DNA from: Gammaproteobacteria bacterium | GTDB taxonomy: Bacteria > Pseudomonadota > Gammaproteobacteria > Ga0077554 > Ga007554 | Reading direction: 5' to 3' | NCBI GenBank assembly: GCA_023266055.1 | Contig: JAHFRW010000010.1 | Location: 4,139-68,138 of the forward strand | Length of the DNA stretch: 64,000 nt | In this document: in pieces, positions 1-64,000 of the stretch | Position numbering within the stretch: the stretch's first letter is position 1 | How the letters are laid out: each line of letters begins with the position of its first letter | Program-made: the position numbers and the translations under genes | Notes under the pieces: model-generated | Seen by the model: the letters and a program-made list of their open reading frames with translations, nothing else | Database searches by the model: none | What the model was told of the DNA's origin: nothing

Positions 1-19
1 ACATGCTGGTGTTGCGGCA

Positions 20-406
20 TTAGTTTGCGCCCTGTACTGCTTGCTTGAAGTCTTCCCATACAGAGGGCTCCCAGTCGCGATCCACGAATTCGGTTTGAAG
101 CGGTTTTTTGCTCACGATGGTGATGGTGTATTGAGAAGCCGATTCATCCGTGGGTTGAATAAAGAATCCCACCACTTTTCCTGCCGTCCCATTGACGACT
201 TGGGATTTGATAACACCAGAAGGTTTGTGACTTTCAACGATTTTCATATCAGTGCTCATAGCCACGGTTGCCGCACGCCATATCTGTTCGTAGCTCTTGC
301 CGCTAACGGAAAAGCTTTTGCCTTTACCGTTGCTAAGCTGCAGGCTATCTGTGCTTACGCAGGCGGACAAATACAGGCTTAACAGCAAAGTTAAGATGAT
401 CTTCAT
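20..406 (-). CDS. Lipoprotein of unknown function, second gene of a two-gene integron cassette
   Basis: Likely start MKIILTLLLSLYLSAC (lipobox LSAC) behind a GGGGAG RBS; the ORF-track start at 460 overlaps the upstream gene. Confidence 0.75.
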   Translation of the reverse strand: MKIILTLLLSLYLSACVSTDSLQLSNGKGKSFSVSGKSYEQIWRAATVAMSTDMKIVESHKPSGVIKSQVVNGTAGKVVGFFIQPTDESASQYTITIVSKKPLQTEFVDRDWEPSVWEDFKQAVQGAN

Positions 407-420
407 ATTGTCTCCCCTTG

Positions 421-891
421 TCATTTGCGCATATCTGGCTTTGGTTGTGCGCCAGAACACCTGAATATGATGACCTTGCTCTGGTTGCAGCTAGGTGTCA
501 GCTGAACATTGCCCACATAGCGAGCCTTGACGTTGCCAAGCCCTTCATGTCGAATCGAATATTGATCTTTACCACCACATGCTTCATCTATGGCAGCAAG
601 AGCCTGATTCCTTCTTGCCTGAACAAGGGAAGATAGTCCTGCATCACAGTAGTTAACGTCACCAGTTGGCTTGGTGATCTTCTTCTTGTTGGCGAAAAGC
701 TCCTTCACCTCGGATGGTGTAAGCATAGTTGGAATAGTACCCTCGGCGGTCATATTTGCCTGTTCCTCCGGAGTATATATATAGGCTTTGGCGGCGTTGC
801 TGCTGAACATTCCGCCGCCCGCATTTGGATCAATTGCACAGCCGACAAGTGCGATTGCTGTGGAAATAATTATTGTGATTTGTTTCTTCAT
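421..891 (-). CDS. Cys-containing lipoprotein of unknown function, first gene of the cassette
   Basis: Lipobox LVGC, AGAGGA RBS, starts 29 nt after the core of attC 920-974. Confidence 0.8.
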   Translation of the reverse strand: MKKQITIIISTAIALVGCAIDPNAGGGMFSSNAAKAYIYTPEEQANMTAEGTIPTMLTPSEVKELFANKKKITKPTGDVNYCDAGLSSLVQARRNQALAAIDEACGGKDQYSIRHEGLGNVKARYVGNVQLTPSCNQSKVIIFRCSGAQPKPDMRK

Positions 892-919
892 GCTGCTTCC
901 TCTTTGGTGAAAAAATAAA

Positions 920-974
920 ACCTAACGTAGAGCTAAGCGGCGGCGCAGCCGTCCGCTTGAGCGCCGGGTTAGAA
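920..974 (-). other. attC site
   Basis: ACCTAAC...GTTAGAA cores with internal palindrome (CTAAGCGG...CCGCTTGAG); near-identical to attC 2073-2127. Confidence 0.9.
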
Positions 975-1328
975 CGCGGGGGTGCAGTGGATGATGAATA
1001 TGAAAAGGACCCTGCACCTGACGCCTCCGCTGTTTTTCAAACCCTTGAGGGGACTACTGTACTCGAACCTTTTACCGGTGAACAGAGCCCGTGAATGGGC
1101 TTTACCTGATGCGGTTGAAAAAACGCCTGCTCTGGGCGACACGGCCTGAAAGGATCTTCATGGCCCCACTAAAGACCACGCCCCCGCGAAACCCTTTGCG
1201 GCAGAACAGAACGGGCGCCGCGGGTGAAGAACTCTGCACGAGAAGCTGCCCGTACCCCTGGAGGGTGGGGAGCGTGATGACACCAGAATCTGGCCCACAC
1301 ACTCAACCGAATCAAAGCCTGATGAGCG
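975..1328. ncRNA. ORF-less structured integron cassette, type A copy 1 (candidate ncRNA or structured ssDNA)
   Basis: Lies between two attC sites, no credible ORF, multiple hairpins, second copy at 2128-2481. Confidence 0.55.
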
Positions 1329-1391
1329 CTCTAACGTAAAGTTGAGCGGCGCGCCGCTTCTGGCGCGTCCCGCTCGAACGCCATGTTGGGC
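1329..1391 (-). other. attC site
   Basis: CTCTAAC...GTTGGGC; inner GTTGAGCGG-CGCGCC / GGCGCG-TCCCGCTCGAAC palindrome with an extrahelical base. Confidence 0.9.
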
Positions 1392-1402
1392 ACTTATGTT
1401 AA

Positions 1403-1669
1403 TTACTCAGACCACAGCACATCATATTTAGGAACCATTTTTTCAAGCACGCGTTGGCGCAACGCATCGCATTCTGCGGTGTATTCTGCGAGCCAAAGAA
1501 GAGTGGTGCCGCCAGTGTTAAACCCGGCGACCTCCCAATTTCTCTCCGGGAGGTTTATTTTTCTGAGGCTCCCGACGGCACAGTGGCAATCTTTGTGTGC
1601 CCAATCCTTTTCCAATGCCTCGTTGATAACTTTAAGTAGTTGCTGCTCCGAAAGTAGATCTTTTGCCAT
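1403..1669 (-). CDS. 88-aa cassette protein of unknown function
   Basis: MAKDLLSEQQ... with GGGAG RBS fills the cassette; the cassette core sites GTTGGGC/GCCCAAC are exactly complementary. Confidence 0.8.
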   Translation of the reverse strand: MAKDLLSEQQLLKVINEALEKDWAHKDCHCAVGSLRKINLPERNWEVAGFNTGGTTLLWLAEYTAECDALRQRVLEKMVPKYDVLWSE

Positions 1670-1715
1670 ACGGTACTCCCTTTGTTTGTGTTCTGATTTG
1701 CGTACGTCCCCTGGG

Positions 1716-1812
1716 GCCCAACGTAACGAAGTTGAGCGACGCTTGCAGCACAGAGTGCCGGGGAAATATAAAACGCTTCCCTGCAAGTGTTCGCTCGAAC
1801 GCAGGGTTGGAC
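1716..1812 (-). other. attC site (97 bp)
   Basis: GCCCAAC...GTTGGAC; GTTGAGCGA-C-GCTTGCAG / CTGCAAGT-GT-TCGCTCGAAC stem. Confidence 0.88.
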
Positions 1813-2072
1813 GTGAAAGGGGGTGCGCCAAGGGGATGTCCTCGTGAACGAATTTTTTCGGCCCGGAGTCTACCCCGCCCCGCTGACCCCTCGGTGAGTT
1901 ATCCGGGGCGAAGCGTCGGTACCGCTCGTTCGCATTAACGAACGTTATGCGACGGCGCGTACGACGCTTCGCTCTTTTAACATATTTTGACCCCTTTGTC
2001 CAGTGTGGCGTGTTTACTTGGCTCATATCATCCGCTGATACGGGTCAACGAAGGCGCCGCACCCCCTATCGC
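1813..2072. ncRNA. ORF-less structured integron cassette, type B
   Basis: No self-contained credible ORF; 22-nt terminal inverted repeat, a 65-nt long hairpin and further stems. Confidence 0.55.
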
Positions 2073-2127
2073 GACCAACGCAAAGCTAAGCGGCGGCGTA
2101 GCCGTCCGCTTGAGCGCCGGGTTAGAA
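2073..2127 (-). other. attC site
   Basis: GACCAAC...GTTAGAA; same family as attC 920-974. Confidence 0.9.
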
Positions 2128-2481
2128 CGCGGGGGGGCAGTGGATGATGAACATGAAAAGAACCCTGCACCTGACGCCTCCGCTGTTTTTCAAACCCTTG
2201 AGGGGACTACTGTACTCGAACTGTTTACCATTGAACAGAACCCGTGAACGGGCTTTACCTGATGCGGTTGAAAAAACGCCTGCTCTGGGCGACACGGCCC
2301 GAAAGGATCTTCATGGCCCCACTAAGGACCACGCCCTCGCGAAACCCTTTGCGGCATCACAGAACGGGCACCGCGGGTGAAGAACACTGCACGAGAAACT
2401 GCCCGCACCCCTGGAGGGTGGGAAGCGCGATGCCGCCAGAATCTTGCCTACACACTCAACCGAGTCAAAACCTGATGAGCG
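2128..2481. ncRNA. ORF-less structured integron cassette, type A copy 2 (first position, next to attI)
   Basis: About 26 substitutions and no indels versus 975-1328 by manual alignment. Confidence 0.55.
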
Positions 2482-2545
2482 CTCTAACTAGAAGTAGACC
2501 CCAATAAAATACCTAAAATTATATCAGACAGGTGTCTAAAGCTGG
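2482..2545 (-). other. attI site (boundary approximate)
   Basis: Last core site CTCTAAC is followed by non-palindromic AT-rich DNA immediately upstream of the divergent intI. Confidence 0.65.
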
Positions 2546-2633
2546 ATTTAACTATATTTTTTATTTAAAATCAATGGTAATCTTGTTTTATGAGCGATAA
2601 CCCTCATTTTTTAATACACCTTCGGTTTTATTT

Positions 2634-2816
2634 ATGCCACACACTCAAAATCCACCTAAACTATTAGAGCAAGTCCAGGCGAAACTCCGGGTAAAACATT
2701 ACAGTATCCGCACCGAGCGTACTTACCTCGACTGGGCGAGGCGCTATATTTTGTTTCATCACCAAAAGCACCCAGCGAAGATGGGGGCGCAGAACAACTT
2801 AAGGGTCAAGTTTTGA
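2634..2816 (+). pseudogene. intI: Truncated integron integrase (N-terminal SAM-like domain only)
   Basis: KLLEQVQAKLRVKHYSIRTERTYLDWARRYILFHHQKHPAKMG is the typical IntI N-terminus; divergent from the cassettes; catalytic domain absent. Confidence 0.92.
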
Positions 2817-2919
2817 CATCATTCATTATGGAAATACGCATAAATCCAAGTGTATTATTCAACGGTGTGTTTGATGATAAAAGGTGGACGGTGATGAATA
2901 ATGTCAAGACTGACCCTAA
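2800..2919. repeat. Small element with ~27-bp imperfect inverted repeats (REP/REPIN-like) at the intI breakpoint
   Basis: TAAGGGTCAAGTTTTGACATCATTCAT (2800-2826) versus ATGAATAATGTCAAGACTGACCCTAA (2894-2919). Confidence 0.7.
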
Positions 2920-2926
2920 TGTTTTT

Positions 2927-2973
2927 TCGGCACCTTGCGCACCCTCGCTACGAGGCTAATGTAAAATCTGGGA
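2927..2973 (-). mobile_element. Solo end of the MITE found complete at 58268-58444
   Basis: Reverse complement of about 58268-58314 with about 3 mismatches, followed by TAA. Confidence 0.85.
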
Positions 2974-2989
2974 TAATGCGGGAGATATC

Positions 2990-3739
2990 ATGATCTTCAA
3001 ACAATTATTCGAACCCAATTCATCAAGCTACACTTACCTGCTGGGTTGTCGTGACAGCGGGCAAGCGGTGCTCATTGACCCGGTACTGGAAACGGTAGAG
3101 CGGGATCAGCGTGTTATACAGGAACTCGGGCTGAAGCTCGCCTATTGCATAGAAACCCATATTCACGCCGACCATCTCACCGGCGCGCGCAAATTAAAAT
3201 ATTTGCTAGGCAGCAAAATCGCGGGGCCAGCACTTGATGGTATCGCCTGCCGTGATGTTGGTCTGCGTGAAGGCGAACTGTTTCGTGTTGGCAGCATTGA
3301 AATTCACCCGCTGTTCACGCCCGGCCACACTGACACGCATCACGCTTATTGGCTCGACAATGGCACGCATACGCTGCTGTTCACGGGTGATGCGTTATTG
3401 ATTGATAGCTGCGGCCGCACTGACTTTCAAAGCGGTAATGCCGCCACGCTCTACGAATCCATCCAGAAAAAATTCTTTACCCTGCCCGACGAAACCTTGG
3501 TGTATCCCGCGCATGATTATAGCCAGCGGCAAATATCCACTATCGGTCAGGAAAAAATCCGCAACCCGCGCATTGGCGGAAAAACCGCGCAGGAATTTGT
3601 CAGCATTATGCACAACCTGAATTTACCTTACCCGAAAAAAATGGAATTCGCTGTGCCCGGAAATATGAGTTGCGGCGAATGTCCGCCAAATGTGCCGGAG
3701 GAATTTAAAGGGCCGTGCGAGGTTAGCAAGCAGGGGTAA
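2990..3739 (+). CDS. Persulfide dioxygenase (ETHE1/Sdo-type MBL-fold protein)
   Basis: FKQLFEPNSSSYTYLL, ETHIHADH, TPGHT, GDALLI..CGRTDFQ, YPAHDY. Confidence 0.88.
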   Translation: MIFKQLFEPNSSSYTYLLGCRDSGQAVLIDPVLETVERDQRVIQELGLKLAYCIETHIHADHLTGARKLKYLLGSKIAGPALDGIACRDVGLREGELFRVGSIEIHPLFTPGHTDTHHAYWLDNGTHTLLFTGDALLIDSCGRTDFQSGNAATLYESIQKKFFTLPDETLVYPAHDYSQRQISTIGQEKIRNPRIGGKTAQEFVSIMHNLNLPYPKKMEFAVPGNMSCGECPPNVPEEFKGPCEVSKQG

Positions 3740-3753
3740 ATCAACCGTGAAAT

Positions 3754-4161
3754 TTACTCGCCCTCAGGCGGTACAACTCTCGGTTTGCGGTTTTCATCAA
3801 TCGCCACATAAGTGAGTATGGCTTCAGTAACTTTGGCAACGTGTAATCCCTGTGGACTAATCCTTTCCGCATAGACATCAACACTGACAGTCAGCGAAGT
3901 ACGCCCCACTTTAATGACATCCGCATAACAGCTAATTACATCGCCAACAAATGTTGGTTCATGGAATTGCACGGAATTTATGGCGACAGTGACCACATGG
4001 CAACGTGCGCGACGATACGCGGCAATGCTCCCCGCAATATCAATTTGAGAAACCATCCAACCACCAAAAATATCACCTGCCGCATTGGTATCAGACGGCA
4101 TGGGCGTCAGGCGCAAGGTGGGTTGACGATGCTCGGGAAGCACAATGGCGTTGGGATCCAT
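3754..4161 (-). CDS. Acyl-CoA thioesterase (YciA-like hotdog fold)
   Basis: MPSDTNAAGDIFGGW..SQIDIAG; VGRTS; TYVAIDE. Confidence 0.9.
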   Translation of the reverse strand: MDPNAIVLPEHRQPTLRLTPMPSDTNAAGDIFGGWMVSQIDIAGSIAAYRRARCHVVTVAINSVQFHEPTFVGDVISCYADVIKVGRTSLTVSVDVYAERISPQGLHVAKVTEAILTYVAIDENRKPRVVPPEGE

Positions 4162-4229
4162 ATATAATTTATCTCTGGGAAGTTAAATAATTGACAATAT
4201 AAATTTACAACAACACTTGATGATCACCA

Positions 4230-6059
4230 TCAATGCCCTTCATAAAGCTTTTCCACCAGGTCGCTATAACGCGTCATCACCAGATTGCGGCGCACTTTAA
4301 GCGTAGGCGTGAGCAGCCCATTTTCCACTGTCCACGGCTCCACGCACAAGGCAATACGCCGCACCTGTGCATAGGCGTGAAAACTGTTTAACTGCACACT
4401 TAATCTTTTCAATACAACATTACAGGCACGTTTATCCTGTAACAGTTCGGGATTCACTCCTAATGTGCCCGCGAACGCAGACCATTGTTCAGCATTCAAT
4501 ACGGCCAACGCCGCCAGATAGGGACGCCCTTCGCCGATCACCAACACCTGATCAAACAGCGGATCCATGGCAATTGCCATTTCCATATCAGCAGGCGGTA
4601 CCTTTTCGCCGTTGGCCATCACAATAATATCCTTGATTCGACCCGTGATATAAATATGATCATTATCAATACGCGCCTTGTCTCCCGTATGAAGCCAGCC
4701 ATCGGCATCAATTATTTTGGCAGTGGCCTCCGGATTCCCCCAATAACCCAGCATGACACTGGAACTTTTGGTCAGTAACTCGTCGTCATTACCAATACGC
4801 ACCTGTATGCTCTGCAATGGCGCACCCACACCCGTAGGATCATTATCATTGAGCCGATTGGCGGCAATAACCGGACTGGTTTCAGTCAAGCCGTAACCCA
4901 GTGTCAAAGGTAATCCAAAGCCAAGAAATACCTTGGCAATCGGCATGGATAACGGCGCTCCACCACACACGGCAAGACGAACACGCCCCCCCAGTCTGGC
5001 CATGACCTTGCTGGCGACCAGCTTATTCAACACCGGCCATAGTAGATGCGCAAAACGATCGGGACCACGTCCCTGAAGATACTGAAAACGTGACCAGCCT
5101 ACATCAACCGCCAGATTGAACAGCTTTCTCGCCAGCGGTGATTTCAACTCAAGCTGCGCCTTGATTTTGCCATAGACTCTTTCGAAAATACGCGGCACCG
5201 ATACTATTGCCGTGGGGCGCAGCGTCAACAGGTCTTCGGCAAGCAGTGGGATGCCGCGCGCGTAGGCCACCGTTGCACCACACATCATCGGTGAATAATA
5301 ACCGACTGTACGCTCAAAGGTATGGCATAACGGCAGGAACGATAAAAACAGATCATCAGGATAAGCGGGGAATCCTTCCACACATGCAGCCACATTTGAA
5401 AGTATATTGTGATGACTCAGCATGACTCCCTTGGGGCGACCGGTCGTACCGGAAGTGTAGACAATCGTCGCAAGCACATTGGGCGCCGCATCACGGACCA
5501 GCAGTTCTCCTCCTGCGGGCAACCACTCCATCACCGCCTTCACGCGTAGCTCCTGTACATCAGCCATCGATTGCAGGCTGACAATACGCAGCAACCCCTG
5601 CAACTGTGCCTTGATCTCCGGTGAAACGTCTGACAGGGTACGCCAATGTTCCGCACCTTCAATAACCAGCAGACGCACCTCGGCATTCTGCACAATATAG
5701 GCAATATTATCGGCACGGTCATTGGGATAAAGTGGCACGACCACCAGCCCCAATCCCAATGCCGCCTGCTCGACCATCACCCATTCACGACAGTTATGCA
5801 ACAACATTGCTATGCGGTCACCCGGCTGTAATCCTTCACTGAGCAACGCATGTTGCCAGCGTGCTACCCATGCCGCCATCTCTGCCCATGAGGTATCTTT
5901 CCACGACTTGCTGGCATCATCGAAATAACGATACGCAATGGCATCCGGGCTGCGTCTGACACGTTCCCGGAACAGACCCGCCAGCGTAACCGCTACTTCC
6001 TGGGAGATAATATCACTGACATGATCTTTCATAGAGGACCCTTGATATTCTTGAAACAC
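4230..6059 (-). CDS. Long-chain fatty acid-CoA ligase
   Basis: YTSGTTGRPKG, GYGLTE, WLHTGD, GRIKD and terminal TPTLK motifs; true start may be the Met at 6029. Confidence 0.9.
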   Translation of the reverse strand: MFQEYQGSSMKDHVSDIISQEVAVTLAGLFRERVRRSPDAIAYRYFDDASKSWKDTSWAEMAAWVARWQHALLSEGLQPGDRIAMLLHNCREWVMVEQAALGLGLVVVPLYPNDRADNIAYIVQNAEVRLLVIEGAEHWRTLSDVSPEIKAQLQGLLRIVSLQSMADVQELRVKAVMEWLPAGGELLVRDAAPNVLATIVYTSGTTGRPKGVMLSHHNILSNVAACVEGFPAYPDDLFLSFLPLCHTFERTVGYYSPMMCGATVAYARGIPLLAEDLLTLRPTAIVSVPRIFERVYGKIKAQLELKSPLARKLFNLAVDVGWSRFQYLQGRGPDRFAHLLWPVLNKLVASKVMARLGGRVRLAVCGGAPLSMPIAKVFLGFGLPLTLGYGLTETSPVIAANRLNDNDPTGVGAPLQSIQVRIGNDDELLTKSSSVMLGYWGNPEATAKIIDADGWLHTGDKARIDNDHIYITGRIKDIIVMANGEKVPPADMEMAIAMDPLFDQVLVIGEGRPYLAALAVLNAEQWSAFAGTLGVNPELLQDKRACNVVLKRLSVQLNSFHAYAQVRRIALCVEPWTVENGLLTPTLKVRRNLVMTRYSDLVEKLYEGH

Positions 6060-6077
6060 GGGCAGCTATCAGGAAAA

Positions 6078-8153
6078 TTATAACTCGGCCCACTCTGCAT
6101 CAGCCACAAAACGCTTGCCATAATGTTGCTCTAGCTCATGTAGTTTTCTGAGCTGGGTTTCGACACCACCTTCCTGAACATAATTGATCGGGCCGCCACG
6201 AAAGGGCGCAAAGCCGGTGCCAAAGATGATGCCTGCATCCAGCAGATCAGCATCAGCAACCACGCCTTCGCGCAGGCACGCCGCGGCTTCATTCAACAAA
6301 CGCAACATCAACCGCTCGACAATATCAGCAGGCGGCGTGTAACCAGGCCTGCCGTGTGGAATCTGCGGCTTGCCATTATGATAGGTATAAAATCCCTGGC
6401 CACTCTTGACACCCAGTCGGCCCGCGTTCACCAGTTCGCGCAAACGCGGTGGCACGTCCACATCAAGACGTTGCGACAAGATGTCTGCAACCGACAGACA
6501 AATATCCAGACCCACGGTATCGGCAAGACGAATCGGCCCCATCGGCATGCCAAAATCCAGGGCTGCCTTATCAATGATCGCAGCAGGTACACCTTCCCAT
6601 TCCATGGCCACAGCTTCCAGAAGATAGGGCATAAGAACGCGATTTACCAGAAACCCCGGAGAGCTCTTGACAGGCAGGGGTAAACGATCAATATGCCGCA
6701 CAAAGGCCGCCGCTTGCCGAGCCACTGCAGGGTCGGTAAGGGGACTGCTAACAACCTCCACCAGTTGCATTTGCGCAACTGGGTTGAAAAAATGTATGCC
6801 CACCAGACGACCGGGCTTTGCCAGCGACTCGCTCAGAACATCCAGTGGAATACTGGAAGTATTGGTTGCCAATAAGGCATCGGCCTTCATTTTTGGTTCA
6901 ATCTCACGGTATAACGCCTGCTTGGCCGTGATATCCTCAAAAATGGCTTCAATCACCACATCGGCATGACTCACACCCACGCCCTTGTCGTCCGGTATCA
7001 AACGATCCAATGCCGCCTGTATCAGACGCGGCTGCTTGAAACGCTTCTTGAATAACCCATAAGCCCGCTTGATGACTTTTGCCAGTGCATCATGGCGTGT
7101 ATCCTGTACGGTGACACGCATGCCTTGCAGCGCGCACCAGATGGCAATATCACCGCCCATCACACCTGCACCAATCACATGCACATGCTGCGGTGAAATC
7201 AAATCTTTCTTCCCCAGCGCCTTGAGACGTTCCTGGAGAAAAAAGACCCGCACCAGATTATGCGCCGTCTTGCCCAGCACAAAATGCGCAACTGACAACG
7301 CTTCTTCTTCCATCATTTTGACAGGATCGTGAGCGTGTTTCGCCCACAAATTTATCAAGGCGTAGGGCGCAGGGTAATGTGCTTCATTCGCTTTTTCTGC
7401 AAGACGATGGCGCATCACTCTTGCCAATATATTTCTCGCCAGACCGGTGTTGGTCAGTGATTGAATCAGGGTAGGACGATGCGGCGCCAGACTGGACGCC
7501 GCCGCTCTCATGATGACCGATACCGCCGCCCGCTTGAGATGACGCGCCGGAACCGCATAATCAATCATGCCGAGCTTCCTTGCGGTACGCGCATCAATGG
7601 TTTTACCGGTCAGCATCAAGTCCATGGCAGCCGGTGCGCCAATCAGTGGCGGCAAACGTACCGTACCACCAAAACCCGGATGAATACCCAGTTTGATCTC
7701 GGGCAAACCGAGGCGGGTACGCGGATCTTCATCAGCAACACGATAACGACACGCCAGAGCAAGCTCCATGCCGCCGCCCAGACAGAAACCATGGATCAGT
7801 GCCAGGGTGGGGCATTTCAAATCGGCCAAACGATTCATGGCACGCTGACCCCGCCGGATCAATGCCAGTGAGTCAGCAACCTCTTTCAGGGGCACGAACT
7901 CCTTGACATCCGCACCCGCAATAAAGCCATTCGACTTGCCTGACAATACAATCACACCGCGCGGCAACGCGTCCGTTAATGTTTCCAGAATATCATTCAA
8001 TTCATCCAGTACTTCAGATGAAAGAACATTGGCCGTGCTGTCTGCCTTGTCGATATAGAGCCACGCAATAGCATGGTCGTCGCGCTCAATACGCCAATGT
8101 TTATAGGTCGTCTGCATCTGGCTGTGGATATCCGGCTCGCTCATTGCTATCAC
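6078..8153 (-). CDS. Enoyl-CoA hydratase / 3-hydroxyacyl-CoA dehydrogenase (FadJ/FadB-like)
   Basis: FIAGADV, CLGGGMEL, PEIKLG, GAGVMG, TNTSS, HFFNP. Confidence 0.92.
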   Translation of the reverse strand: MIAMSEPDIHSQMQTTYKHWRIERDDHAIAWLYIDKADSTANVLSSEVLDELNDILETLTDALPRGVIVLSGKSNGFIAGADVKEFVPLKEVADSLALIRRGQRAMNRLADLKCPTLALIHGFCLGGGMELALACRYRVADEDPRTRLGLPEIKLGIHPGFGGTVRLPPLIGAPAAMDLMLTGKTIDARTARKLGMIDYAVPARHLKRAAVSVIMRAAASSLAPHRPTLIQSLTNTGLARNILARVMRHRLAEKANEAHYPAPYALINLWAKHAHDPVKMMEEEALSVAHFVLGKTAHNLVRVFFLQERLKALGKKDLISPQHVHVIGAGVMGGDIAIWCALQGMRVTVQDTRHDALAKVIKRAYGLFKKRFKQPRLIQAALDRLIPDDKGVGVSHADVVIEAIFEDITAKQALYREIEPKMKADALLATNTSSIPLDVLSESLAKPGRLVGIHFFNPVAQMQLVEVVSSPLTDPAVARQAAAFVRHIDRLPLPVKSSPGFLVNRVLMPYLLEAVAMEWEGVPAAIIDKAALDFGMPMGPIRLADTVGLDICLSVADILSQRLDVDVPPRLRELVNAGRLGVKSGQGFYTYHNGKPQIPHGRPGYTPPADIVERLMLRLLNEAAACLREGVVADADLLDAGIIFGTGFAPFRGGPINYVQEGGVETQLRKLHELEQHYGKRFVADAEWAEL

Positions 8154-9484
8154 TCCCTGCCACTTTCAATTAACATGGCACCACCCTGACCACCACCAAT
8201 ACACAGGCTGGCCATGCCACGTCGTGTGTTGGTTCTTTTCAATACATTCAGTAGATGCAGAACAATACGCGCGCCACTGGCGCCCACAGGATGCCCGAGG
8301 CTGACACCACCGCCATCAATATTCAATCTGCTCAGATCGATTTCACCCAGGGCCTGCGTCAACCCCAGTTCGGTACGACAATAATCCGCATCTTTCCACA
8401 CTTCCAGACATGCCAACACCTGTGCAGAAAATGCTTCGTTGATTTCCCAATAATCTATGTCCGGTATTTTCAAACCATGGCGTTGCATGATCGGCGCCAT
8501 GGCATGCACAGGGCCCAGACCCATTTGCGCCGGCTCAAGCCCGGCCCAATGACAATCAATAATACGCCCCAGCACTGGCAATTTATATTTCTCAACGGCC
8601 TCGGCACTGGCCAAAATCAGCAGTGCGGCGCCATCCGTCACCTGCGCGCTGTTGCCTGCCGTCACATTACCAAACTCACGGTCGAAAACCGGTTTGAGCC
8701 TGGCCATTCTGGCCATGTCCCCATCACGACGCACGCCGTCATCCTGTTCGTAAACATTGCCTCGGGTATCGTAAAGGGTTTCGATTTCGCCCAGCAGTTT
8801 ATCATCCTGCGCCTTGGCGAGCCGACGATGGCTTTCCAGTGCAAAGGCATCCATCTGCTCACGGCTGATATTAAAACGGTGTGCGAGATTTTCTGCGGTC
8901 TGTCCCATGGATAAACCCACCACCGGGTCGGTCAGGCCACGCAACAGGCCGATAATGGGCTTGAGATGCCCGGGGCGCAATTTGCTTAATGCGCCAAACC
9001 GCGCACCGAAGTTACGTGCCGCACTCCATTCACCCAGCCAGCCCACCATGTCATTATTGAGTAACACAGGTGCATGGCTCATTGCTTCCACGCCCCCGGC
9101 CAGAATCAAATGAGCACGCCCTGTGGCGATATTGCGTGCGGCACAATCCAGCGCCTGCATGCCTGAAGCACAATTGCGCTGCACCGTCCAGGCAGGAACA
9201 TGTTTGCCGCACCCCAGACGTAACGCGACGACACGTGCGATATTGGCCTCATCCGGCCCGGGCATCACACAACCGAGAATGACCTCATCAAAATCACTGG
9301 GCTGGAAGGGTTGGCGCGCCAGCAAAGGACGCCCGGCACCTATTGCAAGATCCGCGGCCGGAAAAGAACCCGGCTTGCCTTTTGCTTTAAGCTGCGGTGT
9401 ACGGCTACCGTCAACTACATATACTGTTTTGCCGACTTGACCGGGCTTTTCGACCGGGCCGGTGCTGTCTGTTCGGTTGGCCAT
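8150..9484 (-). CDS. Acetyl-CoA C-acyltransferase (thiolase, FadI/FadA-like)
   Basis: RNCASG, EINEAF, GHPVGASG, CIGGGQG. Confidence 0.93.
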   Translation of the reverse strand: MANRTDSTGPVEKPGQVGKTVYVVDGSRTPQLKAKGKPGSFPAADLAIGAGRPLLARQPFQPSDFDEVILGCVMPGPDEANIARVVALRLGCGKHVPAWTVQRNCASGMQALDCAARNIATGRAHLILAGGVEAMSHAPVLLNNDMVGWLGEWSAARNFGARFGALSKLRPGHLKPIIGLLRGLTDPVVGLSMGQTAENLAHRFNISREQMDAFALESHRRLAKAQDDKLLGEIETLYDTRGNVYEQDDGVRRDGDMARMARLKPVFDREFGNVTAGNSAQVTDGAALLILASAEAVEKYKLPVLGRIIDCHWAGLEPAQMGLGPVHAMAPIMQRHGLKIPDIDYWEINEAFSAQVLACLEVWKDADYCRTELGLTQALGEIDLSRLNIDGGGVSLGHPVGASGARIVLHLLNVLKRTNTRRGMASLCIGGGQGGAMLIESGRE

Positions 9485-11922
9485 TCAACTTTCTCCCTTT
9501 GCCAGTAGTCTGGCGCGAAATCATCCACCTTAATCACTTCCCTGCGCGCGGCAATGGCATCATACATCAACTGCGCTTCTTCTTCCGTAATAACGCCCAG
9601 CTTGATACCCGCCTGCACACGCGGTGTTTCATCATTACCACTATATCCGCCCGGCCCCAGGCCAACACGTAATTTTTTCTCTGTCGCCTCCGCGGCCATC
9701 GCCTTGTTCAAGGCGTCCTCCAGACGCCCCAATGGCTCATTGACATCCGTGGGGATATACAAACCGGCCGTTAAACGCTCGCGCGCCTCTGTAGATTGCA
9801 ATAACGTGCCCGCCACTTTGTGGCCCAGCGCATCATTAGGCACAGCATAGGGTGTCCCCAACGGAAACACCAGCTTGCGCAACACCCAGGCGACCGGACG
9901 ATTAGGCAGATTTTGCAACAATCCATCCAGTGCACTCTGGATATTGTACAAGGCATTCTGGCACGCCCAGTGCACCATGGGGAGATCACTGCCGGGCCGC
10001 CCCTGGCTGACAAAACGTTTCAACACGGCAGACGCGAGGTACATATGGCTCAATACATCCGCAAGCCGCCCGGAAATTTTCTCCCGGCGCTTTAGAGACC
10101 CGCCCGCCACCAGCATTGCTGCGTCCGTCATCAAGGCAAATGCCGCACTCATACGGGTGAGTTGCTTATAGTAACGCTCCTCCGGCCCAGACAACGGAAT
10201 AAACACAAAACGTGCACCAGTAAGCCCCAGCCACCATGCCCCGACAGCATTGCTCATGGTAAAACCAATGTGACCAAACAAGGCGTCGTCGAATTTCAGC
10301 GATGCCTGACGTGTATCAGGATCTGCCGCCGCCTGCATTTCCTTGATCACATAAGGATGACAACGTATGGCGCCCTGGCCAAAAATAATCAGGCTGCGCG
10401 TAAGAATATTGGCGCCCTCAACGGTGATGCCAATAGGAATGGATTGATAGATACGCCCCAGTAAATTACGTGGCCCCATGCAGATACCGCTGCCACCCTG
10501 TATATCCATGGCATCATTCACCACCTTGCGCATGCTTTCCGTAAGATGGTACTTAACGATAGCCGACACGACCGAAGGTTTTTCACCCACATCGAGCGCC
10601 CCAGCGGTCATGGTGCGCGCCGCATCCATCATGTACGTATAACCGGCCATACGTGCCAGCACTTCTTCGACACCTTCAAAACGGCCGATGGAGGTTTTGA
10701 ATTGTTTGCGGACGCGTGCATACGCCCCCGTAGCCCGGCAACCCATCTTGCCCGCACCCGTGGCCAACGCCGGCAATGAAATGGAACGCCCGGCCGCCAG
10801 ACACTCCATCAGCATGCGCCAACCCTGACCCGCACGCTTGGGGCCACCAATAATCCAGTCTGCCGGAATAAACACATCCTTACCGGAATTAGGCCCGTTC
10901 TGAAACGGGATATTCAGGGGAAAGTGTCGATGGCCAATGACCACACCCGGCGTATTGGTGGGAATTAAAGCGCATGTAATTCCCACATCACTTCTGTCTC
11001 CCAGCAAACGATCCGGATCATAAAGCTTGAACGCGAGCCCCAGCACCGTTGCCACTGGCCCCAGTGTGATATAACGTTTATCCCAATTCAGGCGTATGCC
11101 TATCACCTCCTTGCCTTCAAACTCGCCACGGCAGACAACGCCGGAGTCAGGCATTGAACTGGCATCACTGCCCGCCTCCGGCCCGGTCAGCGCAAAACAG
11201 GGCACCTCTTTACCGCACGCGAGGCGGGGCAAGTAATAATTCTTTTGCTCGTCGGTACCATAATGCAGCAGCAACTCGGCAGGCCCCAGTGAGTTAGGCA
11301 CCATGATCGTCACCGCCGCCGTGACACTGCGACTGGAAATTTTCATGACTACTGCGGAATGAGCCAGCGCGGAAAATTCCAGGCCACCGTATTGTTTCGG
11401 AATAATCATGCCGAAAAAGCGATTATCCTTAATGAACTGCCAGACCTGTGGTGGCAGATCGTGTAATTCTTCGGTAATTTCCCAATCGTTCAGCATACCG
11501 CACAACTCTTCGACCGGGCCATCAAGAAAAGCCTGCTCCTCAGCACTGAGTTTGGGTGTGGGAATCGACAACAGCTTGATCCAGTCCGGATTACCGCTGA
11601 ACAATTCACCGTCCCACCATACGGTACCTGCCTCCAATGCATCACGTTCTGTTTTTGACATGGGTGGCAACGCGGTACGAAACAACGGTAAAACGCGATT
11701 ACTAATCCACGCGCGACGCAGCTTGGGCACATTGAGCAAAACAGCCGTCACAATAAAGAACGACCACAATAAGGCGATCATCCCAGGCGAAGGAGGGTCA
11801 AATACTGTCCATAAAATCGGCACCCCTGACGCAATCACCGTTGCAATAATCAGAGGGATTCGCATATACGCCAATAGACCAACCATGGCCATCAGCAATC
11901 CTATCCAGAAAAAGGACATCAT
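9415..11922 (-). CDS. fadE: Large membrane-anchored acyl-CoA dehydrogenase
   Basis: N-terminal TMs, EAGTVWWDGELF, CFALTGPEAGSDA, ITVEGANILTR, C-terminal VDDF. Confidence 0.92.
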   Translation of the reverse strand: MMSFFWIGLLMAMVGLLAYMRIPLIIATVIASGVPILWTVFDPPSPGMIALLWSFFIVTAVLLNVPKLRRAWISNRVLPLFRTALPPMSKTERDALEAGTVWWDGELFSGNPDWIKLLSIPTPKLSAEEQAFLDGPVEELCGMLNDWEITEELHDLPPQVWQFIKDNRFFGMIIPKQYGGLEFSALAHSAVVMKISSRSVTAAVTIMVPNSLGPAELLLHYGTDEQKNYYLPRLACGKEVPCFALTGPEAGSDASSMPDSGVVCRGEFEGKEVIGIRLNWDKRYITLGPVATVLGLAFKLYDPDRLLGDRSDVGITCALIPTNTPGVVIGHRHFPLNIPFQNGPNSGKDVFIPADWIIGGPKRAGQGWRMLMECLAAGRSISLPALATGAGKMGCRATGAYARVRKQFKTSIGRFEGVEEVLARMAGYTYMMDAARTMTAGALDVGEKPSVVSAIVKYHLTESMRKVVNDAMDIQGGSGICMGPRNLLGRIYQSIPIGITVEGANILTRSLIIFGQGAIRCHPYVIKEMQAAADPDTRQASLKFDDALFGHIGFTMSNAVGAWWLGLTGARFVFIPLSGPEERYYKQLTRMSAAFALMTDAAMLVAGGSLKRREKISGRLADVLSHMYLASAVLKRFVSQGRPGSDLPMVHWACQNALYNIQSALDGLLQNLPNRPVAWVLRKLVFPLGTPYAVPNDALGHKVAGTLLQSTEARERLTAGLYIPTDVNEPLGRLEDALNKAMAAEATEKKLRVGLGPGGYSGNDETPRVQAGIKLGVITEEEAQLMYDAIAARREVIKVDDFAPDYWQREKVEWPTEQTAPARSKSPVKSAKQYM

Positions 11923-12866
11923 GTCTTTGTCACTCCCAAAACAACTTTATGCTTCCTGGTGCGACATCTGACGCGCGAACGACGCGCCTTCAACGCATGC
12001 TGTGAAATGCCATCATCCTTAATATCATAAAACAAGGCCGTATCCCGTGCAGACTCCGGCATTAAACATTCATGCTCATCATTACAGATAGCGCCATGCT
12101 TGTCCCAGGGAAGATAACGATACGCGCCAGTGTCATCCAGGGCCACTACAGAAAATTTCACATTATCAAAATAAGGAGAGTAATCAAAGTCTCGCGGCGT
12201 ACACAACCGGGTATTACGTGGATAAAAACACAATGCACCATCCTCACTGCGCCGGACAACCGGCAGCACCGGAAAACGCACCGACTCAAACGCTGCCGCT
12301 ATCAGTGTGGAGCATATCGTACGTTCCGACAAGCTTGTATTAATATCAAACAGACTTGACCCCAGCCGCCGAGGCAACCAGCTACGCCGCGCAATCCAGC
12401 GCGCCAAATCAAACAATTGACGAATATCATACGGCACTCCCAGATGATGCGCCGCAAACCGCAGCACGTGGCAAGCATCATCGGTGGACAAACCACGTGG
12501 CTGACAAACGCGCAAATTCACCCCACGGTATTTACTCAGGGGTGCCACAATAATACCCTGCCCAATCAATCCTTCGATAATTAACGGTTCATTTGGACTG
12601 CCCTGATAGTGCCGCTGAAGTTGCTGGCGTAACACCGAATCACCCATCTCGCAAAGCCGCCCAACATACAGCGCGGAATGCGTCCACGGACTTTTCGTAA
12701 TATTCTTTATGAATTGACTAAGACGGGTATTCCCTTCTACCAGAATCACATCAGCCGGACGCAGCGCCCGGCTCAATCGATCAAAATCACATATTGGCAC
12801 CGCTGAAGCATCTTCTTCAGTCAACCAGCCGACAAATTTTTCTTTCAGCCAGCCTAACATGCTCAC
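11919..12866 (-). CDS. Permuted papain-like amidase/acyltransferase (YiiX/YebB NlpC/P60 family)
   Basis: ADVILV, SPWTHSALY (His), GVPYD, ICSTLIA (Cys), PRDFD; ATGA overlap with fadE. Confidence 0.8.
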   Translation of the reverse strand: MSMLGWLKEKFVGWLTEEDASAVPICDFDRLSRALRPADVILVEGNTRLSQFIKNITKSPWTHSALYVGRLCEMGDSVLRQQLQRHYQGSPNEPLIIEGLIGQGIIVAPLSKYRGVNLRVCQPRGLSTDDACHVLRFAAHHLGVPYDIRQLFDLARWIARRSWLPRRLGSSLFDINTSLSERTICSTLIAAAFESVRFPVLPVVRRSEDGALCFYPRNTRLCTPRDFDYSPYFDNVKFSVVALDDTGAYRYLPWDKHGAICNDEHECLMPESARDTALFYDIKDDGISQHALKARRSRVRCRTRKHKVVLGVTKT

Positions 12867-13579
12867 CTCGGTACCTTGTTTATAAACCAGTTAGTCACCG
12901 GGACAACCGCCTTGAGCATCAAGGTGGCTATGGGAGGAAGTTTCATCCTATCGACAAGACGCGCCCCTACATTCTTGTAGCGGCAAAATGCACTTTTTTT
13001 GAAGGGTATCCCGAAAACTCAGGGGGTTCTCACAAATAGCTCTCACATCCTCGCCACCTAACACACCGCGCCTTGAACAGGGATGTGAACGGGGGCCTGA
13101 AACATCCATCGTCCATGCCCAAACCGCATAGAAAATCAATAAAATTCAAAAATATGATCATTAGCACATAATCAAGCCATCCACCTCTTGCTTAAAATAA
13201 TTGGACACCACCCACACCCCTAGCGTTCACGCAGCAGTCCATAATGGCATCACCACGAGGTAACATTCTTATCTTTGATGAATTAACAACCATTTCTACC
13301 CCCTCGCCCCACCCTGATCGCGCCATCACCCGACACGATACACTCGCCCCGTCTGCGCGTCTTTCCGACTGTATGCCAGAACCACACGACCAGCAGGTAC
13401 AGATTCAAAGCCACCAAAACTATGCCCACATTTTTTGCCCCCGAAAAACCTCCCCTATGCCTTCAGAGCCGCAAAACTGCCTTGATTTAACAGCTACTGA
13501 ACTCGACCCTGTTCCTGAAACTTTCCATAATCTCAATATTGGCACCTCGATACTGTCGTCACGAGATTATAGCTTTATG

Positions 13580-14104
13580 TTAGAACTGCATCTTTCTGAA
13601 AATTTGAAGGGGCTTGTGGTGCAGGAATCCTATCAGCGGCACGATATTACAGATCACGTATGGGCGCATTTGCCTGGGCGTGAAGGCCCCTGGGGCGGCA
13701 TTGCCTAAAGACAACTGGCAAGTTATCAATGCAGTATTCTGGATATTTTCGCACCGGCGCACCGTGGCGTGATCTCCCACCCACCTAAGCAGGTTCACGA
13801 CCTCCTTGCACACATGAAAGCGCAGCATCTACTGACGGACAAAGGCTATGACAGCGATGCCATTGTGGAGCCAGTCCAGAAACAAGGAATGCCGTGATTG
13901 TGCCGCGCACAAACCGTAAAGAGCAACGCGGGGATGACAAAGATTTGTAGCGACTGCGCCACGTGGTGGAAAACGCATTCCTGCACCTCAAACGCTGGTG
14001 CGGCATCGCAACACGTTATGCCAAAAACGTGTCGTCATTCCTCGCAGCGGGATACATTCACTGCCTGGCAGTGTGGCTGGAAATCTCGTGACGATACTAT
14101 CTAG
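13580..14104 (+). mobile_element. Degenerate, internally deleted IS5-family element
   Basis: Frameshifted fragments RHDITD..W, INAVFWIFRTGAPWRDLP, DKGYDSDAIV, RHVVENAFLHLKRW.GIATRYAK; ends in CTAG. Confidence 0.85.
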
Positions 14105-14888
14105 CACCATGACGCCAGTTAATTTCATGCGCCGTCTTTTCTCCGACAAGAACAGGCCCAAGACTGCTGGGCATTGCCAGCTCACTTTCTGAGACAGGCA
14201 CTCGCCCCCCCATAATCTCGGCTCTTCTCTGAGGAAAGCGTGGCTCTTGATGAGGATCCGCGTACCCATCGGGATACACGGGGAAATTTGTACTCGGGTC
14301 ATACTTGTCAGTAGCACCGACGATATGCAAAAACTCATGCGCAATCACCACATTGTTTGGCCCTGCCATTTTCTCGCTGGCAAACGCATTCACCACACCG
14401 ACCAACCCTTTTTCCAGGCCAAATGAGTGATCCAGGGTATCGTGCATTTCAGGATCATAATAAACAACAAACATGCGGATATCGGGCGCCGGGCCGTTAT
14501 AGGTATCGGCCCGAAATGCCCAATAACGCATTTTAAGACTCCACCATATGACCGCCAGTGTATCGCCATTATGGGGTGGTTTGGGAGGGAGATCGGTAAC
14601 CACCGGGCCAAGCTTGATGCTCACAGGCTTATCAAGCTTTAACTGATAGCGCCGTGCTTCACGCGCCATGAACGCTTCTATATCGCTGAAATTTTCTTTC
14701 CTTACACTATCGACATATGCCGCTGATGTCGCGCTACCGTCACCATTGATCGGATAGATCACCACCCATAAGGAACGATCCCAATCCGTGGTACGGAGCT
14801 TGTTTAACCAGGTATTGGCCGCCACGAAAACCAGCAATAGCAGGAGAAATGTAATCCGTAGCTTGCGAAACGTCCCACCTTTTACCAT
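14097..14888 (-). CDS. Membrane-anchored hypothetical protein, zinc-metallopeptidase-like
   Basis: N-terminal TM; VIAHEFLHIVGATDKY (HExxH) and a downstream IM Met-turn-like motif. Confidence 0.65.
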   Translation of the reverse strand: MVKGGTFRKLRITFLLLLLVFVAANTWLNKLRTTDWDRSLWVVIYPINGDGSATSAAYVDSVRKENFSDIEAFMAREARRYQLKLDKPVSIKLGPVVTDLPPKPPHNGDTLAVIWWSLKMRYWAFRADTYNGPAPDIRMFVVYYDPEMHDTLDHSFGLEKGLVGVVNAFASEKMAGPNNVVIAHEFLHIVGATDKYDPSTNFPVYPDGYADPHQEPRFPQRRAEIMGGRVPVSESELAMPSSLGPVLVGEKTAHEINWRHGAR

Positions 14889-14918
14889 GCCCTATTTCCC
14901 GCACCCGCAAAAGACAGA

Positions 14919-16286
14919 CTACGCGCCGAACAACCGCCATTCTTCCGTATAGAAATGGAGGGCGGGCACGGGTTTATCTGTCAGCCTGATGGTTTCCAGC
15001 ACGCGTTCGTTCTGCCCATCCAGCACCGAGACTGTGCCATCGGTAGGATTGGAAATGAAAATGCGTACAAACTTGCCGTTCTGCTCAATAAATCCAATGG
15101 GGCGCCGCCCACACTCCGCAACACCTACCTTGACCTCTTTAATCAAGGGCAATACCGGCGACGCACCGGGAAAAGCGGTAGCCGCAGATTTTGCGGGTGG
15201 CGCGGCAGGTGGAATGCCGGAAGCCACCAGTGCCGACGTATCAAATACCAACAAAATATCCTTTTTGAGATTGGCGCGCTGCACGCCTTTGCCGGTCACT
15301 GCTGTGGTTAAATATAACTTTCGTCCATCATGGCTAAAACGATAAACGCTGGGATAGATGTCCGGCAAATCAATGGTTTCAAATACGGTTCTACTGACCA
15401 CATCCAGCACGGTCAGCTTGCCAATCACATGCTCAGGCTGCGTGGTGCGATCCGCACCTTTGCAAATGATGAAACGGCCATTCGGACTCAACAAGGCATT
15501 GCTGCTAAGACCAACATGAATCGAGTCTTCAATGGTATTGGTCAATGGATCCATCACGACTACCGTGCCATAACCATTATTAAGGTTATAGACCTTACCC
15601 GTTAATTCCGAGTACGCCATGCCATGAGGTGCAGCACCATTGGAAAATCCGGCGTCCACTTCTGTCTCACGCGCCGTATCCTGCAAATCAATCGTCGCTA
15701 TCACTTTCAAATAGGTTGAAACATCGGCGGGGTCATTGCCTACCACTGAAATATCACCGCTCATCAGATTGCTGATAAATGCACGGCGGGGTGTCGCTGG
15801 CATCATGGGCGTGGGATAAGTGAAGGCCACCACATGATGACCGCGCCCCACGCACAGTGTGCTCAGCACATTAAGTGGCATACCTTTATGGTCGGGGCGC
15901 TTGTCATTCTGGATAACCGTGACTGACGATCCTGCTGCTCCGCAATTCACGGGATCCGTACCGGTCGTCTTGTCTCCGTCATTTCCCAGCCAGAGTTGCG
16001 ACTGATCAGGGTAACGATACATATGATCCGGGCACGCATTCACCGGGAATTTTTTATGCGTGATGATTTTTTTCGTCATCGGGTCAAACAATACTGCCTG
16101 ATGATCTGGTGTAGCATTTAAAAAAACACCGGGCGATGCGCCACTGTGTAACTCGGCATCCAGAGTTGTTACACGGGTTTTGCCACTACCACTCTCATGG
16201 TGAATAACGGCAATCTCACCTGTTTCTTCGTTGCCAGCGTAGCATACTAAAGACCAATCAAGATCATCGGTTTTATCAGACGTCAT
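14919..16286 (-). CDS. YncE/YVTN-type beta-propeller protein
   Basis: Repeats such as PHGMAYS..GKVY.LNNG.GTVVVMD and ISNPTDGTVSVLD. Confidence 0.75.
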   Translation of the reverse strand: MTSDKTDDLDWSLVCYAGNEETGEIAVIHHESGSGKTRVTTLDAELHSGASPGVFLNATPDHQAVLFDPMTKKIITHKKFPVNACPDHMYRYPDQSQLWLGNDGDKTTGTDPVNCGAAGSSVTVIQNDKRPDHKGMPLNVLSTLCVGRGHHVVAFTYPTPMMPATPRRAFISNLMSGDISVVGNDPADVSTYLKVIATIDLQDTARETEVDAGFSNGAAPHGMAYSELTGKVYNLNNGYGTVVVMDPLTNTIEDSIHVGLSSNALLSPNGRFIICKGADRTTQPEHVIGKLTVLDVVSRTVFETIDLPDIYPSVYRFSHDGRKLYLTTAVTGKGVQRANLKKDILLVFDTSALVASGIPPAAPPAKSAATAFPGASPVLPLIKEVKVGVAECGRRPIGFIEQNGKFVRIFISNPTDGTVSVLDGQNERVLETIRLTDKPVPALHFYTEEWRLFGA

Positions 16287-16340
16287 TTTAATATCCTGTT
16301 TTTCTTGGAAACCAATTCATCATGAACCATAAAATCAGGA

Positions 16341-17066
16341 TTACTGTTCCGGAACGGGTGTCACCCGAATGGGCGCAGGTTGTTTTGATAGCGGTTTATC
16401 GACATCCGGGCTGTTACGATCTGTCCACTCTCTGCCTTTACGCGCCATAAACTCGGCTTCTTCCCTGGGCAACGGACCCCGCGCCAGAATACCTTCCCAC
16501 TCCCACATCGCCGCACGTGCCTTACGCACGTGGGGATCCTCGGGAGGCGACAGATGTACGTAAGTGCGCATGGCACCTAATGCACCCTGAAAATCGCCCC
16601 GCTGCTCCAGCGCAACTCCCAACCCCCAGTAAGCATTCGACTGATAAGGTCGCAACGTGGTTGCCTTGTCAAAAAAATTCACCGCCTCTTCATAACGCTC
16701 AAGACCCAGCAAGGCATATCCCATATTGACATGCGCATCCACCAGATTGGGCGAGAGTTGCAGCACACGCTGCAATGCCGTAATGGCGTGCTCGTATTGC
16801 TTGGCATGCAGCATTACCACCGCCTGCTCAAAACGCGTTTTTATTTGCGCCATGCGCACTTGCTGGGAGTGGCCCTTAGGATCCTTGGCAGGATCAATCA
16901 CGGCCTGCGGCACAGGCGGTGGTGGCACAAATATCGGATTGTGCATCACGCCCACCAGCATCGCCACCATGCCCAGCACCAACGCCAATGAAATAAACGA
17001 GGTTGACTTTGATGTATCCGACACTAGGCCTGGCGATACATGGGGTTGCGTCAATGCTGTGCTCAT
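16341..17066 (-). CDS. Membrane-anchored TPR protein
   Basis: TM followed by TPRs (AHVNMGYALL.LERYEEA; AYWGLGVAL); coupled to ccsA. Confidence 0.82.
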   Translation of the reverse strand: MSTALTQPHVSPGLVSDTSKSTSFISLALVLGMVAMLVGVMHNPIFVPPPPVPQAVIDPAKDPKGHSQQVRMAQIKTRFEQAVVMLHAKQYEHAITALQRVLQLSPNLVDAHVNMGYALLGLERYEEAVNFFDKATTLRPYQSNAYWGLGVALEQRGDFQGALGAMRTYVHLSPPEDPHVRKARAAMWEWEGILARGPLPREEAEFMARKGREWTDRNSPDVDKPLSKQPAPIRVTPVPEQ

Positions 17067-17935
17067 ACCACACCTTTGTGTGCAGCTTCGCTGTAAAAAG
17101 GTGTACCAAAGTACGTGATAAAAGCAAAAACAAATACGGCAATAATAGCAATGGCGCCCACACGAATTGGAATGCGGTAGGTAAGCCGCGCATGAATGCT
17201 GGCACCCAATAGAAGCCAGTTAAGAAAAGAAGATGTTTCCAGCGCATCCCATGCCCAATAGCGCCCCCAGGCATCCTGCGCCCATACCGCACCCGCGGTA
17301 AGCATTAAACTGTGAAAAATGAACGCCAGCAACATGAAACGCCACGCCAGCGCATCCAGCACTTCATCGGCAGGCACATGACGAAACCATGATGCAAATC
17401 GCTGCGTATTACGCAGTAATATCACCCCAGCCAAGCCGGTGCCCACCAGACAGAAGGACAGAAAAATCTTTCCCAAACCTACATGCGCCCATAACCAGTC
17501 ATTGTGATAAGTGGGTGGCAGCGCGGTATCCACGGGCTGCAATGCCAACACCCAGCCACCCAGCACCCACATCATGGGTAATGCCACCACCGCGCTGGGA
17601 CGCAACAACGGCACTCGCCAGTACACCACGGCAAACACCAGGCCCAGGCTCCACAATTGACTCATCAGCAGTTCAAACAAATTAACAAAAGGGCCATGAC
17701 CAAGACGCATCCAGCGCTCGGCAATCGCGATGGCAATCAGGGCCACTCCCATGGACACCATGAGCAGTACAAATTTTTCATGGGTGCGCACCACCGCCAT
17801 TGAGCCCACCGTGGCGACTTGTGCTCGCAGGATACCCATGACTGCGGCCACCGTGGCCAGTACATACGCCGTCAGCCCAGCCCATAACCAGGGCAATTCT
17901 GTGGCGCGACTGATTACACCTGTCATGTCATTCAT
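17063..17935 (-). CDS. ccsA: Cytochrome c biogenesis protein CcsA/ResC (System II)
   Basis: GHGPFVNLFE, WLWAHV, WWD motif WAQDAWGRYWAWDALE, terminal His. Confidence 0.9.
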   Translation of the reverse strand: MNDMTGVISRATELPWLWAGLTAYVLATVAAVMGILRAQVATVGSMAVVRTHEKFVLLMVSMGVALIAIAIAERWMRLGHGPFVNLFELLMSQLWSLGLVFAVVYWRVPLLRPSAVVALPMMWVLGGWVLALQPVDTALPPTYHNDWLWAHVGLGKIFLSFCLVGTGLAGVILLRNTQRFASWFRHVPADEVLDALAWRFMLLAFIFHSLMLTAGAVWAQDAWGRYWAWDALETSSFLNWLLLGASIHARLTYRIPIRVGAIAIIAVFVFAFITYFGTPFYSEAAHKGVV

Positions 17936-19008
17936 AAAAACCTCCCATCGGTCGTTTCCGGCATCTTCTGCAATCGCCCTATCGACCCAGCGGGCGACCC
18001 AGCAGCGTGTGAAGATGGCACGCGGACACCCACCTTAAGCCAGAAATGCGTTGCCAAACCCGTAATCGCTATCAATGCTGCGCCAAACAACCAGTGCAGG
18101 GTAGGATCATAAAATACCTTGTACCCCATCCAGGTAGTCAATCGGTCATAGCGCAGGTTACCGCCCGGCAGTTGCACGTTTTGTCCCGGCTCAAGCTCAA
18201 CTCGCTGCTCGCCTGTATTCACTACCAGAACTCCGGTCGCCGTTTTTCCATTCAACACCCACGCCGCATCTTCACGCAAGCCGGTCTTTAAGCGCAACCA
18301 GAACTTGATCTCCTGACCATTCGGTGGCGTCCAACTGCTGTCCTGCTTGTACTCAAACAACGGGTAGGGCGGCATATGTATGGTGCCACTAATCGCCTCG
18401 CCCTGCTCAGGAATCCATGTCAATATTGGTGCAAACCCTTTATTAAAGGTCGTGTAAAAACGATAGCCTTCCAGGATCAGGGGACGATCGTCTCCTACCA
18501 CTTTGGTTTGCCAACCCTGCCCACCACCCGATGCATTTGCCTGACCGTCTGGTATCAAAACCTGGCTATGGGTCAAACCACGCACCATGCCAGAAGAATA
18601 ATCCACGGTAAATGATCCCTGCACAAAGGCCAGCTGCTGCAATGCGCCGGAATGTAACGGGCCTTTTTCCAGGTTGGTCAGATCGGAGGGTGAAAAAGGA
18701 GTGCCTTCGGTAATTTCCAGTTGCGCGTCGAAATGTGTCAGGCGCCCGACGCCTGCAAGCACAATAATCGCTAGCAGACCCAGATGGAACACCAGCAATC
18801 CACCACGGCGGTTGATACGAGGATTGGTGGCAATAGCCGCCAGCAGGTTAACTGCCAGAAAGGCCAGTGGCACAACCAGCACCCAGACCGGCGTCTCTGC
18901 CGGATTATCGTAACTGAGCGCCGCGCCAATGGCCAGCAGGAACATCCCCACCAACGCCAGTCGTGTAGAGCCCAAACCGCGACCCATATTCATCATGCGG
19001 TGGGTCAT
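17932..19008 (-). CDS. resB: Cytochrome c biogenesis protein ResB/CcsB-like
   Basis: N-terminal TMs with FHLGL, large periplasmic domain, YDP followed by a terminal TM; adjacent to ccsA. Confidence 0.8.
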   Translation of the reverse strand: MTHRMMNMGRGLGSTRLALVGMFLLAIGAALSYDNPAETPVWVLVVPLAFLAVNLLAAIATNPRINRRGGLLVFHLGLLAIIVLAGVGRLTHFDAQLEITEGTPFSPSDLTNLEKGPLHSGALQQLAFVQGSFTVDYSSGMVRGLTHSQVLIPDGQANASGGGQGWQTKVVGDDRPLILEGYRFYTTFNKGFAPILTWIPEQGEAISGTIHMPPYPLFEYKQDSSWTPPNGQEIKFWLRLKTGLREDAAWVLNGKTATGVLVVNTGEQRVELEPGQNVQLPGGNLRYDRLTTWMGYKVFYDPTLHWLFGAALIAITGLATHFWLKVGVRVPSSHAAGSPAGSIGRLQKMPETTDGRFL

Positions 19009-21671
19009 GGCAGATTACTGCACGTCTCACCGCCAAAACCGTTCATCCAGCTAATACCGCGATTGCCATTACCTGGCAGCCCTGCCGAGCCACAGTTTTG
19101 TGGCGTCCATTCTCCACTGCGCCTGAAGTTTACAACCTTGAGGGTAGAGCCATTGTAATAAGGGCCATTGTAATAACGTGCAGTCGTGTTATTGCGCACC
19201 TGGGTTCCCGCAGGCAAGCCACCTTCCAGGCCCACGTCGTTGAGATTGACCAGGAAGTTCTTGTTTTTCCAACCATGCGGAACAGCAATGTGGCAGTAGG
19301 TACAACGGAAATTCTGTACCACCTGCGCATGACCGGTATGCAGGTTGGTCTGCTGGACATTCAAGCAACCCGTGCCCGACCCATCCGTGGGATTACGCGC
19401 GAAACCACTCTTTAATGTTTGGCTCGCGGTTATAAACCCCGGCCCAAACTTCTTCCCATAATAATCGTAGTTATGGCATTTGAAACACAGATGATCCTGC
19501 TTGTTCTCGCCGGACTGATCATCCCACGGGCCTTTCAGCAGGAAGTCACTGTTGGAACCGTGCGGCCCCCATACATTGCCTTGCTCGCCGCCGTCCGGCA
19601 CCACGGTACCCGGTGCCGTGGTCGAACCATGACAATCCGTGCAATACATGGTCTGAATACCCACACCGGTATTGAACGGCTCACGCCAGATGTTTGGACT
19701 ATCCACCTTGCGTATATCAATGGTACGTCCGGTGTCCTTCAATGCAGGATGCCAGGAACGATGGTTGTCATTCTGGAAATCCACGGAATACGCCTGACCC
19801 GGCGGGTTGCCGACATACGCACCACTGCGGGTAGGTGACGTACCTTCGCCCTTGTGTTCATCCGGCGACTGATATTCCATGCCTATGTTGGTATATTGAA
19901 TCATCGCGTTAGTGCCTGATGGCGTTCCTCCCGAAAATGTCCCCAGCATCGGTGGCTGGTCAAACCCATAATTGGAATGGCACTTCATGCATATTTGATA
20001 CTCGCGGGTCACATACGGCGCGCTGACATCGGTACTACCGCCCACACCCGGATCACCGCGCTTTACAGTGAACACCTGCGGCTCACTGCCGAATTCGGTG
20101 CTTGGCCAGCCACTCGGCTCCACGCCGGTAATACCACGCAACACACCGGACGCCAGATTGGTGTGATGCCGTTCCGGGGTTGCCGCAATCTGCGCCGGAC
20201 TGTGATTATGCGTCCCTTCGGAATCAGGAATCGAGGTATCCGCATTGAAACGACGATTTTTGGTCACGCGATGCGGGTTATGGCAATCGGTACACTCAGC
20301 GTGGCGATTCTGCAAACCACCGCCTTCACCGTGTTTATTTACGCGGCTGGCCTTGCCCATATTGGCAGGCGACTCCAGAAAATCCTTACCGGCCTGTGAC
20401 TCGCCCGCTGAGCCAATATCGTGCCGCTCACGCCCGGCTGGCTGATCCCGGCTGGCAATCGGCATGTGGCGTGCCATGGTAGTAAAGTCTGTCTTGATAT
20501 CCGGTACTTCAAAACCGGGTTTGACCCCTTGGCCTTGCAGCGTACCCCCGTCGGTTGAGTGACAGGCATAACAGGTTTCCTCAACGGCGGGATTGCCCCC
20601 CTGTTTAAAGCGGGCGCCGTCCGCCCCGATGATGGTGGGGCCATCGGTACCTTCACGCAAAATACGGCGCGAACCTTGCACCGTATGTGGATCATGGCAA
20701 TTCAGGCACGCCGCCTGCCACACCGGCAAGTCCTTGGGGAATTCACGCAATTTGGCCGCAGCGTCCGTATAACGCTCATTGCCCACCGCAGGATGCGCAT
20801 GCGCCGAACCGACCCAACCCGCCTTGTCATGACACCCTAGGCAGATCAGGTCATCTTTTTCATTGAACACCTTATCGGTAGGTGGTTGCTGCTGAAAACG
20901 ATTAACGCGAAGGAATTTAATGCTCTCGCCCGAGGTATCGCGCAGGTGCGGGTCGTGGCAAGTGACGCATTCCACCTTATTATCTTCGAGTGGCAGGGTC
21001 GGCTTTACACCCGGCGTACGGGTACCCAGATGCGACACCGTCATCGGGTCATACAATTCCCCATCACGCATGGCCTGCGCACTGTCATAGGTAAAGGAAA
21101 TCGGGTGATCATTGGTTAAATCCGTGCCGAGCAAACGCGTAAATCCGGTATGTCGGCCACGCCCCTCAGGAATAGTGTCGTTTGCCCCAATGCCGGGGCC
21201 GGTAAAATCAACCTTGGGATTTTCTACGCGGTTAAGCACATTCACTGAACCCAGTGCCAGCGTACCGTCATGGCATGACAGACACAATCTGGATTTACCG
21301 CCCGGCTGACCCAGGTCAGTCGCGTCAAGCGACCCTGAGGTATAGGGAATGTACGTTGCCCCGGACAGCTTGCGATTCCACAACGGGGTTTTAGGCGCCA
21401 GGTTGGCGCCATGCGGGGTATGACAAAACGCACACACCTGCGATTCACTGACCGCCTTGGCATCGCGCGTAATACCGTCCGGTAAAATCGGCACAATGAC
21501 AGCGGAGAAATTATGCTTGGTATTACGAATATCCGAAATGCGCTCGGCCTGCACACCCACAGGGACACTTATCGCCAGCACAGCCGCCACGAGTAACAGC
21601 AGGGCCACCATCCAACGTGGCCTTGATAAGCGATGGAACAACCCTCGCACACTCATGCGCCTTCCCCTCAA
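19005..21671 (-). CDS. Undecaheme c-type cytochrome (UetJ-like)
   Basis: Signal peptide; 11 CxxCH: CAFCH, CLSCH, CVTCH, CLGCH, CLNCH, CYACH, CTDCH, CMKCH, CTDCH, CFKCH, CTYCH. Confidence 0.93.
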   Translation of the reverse strand: MRGRRMSVRGLFHRLSRPRWMVALLLLVAAVLAISVPVGVQAERISDIRNTKHNFSAVIVPILPDGITRDAKAVSESQVCAFCHTPHGANLAPKTPLWNRKLSGATYIPYTSGSLDATDLGQPGGKSRLCLSCHDGTLALGSVNVLNRVENPKVDFTGPGIGANDTIPEGRGRHTGFTRLLGTDLTNDHPISFTYDSAQAMRDGELYDPMTVSHLGTRTPGVKPTLPLEDNKVECVTCHDPHLRDTSGESIKFLRVNRFQQQPPTDKVFNEKDDLICLGCHDKAGWVGSAHAHPAVGNERYTDAAAKLREFPKDLPVWQAACLNCHDPHTVQGSRRILREGTDGPTIIGADGARFKQGGNPAVEETCYACHSTDGGTLQGQGVKPGFEVPDIKTDFTTMARHMPIASRDQPAGRERHDIGSAGESQAGKDFLESPANMGKASRVNKHGEGGGLQNRHAECTDCHNPHRVTKNRRFNADTSIPDSEGTHNHSPAQIAATPERHHTNLASGVLRGITGVEPSGWPSTEFGSEPQVFTVKRGDPGVGGSTDVSAPYVTREYQICMKCHSNYGFDQPPMLGTFSGGTPSGTNAMIQYTNIGMEYQSPDEHKGEGTSPTRSGAYVGNPPGQAYSVDFQNDNHRSWHPALKDTGRTIDIRKVDSPNIWREPFNTGVGIQTMYCTDCHGSTTAPGTVVPDGGEQGNVWGPHGSNSDFLLKGPWDDQSGENKQDHLCFKCHNYDYYGKKFGPGFITASQTLKSGFARNPTDGSGTGCLNVQQTNLHTGHAQVVQNFRCTYCHIAVPHGWKNKNFLVNLNDVGLEGGLPAGTQVRNNTTARYYNGPYYNGSTLKVVNFRRSGEWTPQNCGSAGLPGNGNRGISWMNGFGGETCSNLP

Positions 21672-22846
21672 TGCTTGCCCAGATATTGAAACACTACGAC
21701 ACGTCCGTTGAACATATCTGCCACATAAATGCGGTCACGCTGATCTCCCCACACACCTGCCGGCAATACAAACTGGCCTGTGCCGCTCCCCCCACCACCT
21801 ATTGGCAATAAAAATTCACCCTGTGAATCAAATACCAGCAAATGATCATAGTAGGATTCTACGACATAAATATTACCCGCCGCGTCGGCCGTGACACCTT
21901 TCGGCCGTACCAGATCACCCACGAACAAACCGCGTCGACCAAATACCTGCAATACCTTTGCGGCTAAGCCCATGGGCGAGGTCACCGCCAACGTCTGCGC
22001 CGCGCCTGAATCAGGCGCGGCGGCCGGGTCCATCATGGCCACGGCATCCACCGCCAGCACCTGAATACGCGCATTCAAGGTATCCGCAACGTACAGTTTA
22101 CCATCTGCAAATGAAAGATGGGTGGGTGAATTAAATTCACCCGGCACCTCACTCCGCTGCCCACTGCCCAACGTCGCCAGCACATTGCCGGCATCATCAA
22201 ACACCCTGATCTGGTGCAAATGTGAATCCGCCACATAGACACGACCGTGCAGGGCGTCCCGTGCCAGCCCGGTGGGCCGCTTGAGCAGGCCTTTGCCAAA
22301 GCTCCCTACCGGCACCCCGGCGCTATCAAGACGAAACACCTGACCCAGCGAAGCATCGGTAACCAGCACCTCTCCGTTCGCTCCCATCGCAATGCCGATG
22401 GGCATCTCAAAGCGGAGATTTTGCTCGGCCATCTCCCACACCTGGAGACTGCCTGCCTTTTCATCAAATACATATACTGCCTGGCGACTGACATCGGTCA
22501 CGTAAATTCTGCCGTTATTGTCCACCATACCGGCCTGTGGCCGCTGCAATATTACCGCCTGATTTTTTTCCGAAAGCAATCCCACCAGCCATTTCAGGGC
22601 TTTTAAACCTGAGGCAACAATCCCACTTTCGTTGCGCTGGATGTTCTCTTCGCCCGTCAACTCACCTACATAACGATAACGCGGTATTTCGGGGGCCGGT
22701 GGCCACACCGTCTGCTGAGCACCCGGCACCTCATAGCGTAGGGTAGAATGGGTCTGCGCACAACCAGACAACAATCCCGGCAGCAGCATGACGCCCATCA
22801 GCCCCCACACCCATCTCAAACCCGTACCGTGGTGTAGCCGAATCAC
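21668..22846 (-). CDS. NHL-repeat beta-propeller lipoprotein (UetI-like)
   Basis: Lipobox LSGC; repeated P.G....IYV.D..N.R motifs. Confidence 0.88.
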   Translation of the reverse strand: MIRLHHGTGLRWVWGLMGVMLLPGLLSGCAQTHSTLRYEVPGAQQTVWPPAPEIPRYRYVGELTGEENIQRNESGIVASGLKALKWLVGLLSEKNQAVILQRPQAGMVDNNGRIYVTDVSRQAVYVFDEKAGSLQVWEMAEQNLRFEMPIGIAMGANGEVLVTDASLGQVFRLDSAGVPVGSFGKGLLKRPTGLARDALHGRVYVADSHLHQIRVFDDAGNVLATLGSGQRSEVPGEFNSPTHLSFADGKLYVADTLNARIQVLAVDAVAMMDPAAAPDSGAAQTLAVTSPMGLAAKVLQVFGRRGLFVGDLVRPKGVTADAAGNIYVVESYYDHLLVFDSQGEFLLPIGGGGSGTGQFVLPAGVWGDQRDRIYVADMFNGRVVVFQYLGKH

Positions 22847-22858
22847 GTCAAATCCTTT

Positions 22859-23938
22859 TTAATTCCTGCCACCAGCAGCACCTGACATCACACGCAACAC
22901 CTGCACGCGACCATTCAGACTATCTGCCACGTACAACTGGCCTTCATCAAACCACAAATCGGTAATATAACGAAAATCACCCAATCCTGAGCCTGTCATG
23001 CCCACTCGTCCCAGCAAGCGGCCTTCGCCATAAATCTTGATCGTGTTGTCACTGAAGTCACTGACGTATACCCGACCCTCATTATCCACCGCAATCGCCG
23101 TGGGAAACGTGACGTCTCCTTGTGGCATGGAGTAACGGTACTTGCCGTCTTCTGCCAGCACCTGAATGCGCTGACCAAAGCGCGCTGTCACATAATAACC
23201 ATCCACGCCCGCTGCCATCGCGGTAATATTCAAAAACTGACCGGCATCACTGCCCCGGCCGCCGCCGGACGCAACCAGATTACCAAAACTGTCAAACGCC
23301 AGAATATGATCATACACCCCATCGGCCACCAGCACACGACCACTGGCCTCATCCACGCTCACCGCCACGGGCCGGGCAAGATTCAGAGTATTACTATACG
23401 TTCTGATTAAACGACCGTGCCGATCAAACTGCAGGACACGACTGCCCATGGGATCAGCGATATAAAACGACAAATCACGCGCCACATAAAGATCCGTGGC
23501 TTCGCCTGCCAGCACACCGCGCAAGCTCATCACCACCTCAAGACTGCCCATGATGCGGTTATACTTAAACAGAATATCCTGCCCCGCATCAATTACAAAC
23601 ACATCATTGCCCCGCACGGACACCGCCACCGGGCGAATAAATTGCATGTACCTGACACCCGTGAGCGCGTTACCCTGTGGGCCACCACGAATAATTTCCA
23701 GCGGTACCAGAATTTGTGAAGCGTCATCCTGCCGCGTAAACACTGAAGGATTGACGAGCACCCCATCCGAAGATGCCGTGGCCGGACTGGAAGATGCGGC
23801 GGGCGCATTGATTTGCGACGCAGGGGCCGGTTGCTTTTTGCCCAGCAGGGAGCACCCTCCCAACAAGAGAGTGTCGGCCAGAACAACGGCCAGAACGATT
23901 AACGGAAACCGGCGGTTTGCCGAGGAACGGAGTGACAT
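22859..23938 (-). CDS. NHL-repeat beta-propeller lipoprotein (UetH-like)
   Basis: Lipobox LGGC; RPVAVSV, FPTAIAVD..GRVYVSD, LYVADSLNGRVQ; start uncertain. Confidence 0.85.
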   Translation of the reverse strand: MSLRSSANRRFPLIVLAVVLADTLLLGGCSLLGKKQPAPASQINAPAASSSPATASSDGVLVNPSVFTRQDDASQILVPLEIIRGGPQGNALTGVRYMQFIRPVAVSVRGNDVFVIDAGQDILFKYNRIMGSLEVVMSLRGVLAGEATDLYVARDLSFYIADPMGSRVLQFDRHGRLIRTYSNTLNLARPVAVSVDEASGRVLVADGVYDHILAFDSFGNLVASGGGRGSDAGQFLNITAMAAGVDGYYVTARFGQRIQVLAEDGKYRYSMPQGDVTFPTAIAVDNEGRVYVSDFSDNTIKIYGEGRLLGRVGMTGSGLGDFRYITDLWFDEGQLYVADSLNGRVQVLRVMSGAAGGRN

Positions 23939-24573
23939 CGACCACAATTCTTGGTTGGCGCAAAAGCGACTTTGCCGTGGCACACGCCACAATAATTACC
24001 CTGGATAATCGCAGCCATGTTCACTGGATTAGCCCCCTTCTGCGGCAAAAAGATCAGCGGATGACAATTGGCGCACGTCAACCATTCCGTGTGCTGGCGG
24101 TGCGGAAAGCGCACATTGGGCATCGAACCAGTGTTTGTAAAGATCACATCAAAATCCACCGGAAACATCTGATCTTCACCGTTCAAACCCTTACGCGGAT
24201 CAATCAACCCCTGATCCAGCGCCTGCACCCAATCCGTCTGCCCCTTGGCGTCACGCGGAAAACTGCCCAAGGCCTCGACCGGCTCCTGAAAGACACTGAT
24301 CGCAGAATTGGTAGGATCACGAATGCCGTCTTCGGCGAGCGGTACCACATCACCTTGCGTCTGAAAATGCCTACCCTTCGACCAGATCAATTCGTCGGCC
24401 ATCGCAGTACTGGTCATGGCCGCACCTGTCACCCAGCACAACATTGCCATGATGACACCCAACCACCGGGCGCCATACCCCCCACCCATCCCCATACCTG
24501 TACGAAGAGGCATAAAGTGACGATCCAACCGGAGACACGTGTTATCGCTCATAGATACTCCAGACCCGCGCAC
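23899..24573 (-). CDS. c7-type triheme cytochrome (UetG-like)
   Basis: FPHRQH + CANCH, CGVCH, CGRCH; DWVQAL motif; start uncertain. Confidence 0.9.
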   Translation of the reverse strand: MRGSGVSMSDNTCLRLDRHFMPLRTGMGMGGGYGARWLGVIMAMLCWVTGAAMTSTAMADELIWSKGRHFQTQGDVVPLAEDGIRDPTNSAISVFQEPVEALGSFPRDAKGQTDWVQALDQGLIDPRKGLNGEDQMFPVDFDVIFTNTGSMPNVRFPHRQHTEWLTCANCHPLIFLPQKGANPVNMAAIIQGNYCGVCHGKVAFAPTKNCGRCHSVPRQTAGFR

Positions 24574-24666
24574 TATCCCACCTCAGAGAATTTCTGAACC
24601 TTGAAAAGGACTGTATTCTGGCCCATAACTCCCCACATCATTTAGAGATTTACACCTCTACAAAAA

Positions 24667-26019
24667 TTAATTCACGCCCGCAATCATCAGTGCGCGCTGT
24701 AAATACGACGTGGCTTCCTGCAGGGTATTGATGGCGCCCACATAATCACCCTTTCCCGCCAGCTGCGCCGCTTCCACATTCAGCCCTTGACTCTTTTTCT
24801 CTAATTCAGCCATTTTATCAACCGTGATGGCCGGTGGCTTTTTCTGATCCAGCGCCAACGGAATCAATTCTTCATAGCTTTTATAGCGAGCCACTTCATA
24901 CTCGTACTCAGCAGCCGGTGTCGCAAAGTTTTTATCGTACACAACGGTTTCATTATCCAGTAACGCACCCAGTGCACCCGTCACCATACGTTGCGCATTA
25001 GCCAGAATTTTATTCGCCTCATCATAACGCCCGGCATCACCATGTCCCTTGGCCTGGCTCATCAAATCCTGGAATTTTTTTTCATCCAGCGCGGCAGCCG
25101 GTTTCTTTTTTCCTGCCAGACGCTCGCTATGCTGCTTGTAAGATGACTCAAATGTCTTGGTCGCATCCAGCAACTCAGCATAGCGGAACTTGGGGTCAAG
25201 CCCTGTGTCCTGAGTGTCGCTCGGCACCAGGCGCACTGCGGCAGTCACCAGACGTATCGACTCATCCACTTCGTCCTGCGCCTTGGCAAGGTTATTCGTC
25301 CCCAGTGTCACGCGCGCCGCATCCAGATGCGTACGTGCACTGGCCAGCATTTCCTTGGCCCGCACATGGCTGCTGGCACTGACACGCTGCGCACCTTTCG
25401 ATGTATTCATCAGCATGTTGGCATACTCAATTTTTTGCTTGACCTGCATCTCCGTCACTACGGCATGGTCCGTCTCTGGATGCCCCTCTGCAGCGGCACG
25501 CGATGTCACGGGGGCGACCGCAGCACCCTCCAGCGTAGACGCTTTACCCTTGTCAACAATCCTGAGCATACCCCCCATGCTTCTGTGATTACGACACTGG
25601 TAATACACGACATCCGGCGTCGTCGCCGAGGGCGTGAATGTCACCATGCCACGAAAGGTAAACTGCCCCTCCACTCCATCAGTCACCGTACTACCACCCT
25701 GCCCCACCGCGCTGGTCGAAAAATAAAAATCGTGTTGTGGCCCGGTATCGATGTTAAAGGTATATTCCACACCCCGCGTCAACACCAGCGTCTTCCCTTG
25801 CACACCGTCCAGCGCCAGACCAATTTTATGACCCTGCCCGAAAAAGGGATGGGTTTGATCTTTGGTGACAGCGGTGATGGAAAACACCCGCTGCTCTGTA
25901 CTTTTACTATCTGTGGGAGCACCCGCGGCTACAGATGCAGCACTGTAAACCCCCGCAAAACCCAACGAAATTATCTGGAATAAAAACCAAATCTGTCGAC
26001 CCATAAGCTTCATGATCAT
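24667..26019 (-). CDS. Exported protein with cupredoxin-like N-terminal domain and helical C-terminal domain (UetF-like)
   Basis: Signal peptide; QHDFYF ... YYQCRNHRSMGG copper-site-like motif. Confidence 0.7.
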   Translation of the reverse strand: MIMKLMGRQIWFLFQIISLGFAGVYSAASVAAGAPTDSKSTEQRVFSITAVTKDQTHPFFGQGHKIGLALDGVQGKTLVLTRGVEYTFNIDTGPQHDFYFSTSAVGQGGSTVTDGVEGQFTFRGMVTFTPSATTPDVVYYQCRNHRSMGGMLRIVDKGKASTLEGAAVAPVTSRAAAEGHPETDHAVVTEMQVKQKIEYANMLMNTSKGAQRVSASSHVRAKEMLASARTHLDAARVTLGTNNLAKAQDEVDESIRLVTAAVRLVPSDTQDTGLDPKFRYAELLDATKTFESSYKQHSERLAGKKKPAAALDEKKFQDLMSQAKGHGDAGRYDEANKILANAQRMVTGALGALLDNETVVYDKNFATPAAEYEYEVARYKSYEELIPLALDQKKPPAITVDKMAELEKKSQGLNVEAAQLAGKGDYVGAINTLQEATSYLQRALMIAGVN

Positions 26020-26249
26020 TCCCTAAAAATATCAATTAACGCAGCCGCGCAAGGACGTGCCACAATAAAGTCAGCCCGCTGTATTCTCTCCACCTTGCCG
26101 GGACGTATTTCCTGGTGGCGCGTCCCGATTATTTATTTCCTGTGCAGACAACCGTGTCCATCATTATTTGCCAGGATTATTATGTTTGATACCCAAAGGA
26201 CGTCCCACACGGAGACGCCCTTTGCAGCACTTGCCTCATGCCTAATGAC

Positions 26250-26993
26250 TTATTTCCATGGATTCTTGAGTGTTGCCTCGCTCAATGGCGGCTTCCAGTC
26301 ATCCGGTTTCGGCTTGGAATGACACTTGCGACACGACTTGGTTGTAATCGGGAACGATACCTTGCCATGACATACGCCACATTTCTGTCCCAGCAGGATG
26401 GCAGACATGTTGATCTGGTTCGCGCCTTTTTGCGGAATAAAGATCGCGGGGTGGCAGTTTGAACAAAACAGCCATTCGGTATGCTGGCGATGCGGGAACA
26501 CCACATCCGGCACTGACGCTTTTACTGGACGGACAATATCCAGATCCATGACAAACGGCTCGGCATCGGGATCTTCCCTTTCCCAGCGCGGGCGGATCTT
26601 TTTATCATCGAGGGTTTTCACCCAATCCACACGATTACCGTATTCGGTAGGTGGCAGCCCTTCAAAAGCCGGCTTGGGCGCCGCAAGAATATGCGTGGCC
26701 TCGTTTTGTGGATCACGCAGACCATCTTCAGCCGGGGGCAAATGGATGCCCTTGGGCTTCTTCAGATTACGATTGAAGCTGTTAATATCGTCCACCTGCG
26801 CAATATGAATAACCTGCACATCGGACTGGGCCATTTCATCAACCGGCTTGTATTCTGGCGCGTAAGACAAATCCTTGACCGGGACCGAACCATCGGGACG
26901 CGGTGCAACCTGGGGTTGGGCGCTGCACGCCGACCCCACCAGAAACAGCGAGAACGCGCCGACCATAAAGAGTGTTTTTTTATGCAAATTCAT
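26250..26993 (-). CDS. c7-type triheme cytochrome (UetE-like)
   Basis: FPHRQH + CSNCH, CGVCH, CRKCH; paralogue of 23899-24573. Confidence 0.9.
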   Translation of the reverse strand: MNLHKKTLFMVGAFSLFLVGSACSAQPQVAPRPDGSVPVKDLSYAPEYKPVDEMAQSDVQVIHIAQVDDINSFNRNLKKPKGIHLPPAEDGLRDPQNEATHILAAPKPAFEGLPPTEYGNRVDWVKTLDDKKIRPRWEREDPDAEPFVMDLDIVRPVKASVPDVVFPHRQHTEWLFCSNCHPAIFIPQKGANQINMSAILLGQKCGVCHGKVSFPITTKSCRKCHSKPKPDDWKPPLSEATLKNPWK

Positions 26994-27025
26994 GTACTTT
27001 CCCCTCCTTCACTAGATTTTAGTCA

Positions 27026-27493
27026 TTACTTTTTAGGGGCGGCGGCAGGCGCAGGGGCAGCAGAACCTGTGAGTGGCTGATACGGCGGAGCCACCAAAGT
27101 CTGTACTGTGCTGCCATGAAAATGGGTAGGGGTTCCGGGCACGCCCGAATGGCACATACCGCAGTTTTCCACCGACCAGGCAATTTCACCGTTATGGCAG
27201 GCACCACAGAATTTGCCGTCAATGATTTTGGCCATGGTAATTTTGTTACCGCCGGCCTTGAACTGGAAGCCCAAATCAGCATGACACACCTTGCAACGAA
27301 AACGTATGCGGTGGAACCAATGCGAAAACACCGCCGGACGCATACCCGCCGCATCGGCGTAGTTATTGATGACCACGTCTCCGTATTCAGCTTGCGCTGG
27401 CGCGGGTGCTACCAACATGGCCGCCCAGGCAACCACCCCCAGAGCAAGCGCCCTCCACGTAATACGACCTTTCATTATCGGTAACATCAGCAC
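27026..27493 (-). CDS. c7-type triheme cytochrome (UetD-like)
   Basis: FSHWFH + CKVCH, CGACH, CGMCH; signal peptide AQA. Confidence 0.92.
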   Translation of the reverse strand: MLMLPIMKGRITWRALALGVVAWAAMLVAPAPAQAEYGDVVINNYADAAGMRPAVFSHWFHRIRFRCKVCHADLGFQFKAGGNKITMAKIIDGKFCGACHNGEIAWSVENCGMCHSGVPGTPTHFHGSTVQTLVAPPYQPLTGSAAPAPAAAPKK

Positions 27494-27657
27494 TCTCCCC
27501 TCGTTTTAAAAATAATCCTGACTCCATGCACCACCACGATCGAACCTCAATCACGATGATTCACATTTTAACCTGTACACACAACAACCACACCGTCCAA
27601 ACCAACGATCATCACCCCGGTCAACGGTGCGCCCCTGACCGCTCTTTGCACTACGCA

Positions 27658-29529
27658 TCAGAAACGCCGCGCGATACGCGCCATTACCAGACTTGAATTT
27701 TGCCCATCAATCTGTATTAAACGCAAGCTTAAACTAGTATCTAACAACCCAATCATATAATCCAGCCGGTTATCCCACTCGGCACGATCGATCCCCGCTT
27801 CCGCCGCGGCCCGGGATACAAACAAGTTTGACAGAAAACGCAGATTCGTCACACCAAATATATTAGAATGCTGATAATCCACCCGCCCTGTCGCCGTCGC
27901 GACATCGGTGCCCACACCCAACTGCGGAAATTCCTGACGCACGTACTGTACTGTCAGATTACCCGACAAAAAACTGGAACGATTCAACGGCTGGACACGC
28001 AAAACCTGAAAATTCACCAGTTGCTGCTGATCCGTGGTATCGGTCAGCGCACGTGAGTCCGAAAGCGTCATCTGTACTGTAGAATTCCCCCCGCCCCCCG
28101 CCGCCTGATTCCAGGCCACAGTCCCAGTATGATCCAGACGCGCATTAGAAGCACCAATGCCGGCATATTGACGTGTCGCCAGCGACCCTTGATGATCCTG
28201 GTAAAGCGTAACTGCTTCATCGTTAATGCGGTAAGCACCATTGATCGACTGTCCCAGACTGACGTTCAACGAAGAAATTTCGCTTAAAAACCAGGTTTTT
28301 TGCCCGTTATGAGACAGCGAGGACGTCACTGTCTGGCGAGCCGTCTCTTCGCCTGACTGATTATCCAGACTACCGGTGGCAAACCAGCGGTATATAAACC
28401 CTGATTTTTCATACAAATCAGATTGATACAACAGTCCTGCCTGCTGGCGGGCCAATTGGGTTTCGGAACCGTTGCTTTGCGTATTGGTAAATGCCGCGCT
28501 GGCATCAAAACGCCATTTCCTGCTTAACTGATAAAAAAATCCACCCGAGGCACTGACCGACAGCGAATCACTGGACGCCACCGGCGCATTACCCTGCAGG
28601 TCATAGACACGTACCCCGCCACTCATCGACCAGGGCCGGGCGTCCGGGCGCCAGAAAAAGAAGCTGGAAGCCTGCATAATATCCGTGGTGCTACTGCCAT
28701 AGGTGGAACTGGCGCTGGTCACACGGAACGAACGATCAAAAGTATAATAACTGGCTTTGTTGTCGATGCGAAACGAAGGCGAAGGCAAATAAAAATGGCT
28801 CAGGTCAAAAATAACACTCTCATTACGCAACTTGCTCAAAGAGTGATCTGTTGTGCCCTGACTGAGCTTCACCAATACATTTTGCTTGCCACGCCGCACA
28901 TCCGCTTCGGCACCCAGCAACACGTCATCATAACTACCATCACTCGCCGAACTCCAGCTCGATGAATCGTAACGCACCATAAAACGATCATTTTGATCAT
29001 TGAGGTAAGACTGCCGCAATTCCAAGCGTGTGGTATCAAACTCAATGTCCGTAAACATCACTGGCGCACTCGAAATGCGGGTTGCATCAATACGGCTATT
29101 GCTTGCCAGATACCGCAACCCGAATGGCGCCTTGCTCTGTGGCAACACATTAAGATTGAATTCGCCCGTCACGATCGTTGCTTCATTATTCACAAGACCA
29201 CCATCCGCCATGCTGGCGCTGGAACCCCCGCTAAACTCCGTAGTGTCCCTGGCAAATGTAATCCCGCCCTCAACCGTAGCAAGCCATGGCTGCCATAAGT
29301 AAGAACTGGCATGCGTATTGGCCAGCCATTGATAACTGGTACTATCTGCATTGCTGGTACCGCTCAACCAGCGGTAGCTGTACCCCACGCTGCCCGACAC
29401 CTCAACCGGCCCCAACGAAACGGCGAACACATGCACGGGCCACGCCAATGCCAGCAGCACCAGCATCGCCATGACCATATCAGATCGACTCCCCGATCGA
29501 CTTACCGTGCTGTCAATATTAAAATTCAT
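27658..29529 (-). CDS. Large outer-membrane beta-barrel protein (UetC-like conduit)
   Basis: Signal peptide, S/T/aromatic alternating strands, C-terminal Phe (ARRF). Confidence 0.8.
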   Translation of the reverse strand: MNFNIDSTVSRSGSRSDMVMAMLVLLALAWPVHVFAVSLGPVEVSGSVGYSYRWLSGTSNADSTSYQWLANTHASSYLWQPWLATVEGGITFARDTTEFSGGSSASMADGGLVNNEATIVTGEFNLNVLPQSKAPFGLRYLASNSRIDATRISSAPVMFTDIEFDTTRLELRQSYLNDQNDRFMVRYDSSSWSSASDGSYDDVLLGAEADVRRGKQNVLVKLSQGTTDHSLSKLRNESVIFDLSHFYLPSPSFRIDNKASYYTFDRSFRVTSASSTYGSSTTDIMQASSFFFWRPDARPWSMSGGVRVYDLQGNAPVASSDSLSVSASGGFFYQLSRKWRFDASAAFTNTQSNGSETQLARQQAGLLYQSDLYEKSGFIYRWFATGSLDNQSGEETARQTVTSSLSHNGQKTWFLSEISSLNVSLGQSINGAYRINDEAVTLYQDHQGSLATRQYAGIGASNARLDHTGTVAWNQAAGGGGNSTVQMTLSDSRALTDTTDQQQLVNFQVLRVQPLNRSSFLSGNLTVQYVRQEFPQLGVGTDVATATGRVDYQHSNIFGVTNLRFLSNLFVSRAAAEAGIDRAEWDNRLDYMIGLLDTSLSLRLIQIDGQNSSLVMARIARRF

Positions 29530-30554
29530 TAATTATTATCATTGTCCTTGATGACGACGGGAGTGCGTGCACGCAACCCCTCAATCAACCCCTGCCACGC
29601 TGCATCAGCCTGCTCACGCATCAATAATTCACGCGCCCGTGGCTCAGCGGCCACGGCATCGTTCAACACTGCCGCAGCACGCTCACCCAGCCGCAACACC
29701 ACCACCCCCTGCAGCAACATCACGGGATCCGAAATGTCCCCTGCCACCATTTTATCTAGCACCTGCTGCGCCTCAGCGGCCAGCATGCCGTGATGCACAT
29801 ACCCCAAATCCCCGCCCCTGGCGGCTGAACTGTCAGCAGAATGCAAGCGCGCCAACTCCGCAAAATCCGCACCGTTGCGCAACTTGCCGACCAGCTGGGC
29901 GGCCTCCTGCTCGGCCACTTTCCACATTTGCGCAGATGCCGACGGCGCCACTTTCAGCAAAATCAACGAAACACGCACACGCTCGGGCGTGGTGAATTGA
30001 TCCAGATGATCCTGATAATACTGACGCACTTCCGCCATGCCTGGCACAGGCACCTGCTTCACCTGCGCTTCAAGCTGTGCCAGCTTATCTTCGTCTTCCA
30101 GGCGGCCACGCAACAACGGCAGGGCACGCTCCCTGTCCGCACGCCATTCTGACGTACCCGACAGACGTTGCTCAATCTGGGCCAGTTTGGCATCCACCGC
30201 CACCGTATTCGCCACAATACCGCGACGCCTGATTTCCTGCCGCAACAGCACTCGATCAACCAGACGTTGCGTTACCTCAAGACGATACGCGGTCAACTGC
30301 TCCGGTTGCGGCGCGCCGTGAAAAAACCTGCGGCGCATGCCCTCATGCAGGGCCGCCTGGAACTCCTCGCGGGAAACACTCTCTTCCCCCACCATTGCAA
30401 AAGGCGTTGATATTTCAATGGAAGACGACTGAACTGCACCAACCGCCGATTCAGTCATTGCATCAGGCGCCGCGTATACCGCCGGCACCAGTGCCACGGC
30501 TAGCAGCGCCACCCCTCCCTGCCAGGCACCCAAACGCCACCCTCTATTTGGCAT
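29529..30554 (-). CDS. SurA/PpiC-type peptidyl-prolyl isomerase (UetB-like)
   Basis: GADFAELARLHSADSSAARGGDLG; ISDPV. Confidence 0.88.
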   Translation of the reverse strand: MPNRGWRLGAWQGGVALLAVALVPAVYAAPDAMTESAVGAVQSSSIEISTPFAMVGEESVSREEFQAALHEGMRRRFFHGAPQPEQLTAYRLEVTQRLVDRVLLRQEIRRRGIVANTVAVDAKLAQIEQRLSGTSEWRADRERALPLLRGRLEDEDKLAQLEAQVKQVPVPGMAEVRQYYQDHLDQFTTPERVRVSLILLKVAPSASAQMWKVAEQEAAQLVGKLRNGADFAELARLHSADSSAARGGDLGYVHHGMLAAEAQQVLDKMVAGDISDPVMLLQGVVVLRLGERAAAVLNDAVAAEPRARELLMREQADAAWQGLIEGLRARTPVVIKDNDNN

Positions 30555-31377
30555 GGCAGGTCAAGCATACCGCACTGCCCTTCGGATCTACGCGCAGAAA
30601 AGTAGGGTTATAATCAACATGCGGATCATGGCACGACGCGCATTCCACATAGGGCTGTGGCTCGCCGGCAAACCGGCCACGCGTGCCCACGCGGGTATAC
30701 AGCTTCATATCCGTCTTCTCAAACGCCAGCGAGCCCTCCACCGGCGTGTTCACCCACCATACGCGCTCAGTGCCCACAATGGCGGTACTGGCCTGATTAA
30801 AATCCTTGTCCGCACCCGGACCGGAAGGGTTGGAGGACGAATACCCCCCTCCCGCAAATTGAATACCGACAGGATGGTCATTGGTCAAATCCTTGCCAAG
30901 ATTGGTAATCACACTGGGCGGCGCAATGCGGCCACCTACTGTAGAGGCCTGACCACTCCAGCGACCCGTGCTGAAACCTTGCACAATACGTCCCGATCCT
31001 GGCTCATTGAGCAATGAATCCATTGCCTGGGTACCATCGTGGCACGACAGGCAGGCCAGCGATACCGACCCCACCTGCTCCACATGAGCATCCAGCGTGG
31101 TGGTACCCATCTGATCGTAGGTCTGGAACCCATTAGGATCAAGATTACGGTTCCACAGCGGCACAGCGGCCGCCTCATTGGCACCATGAGGGGTATGGCA
31201 GAACACGCAGATCTCGCGCGTACCGCTGAACTGACTGGCCGCGTTAATGCCGGTACTGCCCAGATTGTGCTTGGTATTAAAAATTCCGGCCAAAGCCCCC
31301 CCCGCCACCAATAATAGCAGCACAGCAATAATCAGATTTTTTCCGGAGGCCGTGTGGCTACGGTACTTTATTGTCAT
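30544..31377 (-). CDS. Tetraheme doubled-CxxCH cytochrome (UetA-like)
   Basis: CVFCH, CLSCH, CASCH, CLTCH; TKHNL, PLWNR, DLTNDHP. Confidence 0.92.
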   Translation of the reverse strand: MTIKYRSHTASGKNLIIAVLLLLVAGGALAGIFNTKHNLGSTGINAASQFSGTREICVFCHTPHGANEAAAVPLWNRNLDPNGFQTYDQMGTTTLDAHVEQVGSVSLACLSCHDGTQAMDSLLNEPGSGRIVQGFSTGRWSGQASTVGGRIAPPSVITNLGKDLTNDHPVGIQFAGGGYSSSNPSGPGADKDFNQASTAIVGTERVWWVNTPVEGSLAFEKTDMKLYTRVGTRGRFAGEPQPYVECASCHDPHVDYNPTFLRVDPKGSAVCLTCHAK

Positions 31378-31399
31378 CTTCCCACCCCTAATCCTTAGC

Positions 31400-31429
31400 T
31401 TTCTAACACAGGGGGTTTTGCGCTGTCAA
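31400..31429 (-). promoter_or_regulatory. Candidate sigma70 promoter for the cytochrome operon
   Basis: Minus strand TTGACA-18 nt-TAGAAA with a TGn extended -10. Confidence 0.45.
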
Positions 31430-31512
31430 TGAAAGCCGGGGAAAACGGGCCGAAAAAATACACAGGGAGAAATACTCCCTCTCACTCCCCACTCTGCATC
31501 ACATGGAATCAT

Positions 31513-31552
31513 AAAAAAAACGGGCACCCCCACTGAAAGCGGGGGTGCCCGT
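31513..31552 (-). terminator. Rho-independent terminator after the porin
   Basis: CGGGCACCCCC/GGGGGTGCCCG stem followed by T8 on the minus strand. Confidence 0.85.
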
Positions 31553-31605
31553 GATTAACGACTGCTCAGACTATAAAAATGGATAATGCATCCACCTGCC
31601 GCCGG

Positions 31606-32664
31606 TTACTTTGACGAGAAGGTATGGTTAACACCCACAGAGAAGGATGAAACATCCTTGCCTGTTACGCCACCCACACCCTCAACCGTGTACTTGGCCG
31701 CAGAGTCGTTGCTGACCATGGTGTACAAAGCATAGGCTTCCGTGGTCTTGGACAGGGCATAGGACGCGCCCAATGCAAACTGGGTCGCACCGGTATCCGC
31801 CACACCACCCGTCTTGTCAGCCACGGCGAGCGCCGCTTTCAAGGTGATGGCATCCATCTTGTGCGCTACGTTCAGGTACCAGGCATCACGGTCATTGTTT
31901 GTACCGCCCTTGTCCGCACTTTCCCAGATGGCGCCAATGGTCGTCGCCCCACCCAAGGTAAAGGCACCGCCAATCTTCCATGCCGTAGCATCATCTGTTC
32001 CACCGGGAACAGTTGTAAAGGCGTTCAACGACTCATAAGCAGCCGTCAGGTAAAGTGGGCCCTGCGTGTAAGAACCGCTCAAGCTGTAGGCATCCTGGTC
32101 ACTTGCGGCCGTGGTCAAGGGCAACTCATCGCTACCGCCAGGACGAGTGCTATAGGCTATCGCGCCCTTGAAACCACTGATGTCCGGCGATCTGTACTGA
32201 ATGGAATTGTCAAACCGGCCACCGAAGGTAGCCTTGTCTGAATTAACCGCGCTTATAATTCCGTTATAATCACCACGGGTATCAACAAAGATATCCATTC
32301 CCTGGGTTGAATTCTTGTAGGGTGTATTGATACGCCCCGCCAGCACCGTGCCGAAACCACCGCTCAAACCCACGTAAGCATCACGTTTCTTGGAGCCCCA
32401 GGTGCTGGTATCAAACGCCACTTCCTGTTCAAACTGCCACATCGCTTTCAGGCCACCGCCCAGATCTTCATCACCCTTGAAGCCTAGACGTGAAGCATTG
32501 CTGCTAATAGCAATTGCCTTGTCTTCATATCCTGCTGCGGCGTCATCGTTGCTACTGAAATCCACTGACATACGGGCCTGACCGTATACTTCAACACCCG
32601 CCTGCGCCAGCACAGGCACCATGAATCCTGCACTTGCCACTATTACCGCCAATTTTTTATGCAT
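31606..32664 (-). CDS. Gram-negative general porin, paralogue 3
   Basis: MHKKL signal, VEVYG, SRLGFKGDEDLG, AYVGLSGGFGTV, C-terminal VGVNHTF. Confidence 0.9.
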   Translation of the reverse strand: MHKKLAVIVASAGFMVPVLAQAGVEVYGQARMSVDFSSNDDAAAGYEDKAIAISSNASRLGFKGDEDLGGGLKAMWQFEQEVAFDTSTWGSKKRDAYVGLSGGFGTVLAGRINTPYKNSTQGMDIFVDTRGDYNGIISAVNSDKATFGGRFDNSIQYRSPDISGFKGAIAYSTRPGGSDELPLTTAASDQDAYSLSGSYTQGPLYLTAAYESLNAFTTVPGGTDDATAWKIGGAFTLGGATTIGAIWESADKGGTNNDRDAWYLNVAHKMDAITLKAALAVADKTGGVADTGATQFALGASYALSKTTEAYALYTMVSNDSAAKYTVEGVGGVTGKDVSSFSVGVNHTFSSK

Positions 32665-32764
32665 ATTACTCATCTCTCCACTCCCCAATTAAGCGTTCAT
32701 CTCCTAAAATATCTTGCAAAAACAGCATACCAACACTTTATGACAACTCGGTGACAACCACCAT

Positions 32765-32804
32765 AAAAAAACGGGCAGCCCTTCATAAAGACAAGGCTGC
32801 CCGT
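32765..32804 (-). terminator. Rho-independent terminator
   Basis: CGGGCAGCC/GGCTGCCCG stem + T7 on the minus strand. Confidence 0.82.
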
Positions 32805-32872
32805 CTATACCTCCCCCATACCAACGGGGAAAGCGCACCACAAGCGGGGTTACTGCGCCCCCGCTCTATGCT

Positions 32873-33934
32873 TTACTTGGATGAAAAAGTATGATTAACA
32901 CCCACAGAGAAAGATGAAACATCCTTGCCTGTTACGCCACCCACACCCTCAACCGTGTACTTGGCCGCAGAGTCGTTGCTGACCATGGTGTACAAAGCAT
33001 AGGCTTCCGTGGTCTTGGACAGGGCATAGGACGCGCCCAATGCAAACTGGGTCGCACCGGTATCCGCCACACCACCCGTCTTGTCAGCCACGGCGAGCGC
33101 CGCTTTCAAGGTGATGGCATCCATCTTGTGCGCTACGTTCAGGTACCAGGCATCACGGTCATTGTTTGTACCGCCCTTGTCCGCACTTTCCCAGATGGCG
33201 CCAATGGTCGTCGCCCCACCCAAGGTAAAGGCACCGCCAATCTTCCATGCCGTAGCATCATCTGTTCCACCGGGAACAGTTGTAAAGGCGTTCAACGACT
33301 CATAAGCAGCCGTCAGGTAAAGTGGGCCCTGCGTGTAAGAACCGCTCAAGCTGTAGGCATCCTGGTCACTTGCCGTGGTTGTCATGGGCAGATCATCACT
33401 GGAGTAATTGGTGCTATAGGCTATCGCGCCCTTGAAACCACTGATGTCCGGCGATCTGTACTGAATGGAATTGTCAAACCGGTTGTTAAACGTGGCGCTG
33501 TTTGAGTTAACCACACCCATAATTCCATTGTAATCGCCGCGGGTGCTGGCAAACACATCCATTGGCTGGGTTGTATTCTTGTAAGGTGTATTGATCCGTC
33601 CAGCCAACACCGTACCAAATCCACCGCCTAATCCGATGAACGAATCACGCTTCTTGGAACCCCAGGTGCTGGTATCAAACGCCACTTCCTGTTCAAACTG
33701 CCACATTGCCTTCAAGCCATTGCCCAAATCTTCATCACCCTTGAAGCCAAGACGTGACTTATTGCTGGTGATAGAAATTGCCTTGTCTTCAAACCCTGCT
33801 GCAGTGTCATCGTTGTTGCTGAAATCCAGGGACATGCGTGCCTGACCGTAAACTTCCACACCCGCCTGCGCAGCTAACGGTGCGGCCAGAACACCTGCTA
33901 CTGCCAAAGCAATTAACTTCTTTTGCATTTTCAT
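32873..33934 (-). CDS. Gram-negative general porin, paralogue 2
   Basis: MQKKLIALAVA; same porin motifs; C-terminal half identical to paralogue 3. Confidence 0.92.
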   Translation of the reverse strand: MKMQKKLIALAVAGVLAAPLAAQAGVEVYGQARMSLDFSNNDDTAAGFEDKAISITSNKSRLGFKGDEDLGNGLKAMWQFEQEVAFDTSTWGSKKRDSFIGLGGGFGTVLAGRINTPYKNTTQPMDVFASTRGDYNGIMGVVNSNSATFNNRFDNSIQYRSPDISGFKGAIAYSTNYSSDDLPMTTTASDQDAYSLSGSYTQGPLYLTAAYESLNAFTTVPGGTDDATAWKIGGAFTLGGATTIGAIWESADKGGTNNDRDAWYLNVAHKMDAITLKAALAVADKTGGVADTGATQFALGASYALSKTTEAYALYTMVSNDSAAKYTVEGVGGVTGKDVSSFSVGVNHTFSSK

Positions 33935-34027
33935 TTGCTCCCTATAAATTTAAGTGCATGTTAAACAGAAATAAAGCCACAAACATCAGATGGCATGGGG
34001 GCAACTTTACAAGGCTGACCCACGAAG

Positions 34028-34103
34028 ATGCAACACCTTTCGTAACGAAAACCACAACCGACGCCAAAGTGTAGCAAATATGATACAGCGGGTAAAAATT
34101 AAA
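34028..34103 (-). promoter_or_regulatory. Conserved upstream block shared with 35501-35577
   Basis: ATGCAACA-28 nt-CCAAARTGTRGCAAATATGAKACRG...AAAAATTAAA with the same spacing upstream of two porins. Confidence 0.6.
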
Positions 34104-34326
34104 GTGTGTCGCCGTGCTCGCGAACCATTAATTGGGACATCCCCGTCCCAATTAATGACTGCGCCCGGCAACAAGTACGCCTGCAGCGCCCGGACAGGCC
34201 TGTCGTTGTTTCCCCATGTTGTCTATACGGGTGCTCTCGCACTCATTCCGACAACACAGGGAAACCTCGGCTATCCGGGGCTTGCCCGCCACCGCTCGCT
34301 TTCGCGTCGCCCTCCCTGGCGGGCGC
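34101..34326 (-). repeat. Structured non-coding repeat, copy 1
   Basis: Inverted homologue of 35729-36011; conserved stems with compensatory changes. Confidence 0.85.
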
Positions 34327-34340
34327 TTCTGTATCTTCTA

Positions 34341-35405
34341 TTATTTGGATGAGAAGGTGTGGTTAATGCCCACCGAAAAAGATGAAACGTCTTCACCCAA
34401 TACACCATTTACGCCATCAAGACTGTATCTGCCAGCAGAGTCATTACCCACCATGGAGTACAGGGCATACGCCTCGGTGGTCTTGGACAAGGCATACGAC
34501 CCGCCCAGCGAAAACTGATTAGCCCCGGTATCTGCCACGCCACCAGTTTCGTCCGCCATGGCATAGGCAGCCATCAGAGCGATGTCACCCATCTTGTGCT
34601 TCACGCTTAGGGTCCAGGCGTCACGATCACCATTTGTAGCGGTGGTACCGCCCATATCCAGACTTTCCCAAATGGCGCCGAAGGTGGTGTGGCTCATCAG
34701 TGTGTAGCTGCCGCCGATCTTCCAGGCAGAAACATCATCACCGCCCGCACCCAAGGCATTCCATGACTCATAACCGGCGGTCACAAAAATAGGGCCGCTG
34801 GCGTAAGTGCCGCTCAAGCTGTAGGCATCTTCCTTGCCCTGGGCTGTCGTCATCGGCAGGCTGTCGCCCGTCGCGGCACTCGGCACAATATACGCCGCCA
34901 TCGCGCTAAAGCCACTCATGTCCGGTGACGCATACGCCACCGCGTTGTCTGCGCCATTCTCATCATTCCAGCCGGTATTCCCATTCAGCGAACCTATAAT
35001 GGCGTTGTTATCGCCACGGGTGTTGCGGAAGGGATCCAGGCCACTGGTCGCAATGCGGTAAGGCGTGCCCAACTTGCCCGCCAGAACCGTACCAAAACCG
35101 CCGCTCAAACCGATGTAAGAAGCACGACGGCTGTCATTCCAGTTGCCAGTGTCAAAAGCAACTCCCTGCTCAAACTGCCACAGAGCCTTCAAGCCACCGC
35201 CCAGGTCTTCATCCCCACGGAAACCAAGACGTGAGCGATTGCTGGACACGGCAAGGGCGCTGTCTTCATTCGTAGCCACTGGATCGTTATTACTGTTGAA
35301 ATCCAGGGACATACGTGCCTGGCCGTAAATTTCAACGCCCGCCTGTGCGGCTAACGGCGCAGCCAAAACACCTGCTACTGCTAAAGCAATCAACTTCTTT
35401 TGCAT
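34341..35405 (-). CDS. Gram-negative general porin, paralogue 1
   Basis: MQKKLIALAVA, SRLGFRGDEDLG, VGINHTF. Confidence 0.92.
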   Translation of the reverse strand: MQKKLIALAVAGVLAAPLAAQAGVEIYGQARMSLDFNSNNDPVATNEDSALAVSSNRSRLGFRGDEDLGGGLKALWQFEQGVAFDTGNWNDSRRASYIGLSGGFGTVLAGKLGTPYRIATSGLDPFRNTRGDNNAIIGSLNGNTGWNDENGADNAVAYASPDMSGFSAMAAYIVPSAATGDSLPMTTAQGKEDAYSLSGTYASGPIFVTAGYESWNALGAGGDDVSAWKIGGSYTLMSHTTFGAIWESLDMGGTTATNGDRDAWTLSVKHKMGDIALMAAYAMADETGGVADTGANQFSLGGSYALSKTTEAYALYSMVGNDSAGRYSLDGVNGVLGEDVSSFSVGINHTFSSK

Positions 35406-35500
35406 TTTACTCGCTCCCTTAAAAAATGTATTTTATGCGTACGAAAACATTACGTTCCAGATGGTAATACAAAGGTTAGGTTGACGGTGCGCAACACCAA

Positions 35501-35577
35501 ATGCAACATTTTTTATCAGTAGGGCGATAAATTGCACCAAAATGTGGCAAATATGAGACGGTGCGCCAAAAATTAAA
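35501..35577 (-). promoter_or_regulatory. Conserved upstream block (second copy)
   Basis: Matches 34028-34103. Confidence 0.6.
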
Positions 35578-35728
35578 AGGGGAAGCATTTATACAAAAAA
35601 TTAAGGGCGGCTGAAATCAGGGGCCTGCAACAAAACAACCCCGCTGCTCTGGGCTAGCGGCCAGTAATTTTTGCCCTGTGTCGCCAAAGGCAATGTCAAC
35701 CGTATGGCCAGATCAAGACAGGCCGCCG

Positions 35729-36011
35729 GCGCCCGCCAGGGAGAGCGAGGCGAAAGCGAGCGGTGGCGGGCACCCCCCGGATAGCCGAGGTTTCCCTGTG
35801 TTGTCGGAATGTGTGCGATAGCACACGTGTAGACAACATGGGGAAACAACGACAGGCGTAGCGGCATTGTGGTCGCCATGACGCGCGGCGTAGTCGCGTG
35901 TCGTGGCGAACGCAGGCCTGTCCGGGCGCCGAAGGCATACTTGTTGCCGAGCGCAGTCATTTTAGGGATTGGGATATCCCAAAATGGCTCACGAGCACGA
36001 CGACACACTTT
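35729..36011 (+). repeat. Structured non-coding repeat, copy 2 (with an extra 60-nt hairpin arm)
   Basis: Homologous to 34101-34326; abuts the stop codon of the VOC gene. Confidence 0.85.
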
Positions 36012-36374
36012 TTACACACCAACATCTGACCATACCGCAAGCTCATTACCGCTTGGCTCAATAAAATGAAAGCGGCGCCCACCGGGAAATGAAAATATGG
36101 CCTTGCTGATCACCCCCCCGGCCTGCTTAACCTTTACTTGTGTAGCCTCCAGATCCTGGCTGTAAAAAACCATTAATGCCGCGCCCTTCTCAGACACTGA
36201 TGCGAGCTCGGACCTGAAAAAACCCCCGTTCAGACCCTGATTCGAGAAAGCGGCATAGTTCGAGCCGTAATCGACAAAGGTCCATCCAAACGCTGTTTCA
36301 AAAAATTGCTTTGTTGCCTGAATATCTTTTGCAGGATATTCAACATAATTGATTTTCTCATGTTTATTCATCAC
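36012..36374 (-). CDS. VOC/glyoxalase family protein
   Basis: INYVEYP..D..ATK.FF, FPGGRRFHFIEPSGNELAVWS. Confidence 0.9.
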   Translation of the reverse strand: MMNKHEKINYVEYPAKDIQATKQFFETAFGWTFVDYGSNYAAFSNQGLNGGFFRSELASVSEKGAALMVFYSQDLEATQVKVKQAGGVISKAIFSFPGGRRFHFIEPSGNELAVWSDVGV

Positions 36375-36421
36375 CGTGTCCTCTCTAGGAACATCATTAT
36401 GGCGTTATGATGCCGCGTTTC

Positions 36422-37204
36422 TTAACGGTTGGGCGCCTGTTCTCCACACAAACCGGGACTGTCGCACGGAGAATGGTTAATAATCTCGACCTTCGGATTA
36501 CCATTGCTGAAACGTCGGAGATAGAAACCCACCCATGCCGTGTTATTGGAATAATCTTTTTCTATAAAGACCTTGTCAGGATTCGCCGTACTGACGAGAT
36601 AGTAGAAACCTTCAGGCGCGCCGGTAATATCCAGTTGCTGGCCGTTCGTCGCCTGATGGTATTGATCAACCCAGCCCGGACTAATGCCCTGGTAAGCCCC
36701 TGCGCAATCAGAATAGACTCGGTTGAGCGCGTTTGAATTACCCTCAAGCTTGTACCAGTCAATCAGACAGAAGGTGGTTTTGAGCGAATTGCCGCCAAAC
36801 ACTGGGCCGCTGGGGCTGCCCTGCCGCACCTCAAACAACGCGATGCCGTCGATGTGCCAGTGATTATGCTGCTCATGAAACGCGAACCGACTCACCACTT
36901 TCTCCTCGACGACATTCCCGTGCACGTCCAGAATTTCCTGAATGGCCTCTTGAACCTGCAACGTATCACTGATCGGGAAGCCTGGCCGCATCCGCCATGG
37001 TCCCACGCCTGTATTTGCCACGCCGTTCGAGAACCGCAGTATTTCGCGCTGCTGCTTATTCACAAGCTGGAGATGCAAAGGAACAACTGTGCGCAGATCC
37101 GGCAACTGGGCATTAACGTTGTCGGCCACCGCCGGTCCCGAAAAAAACAGGGGGGCGCCCAACGCCAGGGCCAGAGCCAGTGAATAAGTCATGTGTCTTC
37201 TCAT
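36422..37204 (-). CDS. Secreted lysyl-oxidase-like protein
   Basis: Signal peptide; LPDL, LRFS..VAN.G.GP, FHEQHNHWH, KTTFCLID, QGISPGWVDQY, LDITG, NPD...E.DYSNN. Confidence 0.82.
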   Translation of the reverse strand: MRRHMTYSLALALALGAPLFFSGPAVADNVNAQLPDLRTVVPLHLQLVNKQQREILRFSNGVANTGVGPWRMRPGFPISDTLQVQEAIQEILDVHGNVVEEKVVSRFAFHEQHNHWHIDGIALFEVRQGSPSGPVFGGNSLKTTFCLIDWYKLEGNSNALNRVYSDCAGAYQGISPGWVDQYHQATNGQQLDITGAPEGFYYLVSTANPDKVFIEKDYSNNTAWVGFYLRRFSNGNPKVEIINHSPCDSPGLCGEQAPNR

Positions 37205-37399
37205 TGCGCATTTCCTTACATTAATTTTGATGGTTCTTTACGGGGAAAATCTAATAACTTGACATCCATTTGTGCAAGACACGGTCAATCTGTGGTTGAC
37301 CCATGGCATTATGCAGCATAACGGTGCCACACCTGTTTTTCAATATGATGTATACAACAATAATTCAACCACACCTGTCTCACGTATTCATCAGAACCA

Positions 37400-37545
37400 C
37401 CGACCAGTGAAAGTAGCATGGCTGCAGACACACGAAACAGTGCAGGCACTTCAAGCAACGAGCCAATGAAAGAGACACCCCACATGGTCATGGCGACCAG
37501 AGCGGTAATCACAGGCGATGGAAGCCTGAGTTCGAACGATTGCAT
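37400..37545 (-). pseudogene. 5' fragment of an isoprenylcysteine carboxyl methyltransferase-family membrane gene
   Basis: MQSFELRLPSPVITALVAMTMW resembles the family N-terminus; similarity lost after about 50 aa. Confidence 0.4.
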
Positions 37546-37819
37546 GTGAATGACCTTGATATCTGACGTGATGTAGAAAAACACAGAATATCACCCTGCC
37601 ATTAGACCTAATACCAGCCATGCACTCATGCAGCACCCCCTCCCTCACGCCAGTCTGGCACACAACCCTTTCTCTATAAATACAATTGTTTATGCCATGA
37701 CATAGTGACCTCCACAGCCCAAACCAACCCGATGCTTCACCCCACCCCACGCGCAAATAACCCTGTCGTAGAAAAGTACGGCATAATATGTGCTGAACCC
37801 GACTTGAGCGTATAGGCCC

Positions 37820-38140
37820 ATGATTGCAATTTATGACCGAAAAGGCTTTGATGTGTTGTTGACGGTGCGGGCGCCTACCCTGCGGGGTGCCCGGCTGATG
37901 GGTGCGGCATTGGGCAATGCCAATATGGTGGAGTTTGATTTACGCGGGGCGGATTTGAGCGGGGCAGATTTATCGCATGCTGATTTACGGCTGGCGAATT
38001 TTCGCGGCGCCAACCTGAAAGGGGCCAATCTGACCGGCGCCGATGTTACCGGCGCCGATTTCACTGACGCGGATGTGAGTGATACGGTGCTACAGCCTTC
38101 CAACCTGGCGGCGGTCATTGCCCAGCTTGTGGATGACTGA
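37820..38140 (+). CDS. Pentapeptide repeat protein
   Basis: ADLSG ADLSH ADLRL ANFRG ANLKG ANLTG. Confidence 0.9.
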   Translation: MIAIYDRKGFDVLLTVRAPTLRGARLMGAALGNANMVEFDLRGADLSGADLSHADLRLANFRGANLKGANLTGADVTGADFTDADVSDTVLQPSNLAAVIAQLVDD

Positions 38141-38148
38141 CCGCACCC

Positions 38149-39318
38149 TCACCAGATTTCCTGCGCCATTTCTACCACATCACCCACGCTGATGACGCGG
38201 TTACGGCCACGGGCCTTGGCATCATACAAGGCACGGTCGGTATGGCCCAGCAGAACATCCCCATTCATTTTAATGGCGTGAGGGTCGTGCTCCGGGTTAA
38301 ACGTGGCAATGCCTATGGAGATGGTGACGGAAAACTGCTGGATACCCTGTTCACTGCCGGGCGCATGCCGCTGCAGGGTAAAACGATGTTCTTCAATACT
38401 GCGACGAATACGCTCGGCGATTTCCAGCGCGCCTTCGGCACCGGTCTGGGCCAGTAGCACCGAAAACTCTTCACCGCCGTAGCGTGCCAATACGTCACCC
38501 CCGCGCAATTGGGCACGAATAACGGTGGCTATTTCACGCAGCACCTGGTCGCCCATTTGATGCCCGTAGGTGTCATTGACACGTTTGAAGTGGTCAATGT
38601 CGAGCAGCAGGCACGACAGGGAACGCAGGTTACGCCGTGCGGCGGCCACCTCTTCGTTCAAACGCTGGTCAAAGAAACGCCGGTTGTTGACGGCGGTGAG
38701 GGTGTCCGTCAATCCCTGGCGCTTGAGCCGCTCAAGGTTGACGGCGTTCTCCACGCAAATGGCAACGATGGCGGCAAAATGCTCGAGAATATCGGCGCGC
38801 ATGCCCTTGACGAAGCGTTCGCGGTTATAACTACCCAGGTTAAGGCTGCCAATGAGTTTGCCGTAGCGCACCAAGGGCAGCAATGCAACGCTGGCAGGGC
38901 GGGGTAATTGTGGAAACAGTCCGGCGTGGCGATTGGGCTGAAACGGCCCAATCATGGGAAACAGGGAGTAAGGGTGCAATGAATCCAGGCCGTCCAGGCT
39001 GCTGACAAAAATCAGCATGGGCTGGTCAGCCACCGGAATACTCTCTTCCTCAAGGGTACGCCGCACTTCATATTCAGGATCGACCAGCAGCAGTGTGACA
39101 AGATCCCACTGAAAGTTGGCGGTGTCGGGGTATAGCAGCGCCTCGATGAGCTCCCACAACGACCCTAAACCGGCCAGACGCAGTTCCAGTGCCTGAAAGC
39201 GCCGTAATTTACGCTCATTCTGGCGGCCTTCAGCCAGTACATTATCGAGTCGTTGACGTAACGATGCCTCTGCGCCGTGTGCGCCAATCATATCGGGCAC
39301 CGCAGGTGTAGCAGACAT
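38149..39318 (-). CDS. Diguanylate cyclase with DUF484/GAF-like N-terminus
   Basis: TDTLT..NNRR, DIDHFK.VND.YGH, ARYGGEEF, AK..GRNR; start set at MSATP. Confidence 0.9.
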   Translation of the reverse strand: MSATPAVPDMIGAHGAEASLRQRLDNVLAEGRQNERKLRRFQALELRLAGLGSLWELIEALLYPDTANFQWDLVTLLLVDPEYEVRRTLEEESIPVADQPMLIFVSSLDGLDSLHPYSLFPMIGPFQPNRHAGLFPQLPRPASVALLPLVRYGKLIGSLNLGSYNRERFVKGMRADILEHFAAIVAICVENAVNLERLKRQGLTDTLTAVNNRRFFDQRLNEEVAAARRNLRSLSCLLLDIDHFKRVNDTYGHQMGDQVLREIATVIRAQLRGGDVLARYGGEEFSVLLAQTGAEGALEIAERIRRSIEEHRFTLQRHAPGSEQGIQQFSVTISIGIATFNPEHDPHAIKMNGDVLLGHTDRALYDAKARGRNRVISVGDVVEMAQEIW

Positions 39319-39463
39319 TTCGGCACGGCGGATGCTGAAGCCATCGGCCGGATCATCAGTGTGGCGGTTTTCCACCCTCCCCCTCCGTAACGGTTTGGCT
39401 GACGCTGTAATAGTGGCAGGTTGGTCATGGCCACGCAAGCCAGGCGCGCCTTTATCACCTATA

Positions 39464-41056
39464 ATGTCCACCATGAACATCAATCCACACACGGCATCAC
39501 CCTCTGCTGGCATTCTGCCCTATTTGTTATTAGCTGCGATAAGTCTAGGTTTTTTCTATAATATTCACGCGATTCCGCTGTTTGATGTCGATGAAGGTGC
39601 GTTCAGCGAAGCCACCCGCGAAATGCTGGTGCGTGGTGATTTCATTTCAACCTACCTGAATGGCGTGCCACGTTACGACAAGCCGATTTTGATTTACTGG
39701 CTACAAGCGGCCAGTGTAACGCTGTTCGGTATTAACGAATTTGCACTGCGTCTGCCGTCGGCACTGGCCGCCACCGCATGGGTTCTGGCGATATTCTTTT
39801 TTGTCAAAACACTGCGCGATGGCAAAACCGCTTTTTACGCGGCCATCATGATGGCGACGGCGCTGGAAATATCGATAATGGGCAAAACCGCCACTGCCGA
39901 TGCGCTGTTAAATCTGTGGATTACCTCGTCCATGCTGGTGGGTTATCTGTTCTTTCATACCCAACGGCAAAAATACCTCTACTGGATGTTTTTTTTCATT
40001 GGCCTGGGCTTTCTCACCAAAGGCCCGGTGGCGGTCATGATTCCATTGGCGGTGAGTTTTTTGTTTTTTGCCATCAAACGTGAATTCAAATTATGGCTGC
40101 GTGCGGTGTTCAACCCCATTGGCCTGATTATTTTTCTGGCGGTTGCCATGCCCTGGTATGTCGCGCAATACCTGAAGGAAGGCGATGCGTTTATCCAGGG
40201 GTTCTTTTTCAAGCATAATATTGACCGCTTTCAAGGCGCCATGGAGCAGCATGACGGCAGCATTTTTTATTATGTGCCGGTCGTGCTGCTGGGCTTGTTG
40301 CCATATACCACGGTGTTACTGGGTACGTTGCTGCGCATCAAAACCATCATCAAGGACGATTTACAGTTATTCCTGCTGCTGTGGTTTGGTTTTGTATTTT
40401 TGTTTTTTTCGCTGTCCGGCACCAAATTGCCGCATTATGTAGTGTATGGTTTCGCACCATTGATCATATTAATGGCGTTGCACTTGATGAATACGCTGCC
40501 AGACCGGCGCCCACCGGGCATGCGCGCAAGAATCGGGCTGTTTCTGCCGCCACTGCTGTTTTTTGCGACCTTGCTGTTTTTACCCAATATTGTCGGCTAT
40601 GCCTTGCCTCAAATCCGTGATGACTTCATGAAGCTGGCGCTCGCCGACTACCAAACCCTGTTCACACCGGCATACCGGATTTTTTTCGGTGTTGCGGTAT
40701 TGTTAACCCTGTATTTCATGGTTGAGAACCGGCTGGAATCCTCCCGCAAGCTGCTTTTGAGCGGCCTGGTCACAGCGTTTGCCGTATCGAATTTTTTAAT
40801 TCCTGTCGTTGCACACGTTCAACAAACGCCCATAAAAGAAGCCGCGCTGATTGCGAAGCAGCACGATTATACCGTGGTCATGTGGCGCCTGAGTATGCCG
40901 AGTTTTAGCGTATATAGCGAGCGTCTGGTGGAAAAACGCGACCCGCGCACGAATGATATTGTCATCACCAAAAGCATTTACCTGGCTACGCTCAGAAATA
41001 CTGAAATCATCTATGAGAAAAATGGCATCGTACTCGCCAAAGTAGGAGCGCAATGA
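39464..41056 (+). CDS. ArnT/GT-C family membrane glycosyltransferase
   Basis: DVDEG.F...REM, YDKP, ALRLPSA, LTKGP, MPWY, TKLPHY. Confidence 0.88.
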   Translation: MSTMNINPHTASPSAGILPYLLLAAISLGFFYNIHAIPLFDVDEGAFSEATREMLVRGDFISTYLNGVPRYDKPILIYWLQAASVTLFGINEFALRLPSALAATAWVLAIFFFVKTLRDGKTAFYAAIMMATALEISIMGKTATADALLNLWITSSMLVGYLFFHTQRQKYLYWMFFFIGLGFLTKGPVAVMIPLAVSFLFFAIKREFKLWLRAVFNPIGLIIFLAVAMPWYVAQYLKEGDAFIQGFFFKHNIDRFQGAMEQHDGSIFYYVPVVLLGLLPYTTVLLGTLLRIKTIIKDDLQLFLLLWFGFVFLFFSLSGTKLPHYVVYGFAPLIILMALHLMNTLPDRRPPGMRARIGLFLPPLLFFATLLFLPNIVGYALPQIRDDFMKLALADYQTLFTPAYRIFFGVAVLLTLYFMVENRLESSRKLLLSGLVTAFAVSNFLIPVVAHVQQTPIKEAALIAKQHDYTVVMWRLSMPSFSVYSERLVEKRDPRTNDIVITKSIYLATLRNTEIIYEKNGIVLAKVGAQ

Positions 41057-42039
41057 CACCTGCCCGGTTTTTTCAGGTAACCGTTGTGGTAATGGCCTCA
41101 CTATTGTCAGGCGCCTGTGCTGGCCCCTCCACCCTTGTCACAGGCTCAACACCCGTGGCGTATGTGGCAAAAAATGACGGCAGCCTGTTTGCGCGCCATG
41201 CGCCGATGATAGTGCCGCAGAATCAATTCAAAACCCACAATCAAATTGGCCGGCCTACCGTGGATTATGATGTGCAGGATCAGGAAGAAACCCTGTACAT
41301 TGACTCCACCTCACCGGTCTTTTACGCTCAGCAACAACCCTTCCAGACCAGCAAGGGTCAATACACCAATCTGATTTACCGCGTGCATTTTACGGAAGTG
41401 CCGTTTCAGCTTTTTCCCTTCAATCTTACCGCCGGAAAAAATGGCGGTCTGCTGATCGTGGTAACGCTCAATCACACCGAACAACCGGTGTTGATCACAA
41501 CCGTACATACGTGTGGCTGTTATGTCGCCATCATACCGACGGCATTTCTACCGGCACAGGATTATCCCGCAACATGGGACACCACACATTCCCAAAATAT
41601 TTATGGCGAACGCCTGCCATCACAACTCACCTACCCGGCAAACCCTGACACACACTATCGACCCGTAATATTCCTGCGTGACGGCACACACCGTGTAATG
41701 GATGTAACGATAGACACTGCAGAGGCCTATCATGCCGTGATTACGCCTGTCGAACCGGCTGAAACATTAAAAAACCTGCCATTGGATATCAATACTACCA
41801 CCTCGTTTTACGCAACCGAGGGAATACGCAAAGGCTATGTCAAAAGGTCATTCAAACCCTTTGAACTGGCCTTGATGAGTTGGTGGGTACTCGATCCTTT
41901 CGTGGGCGTCGATAAGGAATTCAGCACTGATCCGAATAGCGGACCGGTATTTTACACCAGCCTCGCGCCCTGGAACCGCCAGGACTCAGACATGCGAAAC
42001 TTCGCAAACTTCCTGACATTTTGGGGATGGCGGTTGTAG
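41053..42039 (+). CDS. Lipoprotein of unknown function
   Basis: SGAC lipobox-like, HTCGCY motif, ATGA-coupled to the arnT-like gene. Confidence 0.7.
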   Translation: MTPARFFQVTVVVMASLLSGACAGPSTLVTGSTPVAYVAKNDGSLFARHAPMIVPQNQFKTHNQIGRPTVDYDVQDQEETLYIDSTSPVFYAQQQPFQTSKGQYTNLIYRVHFTEVPFQLFPFNLTAGKNGGLLIVVTLNHTEQPVLITTVHTCGCYVAIIPTAFLPAQDYPATWDTTHSQNIYGERLPSQLTYPANPDTHYRPVIFLRDGTHRVMDVTIDTAEAYHAVITPVEPAETLKNLPLDINTTTSFYATEGIRKGYVKRSFKPFELALMSWWVLDPFVGVDKEFSTDPNSGPVFYTSLAPWNRQDSDMRNFANFLTFWGWRL

Positions 42040-42083
42040 TGACCACTCTTCATATCAACCATGTCACCCATGATGGGCCATTG

Positions 42084-42638
42084 TCATTTTCCAAACTGAA
42101 GCGCGTCGACTTTTTTGCGTAACTGCGCCGCCTCAGCGAACATTTCCAGTACGTCATACTCTTCTGCGTACTTGTTGAAAATGATACCCACCGTCTTTTT
42201 TTCATCACCCGAAAAGTTATCAGACAACGCCATGAGCCTGACAACCATGGGCCAGGCTTCAGCGAATCGTTGCTGTTCAGCGGCAACGATAGACAACTCG
42301 GCCAAGCGTCGGCCAATCTTGCTCTGATCCGGAACAGGCAGTGACTCCTGTATTTTCAGGGATGCCTTATAATATTCTTCGACTTCAGAATACTTCCCAA
42401 GCTGTTTCTTGATTCTGCCCAGATTGTAAAGCGTCTGGGACTCCAGAACCGGCCCAAGATTACCCATGCGCACATTTATCCATGCGCGACGACAGGCATC
42501 TTCTGCAACATTCAGCTGACCGCCATGCTCGGCATCGGTGCATGCCTGCGCATAGCGGTCCATCGTTACGCGATTCAGTGGATTCGCGCACCCTGCAACC
42601 AGAACTCCCACAGCCACGCCAAAAATCAAGGTTTTCAT
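42084..42638 (-). CDS. TPR lipoprotein
   Basis: GGAGG RBS, lipobox VAGC, LYNLGRIK..LGKY.E.E.YY. Confidence 0.78.
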   Translation of the reverse strand: MKTLIFGVAVGVLVAGCANPLNRVTMDRYAQACTDAEHGGQLNVAEDACRRAWINVRMGNLGPVLESQTLYNLGRIKKQLGKYSEVEEYYKASLKIQESLPVPDQSKIGRRLAELSIVAAEQQRFAEAWPMVVRLMALSDNFSGDEKKTVGIIFNKYAEEYDVLEMFAEAAQLRKKVDALQFGK

Positions 42639-42694
42639 TATTTCCTCCAGAATATGACACTCAAAAAGCGGGCAACCACATTGACCGATCCGGC

Positions 42695-43591
42695 TCAACT
42701 TTTACGTCTTGCCCGTACCCACCACAGGCATGCAATCGCCAGGGACAGGCTCCATATATCCATGCTCCCACCACCACCCAGCTTGAAATTATCAACCCTG
42801 TTCCAGTTGTCATCCTTGCCCCCCTCTTTTGTCACCGTGGTGGTGTGCTCCGCCGTTACCACAGACATGGAAACGGCCTGTGAAAGATCATAGTTATCAA
42901 ACCGGCTTAACGTTTTGGAAAGTTGCTCACCAAAATTCTGCGTCGCCGCAAGCAAACCATGAGTGGACTCCTGCGCCCGTGCACCATTCAGGCCGTAGCT
43001 TGTTGAATGAGTGGTGCGTCGATCATTACCACTCTGCCTGAAGATCAGGGCATTACTTTCAATATGAATGACTTTTCCATCGATATGCGTCGAGGTCACC
43101 GTCTTGGCGGAGGGTACCAGAAAAGCACCGACGATGGTCGCATCGGCAAGGCCACCGGGGCCGCTTTGCTGGTCACTTTGATCCTGCTCATAGGACAACA
43201 GAATTACAATCTCCGCATCGTACATTGACCGAATCTGACTCAGGGAAATTTTGGCATTAACATCCTCCAGCGCCACGACAGATACCGACCTTATGTACTT
43301 CGGATTTGCGAGGAGCTGTTGCTTGAGCAGATCGGCGGCTTGCCGCAACATTGTTTTGGGTATGTTGTGATTTTTATCAGGCACAAACGCAATGGCAACC
43401 GACGCAGGAAATGCCAACGATGCTTTTTCAGTTACTTGCCTTGAATCCTTTACCGGCTCAATGATCGTAGCCAGTGGTTGAGACGAGGTGTTGCGCGTCG
43501 CGTATTGGGCACAGCCAGAAAGGGTGGCACTGGCCATTATAACCAACGACACCATACCGAGAGAAAGACGTTTTAAAGTAGACATGACCAT
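42695..43591 (-). CDS. Rhombotarget lipoprotein (GlyGly-CTERM)
   Basis: Lipobox LSGC, FP..VAIAFVP, TIVGAFLVP, C-terminal GGGGSM-TM-RARRKS. Confidence 0.82.
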   Translation of the reverse strand: MVMSTLKRLSLGMVSLVIMASATLSGCAQYATRNTSSQPLATIIEPVKDSRQVTEKASLAFPASVAIAFVPDKNHNIPKTMLRQAADLLKQQLLANPKYIRSVSVVALEDVNAKISLSQIRSMYDAEIVILLSYEQDQSDQQSGPGGLADATIVGAFLVPSAKTVTSTHIDGKVIHIESNALIFRQSGNDRRTTHSTSYGLNGARAQESTHGLLAATQNFGEQLSKTLSRFDNYDLSQAVSMSVVTAEHTTTVTKEGGKDDNWNRVDNFKLGGGGSMDIWSLSLAIACLWWVRARRKS

Positions 43592-43639
43592 GACCCCTGT
43601 TAGTGAATGACTGGGGTCATCTTAGCCATGAGGACAAAT

Positions 43640-43674
43640 ATAAATAAACTTTATTGTCAATAGTTTATGTTTAT
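43640..43674. promoter_or_regulatory. Imperfect palindrome in the divergent promoter, candidate operator
   Basis: ATAAATAAACT-TTATTG-T-CAAT-AGTTTATGTTTAT. Confidence 0.4.
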
Positions 43675-43727
43675 TATCATTATGGTATATTATTAATATA
43701 CTATTTGTCGTCTACAGAGGATGACCC

Positions 43728-44474
43728 ATGACCCAGACTGCGGCGGTCATCGACACACTGAAACACGCCCTGAAAAGCCACGGACTGACTTACGCTGACG
43801 TGGCACGCGAGCTGCGCATGAGCGAGGCCAATATCAAACGCATGTTTGCCTCCCGACGTTTTACGCTGATGCGACTGGAGGATATTTGTCGCCTCATGCA
43901 CATGGAGTTAATTGACCTGATCAATCTCCATGAGGAATCGCGTCAGCGCATTACCCGCCTCAGCCTGGAACAGGAGGAAGAATTGATACGTGATGCCAGA
44001 CTTTTGTTTGTCGCCGTCAGCGTACGCAACCGATTGAGCTTCAGTGATATCATCACCCACTACACAATATCCAGAACGGAATGCATACGCTATCTCGCCA
44101 AACTTGACCGGCTCAAAATCATCGACTTATTACCGGACAATCGCATCAAGCTGCGTATTGACGAAAATTTCCGCTGGCTACCCAACGGCCCTATCGAACG
44201 TTTTTTTGAAACACAGATTCAAAACCAGTTTCTGAAATCGGATTTCACTTATGCGCTTGCGCAGCGCTTGTTTCAATTTGGCCTGTTAAGCGATGCCTCC
44301 ATTCAGATCATGCTTAACAAGACAGAATCCCTGGCCAAGGATTTTATGGATTTACACCGCCAGGATGCGGGTTTACCCTTGGCGCAGCGGCATAATATGG
44401 GCATGATGCTGGCGCTACGCCCCTGGGAGCTGGGCGTGTTTCAGCCCTTGCGACGACATTCCGACGATATCTAA
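43728..44474 (+). CDS. XRE-family HTH transcriptional regulator
   Basis: LTYADVARELRMSEANIKRMF; WLPNGPI; ALRPW. Confidence 0.85.
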   Translation: MTQTAAVIDTLKHALKSHGLTYADVARELRMSEANIKRMFASRRFTLMRLEDICRLMHMELIDLINLHEESRQRITRLSLEQEEELIRDARLLFVAVSVRNRLSFSDIITHYTISRTECIRYLAKLDRLKIIDLLPDNRIKLRIDENFRWLPNGPIERFFETQIQNQFLKSDFTYALAQRLFQFGLLSDASIQIMLNKTESLAKDFMDLHRQDAGLPLAQRHNMGMMLALRPWELGVFQPLRRHSDDI

Positions 44475-44495
44475 CGCACCGCGCACACGACACTG

Positions 44496-45092
44496 ATGAC
44501 CATGCCAATTGATACCCACCTGATTACCCGAAGATCCATTGCCGAACAGATAGAAGAACTGGGGCAATTTCGCATCGCCATATTCAGGGATTGGCCCTAT
44601 CTCTACGATGGCAACATGCCGTATGAGCGCGACTACCTGTCTCGCTATGCCAGGTGCGAGAGCAGCTTTGTGCTTGTGGGACGCGATGCTCATGGCATCA
44701 GGTATGCGTGTACCGCCATTCCTCTCAAGCACGAGCTTCCACAATTTCAGCAATCTTTTCTGGAACGTCAGATCCCTGTTGATAATAAATTTTATCTGGG
44801 AGAGATCATGGTACGGCGGGAACTACGCGGCCAGGGTATGGGCAGGCTTTTGATGAACAAGGCGCTGTCAACCATCGCTGAACTCAATCACCCCTCTGCC
44901 GAGGTAGTGCTTGCTACAGTAATTCGCCCCTCAACACATCCGCTTAAACCCGCTGATTATAATGCCAGTGATCATCTCTGGACAAAATCGGGATTTGCAC
45001 GAAGGGATGATCTTGTTATGACGCTTGACTGGAAAGATATTGACCAGGAGCGGGAAACTACTAAAGAGATGGTCTATTGGCTTAGAAAATAA
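44496..45092 (+). CDS. GNAT family acetyltransferase
   Basis: FRDWPYLYDG, YLGE...LRGQGMG, WKDI. Confidence 0.85.
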   Translation: MTMPIDTHLITRRSIAEQIEELGQFRIAIFRDWPYLYDGNMPYERDYLSRYARCESSFVLVGRDAHGIRYACTAIPLKHELPQFQQSFLERQIPVDNKFYLGEIMVRRELRGQGMGRLLMNKALSTIAELNHPSAEVVLATVIRPSTHPLKPADYNASDHLWTKSGFARRDDLVMTLDWKDIDQERETTKEMVYWLRK

Positions 45093-45104
45093 CTGCCCAC
45101 CTTG

Positions 45105-46022
45105 TTACGCGCCTGTCCCTTGAGCATGATTCACACGTTCACTCAAATGTTGTTTGGCCCAGGCAATAAATGTTCGGGTACGGGCGGAAAGACGCCGGGA
45201 TGGGGAATAGACCAGCGCGACCGGCAATGGCGCAGGCTCGTAGTTATCCAGAATAATCCGGAGCTGCCCGGTGGCAACCAGACTCTGAATTTGATATGAC
45301 AGAAACAGGCTCGCGCCCAAACCATCCAGACAACCCGCAATGGCAGCATCACCATGATTGGTGGCAAGGCGAATATGGGCAAGCGCTACTTCCTGGTGGT
45401 GGGGCGAAGTGCCAAAGGTGATGTGGTTCGTCGGCATTAAACCATGCAGCTGAATAAATGGAATGTCGGCGATATCGTCGGGCTTTTCGATTTTTGCATG
45501 TGCGTCAAGAAATGCCGGTGTTGCGCAGACACATCGACGGACGCTACCGACAGGGGTGACGACCAGATCCATATTGCTCACCGCCCCTATTCTGACCGCA
45601 AGATCAATACCCTCTTCAATCAGATCAACCACGCGGTCTACCAATAACAACTTTACCGAGATTTTTGGGTATTGCACAAGAAAGGCATTCACAACCGGGC
45701 TGACGTGCAGCCGCCCGAACAGTACTGGCGCGGTCACGACCAGCGTGCCTGTCGGTTCTGTGCGGCGGTCACGCAATATGTCCTCCAGCTCCGAGAGCTC
45801 GCCCAGTATGCGGCGACATGCTTCCACATAAAGCGCGCCTTCTTCCGTGATATGTACACGCCGCGTGGTACGATCAAAGAGACGCACTCCGAGAGAGTCC
45901 TCGGTGGCCGCAAGTACTCGCACTACGGTTGGCAGCGAGGTATCCAGATGGTTGGCGGCAGCGGTCAGGCTGCCATTTTCTGCAATGGCAAGCACAACCC
46001 GCATGTGTTGAAGGGTGTTCAT
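45105..46022 (-). CDS. LysR family regulator
   Basis: GSLTAAA..L..S, LGVRLFDRTTR..ITEEG, DRVVDLIEEGIDLAVRIG. Confidence 0.93.
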   Translation of the reverse strand: MNTLQHMRVVLAIAENGSLTAAANHLDTSLPTVVRVLAATEDSLGVRLFDRTTRRVHITEEGALYVEACRRILGELSELEDILRDRRTEPTGTLVVTAPVLFGRLHVSPVVNAFLVQYPKISVKLLLVDRVVDLIEEGIDLAVRIGAVSNMDLVVTPVGSVRRCVCATPAFLDAHAKIEKPDDIADIPFIQLHGLMPTNHITFGTSPHHQEVALAHIRLATNHGDAAIAGCLDGLGASLFLSYQIQSLVATGQLRIILDNYEPAPLPVALVYSPSRRLSARTRTFIAWAKQHLSERVNHAQGTGA

Positions 46023-46043
46023 GGCTCATATTAGTCCGTATTT

Positions 46044-46079
46044 TGGAATAAATATATCATAAAATGGTCATTTATTCCA
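46044..46079. promoter_or_regulatory. Inverted repeat in the LysR divergent promoter
   Basis: TGGAATAAAT-16 nt-ATTTATTCCA. Confidence 0.5.
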
Positions 46080-46151
46080 TATATTGAACTGTATAAGCTG
46101 TTCTTGCCCGTCATGTCGTCGGGCCAGGATCACACTTAAGGAGAGTCTCCC

Positions 46152-46538
46152 ATGAGCATTACAAATAAAATAGCCATTATTATTCTTGCTGACCCCAAGC
46201 CGGGTACTGACGAAGCGCTAGGACGGCTGTTCAACGCACTGGTCACCGCCTATGATGCCAAGCAGCGTGGCGACCAGGTGGATGTGGTTTTTCAGGGCGC
46301 GGGTACACGCTGGACGGAGTTAATCACGCGCAAGGATCATCCCGCCCACGCGCTGTATGAGGCGGTTAAAGATAACATCGTTGGCGCCTCCTGCGGCTGT
46401 GCAGATGTGTTCGGCGCAACCAGCGCGGTCAAGGACAACGGGTTTACTCTGTTGAAAGAAGCCAACATCCCTGGCACCAGTGGTGTAGCCAGCATTGCCG
46501 GGCGTCTTGCTGATGGATATCGGATTGTGACGTTCTAA
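46152..46538 (+). CDS. DsrE-like protein
   Basis: GRLFNAL, VVFQGAG, GASCGCA. Confidence 0.7.
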   Translation: MSITNKIAIIILADPKPGTDEALGRLFNALVTAYDAKQRGDQVDVVFQGAGTRWTELITRKDHPAHALYEAVKDNIVGASCGCADVFGATSAVKDNGFTLLKEANIPGTSGVASIAGRLADGYRIVTF

Positions 46539-46599
46539 CCCGTTTCACCTGTGTTAACGCACGTGGCGATACTGCCACGTGCGTGTTTTGGAGGACCCT

Positions 46600-47511
46600 A
46601 TGTCAACCCCTTATCATTCAGAAGAATGCCATATACAGGCACTGGCCGGGCAGGTGCATCAGGCCGGCAGGAGTGGTGCGATGATTGCCACATCGATTAT
46701 CCCCGGCGCCTGGCATTTTCTGGCGGCTCAACCCATGCTGATACTGGGCAGCTGGGACGGGCAGCGCGGTGCCTGGCCTGCGCTCGTGATGGGTGCACCC
46801 GGCTTTGTCAGAACGGTGGATGGCACGCAGGTTTTTTTGGATATGACCACCGCCTGTGCCGACCCGGACGATCCGCTGTGGGATAACCTGCAGCGTAACG
46901 GCCTGATCAGCCTATTGGCCATAGAGCTCGCAACACGCCGCCGGCTGCGCATTAACGGGCATGTGGCCGCGTTGCCAAACATCTCTCTGGCACATAGCGC
47001 CTTCGAAATGAAGGTTGATCAGGCGTATCCAAATTGTCCCCGATATATTCAGCGCCGCACGCTGCACATGGATGATCTTGCCTCTGCAATGAGTCCGGCG
47101 CATCAAAGCGTATCACTCAATGATGAGCAGGCGCGGTTGATCACCGCCGCCGACACCTGTTTTGTTGCCAGCGTCCACCCCGATCACGGCACGGATGTAT
47201 CGCACCGGGGTGGAAAGCCTGGATTTGTCGAGATTGAATCGACTGACTGCCTGCGCATTCCGGATTATCCGGGCAACGGCATGTTCAATACCTTGGGAAA
47301 TATCCACGCTACCGGTTTTGCGGGGCTGTTGTTCGTCGACTTCACCGCGGGTCGGCAATTACAGATTATGGGTGATGCATCCATCGACTGGAATACCAAT
47401 AACACCGACATACAGCGGTTCTGGTCGCTGAAAATCCGACAGGTGCGTGAATCATCATTACCCCTGGGAGTGCGCTGGGAGTTCGTCGATGCATCGCCAT
47501 TTAACCTGTAG
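46600..47511 (+). CDS. Pyridoxamine 5'-phosphate oxidase family protein (tandem domains)
   Basis: RRRLRING, YPNCPRYIQ, SHRGG.PGFV, PDYPGNGMFNTLGN. Confidence 0.87.
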   Translation: MSTPYHSEECHIQALAGQVHQAGRSGAMIATSIIPGAWHFLAAQPMLILGSWDGQRGAWPALVMGAPGFVRTVDGTQVFLDMTTACADPDDPLWDNLQRNGLISLLAIELATRRRLRINGHVAALPNISLAHSAFEMKVDQAYPNCPRYIQRRTLHMDDLASAMSPAHQSVSLNDEQARLITAADTCFVASVHPDHGTDVSHRGGKPGFVEIESTDCLRIPDYPGNGMFNTLGNIHATGFAGLLFVDFTAGRQLQIMGDASIDWNTNNTDIQRFWSLKIRQVRESSLPLGVRWEFVDASPFNL

Positions 47512-47575
47512 ATATACGTTTAGCCTTGAATCCGGCCTTTAAACACCGTATAAAGGGAGATAACAGGAGGCTCCC

Positions 47576-48457
47576 ATGTCCATCGAACGTACCATTACCG
47601 GCGTTTACCGTGGCGCACCGTTTCACTGGGTGGGCGATGGCTTTCGCGTCAGCAACTACTTTCAGTCCGGCAATAATTTTGGGCGTAAAATCAGCCCATT
47701 TCTGTTATTGGACTATCATGCACCCTTTCATTATGCGCCAACGGATAATCAGAAACGTGGTGTTGGCCCACATCCACATCGCGGTTTCGAAACTGTAACA
47801 CTGGCATTTGCCGGCAGCGTTACGCATCACGACAGTGCGGGCAACGGCGGTATTATTGACGCCGGTGACGTGCAGTGGATGACCGCCGGGAAAGGTATTC
47901 TGCATCGTGAATATCATGAAAAAAACTTTGCGCGCTCGGGCGGAACACTGCACGCGATACAACTGTGGGTGAACCTTCCCAGGGCACACAAAATGGACGA
48001 GCCGCATTATCAGGGCATCGTTGCCGCACACATGGGGCACGTCGAATTACCCGATAACAGCGGTTATGTGCGCATTATTGCCGGAAAATACCAGGGCACC
48101 AAAGGCCCGGCCAGGACGTACACGCCGATAAATCTGTTTGACATTCATATGCAACCCGGCGGCCATGCCCACTTTTCATTTCCGGCACATGAAAATACCA
48201 TGATGCTGGTGATGAGCGGCGCTGTCACCATTAACAACACCACGTCCGCCACCGCCGCTGACTTCGTGCTGTTTGATAACACAGGGGAAAACATCACGAT
48301 TAACGCGCAATCCGTTGCACATCTGGTACTATTGAACGGTGAGCCGATCCATGAGCCCTTCGTGCAATATGGCCCCTTCGTGATGACCACAGAGCAGGAA
48401 ATCCGCACAGCGATTGATGATTTTAACAGCGGCGCCTTCGGCAACCTGGAAAATTAG
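47576..48457 (+). CDS. Pirin family protein
   Basis: PFLLLD, HPHRGFETVT, VQWMTAG.GI.H.E, QLWVNLP, YGPFVM. Confidence 0.93.
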   Translation: MSIERTITGVYRGAPFHWVGDGFRVSNYFQSGNNFGRKISPFLLLDYHAPFHYAPTDNQKRGVGPHPHRGFETVTLAFAGSVTHHDSAGNGGIIDAGDVQWMTAGKGILHREYHEKNFARSGGTLHAIQLWVNLPRAHKMDEPHYQGIVAAHMGHVELPDNSGYVRIIAGKYQGTKGPARTYTPINLFDIHMQPGGHAHFSFPAHENTMMLVMSGAVTINNTTSATAADFVLFDNTGENITINAQSVAHLVLLNGEPIHEPFVQYGPFVMTTEQEIRTAIDDFNSGAFGNLEN

Positions 48458-48494
48458 ATTCATGGCAAAGCAAATACTAGCGGAACGATAACCC

Positions 48495-48992
48495 TTGGGA
48501 ATCACGTTCGACATTCATGCCCTCCCGCCCACATCCGCTGAAATTGTCACGGTGCGTGAGCAGATTCTACGTGACAAAACTGCACTTGAACGTGAGGACT
48601 GGAAAGTTTTCGCATTGATTATGGTGGTGTTTGTATCCAGCATGGTGATTGCACTGGTGGGGGGACGTGCCATTCTGAAAGACCAGACCAGCCCGACACT
48701 GGTCACCGCCATTGTGTATGGCTTTCCCTATGGCATGATCGTTGTCTTTGGTATTTCAATTACCTTTCGCCACAGGAAAATCGAGGTGCCGAAAAAAACC
48801 ATGGTGATGGCCCTTGCCGCGCTGGAAAATATTACGCCCGAAGACCTTGCCACCGTGATCACATGGAAACAACAAGAGACTGCGATTGCGCACTATCACT
48901 CAAACGTCATTGCGCAGGGGCGTGAGCTGGTGCGTGGTGAGCTGGACGCAATGCGGCAACACCTGCCCGTTGCACATACCACCGACGATTAA
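48495..48992 (+). CDS. Two-TM hypothetical membrane protein
   Basis: Two hydrophobic segments; fills the intergenic gap; TTG start uncertain. Confidence 0.6.
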   Translation: MGITFDIHALPPTSAEIVTVREQILRDKTALEREDWKVFALIMVVFVSSMVIALVGGRAILKDQTSPTLVTAIVYGFPYGMIVVFGISITFRHRKIEVPKKTMVMALAALENITPEDLATVITWKQQETAIAHYHSNVIAQGRELVRGELDAMRQHLPVAHTTDD

Positions 48993-48996
48993 CCGA

Positions 48997-51900
48997 TTAC
49001 AGCAACACCCGCTCAACACCACCCAATTGCGTTTTCTCGACAAATTTCTGCTGCCAGCTTTCGCCTAATAATTTATTGGCCAATTCCACCACGATGTAAT
49101 CCGTCTGCATGCCCGTGTCACCCACGTAGCGCGACAACCCCTGCTGGCAGGCCGGGCAAGAGGTGAGCATTTTGACCTCATTGTGCTCCACCGTCTCCGC
49201 ACCCGTGAGTGCTTTGATGCCTTTGTGCAGCTCTTCCTGTTTACGGAAACGCACCTGGGCAGCAATATCAGGACGCGCCGTGGCAAAAGTACCCGCCTCG
49301 CCACAGCAACGATCAGAAAGCTGCACACCTTGTCCCATCAGCGTCGAGGCCACGCTAATGGGATTATGGGTTTTCATGGGGGTATGGCAGGGGTCGTGAT
49401 AAATGTACTTTACACCCGATACACCGCTCAAACTTACGCCTTTTTCCATCAGGTATTCATGGATATCAAGCAAGCGACAACCGGGGAAAATGGCATCGAA
49501 TTCATATTTCAAAAGCTGATCCATGCACGTACCACAGGATACGATAACAGTTTTAATATCCATATATGCCAGAGTATTGGCCATGCGATGAAACAGCACG
49601 CGATTTTCGGTGCTGATCTGGCGCCCCTTGGCTTCATCACCACTCGAAGACTGTGGATAACCGCAACATAGATAACCCGGCGGTAGCACGATTTGTGCGC
49701 CAACCTCATAAAGCATGGCCAGTGTTGCAAGGCCGATCTGGCTGAATAACCGCTCCGAGCCACAACCGGGGAAATAAAATACGGCATCCGAGGTTTCGCT
49801 GACCTTCGCAGGGTCACGCAAGATCGGGATAACATTTTTATCTTCAATGCCAATCAGTGCACGCGTGGTCTTGGTTGGCAGGCCACCCGGCATGGGTTTT
49901 TTCATGAACTGGATGATTTGCGTCTTGATGGCAGGCTTGCCGGTCGTTGCTGCCGGAGGCTGATCCTTCTTGCCGAGCAAACCAAAACGTTTGGCGATAT
50001 GATGCGCGGCACGTTGACCGGCATAACCCCATTTAATCATGGTGCTACGCATGAGCTTTATCGTCGCAGGATCCGTGACATTCAGAAACGCCATTGCCGC
50101 GGTGGTGCTGGGGCTGGCATGACGTTGACCACGGTCTTTCAGAATACGGCGCATACGCACGGTAACGTCACCAAAGTCTATGTTTACCGGGCAGGGGTTC
50201 AGACACTTATGGCACACGGTACAATGGTCGGCAACATCGTTCATTTCATCAAAGTGCCGGATCGAAATACCACGCCGGGTTTGCTCTTCATAAAGAAATG
50301 CTTCAATGATCAGCCCCGTGGCGAGAATCTTGTTACGCGGCGAATAAAACAGATTGGCACGCGGCACGTGGGTATTGCACACTGGTTTACATTTACCGCA
50401 ACGCAAACAATGACGAATGTCATCATTAAGCGCACCGAGTTCACTTTGCTCCAGAATCAGAGCTTCCTGCTGCACCAAACGTAATGATGGTGTGTAGGCA
50501 TTCTGCAGTCCGGAGTCGATCATCAATTTTCCACGATTGAAACGGCCTTCGGGATCAACTTTTTTCTTGTACCCTGCAAACGCCTGCATTGCTGCGGGTT
50601 CCATGTAACGAATCTTGGTGATACCGATACCGTGTTCGCCCGAGATTACGCCGCCCAGCACGGTCGCCAGTGCCATGACGCGATCAACAATGCGGTCTGC
50701 CTCCTGCATCATTTCATAATCGTTGGAATTGACGGGGATGTTGGTGTGAACGTTACCGTCACCTGCATGCATATGAGTGGCAACGAATAACCGACTGGAA
50801 CGAATATGCGCATGAATTTCATCAAACCGCTGATGCAGTTTCTCCAACTCACGTCCGGCAAATATCGCCTTGAGTGATCGCTCGACCTGATTACGGTAAG
50901 AGATACGCAAATCGCGCCGCTGCAGCAACACAAACAGGGTGTCGCCTTCCTGCACTTTGGCTTTCACCGTATCATTGAGCAAGTGCATACAAGACACTAT
51001 TGGACTGTCAAGCTGTTGCAGAATTTCACGCCATTGCTGTTGGATTTTCAACAAATAATCCTGGGCGGCCGCCACTTTATTGGCGAGAATAACCTCGCTT
51101 TCCGTATCGGATGCATAGTCAGCGCTTCGGGTAAGTTTGGCAGGGCCATCACTCCCCAGGTAATCGAGCAATGCCGCCACCAGACGCAATTTGTTGGCCA
51201 TGGATTGTTCGATGTTAATGCGTTCGATGCCTTCGGAATATTCCGCCAGACGTGGCAGTGGAATGACCACGTCTTCGTTGATTTTGAATGCATTGGTGTG
51301 AGCAGCAATGGCCGCAGTGCGGGTGCGATCCGCCCAGAAACGGGCGCGCGCTTCAGGACTCACCGCCACAAAGCCTTCGGCATCGCGCGCATTCGCCAGA
51401 CGTACCACGTGCGAAACTGCGCGCGCCACGGCATCTTCCACATCACCCGCCACGTCGATAATCAATACCATCTTGGGCCGTTCGCGACGGGGTGCCTTGG
51501 TGCTGTAATTTACGGCGCGCACGTAACGCTCGTCCAGATGTTCCATGCCCGCCAGCAATACATTCGGCTGTGTATCAAGGTAGTCCTTGATTTCAACAAT
51601 CGCAGGTACGGCACGGCGCAAATCAGCGCCAAAAAATTCCAGGCATACAGTGCGCATAAAACGCGGCTCGCGGTGCAGAATAAACACGCCAGAGGTAATC
51701 AGTCCATCACAGCCTTCTTTTTGTATGCCGGGCAGTCCACCCAGAAATTTGTTGGTAACATCCTTACCCAATCCAATTTTGCGCAACTCGTGGCCAGGAA
51801 TGCGCAAGGTTTCGGATTTACCCGTGGGGGTTTTGCCATCGACCTGATAATAAGTCACGCGAAATTCGGCAAATTCCACGTCATGAATCTTGCCCAGGTT

Positions 51901-52854
51901 GTGGTTAATCCGTTCCACTTCCAGCCATTGCGCGTCAGGCGTGACCATGCGCCACGACACCAGATTGTCCAGACACGTGCCCCACAGTACTGCTTTTTTT
52001 CCGCCTGCATTCATGGAAATATTGCCACCAATCGTGGAGGCATCCTGCGAGGTCGGATCAACCGCAAATACATGGCCGGACGCGTAGGCACGCTCCGAAA
52101 CGCGTTTGGTAATCACTCCGGCTTCAGCACGCACAGTGGCGACGGAATCGGGAACGCCGGGAAGGGTACGAAATTCCACCTGACCCAAACCTTCAAGTTT
52201 TTCTGTATTGATGACGGCCGTGTCGGGATGCAATGGCACCGCGCCACCTGTATATCCGGTACCGCCACCCCGTGGGATGATCGTCAATCCCAGCTCGATG
52301 CACGCCTGCACCACGTCCGCCATTTCTGCTTCGCTGTCAGGTGCAATAACCACAAACGGGTATTCAACGCGCCAGTCAGTCGCGTCCGTTACATGCGAAA
52401 CGCGCGCCAGGCCACTGAAGTCAATGTTGTCACGCCGTGTTACTTTCGACAGGCGTTTGAGGGTTTTTTTGCGCAAATCATACTGGCTTGAAAACCAGTC
52501 CTGAAATGTTTGCACGGCCTTGTGCATGGCCTGTTCGAGCTCCAGTGCCAGCACATTATCTCCCGAACGTTCCCGAATCTGCTCAAGGCGTTGCATCAGC
52601 GTGTTGATGAGCGATGCGCGGCGCTTGGGGTTTTCCAGCAGGTCATCCTGAATGAACGGATTGCGCGATACAATCCACATATCACCCAACACTTCGAACA
52701 GTAACCGTGCCGAATGCCCGGTTCGGCGCACACCACGCAATTCGTTCAACACCTCCCACATGCGCTCACCCAGAAAGCGATTCACGATCTCGCGGTCAGA
52801 AAACGAGGTGTAGTTATAAGGAATTTCGCGAATACGTGAAGCGCTGCTACTCAT
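48997..52854 (-). CDS. Large FAD/Fe-S oxidoreductase (DUF3683-FAD-binding-4Fe4S-CCG fusion, GlcD/GlcF-like)
   Basis: [45 protein letters not shown]...C, CTVCHKC..PCP, CCG. Confidence 0.9.
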
Positions 52855-53044
52855 AAGGGGTGGCCGGTAAATGTTTAATAGGAATGCTATTTTAGCACGC
52901 TTGGGAACGGATAATTCTTGCGTGGTTTGCAGGGGATTTGAAAGCTCGCCCTGCATGGGGAAAATAACTAACACTTTCAGGCAAAAAGTTGCGAAAATAG
53001 GCGAATTGTCACCTTCCTTATGTTGCTCAACGGCCATCCTGCCA

Positions 53045-54225
53045 TGCACCCACAACACCTTAATCTGCTTCTGGATCTACTCGCCCAACCCACGGCACCG
53101 TTCCGTGAGGAGCACATTATCGCCTGCGCTAGCCATGTACTGGAACAGGCGAATGTGCCGTACTTTAGCGACCCTGTGGGCAACCTGATCATTGGTGCGA
53201 CATCCAGAGCCCACTATCTGCGCCGTATCGGCGAGAAAAGCACCGAACCGCTAAGAGTATTTATTGCTCACATGGATCACCCCGGTTTTCACTGCGTGGA
53301 ATGGCTGTCTTCTGATCGATCACGAGGCCGTCTGAAAGTACTGTGGCACGGTGGTGCGCCAGTAAAACATCTGGCAGGCGCGGCCGTATGGCTGGCAGAC
53401 CGTCATGGCTGGGCCGGGTCGGGTACACTGCGCAAGGTGACGCTGATCGCGTCTAAACGTACCATTCACAGCGCCGAGGTGCTGCTTGATACGCCATTGA
53501 ACACACCCGCCACGAGCTTGTACGGTGGTTTTCAATTTCGCGCGCCCGTGTGGCGACGCGGCAAAAAACTCTACACGAAAGCGGCCGATGATCTCGTCGG
53601 CGTGTTTGCGATCGTCGCCACTGCGCTGGAGATGTTTGGCACCGCCAAGCGCCGCGCCGCGTCCGCGCCGCCGTTTATCGGGTTACTGACGCGTGCCGAA
53701 GAAGTGGGTTTTGTCGGCGCGGTGGGTCACTTCGAACTGGGCTGGCTAAGCACAAAACATCGCCCCATCGTGTGCGTGAGCCTGGAAGCCTCGCGCACCT
53801 TGCCCGGCGCGATTGTCGGCAAAGGGCCGGTGGTACGGCTCGGTGACCGGCGCACCGTGTTTAATCCGGATGCATTGAAAGTGCTCACTGACCTCGCTGA
53901 GCACGTCTTGCCCGGCAAGCATCAGCGTCGCGTCATGGACGGCGGGGCATGTGAGGCCACCGCCGCCACTGCCTATGGCTTTCCTGCCATCGGCATTTCC
54001 GTACCGCTGGGTAATTATCACAATCAGGGCTTCGAAGGTGGGCCGGACTGCGCGCACACCGAAGGCCCGGCGCCTGAATTTGTACATCTGGATGATATTG
54101 CTGGCGAACTGGTGCTATGCCGCGCCCTGATGCAATCGAATCTGCCGTGGGGCGATGCGTGGCACAAACAGCGCCAGGCGTTGCAGAAAAACCTGCGTGG
54201 TTACCGTAAATTACTAAACCCATAA
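53045..54225 (+). CDS. M20/M28/M42-family metallo-hydrolase
   Basis: AHMDHPG, ADDLVG, AEEVG, GACE, YHN; start uncertain (53020 or 53045). Confidence 0.8.
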
Positions 54226-54318
54226 AACAGTACACCACCCGTACTTGATTCAACCCCGCCATACTATGCAGCAATGAATGCCGCTAAAACAAGTCTCCAT
54301 CATCAATCTGATCGTGCT

Positions 54319-55499
54319 CATTCCAATTCTAATTAATAAGTGACCCATTATCCAGGGCCAGGCGACAATAGATTGAACCCTGTCCCGTTGCAATTCAAAA
54401 TTTCTAAGTGCGGCCTCAAGATGCGTTTCAAGTGCATCCAATGAATCAAAAACGATATTGCCAAATGACTTCTCACGCAAATCATCCCAGAGATTTTCCA
54501 CGGGATTGAGTTCGGGCGAATAAGGCGGTACAACAACATGACCACGTTCTCCGGCATAACCAATGGCACACTTCGATGCCATCCCGCACCATCCATTACC
54601 ATAACAATGCGATCATCGTCGATGGCGCGCCGCCACTTCATTCAAGAAAAATTTGCATGCACTCAGTATTTTCTGATGGAAGAATCAAGGTGTCCAGGGA
54701 GCCATCGACGACACTGACTGCCGCATAAGCGTAGGTGTATTCACGCGTTTGCATCGCCTTGCAAACAGGCCGAAGGGGGTAAGGTGCCCAACATCGCCGT
54801 GGATCAGTGAGTCGCCCAAAGCGCGCCTCATCCTGAAACATCAAACGGAGCGGGCCTTGCCCTTTGCCTTGCCAGTGTTTATCAATGTCTCGCAGGACTT
54901 CAGGAAGTTTTTTTCCATTCTTCCTGCTTCTCAACATCCGCTTTGGGATGTTTTTTATCAGGCGCTAATTTTCGCCAGCCGTGCCGGTGCAACAAATTAT
55001 CACGACCCGGCGCAAAGCCAGCGCCGACGCGAATTATAGGTGGTCCCAATGGCCGTGGCGTGCCCTGATTTTTTCTCCAGTGATTGGCGAGTTTCGCTCA
55101 CAATCAATATTCCCGCTTGACCCGCTTTTTCCACAAAAGGAAGTAAAAACGCTTGCTCCTGCGGGTGGGTCAAGTAAGCGCGCCCACGACCACTACCAGT
55201 CTTTTCGCGTGACGATTGCGTCGGCTCTGGCCGACTCTGCTCCTTGATAAAAGAGCGCCTTAACTGGCAAGCCCAACCTGAAGGATACGCCTATCGCTTT
55301 TGCTGTGTTTTCCATTGAAAAACCAAAGTCTAAAGGAAATACAACCGCTTGCGCACGCCGCAGTTCATCAACCGTTTTGCCTCAAACAACTGCTTTCGCG
55401 CCGCATCAATCACTGACAATCCCGTCGCTGTTCTCGCCATCACAATCTCCTCTTGACATAATGACTTTATTATTTAACTATTTCATTGAAATTGGAGTT
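54319..55499 (-). mobile_element. Degenerate IS630-family element
   Basis: Fragmented HTH ORF (MARTATG... from 55440) and DDE pieces FQDEARFG, MDGAGWH, PPYSPELNPVENLW; imperfect TIRs containing TCCAATT. Confidence 0.87.
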
Positions 55500-55590
55500 T
55501 AAGGGTCATCAGCAGGATAGATACCATCCTGCGATCCATCATCAGGTGTCGATCGAAGCGAAAAGCAAATAACATCTGGGAGAGAAACTT

Positions 55591-55992
55591 ATGAAAATCA
55601 CAAGGATGGACATCACAAGAAGTCTCATTCCTGCAGTTTTGGCCACAAGTTGCTTGTTGCTTTCTCAAAGCGCGTCAGCCGGGCTAACTTGGTTCAGTCG
55701 CGCAAATTGCATCAATAACGAAAGTATTTCTTGGGATTGGCCAGGAAATGACCGCTGGCTATGGACTTATAGCTACCACTATAACTACCGCGCAGGCAGG
55801 TGGGAGCAGACACTCGCAACCGGCTGGGAAAACACCTTTCGGTCGGCGGCGGTTCATTGGGGTGAAGGATTCTCTGGGGGATATTATGTCGTAGGTGATC
55901 ACTACACATGGGTCAGCGGATACGGCCTATTGTACCTCGGCAGGACGCAAACCAACAATTGCAACCTCGGATATTTCTTCCCATATTGGTGA
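55591..55992 (+). CDS. Small secreted aromatic-rich protein of unknown function
   Basis: Signal peptide ASA-G, two Cys in the mature part, W/Y/G-rich, GGGAGAG RBS. Confidence 0.78.
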   Translation: MKITRMDITRSLIPAVLATSCLLLSQSASAGLTWFSRANCINNESISWDWPGNDRWLWTYSYHYNYRAGRWEQTLATGWENTFRSAAVHWGEGFSGGYYVVGDHYTWVSGYGLLYLGRTQTNNCNLGYFFPYW

Positions 55993-56008
55993 CCATGGAG
56001 TTTCTGAC

Positions 56009-56731
56009 ATGAAAATGATACTTAAGATTTGCATTGCAGTTGGCGCACTAATCTGCGGCAACGCAATGGCACAAAACAGCGCTACTTTTGAAATTGTTGC
56101 GCCCGGCGCAATGCCTCTAAAGCCACCGAGTGGTGAAGTTGAGAAGTTCGCAGCCACCAATGCGGTGACAGAACAGGCAAGTGGTGCCGTCTACTATAAG
56201 GATCGTCGCAAACACGGCGATTTCCTTCGTGAGCGAAATACGGTACAAGATAGCGCCGACGGTAAAACTGTGGAAAGTCAGCACGATCTTAGTTCGCCTA
56301 TCGCCGTCAAAGACCTTACGAAAGTGAAGTTGGCCTTTAACCCAAAAAAACATAGCGTCCAGCACAAGCTTCTGGCCGCCAGCCCGGCGGGCACGTTGAC
56401 CAACAAAGGTTGGACAGGGCTTGACCGATATGTTGCTATTGAAAATGTTGGTACATACAAGCTAACCGAGATTGATCTCACCAAAACCAGAGGAAAGTTT
56501 TTTCTTTCAAGTGACGCGATCAATGCAAACGTCGAGAACTCTCCGGCAGCAACGAAGACGTTTATCGACGATAACGGCAATATCGTTGAAGAGGTTGTTT
56601 GGGTTTCAGAGGGCAAGTTTCACATGTTGACCTATGCCCCGGAAACTCAGCCATCTAGCACCGGAAATTTGCGCAATAAGAAGTTGATTACCACTTCAGC
56701 CCTTACCCTCGTTCAGGAACTTCGAAACTGA
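56009..56731 (+). CDS. Exported protein of unknown function
   Basis: GGAG RBS, MKMILK...AMA-Q signal peptide. Confidence 0.75.
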   Translation: MKMILKICIAVGALICGNAMAQNSATFEIVAPGAMPLKPPSGEVEKFAATNAVTEQASGAVYYKDRRKHGDFLRERNTVQDSADGKTVESQHDLSSPIAVKDLTKVKLAFNPKKHSVQHKLLAASPAGTLTNKGWTGLDRYVAIENVGTYKLTEIDLTKTRGKFFLSSDAINANVENSPAATKTFIDDNGNIVEEVVWVSEGKFHMLTYAPETQPSSTGNLRNKKLITTSALTLVQELRN

Positions 56732-56734
56732 CGT

Positions 56735-57025
56735 ATGCTTGTTTGGACGAATTTCGCAATTTCTACAATTGTTTGTATATTTTCCATGGCCCCATTCCCT
56801 GGGGCCATTTTTTTTACTCCGATACTCGCGATTCTGTCCATGTACATCGCGTCGAAGAGAGTTCACTGGCTATTGATTCCAGCAAATCTTCTAAATGTCG
56901 CTGCAATATGGCTGGCACCAGGTTCCTTGCGTGATCAACCGTTCTTTCCTTACCTTGCCGCATTTGTGTGTACGTCAGCGTTGATAGCCATAGTTACGCA
57001 ATTTCGCCAACGAATATTCCGATAA
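56735..57025 (+). CDS. Small polytopic membrane protein
   Basis: 96 aa, 3-4 hydrophobic segments, starts 3 nt after the previous stop. Confidence 0.6.
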   Translation: MLVWTNFAISTIVCIFSMAPFPGAIFFTPILAILSMYIASKRVHWLLIPANLLNVAAIWLAPGSLRDQPFFPYLAAFVCTSALIAIVTQFRQRIFR

Positions 57026-57180
57026 AGCACGCGTAGCTCGGTAGCGCTGGGTTGACAAATCCAGAAAATAATGGGGTCACAGGAATAATGGGTAGGGTAG
57101 AGAGCAGCCGCTCGGCTACCCTCCCTCATCAAACCGTGCATGCGCTACTAACGCACACGGCTTTCCGATGTTGTTCACAC

Positions 57181-58713
57181 CTAAGCATGCGCCGATCTCC
57201 AGCCTGCTGTTGTTGGAACTTTGTATAAGCCGTAACGCTGATACAGCTGTTGACTTGGAAAGCGCCCCAGACCGATCCCTCGGTCTTTTACTTTATGCCG
57301 CTTCATTAGGTGAGTTCGCAGGCGTTCTTCTGCATACGTCCTGACCTTGCTTAAAGCACTGCTAGAGTTTTTATAATGGAAGTAGTTTGTCCAGCCACGC
57401 AGGCTTGCATTCATGCTGCCAACTATATCATCCAACGGGATCGGGGTACGATCTCTGGTCGTCAATTGTTTCATGCGCTCTTTGATTTTTGCAAGTGATT
57501 TGGTCGACGGACAAACATGAGCGTATCGCTTGCCTGACTTCCTTCCCTTACTCACTCTGATTTCAAATCCTAAGAAATTAAAGCTGCCCTGCCGTGCATC
57601 GACGATATGGGTTTTGGTCTCATTTAACTTGAGATCAAGCTTATCCATTATGTAGCGCATCCGTGCCAATGGCACATCTACTTTGCCTTTGCATAGCACG
57701 ACGAAATCATCCGTATAACGAACAATTCGTGCTCCCAGTTTCTTATCTGGTTCATGCCTGTCCCAAATCCTGTCCAAAATATGTAGGTAGCAGTTGGCCA
57801 GCAACGGTTAAATGACACCCCCTTGCGGGGTGCCTATGCTGTTGGCTTTGCCACCACCCACGTTTCTCTTGGTGCCGTCCTTGTCCTGCTCTATTACCGG
57901 GGCTTTGAGCCAGAGTTTGATGATGTGGAGGATCGCTCCATCAACAATTCGCTCGGCAACAACGGCCAGTAATTTTGCGTGGGGAATACTGTCGAAGTAT
58001 TTCGACAGGTCGGCATCAATGACTTGGGTGTAACCTTGGTATAACGCGTCGGCTATTTTATCGAGCGCTTGATGGGCTGATTTCTTTGGCCGGAATCCAT
58101 ACGAATTCGGGCTGAAATCGGCTTCAAAAATCGGTTCAATGATGAGCTTGGTCACCATCTGGGCTACGCGGTCACGGATCGTCGGAATGCCTGGTGGACA
58201 CAGGCTGCCATCCGCTTTGGGTATCATGACGCGCCGCACCGGGCTTGGACTGTAGCTTTGATTTTTAACCCAGATTTTCCATTAGCCTCGTAGCGAGGGT
58301 GCGCAAGGTGCTGAAGATGGGCGAGAAAAGTTGAAAAACAGGCGAAGGCGTAGTCACTCTACGGTGACAGACTGTTTTTCAACTTTTCTCGCGCAAATTC
58401 AGTGCTTTGTGCGACCGCAGTAGAGTCTAATGGAAAATCTGGGTTTAAGGTCAGTGACTAGTTCCAACAAAAACGTGTCTATCCCTTCTCCGTTTTCTAT
58501 GTCGTCAAAGTCGATCCCGTTAATGCCGGGACTGCCTTTGTTGGCGCGAACAAGGCGGTAGGCAAACATGAGGATGTCTGCCCGCCATACCTTGTCGTAG
58601 AGCGCGTAAAAGCGATAAGCCGGTTCTTGCTTGGCTTTGATATAGAGCTTCCTCTGTAGTGTCCTGATATTCTCAGAGGTAACTAGCACCATGGCAATCC
58701 CCTTTTCCTTCAC
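57181..58713 (-). pseudogene. ltrA: Group II intron reverse transcriptase/maturase pseudogene (no En domain)
   Basis: RFYALYDKV, IPTIRDR, SYGFRP, DLSKYFDSI, GTPQGGVI*PLLAN (nonsense codon), YTDD; split by the MITE. Confidence 0.92.
58268..58444. mobile_element. 177-bp MITE
   Basis: Perfect 18-bp TIR ACCCAGATTTTCCATTAG, TTA target duplication, internal perfect 21-bp stem; removal restores ...DLKNQSY... Confidence 0.92.
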
Positions 58714-59195
58714 TCTTTGGTTGCATCAACAAAGCAGGGCTGGCCCCTCGCTTCGCTCTCCCCTCAATCGTGGTTGTGTTGTCCGTCGATCTCAAGCAGT
58801 ACTATGAGCCCCTCCGACTCCCGTTACAGTCTGCTGCGTTTTCGTTTCCTTATACGCAGCAGTCGATGGTCTCCCCACCACCGCAACGGGCCGGAAGCCA
58901 AGGGCAATAAATCTTCGAGAACATGCCGACCTTGCTACCCCGGGAGTCGATGCGCGCCACTTCCGTTATTTCAGCGCACATCCAACGGCCTTCCCCTTCT
59001 GACCACAGGGTCGGCTTCTCCAATTTAGTTTACGAGGCTACGTGTAGGTTCACTTGCGTTACGGCCTGCTCTCTTGCTGTGTGAAAACTCACGACCTCGT
59101 GTTACCACAACGCCGCTTTCTCATGCTACCAAGGCGTACGGACAATTCCTTGGACGGGACTTTAACTCGCTAGATTTACTGCTGTTACTGCGAAC

Positions 59196-59819
59196 AGTCA
59201 GGCCTAACATAAGGAGGCCGACAATGAACACCACAAATACAGTCCACCTCAGTGAATCCTTGATAATCGAGATATTGATGTCGGCCGCTGCAACATAGTA
59301 ATTACCCTGTGGTGACTGAAAGCGAACCAGAACACTGCGAAAGGTGCCCCAGCGATCGGTGTAGGTATCGAACAATGGCTTACCTGATTGCATAGCGGTC
59401 CAAAATACCGGCGTACCCTCAGGATAATCTGTCCAGTAATACGACACATTGTTGTATTTGAGATCATCGGCGGCGTAGCTGCTGGATGTGAAGTATACCG
59501 TGCCATGCTGTATGACATAAATGTACAGATAAGCAAAACCTCCCGTCGCGACATGGCGGGACATCTTATCCATATTCATCTGATCTTCTGTACGACGGAT
59601 GCTATCAGCCGATATCGCGCCGTCGTGGAAATCTGTTGGCAATATCTTCGGCAGATTATTTGCCACCGCGACCAGCCGCGCATCGATACCCGACATATAT
59701 TCATGGCGGCTGATCACATAAATTGCTGTAGCACTCAGCACCACACCAAGAAAATAAATAACCACCGCCAACAGCAAGCGCGGGGCGTGTATTCTATTCT
59801 GTTGAATCGACAGGGCCAT
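59196..59819 (-). pseudogene. Truncated membrane sensor (TM-Cache-like periplasmic domain-TM), cut at the intron 5' end
   Basis: TM1, YLYIY, YTDRWGTFRSV, VAAADI, TM2; no cytoplasmic output domain on the far side of the intron. Confidence 0.7.
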
Positions 59820-60307
59820 GCGCCATTCCCCTCGGGTGGGCAACCTCACCCGTGATTCGCAAGATGTCGGGTAGCATCGGAAAGAGTAGAGTTCTCCGCC
59901 GAGCGTGTCAATGGAACTGCGGACCCCATGCTGATTCAAACCGAATTTCTTTCTTTCGTTTGAATCTTGCGGTATAGAAGCGGGCTGGCCTATAGGTTAT
60001 AGTAAACTCTGCTTTCAAATCGCGCACGAGCATACTGAACAAGCATTAGACTATCAAATACCCTGCGCGCTCTGGCATGCGCATCACTCTTGTCAGAGCC
60101 GGAAAGGGTAGTGTGCCACCTATTAAACCTGTGGAATAATGTGATATCACCCAAATTAAATGCTGGATTTAAAGGTGATGGGCCCAAAAACTACCAGGCT
60201 TAGCAGGTGGCAACGTGGTACGTCGGGTTGTGCTCCACACCATGAGATAAGCCCGCAGAGGCGTTGCCCTGAAATCGCGCTTGAATTACCCAACGAGGTG
60301 TATCGGC

Positions 60308-60946
60308 ATGAAATCAGTTTTTGTTCTTGAAGACATCGCCGATGCGTGCGCATGGCTGGTTAATATTGTAGGCGCGGTCTTCCCCGGTGTTACGATAAGC
60401 GAAGCCAGTACAATCGCGCAGGCCAGGAAGATCATATCATTACATTCGTTCGATCTTGCACTTATTGATATCAAAATGCCTGACGGTAATGGCATTGACA
60501 TGATACCCGTGCTGCGTCATGCCAACCCCCATATTTGCTGTGTTATCTCGACAATTTTTGATGACAATGGCAATATTTTGCGTGCGCTACAGGCAAGTGC
60601 CGATGGTTATTTTCTCAAGGATCAGCCGGAAGCGCGTTTACGAGAAAATCTGGAGCGCATCCTGAATGGTGAACCGCCGTTATCACCCCGCGTGGCGTTG
60701 CGCATCCTTGACCATTTTCGTCGGCCACCCGCGCCCCAGAAACAGGAGACCAGACTCTCTGACCGTGAAAAAGAGATATTGACCCTGGTTGCAAAAGGCT
60801 TAAATCGTGCGGAAGTCGCCACGGCATGTAATATAGGCATCCGAACCGTCGCCTCCCATATTGGCACCATCTATCATAAACTCGACATTGCCAGTCGCTC
60901 CGAAGCCACCGTCGAAGCCATCCGAATGGGACTGATTCGGACTTGA
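60308..60946 (+). CDS. NarL/LuxR-family response regulator
   Basis: VLED, DIKMPDGNG, GYFLKD, LSDREKEIL..VAKG, IYHKL. Confidence 0.92.
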   Translation: MKSVFVLEDIADACAWLVNIVGAVFPGVTISEASTIAQARKIISLHSFDLALIDIKMPDGNGIDMIPVLRHANPHICCVISTIFDDNGNILRALQASADGYFLKDQPEARLRENLERILNGEPPLSPRVALRILDHFRRPPAPQKQETRLSDREKEILTLVAKGLNRAEVATACNIGIRTVASHIGTIYHKLDIASRSEATVEAIRMGLIRT

Positions 60947-61212
60947 CGCTTTAAATATCCGCGCCTGGATACATGATCTTCATCGCGACAATTTCTGCAA
61001 CCTCTTTTACACCTGCACCCGCACAGGGGGGAAGCGACACCTCCGCAAACGATAGCTAATACCCAAGCATGATGACACCCTTGTCTAAATAAACATGACA
61101 CACCCCAGGCACAGGAATTTATTCAGAGATTCGCTGACCGGTAAAGCGTCAATCCCCATTTCCAAACTCCCAATAACGGCATTCGATACTGTTTTAGGGT
61201 AAACTCGCATCC

Positions 61213-62553
61213 ATGATCAAAAAACCACACAACAACACTGGCACTGCACGCGCGCGCCACGTCCACATCCAGAAAGCCGCAGAGCTGCTCGATCTGATTT
61301 TGAACAATAGCACCCGCCCGGCGGACAAGCACATGGAAAGCTATTTTCGCGAGCATCGCAACATGGGTGTACGTGATCGCGGCTTTGTCGCCGAGACCGT
61401 GTATGGCTGCCTGCGGCGGCGACGCTTCCTGGAATATATTGCGGGCGAGAATCCATCCCCGCACATGCTGGTGTATGCAGACCTGCTCGCCTCCCAGGGG
61501 TGGAGCGCGCGTGCGCTCACCGACGCCGGGCTGGCACAGGAATCTGCCAACGCGCTGGTCACACGTCTACGCACCCTCGATAAAAACACGTTACCCTTGA
61601 ACATACGCACCAACCTTCCTGACTGGCTGCTGGAGCGATTACTCGCGCAACTCGGCGAAACCGAAACCGTGGCACTGGCTGACGCACTCAACCAACCCGC
61701 CACGCTTGACCTGCGTGCCAACACCCTCAAGGCTGATCGTGATACTGTCGCACGGCATCTTGCCGACGAAGGCTTTCCCGTCGAACCCACACCCTATTCT
61801 CCGCTCGGCCTGCGCCGCCGTGAACGTGCGCCACTCTTTAATACCGCCAGCTTTAAAGCCGGAGAATGTGAAGTGCAGGACGAAGGCAGCCAACTGGCAT
61901 GCCTGCTGCTCGAAGCCCGGCGGCGTGAAATGGTGGTGGATTTCTGCGCCGGGGCGGGTGGCAAAACATTACAGATCGGCGCGCTCATGGCCAATACCGG
62001 CACCCTCTATGCCTTCGACGTATCACAAAAACGCCTTGATAGCCTGAAACCGCGCGTCAAACGTGCGGGGCTGGATATTGTACGCACCGTTACCATCGCC
62101 CATGAGCGTGATGCGCGCGTGCAACGCCTCCATGGCAAAATTGACCGGGTACTGGTTGATGCGCCCTGCACCGGCACCGGCACATTGCGCCGTAACCCCG
62201 ACATTAAATGGCGTCCCATCGATTTGCCGGACATCAACGCGCTCCAGCAACGCATCCTCACCGCTGCCGCACAAATGGTAAAACCCGGCGGGCGTCTGGT
62301 GTATATAACATGCAGCCTGTTAAAAGAAGAAAATGAAGGTATCGTAAATTATTTTCTCAGCCAGCATCCCGAATTTCACAGCCTGCCCGCCGCACAGATT
62401 CTAGCGCGCCAGCATATTCCCGACGGCCTCGTTAACGTGGATGAGCACGCCTTACGGCTTTACCCACATCGCCAGGGTACGGATGGCTTTTATGCGATTG
62501 CACTGGAACGCGATGCAGCCACAAAGGAAAACTCAAAAAAATCGGGTAGCTAA
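61213..62553 (+). CDS. RsmB/NOP2-family RNA m5C methyltransferase
   Basis: VQDEGSQ, DFCAGAGGKT, DAPCTGTG.LRRNP, YITCS, TDGFY. Confidence 0.92.
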   Translation: MIKKPHNNTGTARARHVHIQKAAELLDLILNNSTRPADKHMESYFREHRNMGVRDRGFVAETVYGCLRRRRFLEYIAGENPSPHMLVYADLLASQGWSARALTDAGLAQESANALVTRLRTLDKNTLPLNIRTNLPDWLLERLLAQLGETETVALADALNQPATLDLRANTLKADRDTVARHLADEGFPVEPTPYSPLGLRRRERAPLFNTASFKAGECEVQDEGSQLACLLLEARRREMVVDFCAGAGGKTLQIGALMANTGTLYAFDVSQKRLDSLKPRVKRAGLDIVRTVTIAHERDARVQRLHGKIDRVLVDAPCTGTGTLRRNPDIKWRPIDLPDINALQQRILTAAAQMVKPGGRLVYITCSLLKEENEGIVNYFLSQHPEFHSLPAAQILARQHIPDGLVNVDEHALRLYPHRQGTDGFYAIALERDAATKENSKKSGS

Positions 62554-63166
62554 CGGCAGCCATATTGTTGAGATTACAGGAAAACTTCCCGGTGAAAATT
62601 TTTGGACACTCCAAAATAAACCCGCGCAAAATACACCATATTGAATGGTTGTGTGGCATCAAGTGCCCAAGAATTATGTGTACTGGGTATTTTGACACTG
62701 ACGGGCTGTGTCTATATACCCAAATTTGAATTCCCTGCAATATGAAGACATGGATTATGGTTATGCACACGGCTCAAAATAAAAAATATATTACCGAGAC
62801 TATGATCGAGAAATAAAAAAACAGACAAAATATTTCAGTTTTCAATGGGCCAAAAGAAACTTAAAGAATTCAATTCCGATCACGATTTAGCCTTACGGAC
62901 AATAACCAAATAGATATTCGAAGCGGAAGGGTTCTGCCCAAATGGTTACGAAATCAAGTATGACAAAAATATTACCGGGGGAGGCCCCAGTTTTATTTTG
63001 ACGGTCTTTTACCGATGAAAATGCTGTCTTTGCTCGGTGCTTAAACGAATGACCGGCTCACCACTTGGTTTTGCGTTAAAGTGCTGGCTCCATTATTATC
63101 AGCATTGCTTCTTGTTTCAGAAACAGTGACCCTATCCGCCCTCGTGTTGGCGGTTCCACGTCGGCA

Positions 63167-64000
63167 TCACACTAACGGATACGCGGGCTTGTCTTTGGAT
63201 TCGCAGATCCAGTTCACCCAGAGCTTGTTATCCGTGCCTTCCTTCAGCGTAACGTAGTTTCTGACCCGCAGATATTTCTCGGAACCAAACGGCTTAATAA
63301 TGGATGTCTCTATGGTTTTTTCTTCATTCAGCCATTCATTTTTATCATTGGTAATCGCCATGATCCCCAGCCACGCGATGCGACTGGGCGCAGGGTGCAC
63401 AATGCCGGATGATACAACCTGATGAAGTTTAATAATGGTGGCACTGTCTCGACGATCGGCAACCACACCAAGGCAGCCGATATGCACATCGCCTGACAGG
63501 ATAACGGTACGGTCCTTATCGCGGATTTTTGCATTTTCGAGCAGACGCATAATTAATCGCGCGCGCTCTCCCTGATGCTCCTTGGCGCGCCAGTGATCCT
63601 TTAAATCATCGGTCAGCTCTTCTTCCCAGGGTGTAAAATCAACACCTGCCTCAGCAAGAGAAAAATCCCGATACACCACCGGAACACCCGCAAGCACCAG
63701 CAGATTACCCGCCGTGACCTTACTGTCGAGATAGCCGATCACATCGTTCCATTGATCATTGCTCATGACCTGACTCAAGGTACGCTCGGCACGGTTATCC
63801 AGGGCCAGGATATGGTACCCGGAAAATTTGAAAGCCATCGCGTAATGATTGGCGGCGGGATTCAGCAGGCTAATGTTACGTTTGGACCGGATCTGAAACA
63901 GCTCAAAATATTTCTTTGCGCATGCAAAAATCGCCTGAAACACCTCACAGGCTTGCAAATCCGGTGGATAGCTCCCCCATCCATCAAAAATATCATGGTC
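63167..64000 (-). CDS. PhoD-like phosphatase (5' end outside the window)
   Basis: Frame open to the window edge (DHDIFDGWGS), LDNRAER, ILSGDVH, VVSSGIVHP. Confidence 0.8.
   Translation of the reverse strand, partial: DHDIFDGWGSYPPDLQACEVFQAIFACAKKYFELFQIRSKRNISLLNPAANHYAMAFKFSGYHILALDNRAERTLSQVMSNDQWNDVIGYLDSKVTAGNLLVLAGVPVVYRDFSLAEAGVDFTPWEEELTDDLKDHWRAKEHQGERARLIMRLLENAKIRDKDRTVILSGDVHIGCLGVVADRRDSATIIKLHQVVSSGIVHPAPSRIAWLGIMAITNDKNEWLNEEKTIETSIIKPFGSEKYLRVRNYVTLKEGTDNKLWVNWICESKDKPAYPLV

Follow-up and report, generated by a model that had tools for sequence, protein, structure and literature searches.

A non-coding integron cassette family of an uncultured gammaproteobacterial order with a core conserved as primary sequence

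Results

Two copies of a non-coding cassette beside attI

The left end of the 64,000-nucleotide stretch analysed here (the window; positions 4139-68138 of contig C84 in the source genome, G000) carries two copies of a non-coding integron cassette, cassette A, in which an attC-proximal core of about 100 nt is conserved as primary sequence, and neither as a fold nor as a reading frame. Cassette A very probably represents a family of gene-less mobile cassettes. Our overall reading, which we hold with moderate confidence, is that each copy is a 409-nt gene-less cassette of a family confined to one small order, with a core that has been kept as sequence and may act in cis.

A cassette array, read on the minus strand, takes up the left end of the window; it extends to the start of the contig and adjoins an attI region and the remnant of an integron integrase gene (intI), and both copies of cassette A are oriented as the other cassettes are. 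The initial annotation of this DNA had compared two 354-nt stretches, 975-1328 and 2128-2481, and we confirmed that exactly 26 differences, made up of 18 transitions and 8 transversions, separate them, with no indel. The repeat is in fact longer, running from 924 to 1340 and from 2077 to 2493 with 32 differences in 416 positions, and the core sites set the real cassette limits at 926-1334 for copy 1 and 2079-2487 for copy 2, both on the minus strand, 409 nt each and 93% identical. Copy 1 consists of its attC and a 359-nt non-coding body, and copy 2 is the first cassette beside attI. Core sites, in which the crossover falls between G and TT, delimit both, and each ends on the low-coordinate side in a short attC of its own, as initially annotated: 926-975 (minus strand) in copy 1, an imperfect inverted repeat between core sites, and 2079-2128 (minus strand) in copy 2, which differs from the former at 3 positions (the upper limits of both are approximate). 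The data support the proposal of two separate, ORF-less mobile cassettes, with an attC each, over a tandem duplication. A third copy in G000, partial and 83% identical, lies before the window, right where the contig starts.

A scan for attC hairpins placed the attC of copy 1 at C84:5059-5111 (921-973 of the window, -26.7 kcal/mol), and this attC type also occurs on 5 other contigs of G000. The strict version of the scan returned 2 sites and the relaxed version 9 plausible attCs together with 4 likely false ones, the attC of copy 2 being missed. The plus strand, which carries the intI remnant, runs antisense to the cassettes, since every clear cassette ORF is on the minus strand, and it is the bottom strand of attC, in agreement with the initial annotation.

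The cassette between the two copies (1717-2078, minus strand) has as its sole frame a very basic one of 72 aa, which is part of a 207-aa mechanical ORF (1403..2026) that reads through an attC. Upstream, outside the window, C84:113-921 and C84:1694-2289 belong to a second repeated cassette family that looks non-coding and has a 120-nt attC, one of its copies containing an internal tandem duplication. Of the roughly 14 cassettes on C84:1-6626, at least 5 look gene-less by eye.

Integrase, attI and movement of the cassette

The intI remnant (2634..2816, plus strand) encodes 60 aa and covers only the N-terminal part of the enzyme, matching positions 1-45 of the 315 of TIGR02249 (E 7.7e-11). The attI region, 2488..2633, contains a Pc-like promoter on the minus strand (2580..2551, TTACCA-18-TATAGT). 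In addition, another contig of G000 carries a full-length intI (C57:873-1991), open over 335 aa and scoring 485 bits against a cut-off of 265. The adjacent attI shares 94% identity with the attI region of the window. The remnant and the full-length gene represent either two copies of the platform or two strains in the assembly.

Contigs from two runs of the same study, X1 (the run that covers the window best) and X2, bear on the movement of the cassette. A 2045-nt contig of X2 matches 2077-2488 with 0 differences and has other sequence on both sides, and one contig of X1 joins 2076 to 2486, skipping exactly the 409-nt cassette, with a shorter side of only 25 nt. Several other joints in X1 (972 to 1339, 970 to 2075 and 2079 to 2536) have short sides in repeated attC and were disregarded, and interpretation of runs X2-X4 was confined to the parts of the window that their contigs cover. 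Furthermore, whole cassettes of the genera g3 and g2 can reach 94.8% identity, which points to exchange of cassettes within this lineage. At the level of contigs, movement of cassette A as a unit by integrase-mediated attC recombination is partly supported, by the identical cassette in another array context and by the full-length intI elsewhere in the genome.

A family restricted to one clade

Members of the cassette A family were found in 7 of the 12 genomes available for the window's order, G000 among them, with up to 7 matches per genome. They represent all 3 genera of this order, which comprises a single family. No match was found in 49 other families of the class, represented by one genome each, or in the plasmid and phage collections searched. 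A pattern scan of public collections gave 25 genome loci and 52 metagenome loci, of which 12 and 8, respectively, are true members, the others being chance matches. The family is therefore, as judged by these searches, paralogous within arrays and restricted to one clade. Two members lie on contigs of metagenome-assembled genomes binned as Saprospiraceae and Gallionella (L052, JALHQW010000110.1, and L044, CAMTUO010000036.1), and the L052 copy is identical to a metagenome locus, L101; mis-binned integron contigs seem more likely here than spread across phyla.

The body of the cassette consists of units of about 245 nt. Genomes G009 and G010 have two-unit cassettes, and single-unit cassettes retain the start of the second unit. 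Contig C6 of G009 has three tandem cassettes at 430-nt spacing. The same contig carries a two-unit cassette twice, with identical sequence and about 21 kb apart in one array (L030:7849-8470 and L031:9104-9725), which indicates segmental duplication or repeated insertion. In the relative that shares the genus of G000, the family copy (L035:628-806, G001:C39) breaks off at a GTTAGC site, 128 nt in. Unrelated GC-rich DNA follows, with a degenerate attC adjacent, and this is probably a decayed array end. Three attC types occur in the family and track the subfamilies of the core.

The conserved core, at 1001..1101 in copy 1 and 2154..2254 in copy 2, corresponds to columns 34-135 of the plus-strand alignment of full cassettes (A3) and served as the nhmmer and BLAST anchor of all homologues. 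These came from five related genomes and from scans of genomes and metagenomes; alignment A5 contains the conserved part of 25 distinct copies, and alignments A3 (plus strand) and A4 (minus strand) contain 17 full single-unit cassettes. Over the 17 cassettes the mean pairwise identity is 0.83 in the core and the first 135 columns by attC, falls to 0.68 in the middle and 0.47 distally, and is 0.78 at the cassette's 5' end. The core of G000 is 79-87% identical to the copies of the other genera, one divergent subfamily at 69-73% being excluded, while for chromosomal genes immediately outside the integron these genera share 69-76% identity, compared with 90% within the genus. The core of about 100 nt is therefore better conserved than the flanking chromosomal genes, which demonstrates either conservation at the level of sequence or rapid exchange.

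No sign of a protein-coding gene

The 26 differences between the copies are spread over the codon positions as 8/8/10 whichever frame is taken, and column entropy by phase across the family is 0.671/0.678/0.706, with no period-3 signal. The pN/pS values lie between 0.5 and 1.1 in all six frames (blocks over 40 nt), none of them low. Six-frame translations show frames broken in most copies: the most protein-like plus-strand frame is open in about 7 of 24 copies and stopped or shifted in the others, and the long minus-strand frame has a start that is not consistent among copies. Cassette bodies measure 302, 313-315, 336-337, 356-359 or 557-560 nt. One variable segment of the module has 20, 21 or 22 nt depending on the copy, and indels in loops do not come in multiples of 3. 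A Pfam search gave no family, and two word-indexed protein searches and one exhaustive HMMER search retrieved only translations of the same DNA family, at 56-77% identity; among the 1.84 billion representatives covered by the exhaustive search, the one match outside the DNA family was a 322-aa low-complexity repeat protein. Thus, the flat period-3 signal, the pN/pS range, the broken frames and the lack of distant protein relatives refute a protein-coding gene, and cassette A is non-coding.

On the plus strand the mechanical ORFs of the two copies reach 82 and 87 aa, and on the minus strand 57-66 aa, so that by the ORF size limits of Boucher (2006) and Blanco (2024) (150 bp, or 210 bp, that is 70 aa) the cassette as a whole exceeds what is called gene-less and the sense strand alone stays within 70 aa. 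Judged by protein matches and synonymous-type variation, both of which are absent, cassette A is gene-less.

No sign of a selected fold

According to the initial annotation, cassette A appeared to be selected for single-strand structure, as RNA or ssDNA. The small stems quoted in its support and the TTTTTCAA/TTGAAAAA pair are present in the sequence as described. The switches between G-C and G-U pairs are likewise real, and their frequency is no higher than expected by chance: in the plus-strand minimum free energy (MFE) fold of copy 1, where 59% of all sites are paired, paired positions account for 15 of the 26 differences, and a standard pair is kept at 6 of these 15, when about 6.5 would be expected (12 transitions, 0.54 each).

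The broader tests of structure were all negative or at chance level. A scan of positions 1-6000 of the window against Rfam 15 gave no family at E up to 1. Compared with dinucleotide shuffles, the MFE of whole cassettes had mean z values of -0.37 on the plus and -0.78 on the minus strand (17 cassettes), that of the conserved module +0.18 and +0.15 on the two strands (26 copies), and that of the distal segment between -1.4 and +1.3. When the plus strand was folded as ssDNA, z was -2.19 for copy 1 and -0.35 for copy 2. RNAalifold predicted no pairs in the alignment of the module and, for full cassettes, consensus folds that are weak (-16.5 and -28.3 kcal/mol) and to which covariation contributes -1.45 and -0.89 kcal/mol, the few double changes being mostly in the terminal core sites, which are trivially complementary. 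The long-range helix and the two hairpins that had been singled out are complete in 4, 1 and 5 of the 25 homologues, respectively, and none of their 20 pairs shows a compensatory change. Their covariation score is below the shuffled mean, 484 of 500 shuffles scoring at least as high. At about 80% identity in the core the power to detect covariation is limited, and pairs that never vary are uninformative either way; the homologues are also mutually related and come mostly from metagenome-assembled genomes. No significant covariation was found among them, which was one part of the outcome named beforehand as speaking against a structured module. Cassette A is not a selected fold, and in this respect the initial annotation did not hold.

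Discussion

What the core may do

Taken jointly, a signal that acts in cis at the level of sequence and a selfish passenger are the most likely explanations of cassette A. A role of the core as a cis-acting expression signal is a tentative proposal within this pair. Such a signal would act on duplex DNA or on the sense (minus-strand) transcript from Pc, and possible forms of the core are a promoter and a ribosome-loading pad that would maintain expression of the array mRNA past a gene-less cassette. In this regard, translation of the upstream cassette has been reported to govern expression of the downstream one (PMC11511950). A scan for sigma-70-like sites found none within either copy at its threshold, the best sense-strand match by eye agreeing at about 7 of 12 positions, and no sigma-70, sigma-54 or IHF motif that we looked for by eye in the core is conserved across the family. 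The higher conservation of the core could also reflect horizontal exchange and gene conversion and not function.

One feature of the sense strand is relevant to the possible link with translation. Every first unit has, on this strand, GG[A/T/C]GG followed by a 6-nt spacer and GTG. In copy 1 a GTG behind GGAGG opens a 31-codon mechanical frame (922..1017, minus strand), speculative as a coding element, that runs through attC and stops at the TAG of the R' core; the equivalent frame of copy 2 is 2066-2170 (minus strand), and homologues are found in L030-L035 and L061-L107. In 18 of 24 copies, which include all three attC types, the frame from the sense GTG reads through the entire attC; it is 31-34 codons long with the short attCs, where it ends at or just past the R' core, and 49-51 codons long with the long attC. 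We put the probability of this by chance at a few per cent at best and, as the copies also lack independence, regard the frame as a lead and not as a finding. Additionally, the central base of the Shine-Dalgarno-like pentamer varies (A, T or C) and the third codon positions are the least variable ones, which gives no indication that the GTG frame is translated.

A more specific version of the cis signal, in which the core is a dedicated device that helps a gene-less cassette to thrive, is unlikely in our judgement. As a recombination enhancer, the core would bind integrase or a host factor, a form pointed to by the invariant direct repeat ACCGTT that adjoins a core-site-like GTTGAAC in the best-kept stretch. 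As a ribosome-loading pad, translation through attC would keep the array mRNA translated.

Alternative explanations

The main rival to a cis-acting signal is a purely selfish passenger, a cassette of no function to the host that persists because the integrase copies and moves it, and whose core either aids its own recombination or reflects recent spread together with gene conversion between paralogues. We give this explanation a real, though minority, chance, slightly below that of the expression signal. The copy number of the family within genomes, including the tandem triplet of G009, its restriction to one clade and the near-identity of cassettes from different genera are all consistent with it, as is the ACCGTT repeat beside GTTGAAC, although by eye there is no similar repeat in the attI of this integron. 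The same alternative has been proposed for non-coding cassettes of Vibrio (PMC1382264). The fall in identity from the core to the distal part would nevertheless require either constraint or conversion that is localized. Conservation of primary sequence with neither frame nor fold would also suit a trans-acting, largely unstructured small RNA that base-pairs through the conserved core, an idea likewise put forward for the Vibrio cassettes (PMC1382264), but there is no promoter-like or terminator-like site around the core and nothing in the genome resembles the core except within the array, and we consider such an RNA quite improbable, more so than the decayed gene discussed below.

Two further explanations give the cassette a product or a shape. 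A decayed small protein gene, with a product of about 75 aa (plus strand) or about 105 aa (minus strand) and by now mostly pseudogenised, would account for the long open frames of some copies (in G006, for instance, 76 and 105 aa on the plus and minus strands, respectively), which gene callers have annotated as hypothetical proteins. However, the absence of a period-3 signal, the pN/pS values in every frame, the few copies in which the plus frame is open and the inconsistent start of the minus frame argue against it; the identity among translations is what about 80% identity in DNA would give without selection, and the single match beyond the DNA family is a low-complexity repeat. We therefore think that a decayed gene is improbable. 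Least probable of all, and in our view very improbable, is the structured RNA or folded ssDNA module of the initial annotation. Both copies do contain local hairpins, the ssDNA fold of copy 1 is more stable than most shuffles, and there are a few one-sided changes from U-A to U-G in a pairing between a T-run and an A-run, but the fold of copy 2 is ordinary, the mean z is close to 0 over cassettes and modules on both strands and unremarkable in the distal segment, and RNAalifold, the compensatory changes, the covariation score and Rfam all speak against this module.

Relation to known non-coding cassettes

Non-coding cassettes account for a sizeable share of chromosomal integron arrays, and to our knowledge their role outside Vibrio is largely open. 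A small RNA of Xanthomonas, sRNA-Xcc1, is reportedly borne on an integron cassette, and cassette A would resemble it in carrying a non-coding function on such an element; it differs in that positions 1-6000 of the window contain no Rfam 15 family and that no signals of a discrete transcript were found for it. In chromosomal integrons of Vibrio, Boucher et al. (2006) reported paralogous non-coding cassettes (PMC1382264), which they described as restricted to a clade, more than 80% conserved and without codon-type variation, and for which they weighed a selfish element against a promoter or RNA. Cassette A is similar to these as reported, since it has no gene, several paralogues per array, close homologues (above 80%) only within its clade and no synonymous-type variation, and leaves the same two explanations. 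In contrast to the Vibrio cassettes, the host is an uncultured gammaproteobacterial order, the G+C content of cassette A is higher (58%, compared with 51% for the genome), two-unit cassettes occur in the family, and there is no similarity to Rfam or to the plasmids and phages searched. Furthermore, conservation is focused in the attC-proximal core, whereas the Vibrio cassettes were reported to be conserved over their full length (PMC1382264).

More recently, gene-less Vibrio cassettes were described as mostly carrying sense promoters, which could not be predicted in silico (Blanco 2024, PMC11014356). Cassette A is like them in lying in a chromosomal array, and by analogy a role in the expression of its neighbours is plausible. 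It is unlike the cassettes of that report in having no consensus-like sigma-70 site inside, any promoter activity of cassette A is putative, and the plus strand of both copies has mechanical ORFs over the 70-aa limit given in that report. Our data thus match a phenomenon already known from Vibrio in a cassette family that is new in its sequence and its host.

The value of these results is mostly negative, since they remove the attractive reading of cassette A as a structured mobile RNA, and the high interest expressed in the initial annotation rested on that structure. If either form of the cis device were true, it would be a new functional class of integron parasite or helper cassette. Lastly, the same phenomenon as in Vibrio is present in an uncultured, groundwater-type order of Gammaproteobacteria, as a family that is multi-copy, clade-restricted and exchanged between genera, and its compact conserved core offers a defined target for promoter, translation and recombination assays.

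Follow-up and report, generated by a model that had tools for sequence, protein, structure and literature searches.

A Gene-Free Integron Cassette with Self-Pairing Ends in a Gammaproteobacterial Genome

Results

Cassette B and the Integron Array

The window, a 64,000-nucleotide stretch of a draft metagenome-assembled genome of a gammaproteobacterium, begins inside an integron cassette array: positions 1–2490 of the window and the preceding 4.1 kb of the same contig (C84) form an array that reads on the minus strand, the strand that also carries the ORFs of the array cassettes. A first-pass annotation had singled out positions 1806–2079 as an ORF-less cassette resembling a retron msr-msd layout. 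We identify this element as the non-coding body of a mobile integron cassette, hereafter cassette B, and not as a retron. The features of the locus are as follows:

1716–1812, minus strand: attC of cassette B (folded as DNA, z −3.2, boxes paired and an inner stem formed)
1722–2078, minus strand: the mobile unit of cassette B, consisting of its body and own attC (crossover points between G and TT at 2079/2078 and 1722/1721)
1806–2079, no strand assigned: the 274-nt element, i.e., the cassette B body with its flanking boxes (R'' box of its own attC at 1806–1812, R' half-site at 2073–2079)
1806–1827, no strand assigned: left arm of the terminal inverted repeat (7-nt core box plus 15-nt extension)
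1876–1910, no strand assigned: short stem rich in G+C, whose coordinates overlap those of the long hairpin's base
1908–1972, no strand assigned: 65-nt imperfect palindrome (long hairpin)
2058–2079, no strand assigned: right arm of the terminal inverted repeat, partner of 1806–1827
2073–2127, minus strand: attC of the neighboring cassette A1, whose R' box is the right end of 1806–2079
2487–2580, minus strand: attI region with a Pc-like promoter (2580 to 2551) aimed into the array
2634–2816, plus strand: truncated integron integrase gene (intI), ~60 codons

The inverse-core and core boxes of attC sites follow the consensus RYYYAAC and GTTRRRY; core boxes are present here and the cassette's own attC is able to fold as a hairpin, as befits an attC-bounded cassette. 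Two arm motifs of the cassette B attC recur in the attC at 1330–1392 (repeat families D2 and D6). Cassette B is G+C-rich (58% versus 51% for the genome). On the plus strand, an A+T-rich core, TAACATATTT, lies between G+C-rich stems and is kept in the three full copies of the cassette, and a T-rich run is found 3' of the long hairpin.

The place of cassette B in an integron array is borne out by the attI region and the integrase gene remnant beside it, which together span 2487–2816. The Pc-like promoter was found by a sigma-70 scan, and a sequence nearly identical to this attI precedes a full-length, intact intI on contig C57 of the same genome (485 bits against a cut-off of 265). The remnant in the window retains only the N-terminal SAM-like domain, matching positions 1–45 of TIGR02249 and Pfam PF13495. 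In the genome as a whole there are four attI-like regions (window 2487–2816; C57:875–1991; contig C12, at 1617–1710 of locus L002; C73:28177–28257) and just one full intI, that on C57; the copy in the window ends after ~60 codons and C12 has no intI. Some of these attI/intI joins could be assembly artefacts of the draft assembly.

On the side of cassette B facing attI, the attC at 2073–2127 aligns over 53–55 nt, at 83.6% identity, with the attC that immediately follows aadA5 in a class 1 integron carried by an E. coli plasmid. The two sites are in matching orientation, which places the cassette bodies to the right of 2073–2127 on the minus strand. A plasmid search with the region matched this attC only, in eight records.

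Several other gene-poor units occupy the array. One further type of ORF-less cassette, A, occurs at least three times, in copies that are 93–94% identical (975–1330, 2127–2487 and positions 1–117 of C84); its folding as a DNA circle is moderate (z −1.1 to −3.2), it has no match in Rfam, and in sequencing run X2 it lies within a 2045-nt contig where both flanks differ. Upstream of the window, C84:227–927 and C84:1808–2294 are larger G+C-rich cassettes without obvious ORFs that have internal repeats in common, one 15-nt string being present at both 445 and 1808, and an Rfam search of this upstream array (locus L007) gave nothing above chance. Elsewhere in the genome, C83:21405–21469 matches half of the cassette B attC in its C12 version at 91% identity before running into unrelated sequence, and is possibly another cassette relic.

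Folding of the Cassette Body

The comparison with shuffled sequences that the first-pass annotation had proposed came out strongly on the side of structure. Folded as RNA, 1806–2079 reached −128.6 kcal/mol on the plus strand (z −7.47) and −124.9 kcal/mol on the minus strand (z −5.47), with 0 of 200 dinucleotide shuffles as good on either; an independent set of 150 shuffles gave z-scores of −6.3 (plus) and −6.0 (minus). That both strands fold about equally well is expected of Watson–Crick palindromes.

The ends of the element are indeed 22 nt long and 86% (19/22) complementary, as had been reported, forming one of only four inverted pairs reported in window positions 1–3000. They were said to extend the 7-bp core-site pairing by 15 bp, and 13 of the 15 positions past the 7-nt boxes do pair, against 3–7 of 15 in ten other cassette bodies of the array; none of 200,000 random 15-mer pairs drawn from the array reached 13 matches. 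The 65-nt hairpin also stood up: as DNA it folds at −25.5 kcal/mol on either strand (z −4.8 and −4.9; 0 of 200 shuffles), and 1904–1976 as RNA gave −45.2 kcal/mol (z −7.1) on the plus and −40.4 kcal/mol (z −5.6) on the minus strand. This hairpin has no second copy in the genome. The two smaller stems of the annotation fared less well. The CGCCCCG/CGGGGCG stem at 1876–1910, described as competing with the hairpin base, is present and shares coordinates with that base, but its folding is modest (−9.7 kcal/mol, z −2.9, 2 of 200 shuffles as good). The letters of the TTGACCC/GGGTCAA stem around TATCA/TGATA (1986–2048) are likewise there, but the fold is at chance level (z −0.9, 37 of 200 shuffles as good).

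Folding of cassette B as circular single-stranded DNA gave z −5.2 (plus) and −4.4 (minus), compared with −1.1 to −3.2 for three neighboring cassettes. By computation, the terminal repeat joins the two ends of the cassette, its R' half-site pairing with the R'' box of its own attC; in the excised circle this duplex constitutes the attC R box, and the repeat lengthens it by 15 bp. The predicted circle has one long arm, in which the R-box duplex and its 15-bp extension are stacked with the attC inner stem. When 1705–2140 was folded as DNA in its linear context on the plus strand, which because of the cassette orientation is the bottom strand, the cassette B stem formed with a probability of 0.98, against 0.004 for the usual pairing of the boxes within the cassette's own attC and about 0 for that within the neighbor's attC, a competition that assumes all 430 nt to be single-stranded simultaneously.

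Coding Potential

The description of the element as ORF-less is upheld by its relatives: no ORF is common to the three full-length copies, and mismatches are spread flatly over the codon phases (8, 7 and 9 variable columns, p 0.88), with no codon periodicity in the substitutions. For the longest frame, that of the copy in the related genome G001, a search of 5.8 billion proteins (33–107 residues) brought up no relative. Two candidate frames were set aside. A frame at the 3' end of the plus strand (HPLIRV...) seemed conserved and was dropped on the even distribution of substitutions over codon positions. A 207-aa ORF on the minus strand (1403–2026) starts inside cassette B, crosses the attC into the gene of the following cassette and is not conserved in C12; it is most likely an accident of G+C-rich sequence.

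Relatives and Conservation of the Fold

A BLAST search over 61 genomes, the present one and 60 relatives, gave matches in 2 of the 60 relatives, both of them other species of the same genus. A 39-column pattern fitting all four known copies hit two loci in genome contigs, the same two as BLAST, and one locus in metagenome contigs, identical to the G001 locus; a pattern for the 5' part had no match in viral contigs. The relatives of cassette B are three only, all decayed and all within a single genus: a second copy on contig C12 of the same genome and those in genomes G001 and G003. The G001 fossil (about 1488–1741 of locus L009, minus strand) lies outside any integron with its attC truncated, flanked by genes that we take, from their translations, to be erpA-like and membrane O-acyltransferase-like; the orthologous erpA locus of the present genome (C57, about 23.3 kb) has no such insert. 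In G003, only the last ~65–100 nt are homologous to cassette B, and they are joined to sequence from upstream of a DEAD-box helicase gene (rhlE-like). The 5' "half" of the G003 sequence was rejected as a homologue, being the helicase-gene upstream region itself, orthologous to C77 of the present genome.

Homologues that do not keep the helices, which the first-pass annotation had said would refute its reading, are largely what was found. None of the homologues folds better than shuffles (plus/minus z of −1.2/−0.9 for C12, −0.1/−2.0 for G001 and +0.8/−0.9 for G003). The C12 copy keeps 52 of the 99 pairs of the window fold (31 in deleted columns, 16 broken) and the G001 copy 49 of 99 (28 in deleted columns, 22 broken). 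The parts of the fold differ in this respect. Fifteen of the 20 pairs of the terminal helix are kept in C12 and in G001 each, and the outer 10 bp of the terminal stem still form in C12 with a probability of 0.69–0.77. The long hairpin keeps 0 of 26 pairs in C12, where it is wholly deleted with the attC intact, and is weakly kept in G001 (15 of 26). In the outer stem of this hairpin, 8 of 8 pairs are kept between the window and G001, with one double change and two changes to G–U, both of which pair on the plus strand only; all four changes are transitions, and retention by chance was estimated at 1 in 8 to 1 in 16. A formal count found 77% of cells paired, against 35–42% for slid partners, and 9 pairs changed on both sides, against 4.8 ± 1.6 in shuffles, on three full copies. 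This count is weak because the structure was derived from one alignment row and the G003 row of the alignment (A4) is partly misaligned and spurious.

Cassette B in Other Contexts

Judging from its neighbors in other sequences, cassette B appears to move as a body with its own attC. The diverged copy on C12 has the same attC on the same side and other neighbors on both sides, namely an attI-like sequence without intI on one and a different ORF cassette on the other. A contig of run X2 carries 1806–2080 with 0 differences and then runs through 177 nt into a different attC, and contigs of runs X3 and X4, from another study, match 1801–1957 with 0 differences; other contigs carry 21–23 differences over the same 1801–1957. 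Three contigs of run X1 diverge just before 1720, the far crossover point, and the contigs of the runs continue differently beyond 2080 and before 1720. Run X1 also yielded a 274-nt contig that is exactly 1806–2079, at a depth of 47.2 versus 10.5 for the contig of the neighboring cassette; these are word depths rather than copy numbers, and they hint at several contexts. Two candidate joints that would place cassette B beside attI (2076 to 2486 and 2079 to 2536) were set aside, their sides being under 30 nt at 80% likeness.

It is also the strongly paired variant that recurs unchanged, in several contexts and across two studies. Every weakly folding copy is a fossil: the G001 copy has a truncated attC, the G003 copy a truncated body, and the C12 copy stands beside an attI without intI.

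Retron, Group II Intron and MITE Readings

In the retron reading, cassette B would be an msr-msd-like template giving multicopy single-stranded DNA through a reverse transcriptase acting in trans. The resemblance is one of outline, a terminal inverted repeat with a long internal hairpin, and the first-pass annotation had itself remarked that the window holds no intact reverse transcriptase, which is correct. The sole reverse transcriptase belongs to the following feature:

57092–59163, minus strand: decayed group II intron (Rfam group-II-D1D4-6, 87.8 bits; Intron_gpII, 43.7 bits)

Its reverse transcriptase/maturase (57181–58713) is broken into three ORFs and lies between the Rfam intron-domain matches at 58928–59163 and 57092–57165. 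In the whole genome, which is 94.6% complete, it is the one RVT_1 match, 55 kb from cassette B, associated with a group II maturase domain (GIIM) and interrupted by stops. Cassette B has nothing in common with the intron at 57–59 kb, and an origin as a group II intron remnant was rejected.

The checks suggested for the retron reading went against it. Rfam, including msr, gave no match inside 1806–2079 at E ≤ 10 when window positions 1–3000 were scanned, Rfam's coverage of retron RNAs being limited, and none of the homologues adjoins a reverse transcriptase gene. The repeat that had been likened to a1/a2 is made of integron recombination boxes, and no branching-G context was identified. Unlike a retron ncRNA, cassette B has no retron reverse transcriptase in its genome, no Rfam match and no adjoining reverse transcriptase or effector gene, and it sits in an integron array. 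As far as sequence can show, the retron reading is refuted and the likeness coincidental; we regard it as extremely improbable.

Cassette B also resembles MITEs and REPIN-type repeats in its small size, terminal inverted repeats, strong folding and occurrence in several contexts. It differs from them in that its ends are at integrase crossover points, it travels with an attC, and its hairpin is single-copy in the genome. A MITE was rejected on the lack of a target-site duplication (flanks ...GCAGG and GCAAA...) and on the ends being the crossover points between G and TT.

Discussion

A Proposed Action of the Palindromes on Single-Stranded DNA

The explanation that we tentatively put first, while giving it somewhat less than an even chance, is that cassette B is a gene-free mobile cassette and a selfish passenger whose DNA-level palindromes act in the single-stranded phase of integron recombination. 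The exceptional folding would then come from palindromes working on either strand, and the structure may act while the DNA is single-stranded. attC sites are described as recombining as folded bottom strands (in the portion of PMC8876359 drawn on here). In the excised circle, the 15-bp extension would make the attC stem longer and more stable, with the remainder of the body collapsing into hairpins; in the array, the cassette B stem would prevail over the regular pairing of the boxes in both flanking attC sites. The structure would serve the mobility or persistence of the cassette itself and not a host product. Cassette B is probably selfish.

Like an attC site, cassette B is an imperfect palindrome built on 7-nt core boxes that folds as single-stranded DNA, and, once the cassette is excised, the base duplex of its stem makes up the R box. 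It differs from an attC in that the box order is reversed (GTT... first and ...AAC last), that it is 274 nt long and that it is the stretch between two attC sites. A bolder form of the explanation, in which a "structural" selfish cassette has evolved to exploit the single-stranded phase and tunes its own excision, re-insertion or retention, seems to us unlikely. In such a cassette, the ends would extend the R-box duplex, turning the excised circle into a rod with nearly all of its bases paired, and the stem would, in the array, take the R boxes from both flanking attC sites.

Several observations count against the palindrome explanation. The strong structure is found in this one variant only; the long hairpin was deleted in C12 despite an intact attC; palindromes can grow by template switching without selection; and with three full copies, the covariation test is without power. 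To our knowledge, sequence outside the R boxes is not known to influence how integrons recombine. In a reading without function, cassette B is a decaying or junk cassette that rides along with an efficient attC and whose palindromes arose by mutation, through template switching at the attC hairpin or near-palindrome correction. The structure is not retained in the relatives, C12 lost the hairpin without losing its attC, there is no coding, promoter or RNA-family signal, and hairpin-forming attC sites would be plausible hot spots for such events. Against it, the 13 of 15 matches stand exactly in register with the recombination boxes, unlike those of the ten other bodies, and this variant turns up without differences in distinct contexts and in two studies, which suggests its recent successful spread. 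We consider this reading doubtful, though it deserves to be taken seriously.

A structured non-coding RNA would be another source of the very low fold z-scores. Cassette B might produce a plus-strand (antisense) sRNA, or a cis-acting structure in the Pc-driven minus-strand transcript that, for example, alters the stability or translation of downstream cassettes. There is a slight preference for the plus strand in folding energy and in readable pairs (99 versus 91), the two G–U changes in the fully kept outer hairpin stem of G001 pair on that strand only, and the T-rich run follows the hairpin there; a precedent exists in the integron cassette said in the cited part of PMC8876359 to encode sRNA-Xcc1 of Xanthomonas. 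Like cassette B, the sRNA-Xcc1 cassette is non-coding and possibly yields an RNA, but cassette B has no sequence or Rfam match, and no promoter or terminator was found. The Rfam scan gave nothing inside cassette B at E ≤ 10, no promoter-like or terminator-like site lies inside it, and a terminator midway would leave the terminal stem without its 3' arm. The homologues fold at shuffle level with about half of the pairs kept, and the hairpin changes are all transitions, for which retention of pairing could be fortuitous. Of the phrase "ncRNA or ssDNA cassette" in the first-pass annotation, the single-stranded DNA half is among the surviving readings, and the homologues speak largely against a conserved RNA fold; an RNA function strikes us as rather unlikely.

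Cassette B may alternatively be a promoter-bearing or regulatory gene-less cassette that drives or insulates its neighbors. The conserved A+T-rich core would fit such a role, as would the position of the G001 fossil directly upstream of the membrane O-acyltransferase-like gene in sense orientation. Among 29 gene-less Vibrionaceae cassettes, most had sense-strand promoter activity, and their promoters are reported to be unpredictable in silico (both in the part of PMC11014356 consulted). The sigma-70 scan, however, found nothing inside cassette B, its only hit in 900–2700 being the Pc-like site in attI; the cassette is richer in G+C than the genome, and a promoter role leaves the terminal repeat and the long hairpin unexplained. 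We judge it improbable.

Significance

ORF-less cassettes are already a known kind, and cassette B is a rare further member with an unusual self-pairing feature. As in the gene-less cassettes of Vibrionaceae superintegrons (PMC11014356) and of Treponema in an oral metagenome (PMC6557892, as covered in the review PMC8876359), it has its own attC and no gene; it is also like them in its array position beside attI/intI and in its occurrence in more than one context. It differs in being G+C-rich, in lacking a sigma-70-like site in its extreme self-complementarity and in end pairing that lengthens the R-box duplex by 15 bp; neither of the last two features is mentioned in the parts of PMC11014356 and PMC8876359 drawn on here. 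Gene-less cassettes are common in chromosomal integrons and have so far been explained mostly as promoters. For a rare, genus-restricted element, the significance of cassette B is modest unless its pairing proves to steer recombination, and it would lend itself to a simple test of whether the mobility of a cassette can be steered from outside its attC.

Follow-up and report, generated by a model that had tools for sequence, protein, structure and literature searches.

The window, by which we mean the whole 64,000-nt stretch of gammaproteobacterial DNA analysed, holds two inverted copies of one structured element, which flank a porin ORF (34341–35405). Copy 2 (35728–36011, plus strand) is the full element of 284 nt, or 35727–36011 if a first base, the C at 35727, is counted by analogy with the filled and empty sites described below. 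Its core (35728–36006, GGCGCCCGCC...GACGACAC) is followed by the 3' tail ACTT(T), the limit of which is ambiguous by 1–3 T, and its 3' end abuts the TAA of a minus-strand ORF (36012–36374). Copy 1 (34101–34326, minus strand) is the same element without a 60-nt arm; it is co-oriented with the porin ORF, and its 5' end lies 14 nt past the stop of that ORF. Three colinear inverted arms recovered by a repeat search (129 nt at 94 %, 49 nt at 92 % and 29 nt at 90 %) confirm the inverted pair that an earlier note, made from the sequence alone, had placed here. The note also had copy 2 carrying an extra arm missing from copy 1 between CAGGC repeats, and pairwise alignment agrees: the gap, corresponding to about 35853–35912 in copy 2, is bounded by a CAGGC direct repeat and covers the arm designated H2b. 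That both copies sit just after stop codons is true of these two but does not extend to the family, where the distance from a co-oriented upstream ORF varies from 10 to 1454 nt. In copy 1 the 3' hairpin, H3, together with CACACTTTAATTTTT occupies the place of the intrinsic terminator in a paralogous porin spacer, and this copy probably doubles as a terminator-like 3' structure of the porin gene; the two copies flank the gene only through chance insertion.

The element comprises three different domains, whose coordinates are given for copy 2 (plus strand). The 5' hairpin H1 (35728–35774; GCCCGCCA...TGGCGGGC, tip GCGAAAGC) is defined by the fold and the alignments, and its stem covaries among lineages, the variants read by eye being GCGCGCC/GGCGCGT, GCCAGCC/GGCTGGC, GATCGCC/GGCGATT and GACCGCC/GGCGGTT. 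The branched central domain H2 (35776–35925), drawn from fold and covariation, is closed by CCCGG/CCGGG and holds H2a (35790–35847, tip GCGATAGC) and H2b (35863–35914), an arm with G.T/G.U wobbles, evident in alignment and fold, of which the own genome has two versions, CGCGCTGCGTAGTCGCG and CGTCCCGCGCCGTGGGGCG. The 3' hairpin H3 (35941–36005; fold and alignments), with outer stem TGTTGCCG...CGACGACA and inner stem CATTTTAGGGAT/ATCCCAAAATG, is the best-conserved module, about 30 of its bases being identical from the own genome to Chromatiaceae, and is also found alone as a 70–85-nt unit. The tail after GACGACAC (36006–36011) is lineage-specific: ACTT(T) in the own genome, TATC or AATC in sister genera and TCC plus 2 nt in Chromatiaceae. 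The 5' target flank, GCCGC (35722–35726), places a conserved C three bases ahead of the element's first base.

The minimum-energy fold of copy 2 (−150.8 kcal/mol, z −7.7, none of 200 shuffles as good) contains all the stems that had been proposed from the two copies, that is GCCCGCCA/TGGCGGGC around GC-GAAA-GC, GTTTCCC/GGGAAAC, TGTTGTC/GACAACA and GTGC-GAUA-GCAC, as well as the 3' hairpin said to differ between the copies and yet to pair in both. The reverse strand folds less well (−123.9 kcal/mol, z −4.75), and the same holds for DNA folding, at −76.5 kcal/mol for the top strand versus −65.6 kcal/mol for the bottom strand. The covariation seen between two copies persists in a larger alignment of 40 distinct copies and 56 pairs, in which 96.3 % of the cells are paired, against 87.0 % in shuffles, and 26 of the 56 pairs show double (compensatory) changes, against 13.5±1.5 in shuffles (0 of 500 as high) and 9–15 in slid controls; within H2 (helices 4–9) double changes occur in 16 of 30 pairs. 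Wobble pairs are conserved as well, one being U.G in 39 of the 40 sequences and another G.U in 34, and since the G.T/G.U wobbles are conserved on the copy-2 strand we take this to be the folding strand. Further, the top strand has on average 2.41 occurrences of the motif GCGNNAGC/GCGNAGC per copy, compared with 0.95 on the bottom strand and 0.43 in shuffles, and each of 87 copies has at least one there. PMC13037366 presents the motif as a mini-hairpin DNA of extraordinary stability that occurs at ssDNA phage priming sites and is poorly bound by SSB. The tip variants GAUA and GGUA fall outside GNRA and within GCGNNAGC; the tip-loop variants match the DNA mini-hairpin motif better than they match GNRA.

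The genome-wide count proposed in the earlier note gives about 39 copies in the own genome (2.7 Mb), 51 BLAST pieces merging into 39 places, 14 of them full length (275–291 nt) and 24 with both ends. Internal-deletion derivatives that keep both ends are common, and truncations affect either end, not just the 5' end. Nearly all copies of the own genome are intergenic. Of 321 gammaproteobacterial genera sampled, at least 29 contain relatives, and the element reaches about 40 to 200 copies in genomes of 2.7–3.4 Mb (about 200 candidate copies in one complete genome). The one match in the plasmid collection is a full-length copy on pKAP298 of Caedibacter, and no annotated feature lies beneath it. 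The spread across orders with near-identical 3' modules points to horizontal transfer. The sequencing runs found to contain the element included none of RNA and were all DNA contigs of a single groundwater study; these contigs end at the repeat, the summed depth over the copies is about 17–54 times that of the flanks, and none of the contigs spans an empty site.

Two pairs of sister genomes supply filled and empty sites. The comparison of G007 (filled) with G011 (empty) reads ...GTCTGTACAA|291 nt|AATGCGG..., unambiguously and with neither target-site duplication nor loss, and that of G006 (filled) with G008 (empty) shows a second clean insertion with a 1-nt ambiguity. Both insertions sit inside ORFs, the whole three-domain unit having entered as one piece, and the ends of the element are unlike each other and form no terminal inverted repeats; the view that this is no classical MITE, with inverted repeats and target-site duplication both absent, is thereby upheld. 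Among four same-genus genomes compared for an empty site, 75–79 % identical, the spacers do not align; two more comparisons in genus g2 found no empty site, and paralogous porin spacers used as a stand-in had diverged too much to place the junction. Considering the approximately 39 copies with retained ends and the two clean filled/empty pairs, the element is mobile DNA.

The target is minimal. At (C)GCTG-type sites a C stands at −4 in 80 of 85 distinct sites and is preceded by T in 47, and at the GGCG-type sites of the own lineage the homologous C is present in 29 of 29 and preceded by A or T in 24; the remaining flank positions carry about 0 bits. The common feature is thus a conserved C, preferably TC or AC, 2–3 nt 5' of the junction, a motif weaker than, and offset from, TTAC or TTGAT. 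The orientation of the copies is biased with respect to replication. Twelve 20-kb samples of the complete genome G059 contain 30 copies, 25 of them on the G-rich strand; these 25 include five of the six copies whose neighbouring ORFs are both on the other strand. Among 40 scored matches, 23 of 25 are on the plus strand between 0.56 and 2.41 Mb and 13 of 15 on the minus strand outside. For G354 the count on the G-rich strand is 17 of 23, and the bias is one-sided: one replichore has 12 of 12, the second 5 of 11. A moderate bias is seen in the own genome, at 27 of 39 copies; where both neighbouring ORFs there lie on the non-G-rich strand, four copies follow the skew and five the genes. In these three genomes the folding strand is found more often on the G-rich strand, the template for lagging-strand synthesis. 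According to PMC5027513, IS200/IS605 elements excise from and insert into the lagging-strand template.

The element was presented in the earlier note as unrecognised, and in Rfam it has stayed so in four diverse copies: the window region gave, at E≤1, only a chance match to mir-2300 (23 bits against a gathering score of 90), copies L257, L059 and L254 gave no match to the element at E≤0.1, and no family, HEARO, IS605-orfB and the group II intron domains included, was matched. A full-text literature search with three element strings, with most subscription journals outside its scope, returned only chance 10-mer matches. Judged from this one full-text search and from Rfam, these results suggest that the element has not been described before.

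A search for longer copies bearing a transposase, recombinase or RT, as the first reading had envisaged, found none at the loci examined: no autonomous copy (H1...ORF...H3) was present in the 39 own places, 45 genome loci, 108 metagenome loci or the sampled genomes. Nor did any protein recur beside the element, the clustering of 1340 flank ORFs recovering only the element's own spurious frames. Matches to the left or right end alone in Thiorhodococcus minor and G005, considered as a possible parent, proved to be contig ends, and a left-end fragment in G041 has unrelated genes as neighbours. Around nine H3-only loci, Pfam annotation of 82 ORFs identified a single IS91-type transposase and a single group II RT, the latter adjoining an IS4-type IS; the other genes were ordinary. 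Every genome examined that bears copies has Y1 HUH genes, as have the four congeners without the element; a repeated 293-aa Y1 gene of the own genome, an IS200-like IS, has its own end hairpins, GTCAAG..CTTGAC. As a separate observation, matches to a 283-aa Y1 protein of the own genome (E≤1e-15; lower bounds, tallied by hand) occur in 22 of 31 element-positive and 154 of 368 element-negative genomes, among which related genomes are not independent. This family is very common (177 of 400 genomes, three of them, G054, G156 and G322, flagged unpublished), and the complete carrier G213 has no match; the co-occurrence is an enrichment, but we do not count it as evidence.

On balance we regard the repeat as a non-autonomous mobile element of about 285 nt that rather probably uses HUH-type single-strand transposition, similar to that of IS200/IS605 or REP/RAYT systems. 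The short 5' target motif, the absence of target-site duplication and the bias towards the lagging-strand template favour this reading, and the element most likely moves as single-stranded DNA. Accordingly, the proposal of a mobile or functional single-stranded element is borne out by the copies, the filled/empty pairs and the strand-specific folding, and of the partner enzymes then offered HUH/Y1 is favoured. We suggest a 'peel and paste' route of the IS200/IS605 or REP–RAYT type, in which an HUH tyrosine endonuclease supplied in trans would recognize the folded end hairpins on ssDNA at the replication fork, cut both junctions and re-ligate the strand into a new single-stranded target. The central domain and the GCGNNAGC/GCGNAGC tips may keep the excised or exposed strand compact, bring its two ends together and resist SSB, which would account for the selection on interior pairing. 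The element's first base differs between copies, which a simple peel-and-paste model does not explain. A more specific and rather unlikely version is that the element is the DNA substrate of an 'orphan' HUH Y1 enzyme of TnpA-Y1 subclass 2.1 or 2.3. These subclasses are described by Quentin et al. (2018; PMC6006769) as having no associated REP or end structures, and subclass 2.3 as concentrated in Chromatiales. If so, the element would represent a new class of single-strand transposon whose 285-nt body does the work of a machine: folded as ssDNA into three conserved domains with SSB-resistant mini-hairpin tips, it would present unlike ends to a trans-acting enzyme, and primase recruitment on the lagging-strand template may be an added role.

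It is quite unlikely, in our view, that the element is instead a mobile structured non-coding RNA gene, such as an omega-RNA-like guide or scaffold, a regulatory or terminator RNA or an RT-copied RNA. The strength of the RNA fold and the covariation with conserved G.U pairs on one strand would suit an RNA, yet the four diverse copies have no Rfam match, and internal deletions that would destroy an RNA fold while keeping both ends are common. Many tip loops are of GNRA type (GAAA, GGAA, GCAA, GUAA, GAGA, GGGA and GUGA), but GAUA and GGUA fit only the mini-hairpin motif. Of 36 own-genome copies 26 are co-oriented with the upstream ORF, and H3 with its T-run could end transcription in the own genome; however, the T-run tail is confined to that genome, no sigma-70-like promoter lies in or beside either window copy, and in G059 the orientation tracks GC skew against both neighbouring genes in five of six cases. 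The non-coding RNA option of the earlier note is weakened by this replication-following orientation, by the lack of an internal promoter-like site and by the tip-loop variants. Its RT option has in its favour only a broken group II intron RT within the same window, and RTs are also present in congeners without the element. As for a guide RNA, TnpB (PF07282) was not found in eight genomes of the family or in five copy-rich genomes (three complete or nearly so), and IscB (RRXRR) was not found in G000, G007, G059 or G354.

We also think it improbable that the element is a composite REP/BIME-like repeat, in which H3 and perhaps other hairpins would be RAYT REP units and the 285-nt form, a fixed cluster and no transposon proper, would be kept by the host for a role at mRNA 3' ends or in the nucleoid. 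Solo H3 units, with a longer 5' arm that pairs with the tail (GGAGTGTCGCC...GGCGACACTCC; AAAGTGTGTCGCC...GGCGACACACTTT), do resemble the 'double foot' REPs described in PMC6006769, and GTAG is seen by eye at several hairpin feet within the element, but the foot of H3 is GTGT...ACAC and not GT[AG]G...C[TC]AC. Carriers have RAYT-like genes, and G006 has one some 680 nt upstream of a copy whose 3' end adjoins a RAYT remnant; the RAYT genes of the own genome (C47), however, are flanked by their own GTAG- or GGTAGG-type REPs rather than by H1 or H3, and congeners with RAYT genes carry no copies. The nearly exclusive intergenic location in the own genome would fit such a role, but the whole three-domain unit is conserved across orders and was inserted whole inside ORFs in both filled/empty pairs.

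A rolling-circle derivative (IS91/ISCR/Helitron-like, Y2 HUH), with H3 as the subterminal hairpin of the terminating end and H3-only units as one-ended or truncated products, is very improbable. Unlike ends, no target-site duplication, a short target motif at one end and, within a few bases of the 3' end, a subterminal hairpin would all agree with it, but truncations at both ends, not the 5' end alone, would not. At one metagenome locus, seen three times (L163, L177 and L237), an H3-only unit has a frameshifted IS91-type transposase (Y2_Tnp plus Zn_Tnp_IS91) 1.1 kb upstream on its own strand, and two T. minor copies lie 90–400 nt upstream of Y2_Tnp fragments, but the T. minor neighbourhoods have only the transposase fragment in common, at different distances. 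Moreover, Y2_Tnp (PF04986), found in G043 and weakly in G030, was not found in four of the six genomes examined, namely the own genome and the complete or near-complete, copy-rich G059, G354 and G213.

Finally, a relation to IS110/IS1111, as a bridge-RNA-bearing remnant or a dedicated target of such an element, is exceedingly unlikely and not supported, even though IS110-family elements likewise have neither terminal inverted repeats nor target-site duplications. One conserved C is all that the flanks of different sites share, where a bridge RNA implies a long specific target, and DEDD_Tnp_IS110 (PF01548) was not found in carriers G005 and G007 and is present in congeners without copies. In G007 an IS (ORF start MKHTATVIGL..., which we take to be IS110-like) is inserted at an identical internal point, GGCGT|AGCGGC, of at least two copies, but it carries 13-bp inverted ends of its own and is no more than an interruption of the element.

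Returning to HUH-type single-strand transposition as the favoured reading, we note that the element is abundant and widely transferred, fragments short-read assemblies, interrupts genes and attracts other mobile DNA (a group II intron and two kinds of IS). Its traits point to ssDNA transposition, yet its ends, against the rule, are unlike, and it lacks a visible parent. Two questions can be tested, namely which HUH enzyme is responsible for its movement, perhaps a Y1 subclass without known substrate, and why 'selfish' DNA should keep its interior fold through compensatory change; scar-free, strand-specific insertion at a minimal motif is of interest for ssDNA-based genome engineering.

Among known systems, IS200/IS605 elements and their non-autonomous derivatives (PATEs) resemble the element in lacking inverted ends and target-site duplications, in carrying their subterminal hairpins on a single 'top' strand, which is biased to the lagging-strand template, in inserting on the 3' side of a short flank motif (weaker and offset in the element) and in having short ORF-less derivatives with both ends. 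In contrast to the similar end palindromes of IS200/IS605, H1 (GCCCGCCA...TGGCGGGC) and H3 (CATTTTGGGGAC...GTCCCAAAATG inside GTCGCCG...CGGCGAC) have no similarity. The 5' hairpin begins 2–4 nt from the junction, whereas that of IS608 lies about 19 nt away. The element also differs in having one or two fixed target bases 2–3 nt from the cut, a conserved, covarying branched domain as its interior and, at the loci examined, no tnpA- or tnpB-bearing parent, TnpB being missing from copy-rich genomes.

REP, REPIN and BIME repeats are likewise high-copy, mostly intergenic hairpin repeats and hot spots for other mobile elements, the stand-alone H3 unit has complementary feet as they do, and the enzyme would similarly come in trans from a low-copy HUH Y1 gene. 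The element, however, has three different domains in 285 nt, whereas a REP is a 20–40-nt palindrome or, in REPINs, an inverted pair of these, and its H3 foot is GTGT/ACAC with no GT[AG]G, the local RAYT genes adjoining other REPs. With IS91, ISCR and Helitrons it shares asymmetric ends, a 3' subterminal hairpin, no target-site duplication, a short target motif and end-only derivatives, but its 5' and 3' ends are both defined in the two filled/empty pairs, truncations occur at both, and Y2 transposase genes were not found in most of the copy-rich genomes examined. Integron attC sites and the initiation signals of ssDNA phages and plasmids (the G4 origin and ssiA) resemble it in that one folded DNA strand functions and structure is kept more than sequence; G4-type origins have, according to PMC13037366, the same GCGAAAGC mini-hairpin. 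In contrast to attC the element has no RYYYAAC/GTTRRRY core sites, cassette array or integrase context, and in contrast to both attC and the single-strand initiation signals it is dispersed over tens to hundreds of chromosomal sites.

The region at 34101–36011 carries one sequence twice in opposite orientations, on either side of a porin-like ORF (34341–35405, minus strand), much as the earlier note had described: copy 2 (35728–36011, plus strand, 284 nt) and copy 1 (34101–34326, minus strand) are colinear and 90–94 % identical, and the arm reported as missing from copy 1 is indeed absent (60 nt, with a CAGGC direct repeat at both bounds). The ORF comes third in a tandem set of three porin paralogues (31606–35405, minus strand; 360, 353 and 354 aa, with blocks 72–82 % identical in DNA), and of their spacers only the first retains a canonical intrinsic terminator. 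Copy 1 lies in sense orientation 14 nt past the porin stop, its 3' hairpin (H3) and T-rich tail taking the position of the ordinary intrinsic terminator in the paralogous porin 1/2 spacer, and it is probably now the 3' structure of the porin gene. Copy 2 is antisense to both flanking genes, its 3' end adjoining the stop codon of the ORF at 36012–36374; no promoter-like site was found within or adjoining either window copy.

The element is a repeat family, as opposed to a local duplication. The genome-wide count proposed in the earlier note, made with copy 2 as query in the own genome (2.7 Mb, 87 contigs), yielded 51 BLAST pieces at 39 places; 14 of these are full-length (275–291 nt), 24 retain both ends despite differing internal deletions, and a few are cut off at one end or the other. 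All own-genome copies start with GGCGCCCGCCAGGG and end with CGAGCACGGCGACACACTTT, which are not inverted repeats of one another. Moreover, the element is mobile DNA with known junctions, as seen in two orthologous pairs of filled and empty sites from sister genera, the comparison that had also been proposed. In the first, G007 reads ...GTCTGTACAA/T-GGCGCCAGCC...GGCGACAC-TATC/AATGCGGAG... and the empty site in G011 ...GTCTGTACAA/AATGCGGAG... (slashes mark junctions), a 291-nt insertion whose limits are unambiguous and which neither duplicates nor removes any bases; it falls within a small zinc-ribbon ORF. In the second, at codon 2 of an ORF, G006 reads ...GCTTGCCG/G-GGCGCCAGCC...GGCGGCAC-AATC/G... 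and G008 ...GCTTGCCG/G(T)TCATG..., the junction being ambiguous by one G. By these junctions the unit opens with a single variable base, continues with the conserved body and closes with four bases that are specific to the lineage; past the conserved GGCGACAC the end reads TC-C-K-K, AC-TT(T) or (A/T)ATC. In the (C)GCTG lineage position −4, counted from the first conserved base, is C at 80 of 85 distinct sites, and the position ahead of it is T in 47 of 85; in the own-genome lineage the homologous C is present at 29/29 sites and follows an A or a T in 24, and the remaining flank positions were uninformative across both sets.

Copy 2 has a minimum-energy fold of −150.8 kcal/mol (z −7.7) that contains every stem listed in the earlier note, against −123.9 (z −4.75) for the complementary strand as RNA; with DNA parameters the values are −76.5 and −65.6. 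The covariation claimed from two copies holds in an alignment of 40 distinct full-length copies from all sources: RNAalifold gave 56 pairs, 26 with compensatory double changes, compared with 13.5±1.5 in shuffles (0/500 reach 26) and 9–15 with partners slid, and 96.3 % of cells are paired versus 87.0 % in shuffles. The stem of the 5' hairpin (H1), split by the alignment, covaries by eye (GCGCGCC/GGCGCGT, GCCAGCC/GGCTGGC, GATCGCC/GGCGATT, GACCGCC/GGCGGTT). Wobble pairs are kept (U·G in 39/40 copies, G·U in 34/40), and the folding strand is therefore that of copy 2. The hairpin tips (GCGAAAGC, GCGGAAGC, GCGCAAGC, GCGTAAGC, GCGATAGC, GCGGTAGC, GCGAGAGC, GCGTGAGC and, in Chromatiaceae, GCGAAGC) all fit GCGNNAGC/GCGNAGC; the variants GAUA and GGUA are not GNRA. 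PMC13037366 describes this motif as an extraordinarily stable mini-hairpin DNA that the priming site of phage G4 contains and that SSB binds poorly. Its frequency per copy is 2.41 on the folding strand, against 0.95 on the opposite one and 0.43 in shuffles, and 87/87 copies carry it at least once on the folding strand.

Orientation is linked to replication. The leading-strand sequence is the G-rich strand, that is, the lagging-strand template. In the complete, copy-rich genome G059 (3.45 Mb; GC skew positive from ~0.6 to 2.3 Mb), the folding strand is the G-rich one in 25 of 30 copies from twelve sampled 20-kb stretches, including five of the six whose neighbouring ORFs both lie on the other strand; in an independent list of 40 hits, 23/25 inside the skew span are on the plus strand and 13/15 outside it on the minus strand. 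In the copy-rich G354 the figure is 17/23 (12/12 in one replichore, 5/11 in the other), and in the own genome 27/39, where the signal is inseparable from gene direction. Excision from and insertion into the template of the lagging strand are described for IS608, ISDra2 and other IS200/IS605 members in PMC5027513 and PMC6006769. Considering that orientation is tied to replication, that nucleases are missing and that interior deletions are frequent, the possibility that the element acts as an RNA is weakened, for all that it has the G·U pairs in its favour, as well as numerous GNRA-like tips and own-genome copies that are co-oriented with upstream ORFs.

The family is real and widespread, with no record in Rfam (where the match suggested earlier was sought and no family found) or in the searched literature. 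It occurs in 8/11 other genomes of the GTDB family and in only one of four congeners, weakly. When one genome per species was scanned with an exact pattern, 45 stretches proved to carry the 3' module, among them stretches from named Chromatiaceae (Thiorhodococcus, Halochromatium, Lamprobacter, Thioalkalicoccus, Thiohalocapsa, Rhabdochromatium), an Ectothiorhodospiraceae MAG and other MAGs; T. minor has at least 41 matches. Across the class, evenly sampled, matches appear in at least 32 of 401 genomes and 29 of 321 genera, a lower bound with two candidates scored per genome. G059 gave 217 first-look candidates (40/40 scored ones match), the pattern occurs in 108 metagenome stretches, and the Caedibacter taeniospiralis plasmid pKAP298 bears one full-length copy without annotation beneath. 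The own genome and Chromatiaceae share some 30 identical bases in the 3' module, a sign of horizontal spread and of strong constraint.

We suggest that the element may move by single-strand 'peel and paste' transposition, driven by an HUH tyrosine enzyme supplied in trans. This mechanism fits the combination of insertion without a scar, dissimilar ends whose subterminal hairpins lie on one strand, a minimal 5' motif, the lagging-strand-template bias and end-keeping deletion derivatives, and the single-strand HUH-type non-autonomous element envisaged in the earlier note is the best-supported reading. The covarying central domain (H2) and the mini-hairpin tips may preserve the fold of the strand, bring H1 and H3 close to each other and shut out SSB, a role that would place the interior under selection for pairing; loss of the whole domain would still leave the ends equally close. 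Against the HUH model, H1 and H3 are dissimilar and the first base differs among copies; no ORF-bearing parent was found among the loci examined, and no TnpB, IscB or IS91 transposases in copy-rich genomes.

The own genome holds a separate IS200-like element encoding a 293-aa Y1 HUH protein (NHYH and YVVLNP motifs, C-terminal HTH) similar to TnpA-Y1 subclass 2.1/2.3 as described in PMC6006769. It has ends GGGTCAAGTCTTGACA and TGTCAAGACTTGACCC, GTCAAG/CTTGAC end hairpins, one full and several partial copies and a ~120-nt ORF-less miniature in the window (sites: window ~2802–2922, i.e. G000:C84:6940–7060; G000:C73:10207–11085; C47:117–549; C34:35584–35895). Next to each other lie two RAYT-like genes (G000:C47:1136–2490; open frames, 212 and 131 aa), each with a classical GTAG-type REP ahead of it, GGTAGGGTGGGCAC...GTGCCCAC and GGTAGGTTGGGC...GCCCAAC, the latter repeated at least six times in the own genome. 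That the Y1 gene has its own end hairpins and miniature, and the RAYT genes their own REPs, counts against the HUH model. Elsewhere, a RAYT remnant with a mid-gene start (…QRHGNDLLMRHAGLLRD…; L240:6700–6790, G006:C9) adjoins a copy's 3' end; within 4 kb upstream lie two RAYT paralogues, both intact, and an IS256-like transposase. Less probably, the element would itself be REP/BIME-like, a reading supported by H3 units that stand alone and pair their 5' arm with the tail; the entire 285-nt unit, however, goes in as a single piece. An IS91-like nature, for which one locus is suggestive, fails on gene presence.

Several copies are interrupted. In G007 (L048:1–222 and L049:1–122 on C35 and C17; also C5 and C37) an IS whose inverted ends are 13 bp long (ATGGACTCCACCC/GGGTGGAGTCCAT) enters at the same point, GGCGT/AGCGGC, in at least two copies; its interior is unassembled and its ORF begins MKHTATVIGL..., which we take to be IS110-like, and PF01548 had no match in G007. 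Any link to IS110 is limited to this interrupting IS. These G007 copies also carry a 19–20-nt insert, CATTGTCACCTT(C/T)ACGGTG, at the H2a tip and near the H2b end, a related string occurring once in the own genome (C47). A broken-frame IS, presumably of IS4/Tn5 type, lies ~58 nt into copies in G009 (L043:4504–5724, C9) and G005 (L036, C78), with ~99-nt matching ends at the junctions. In a metagenome contig (L154:299–1100) an ORF-less group II intron sits between H1 and H2 on the opposite strand (Rfam group-II-D1D4-7, 103.5 bits; Intron_gpII domains V–VI, 62.8 bits). The window has a reverse transcriptase in three ORFs (57181–58713, minus strand; 104, 143 and 207 aa; RVT_1 113.5 bits, one TAA inside), whose C-terminal piece is presumably a group II intron maturase domain; the region probably represents a group II intron that has decayed.

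Finally, compared with IS200/IS605, the element behaves like a member, yet departs from that family in two features that define membership.
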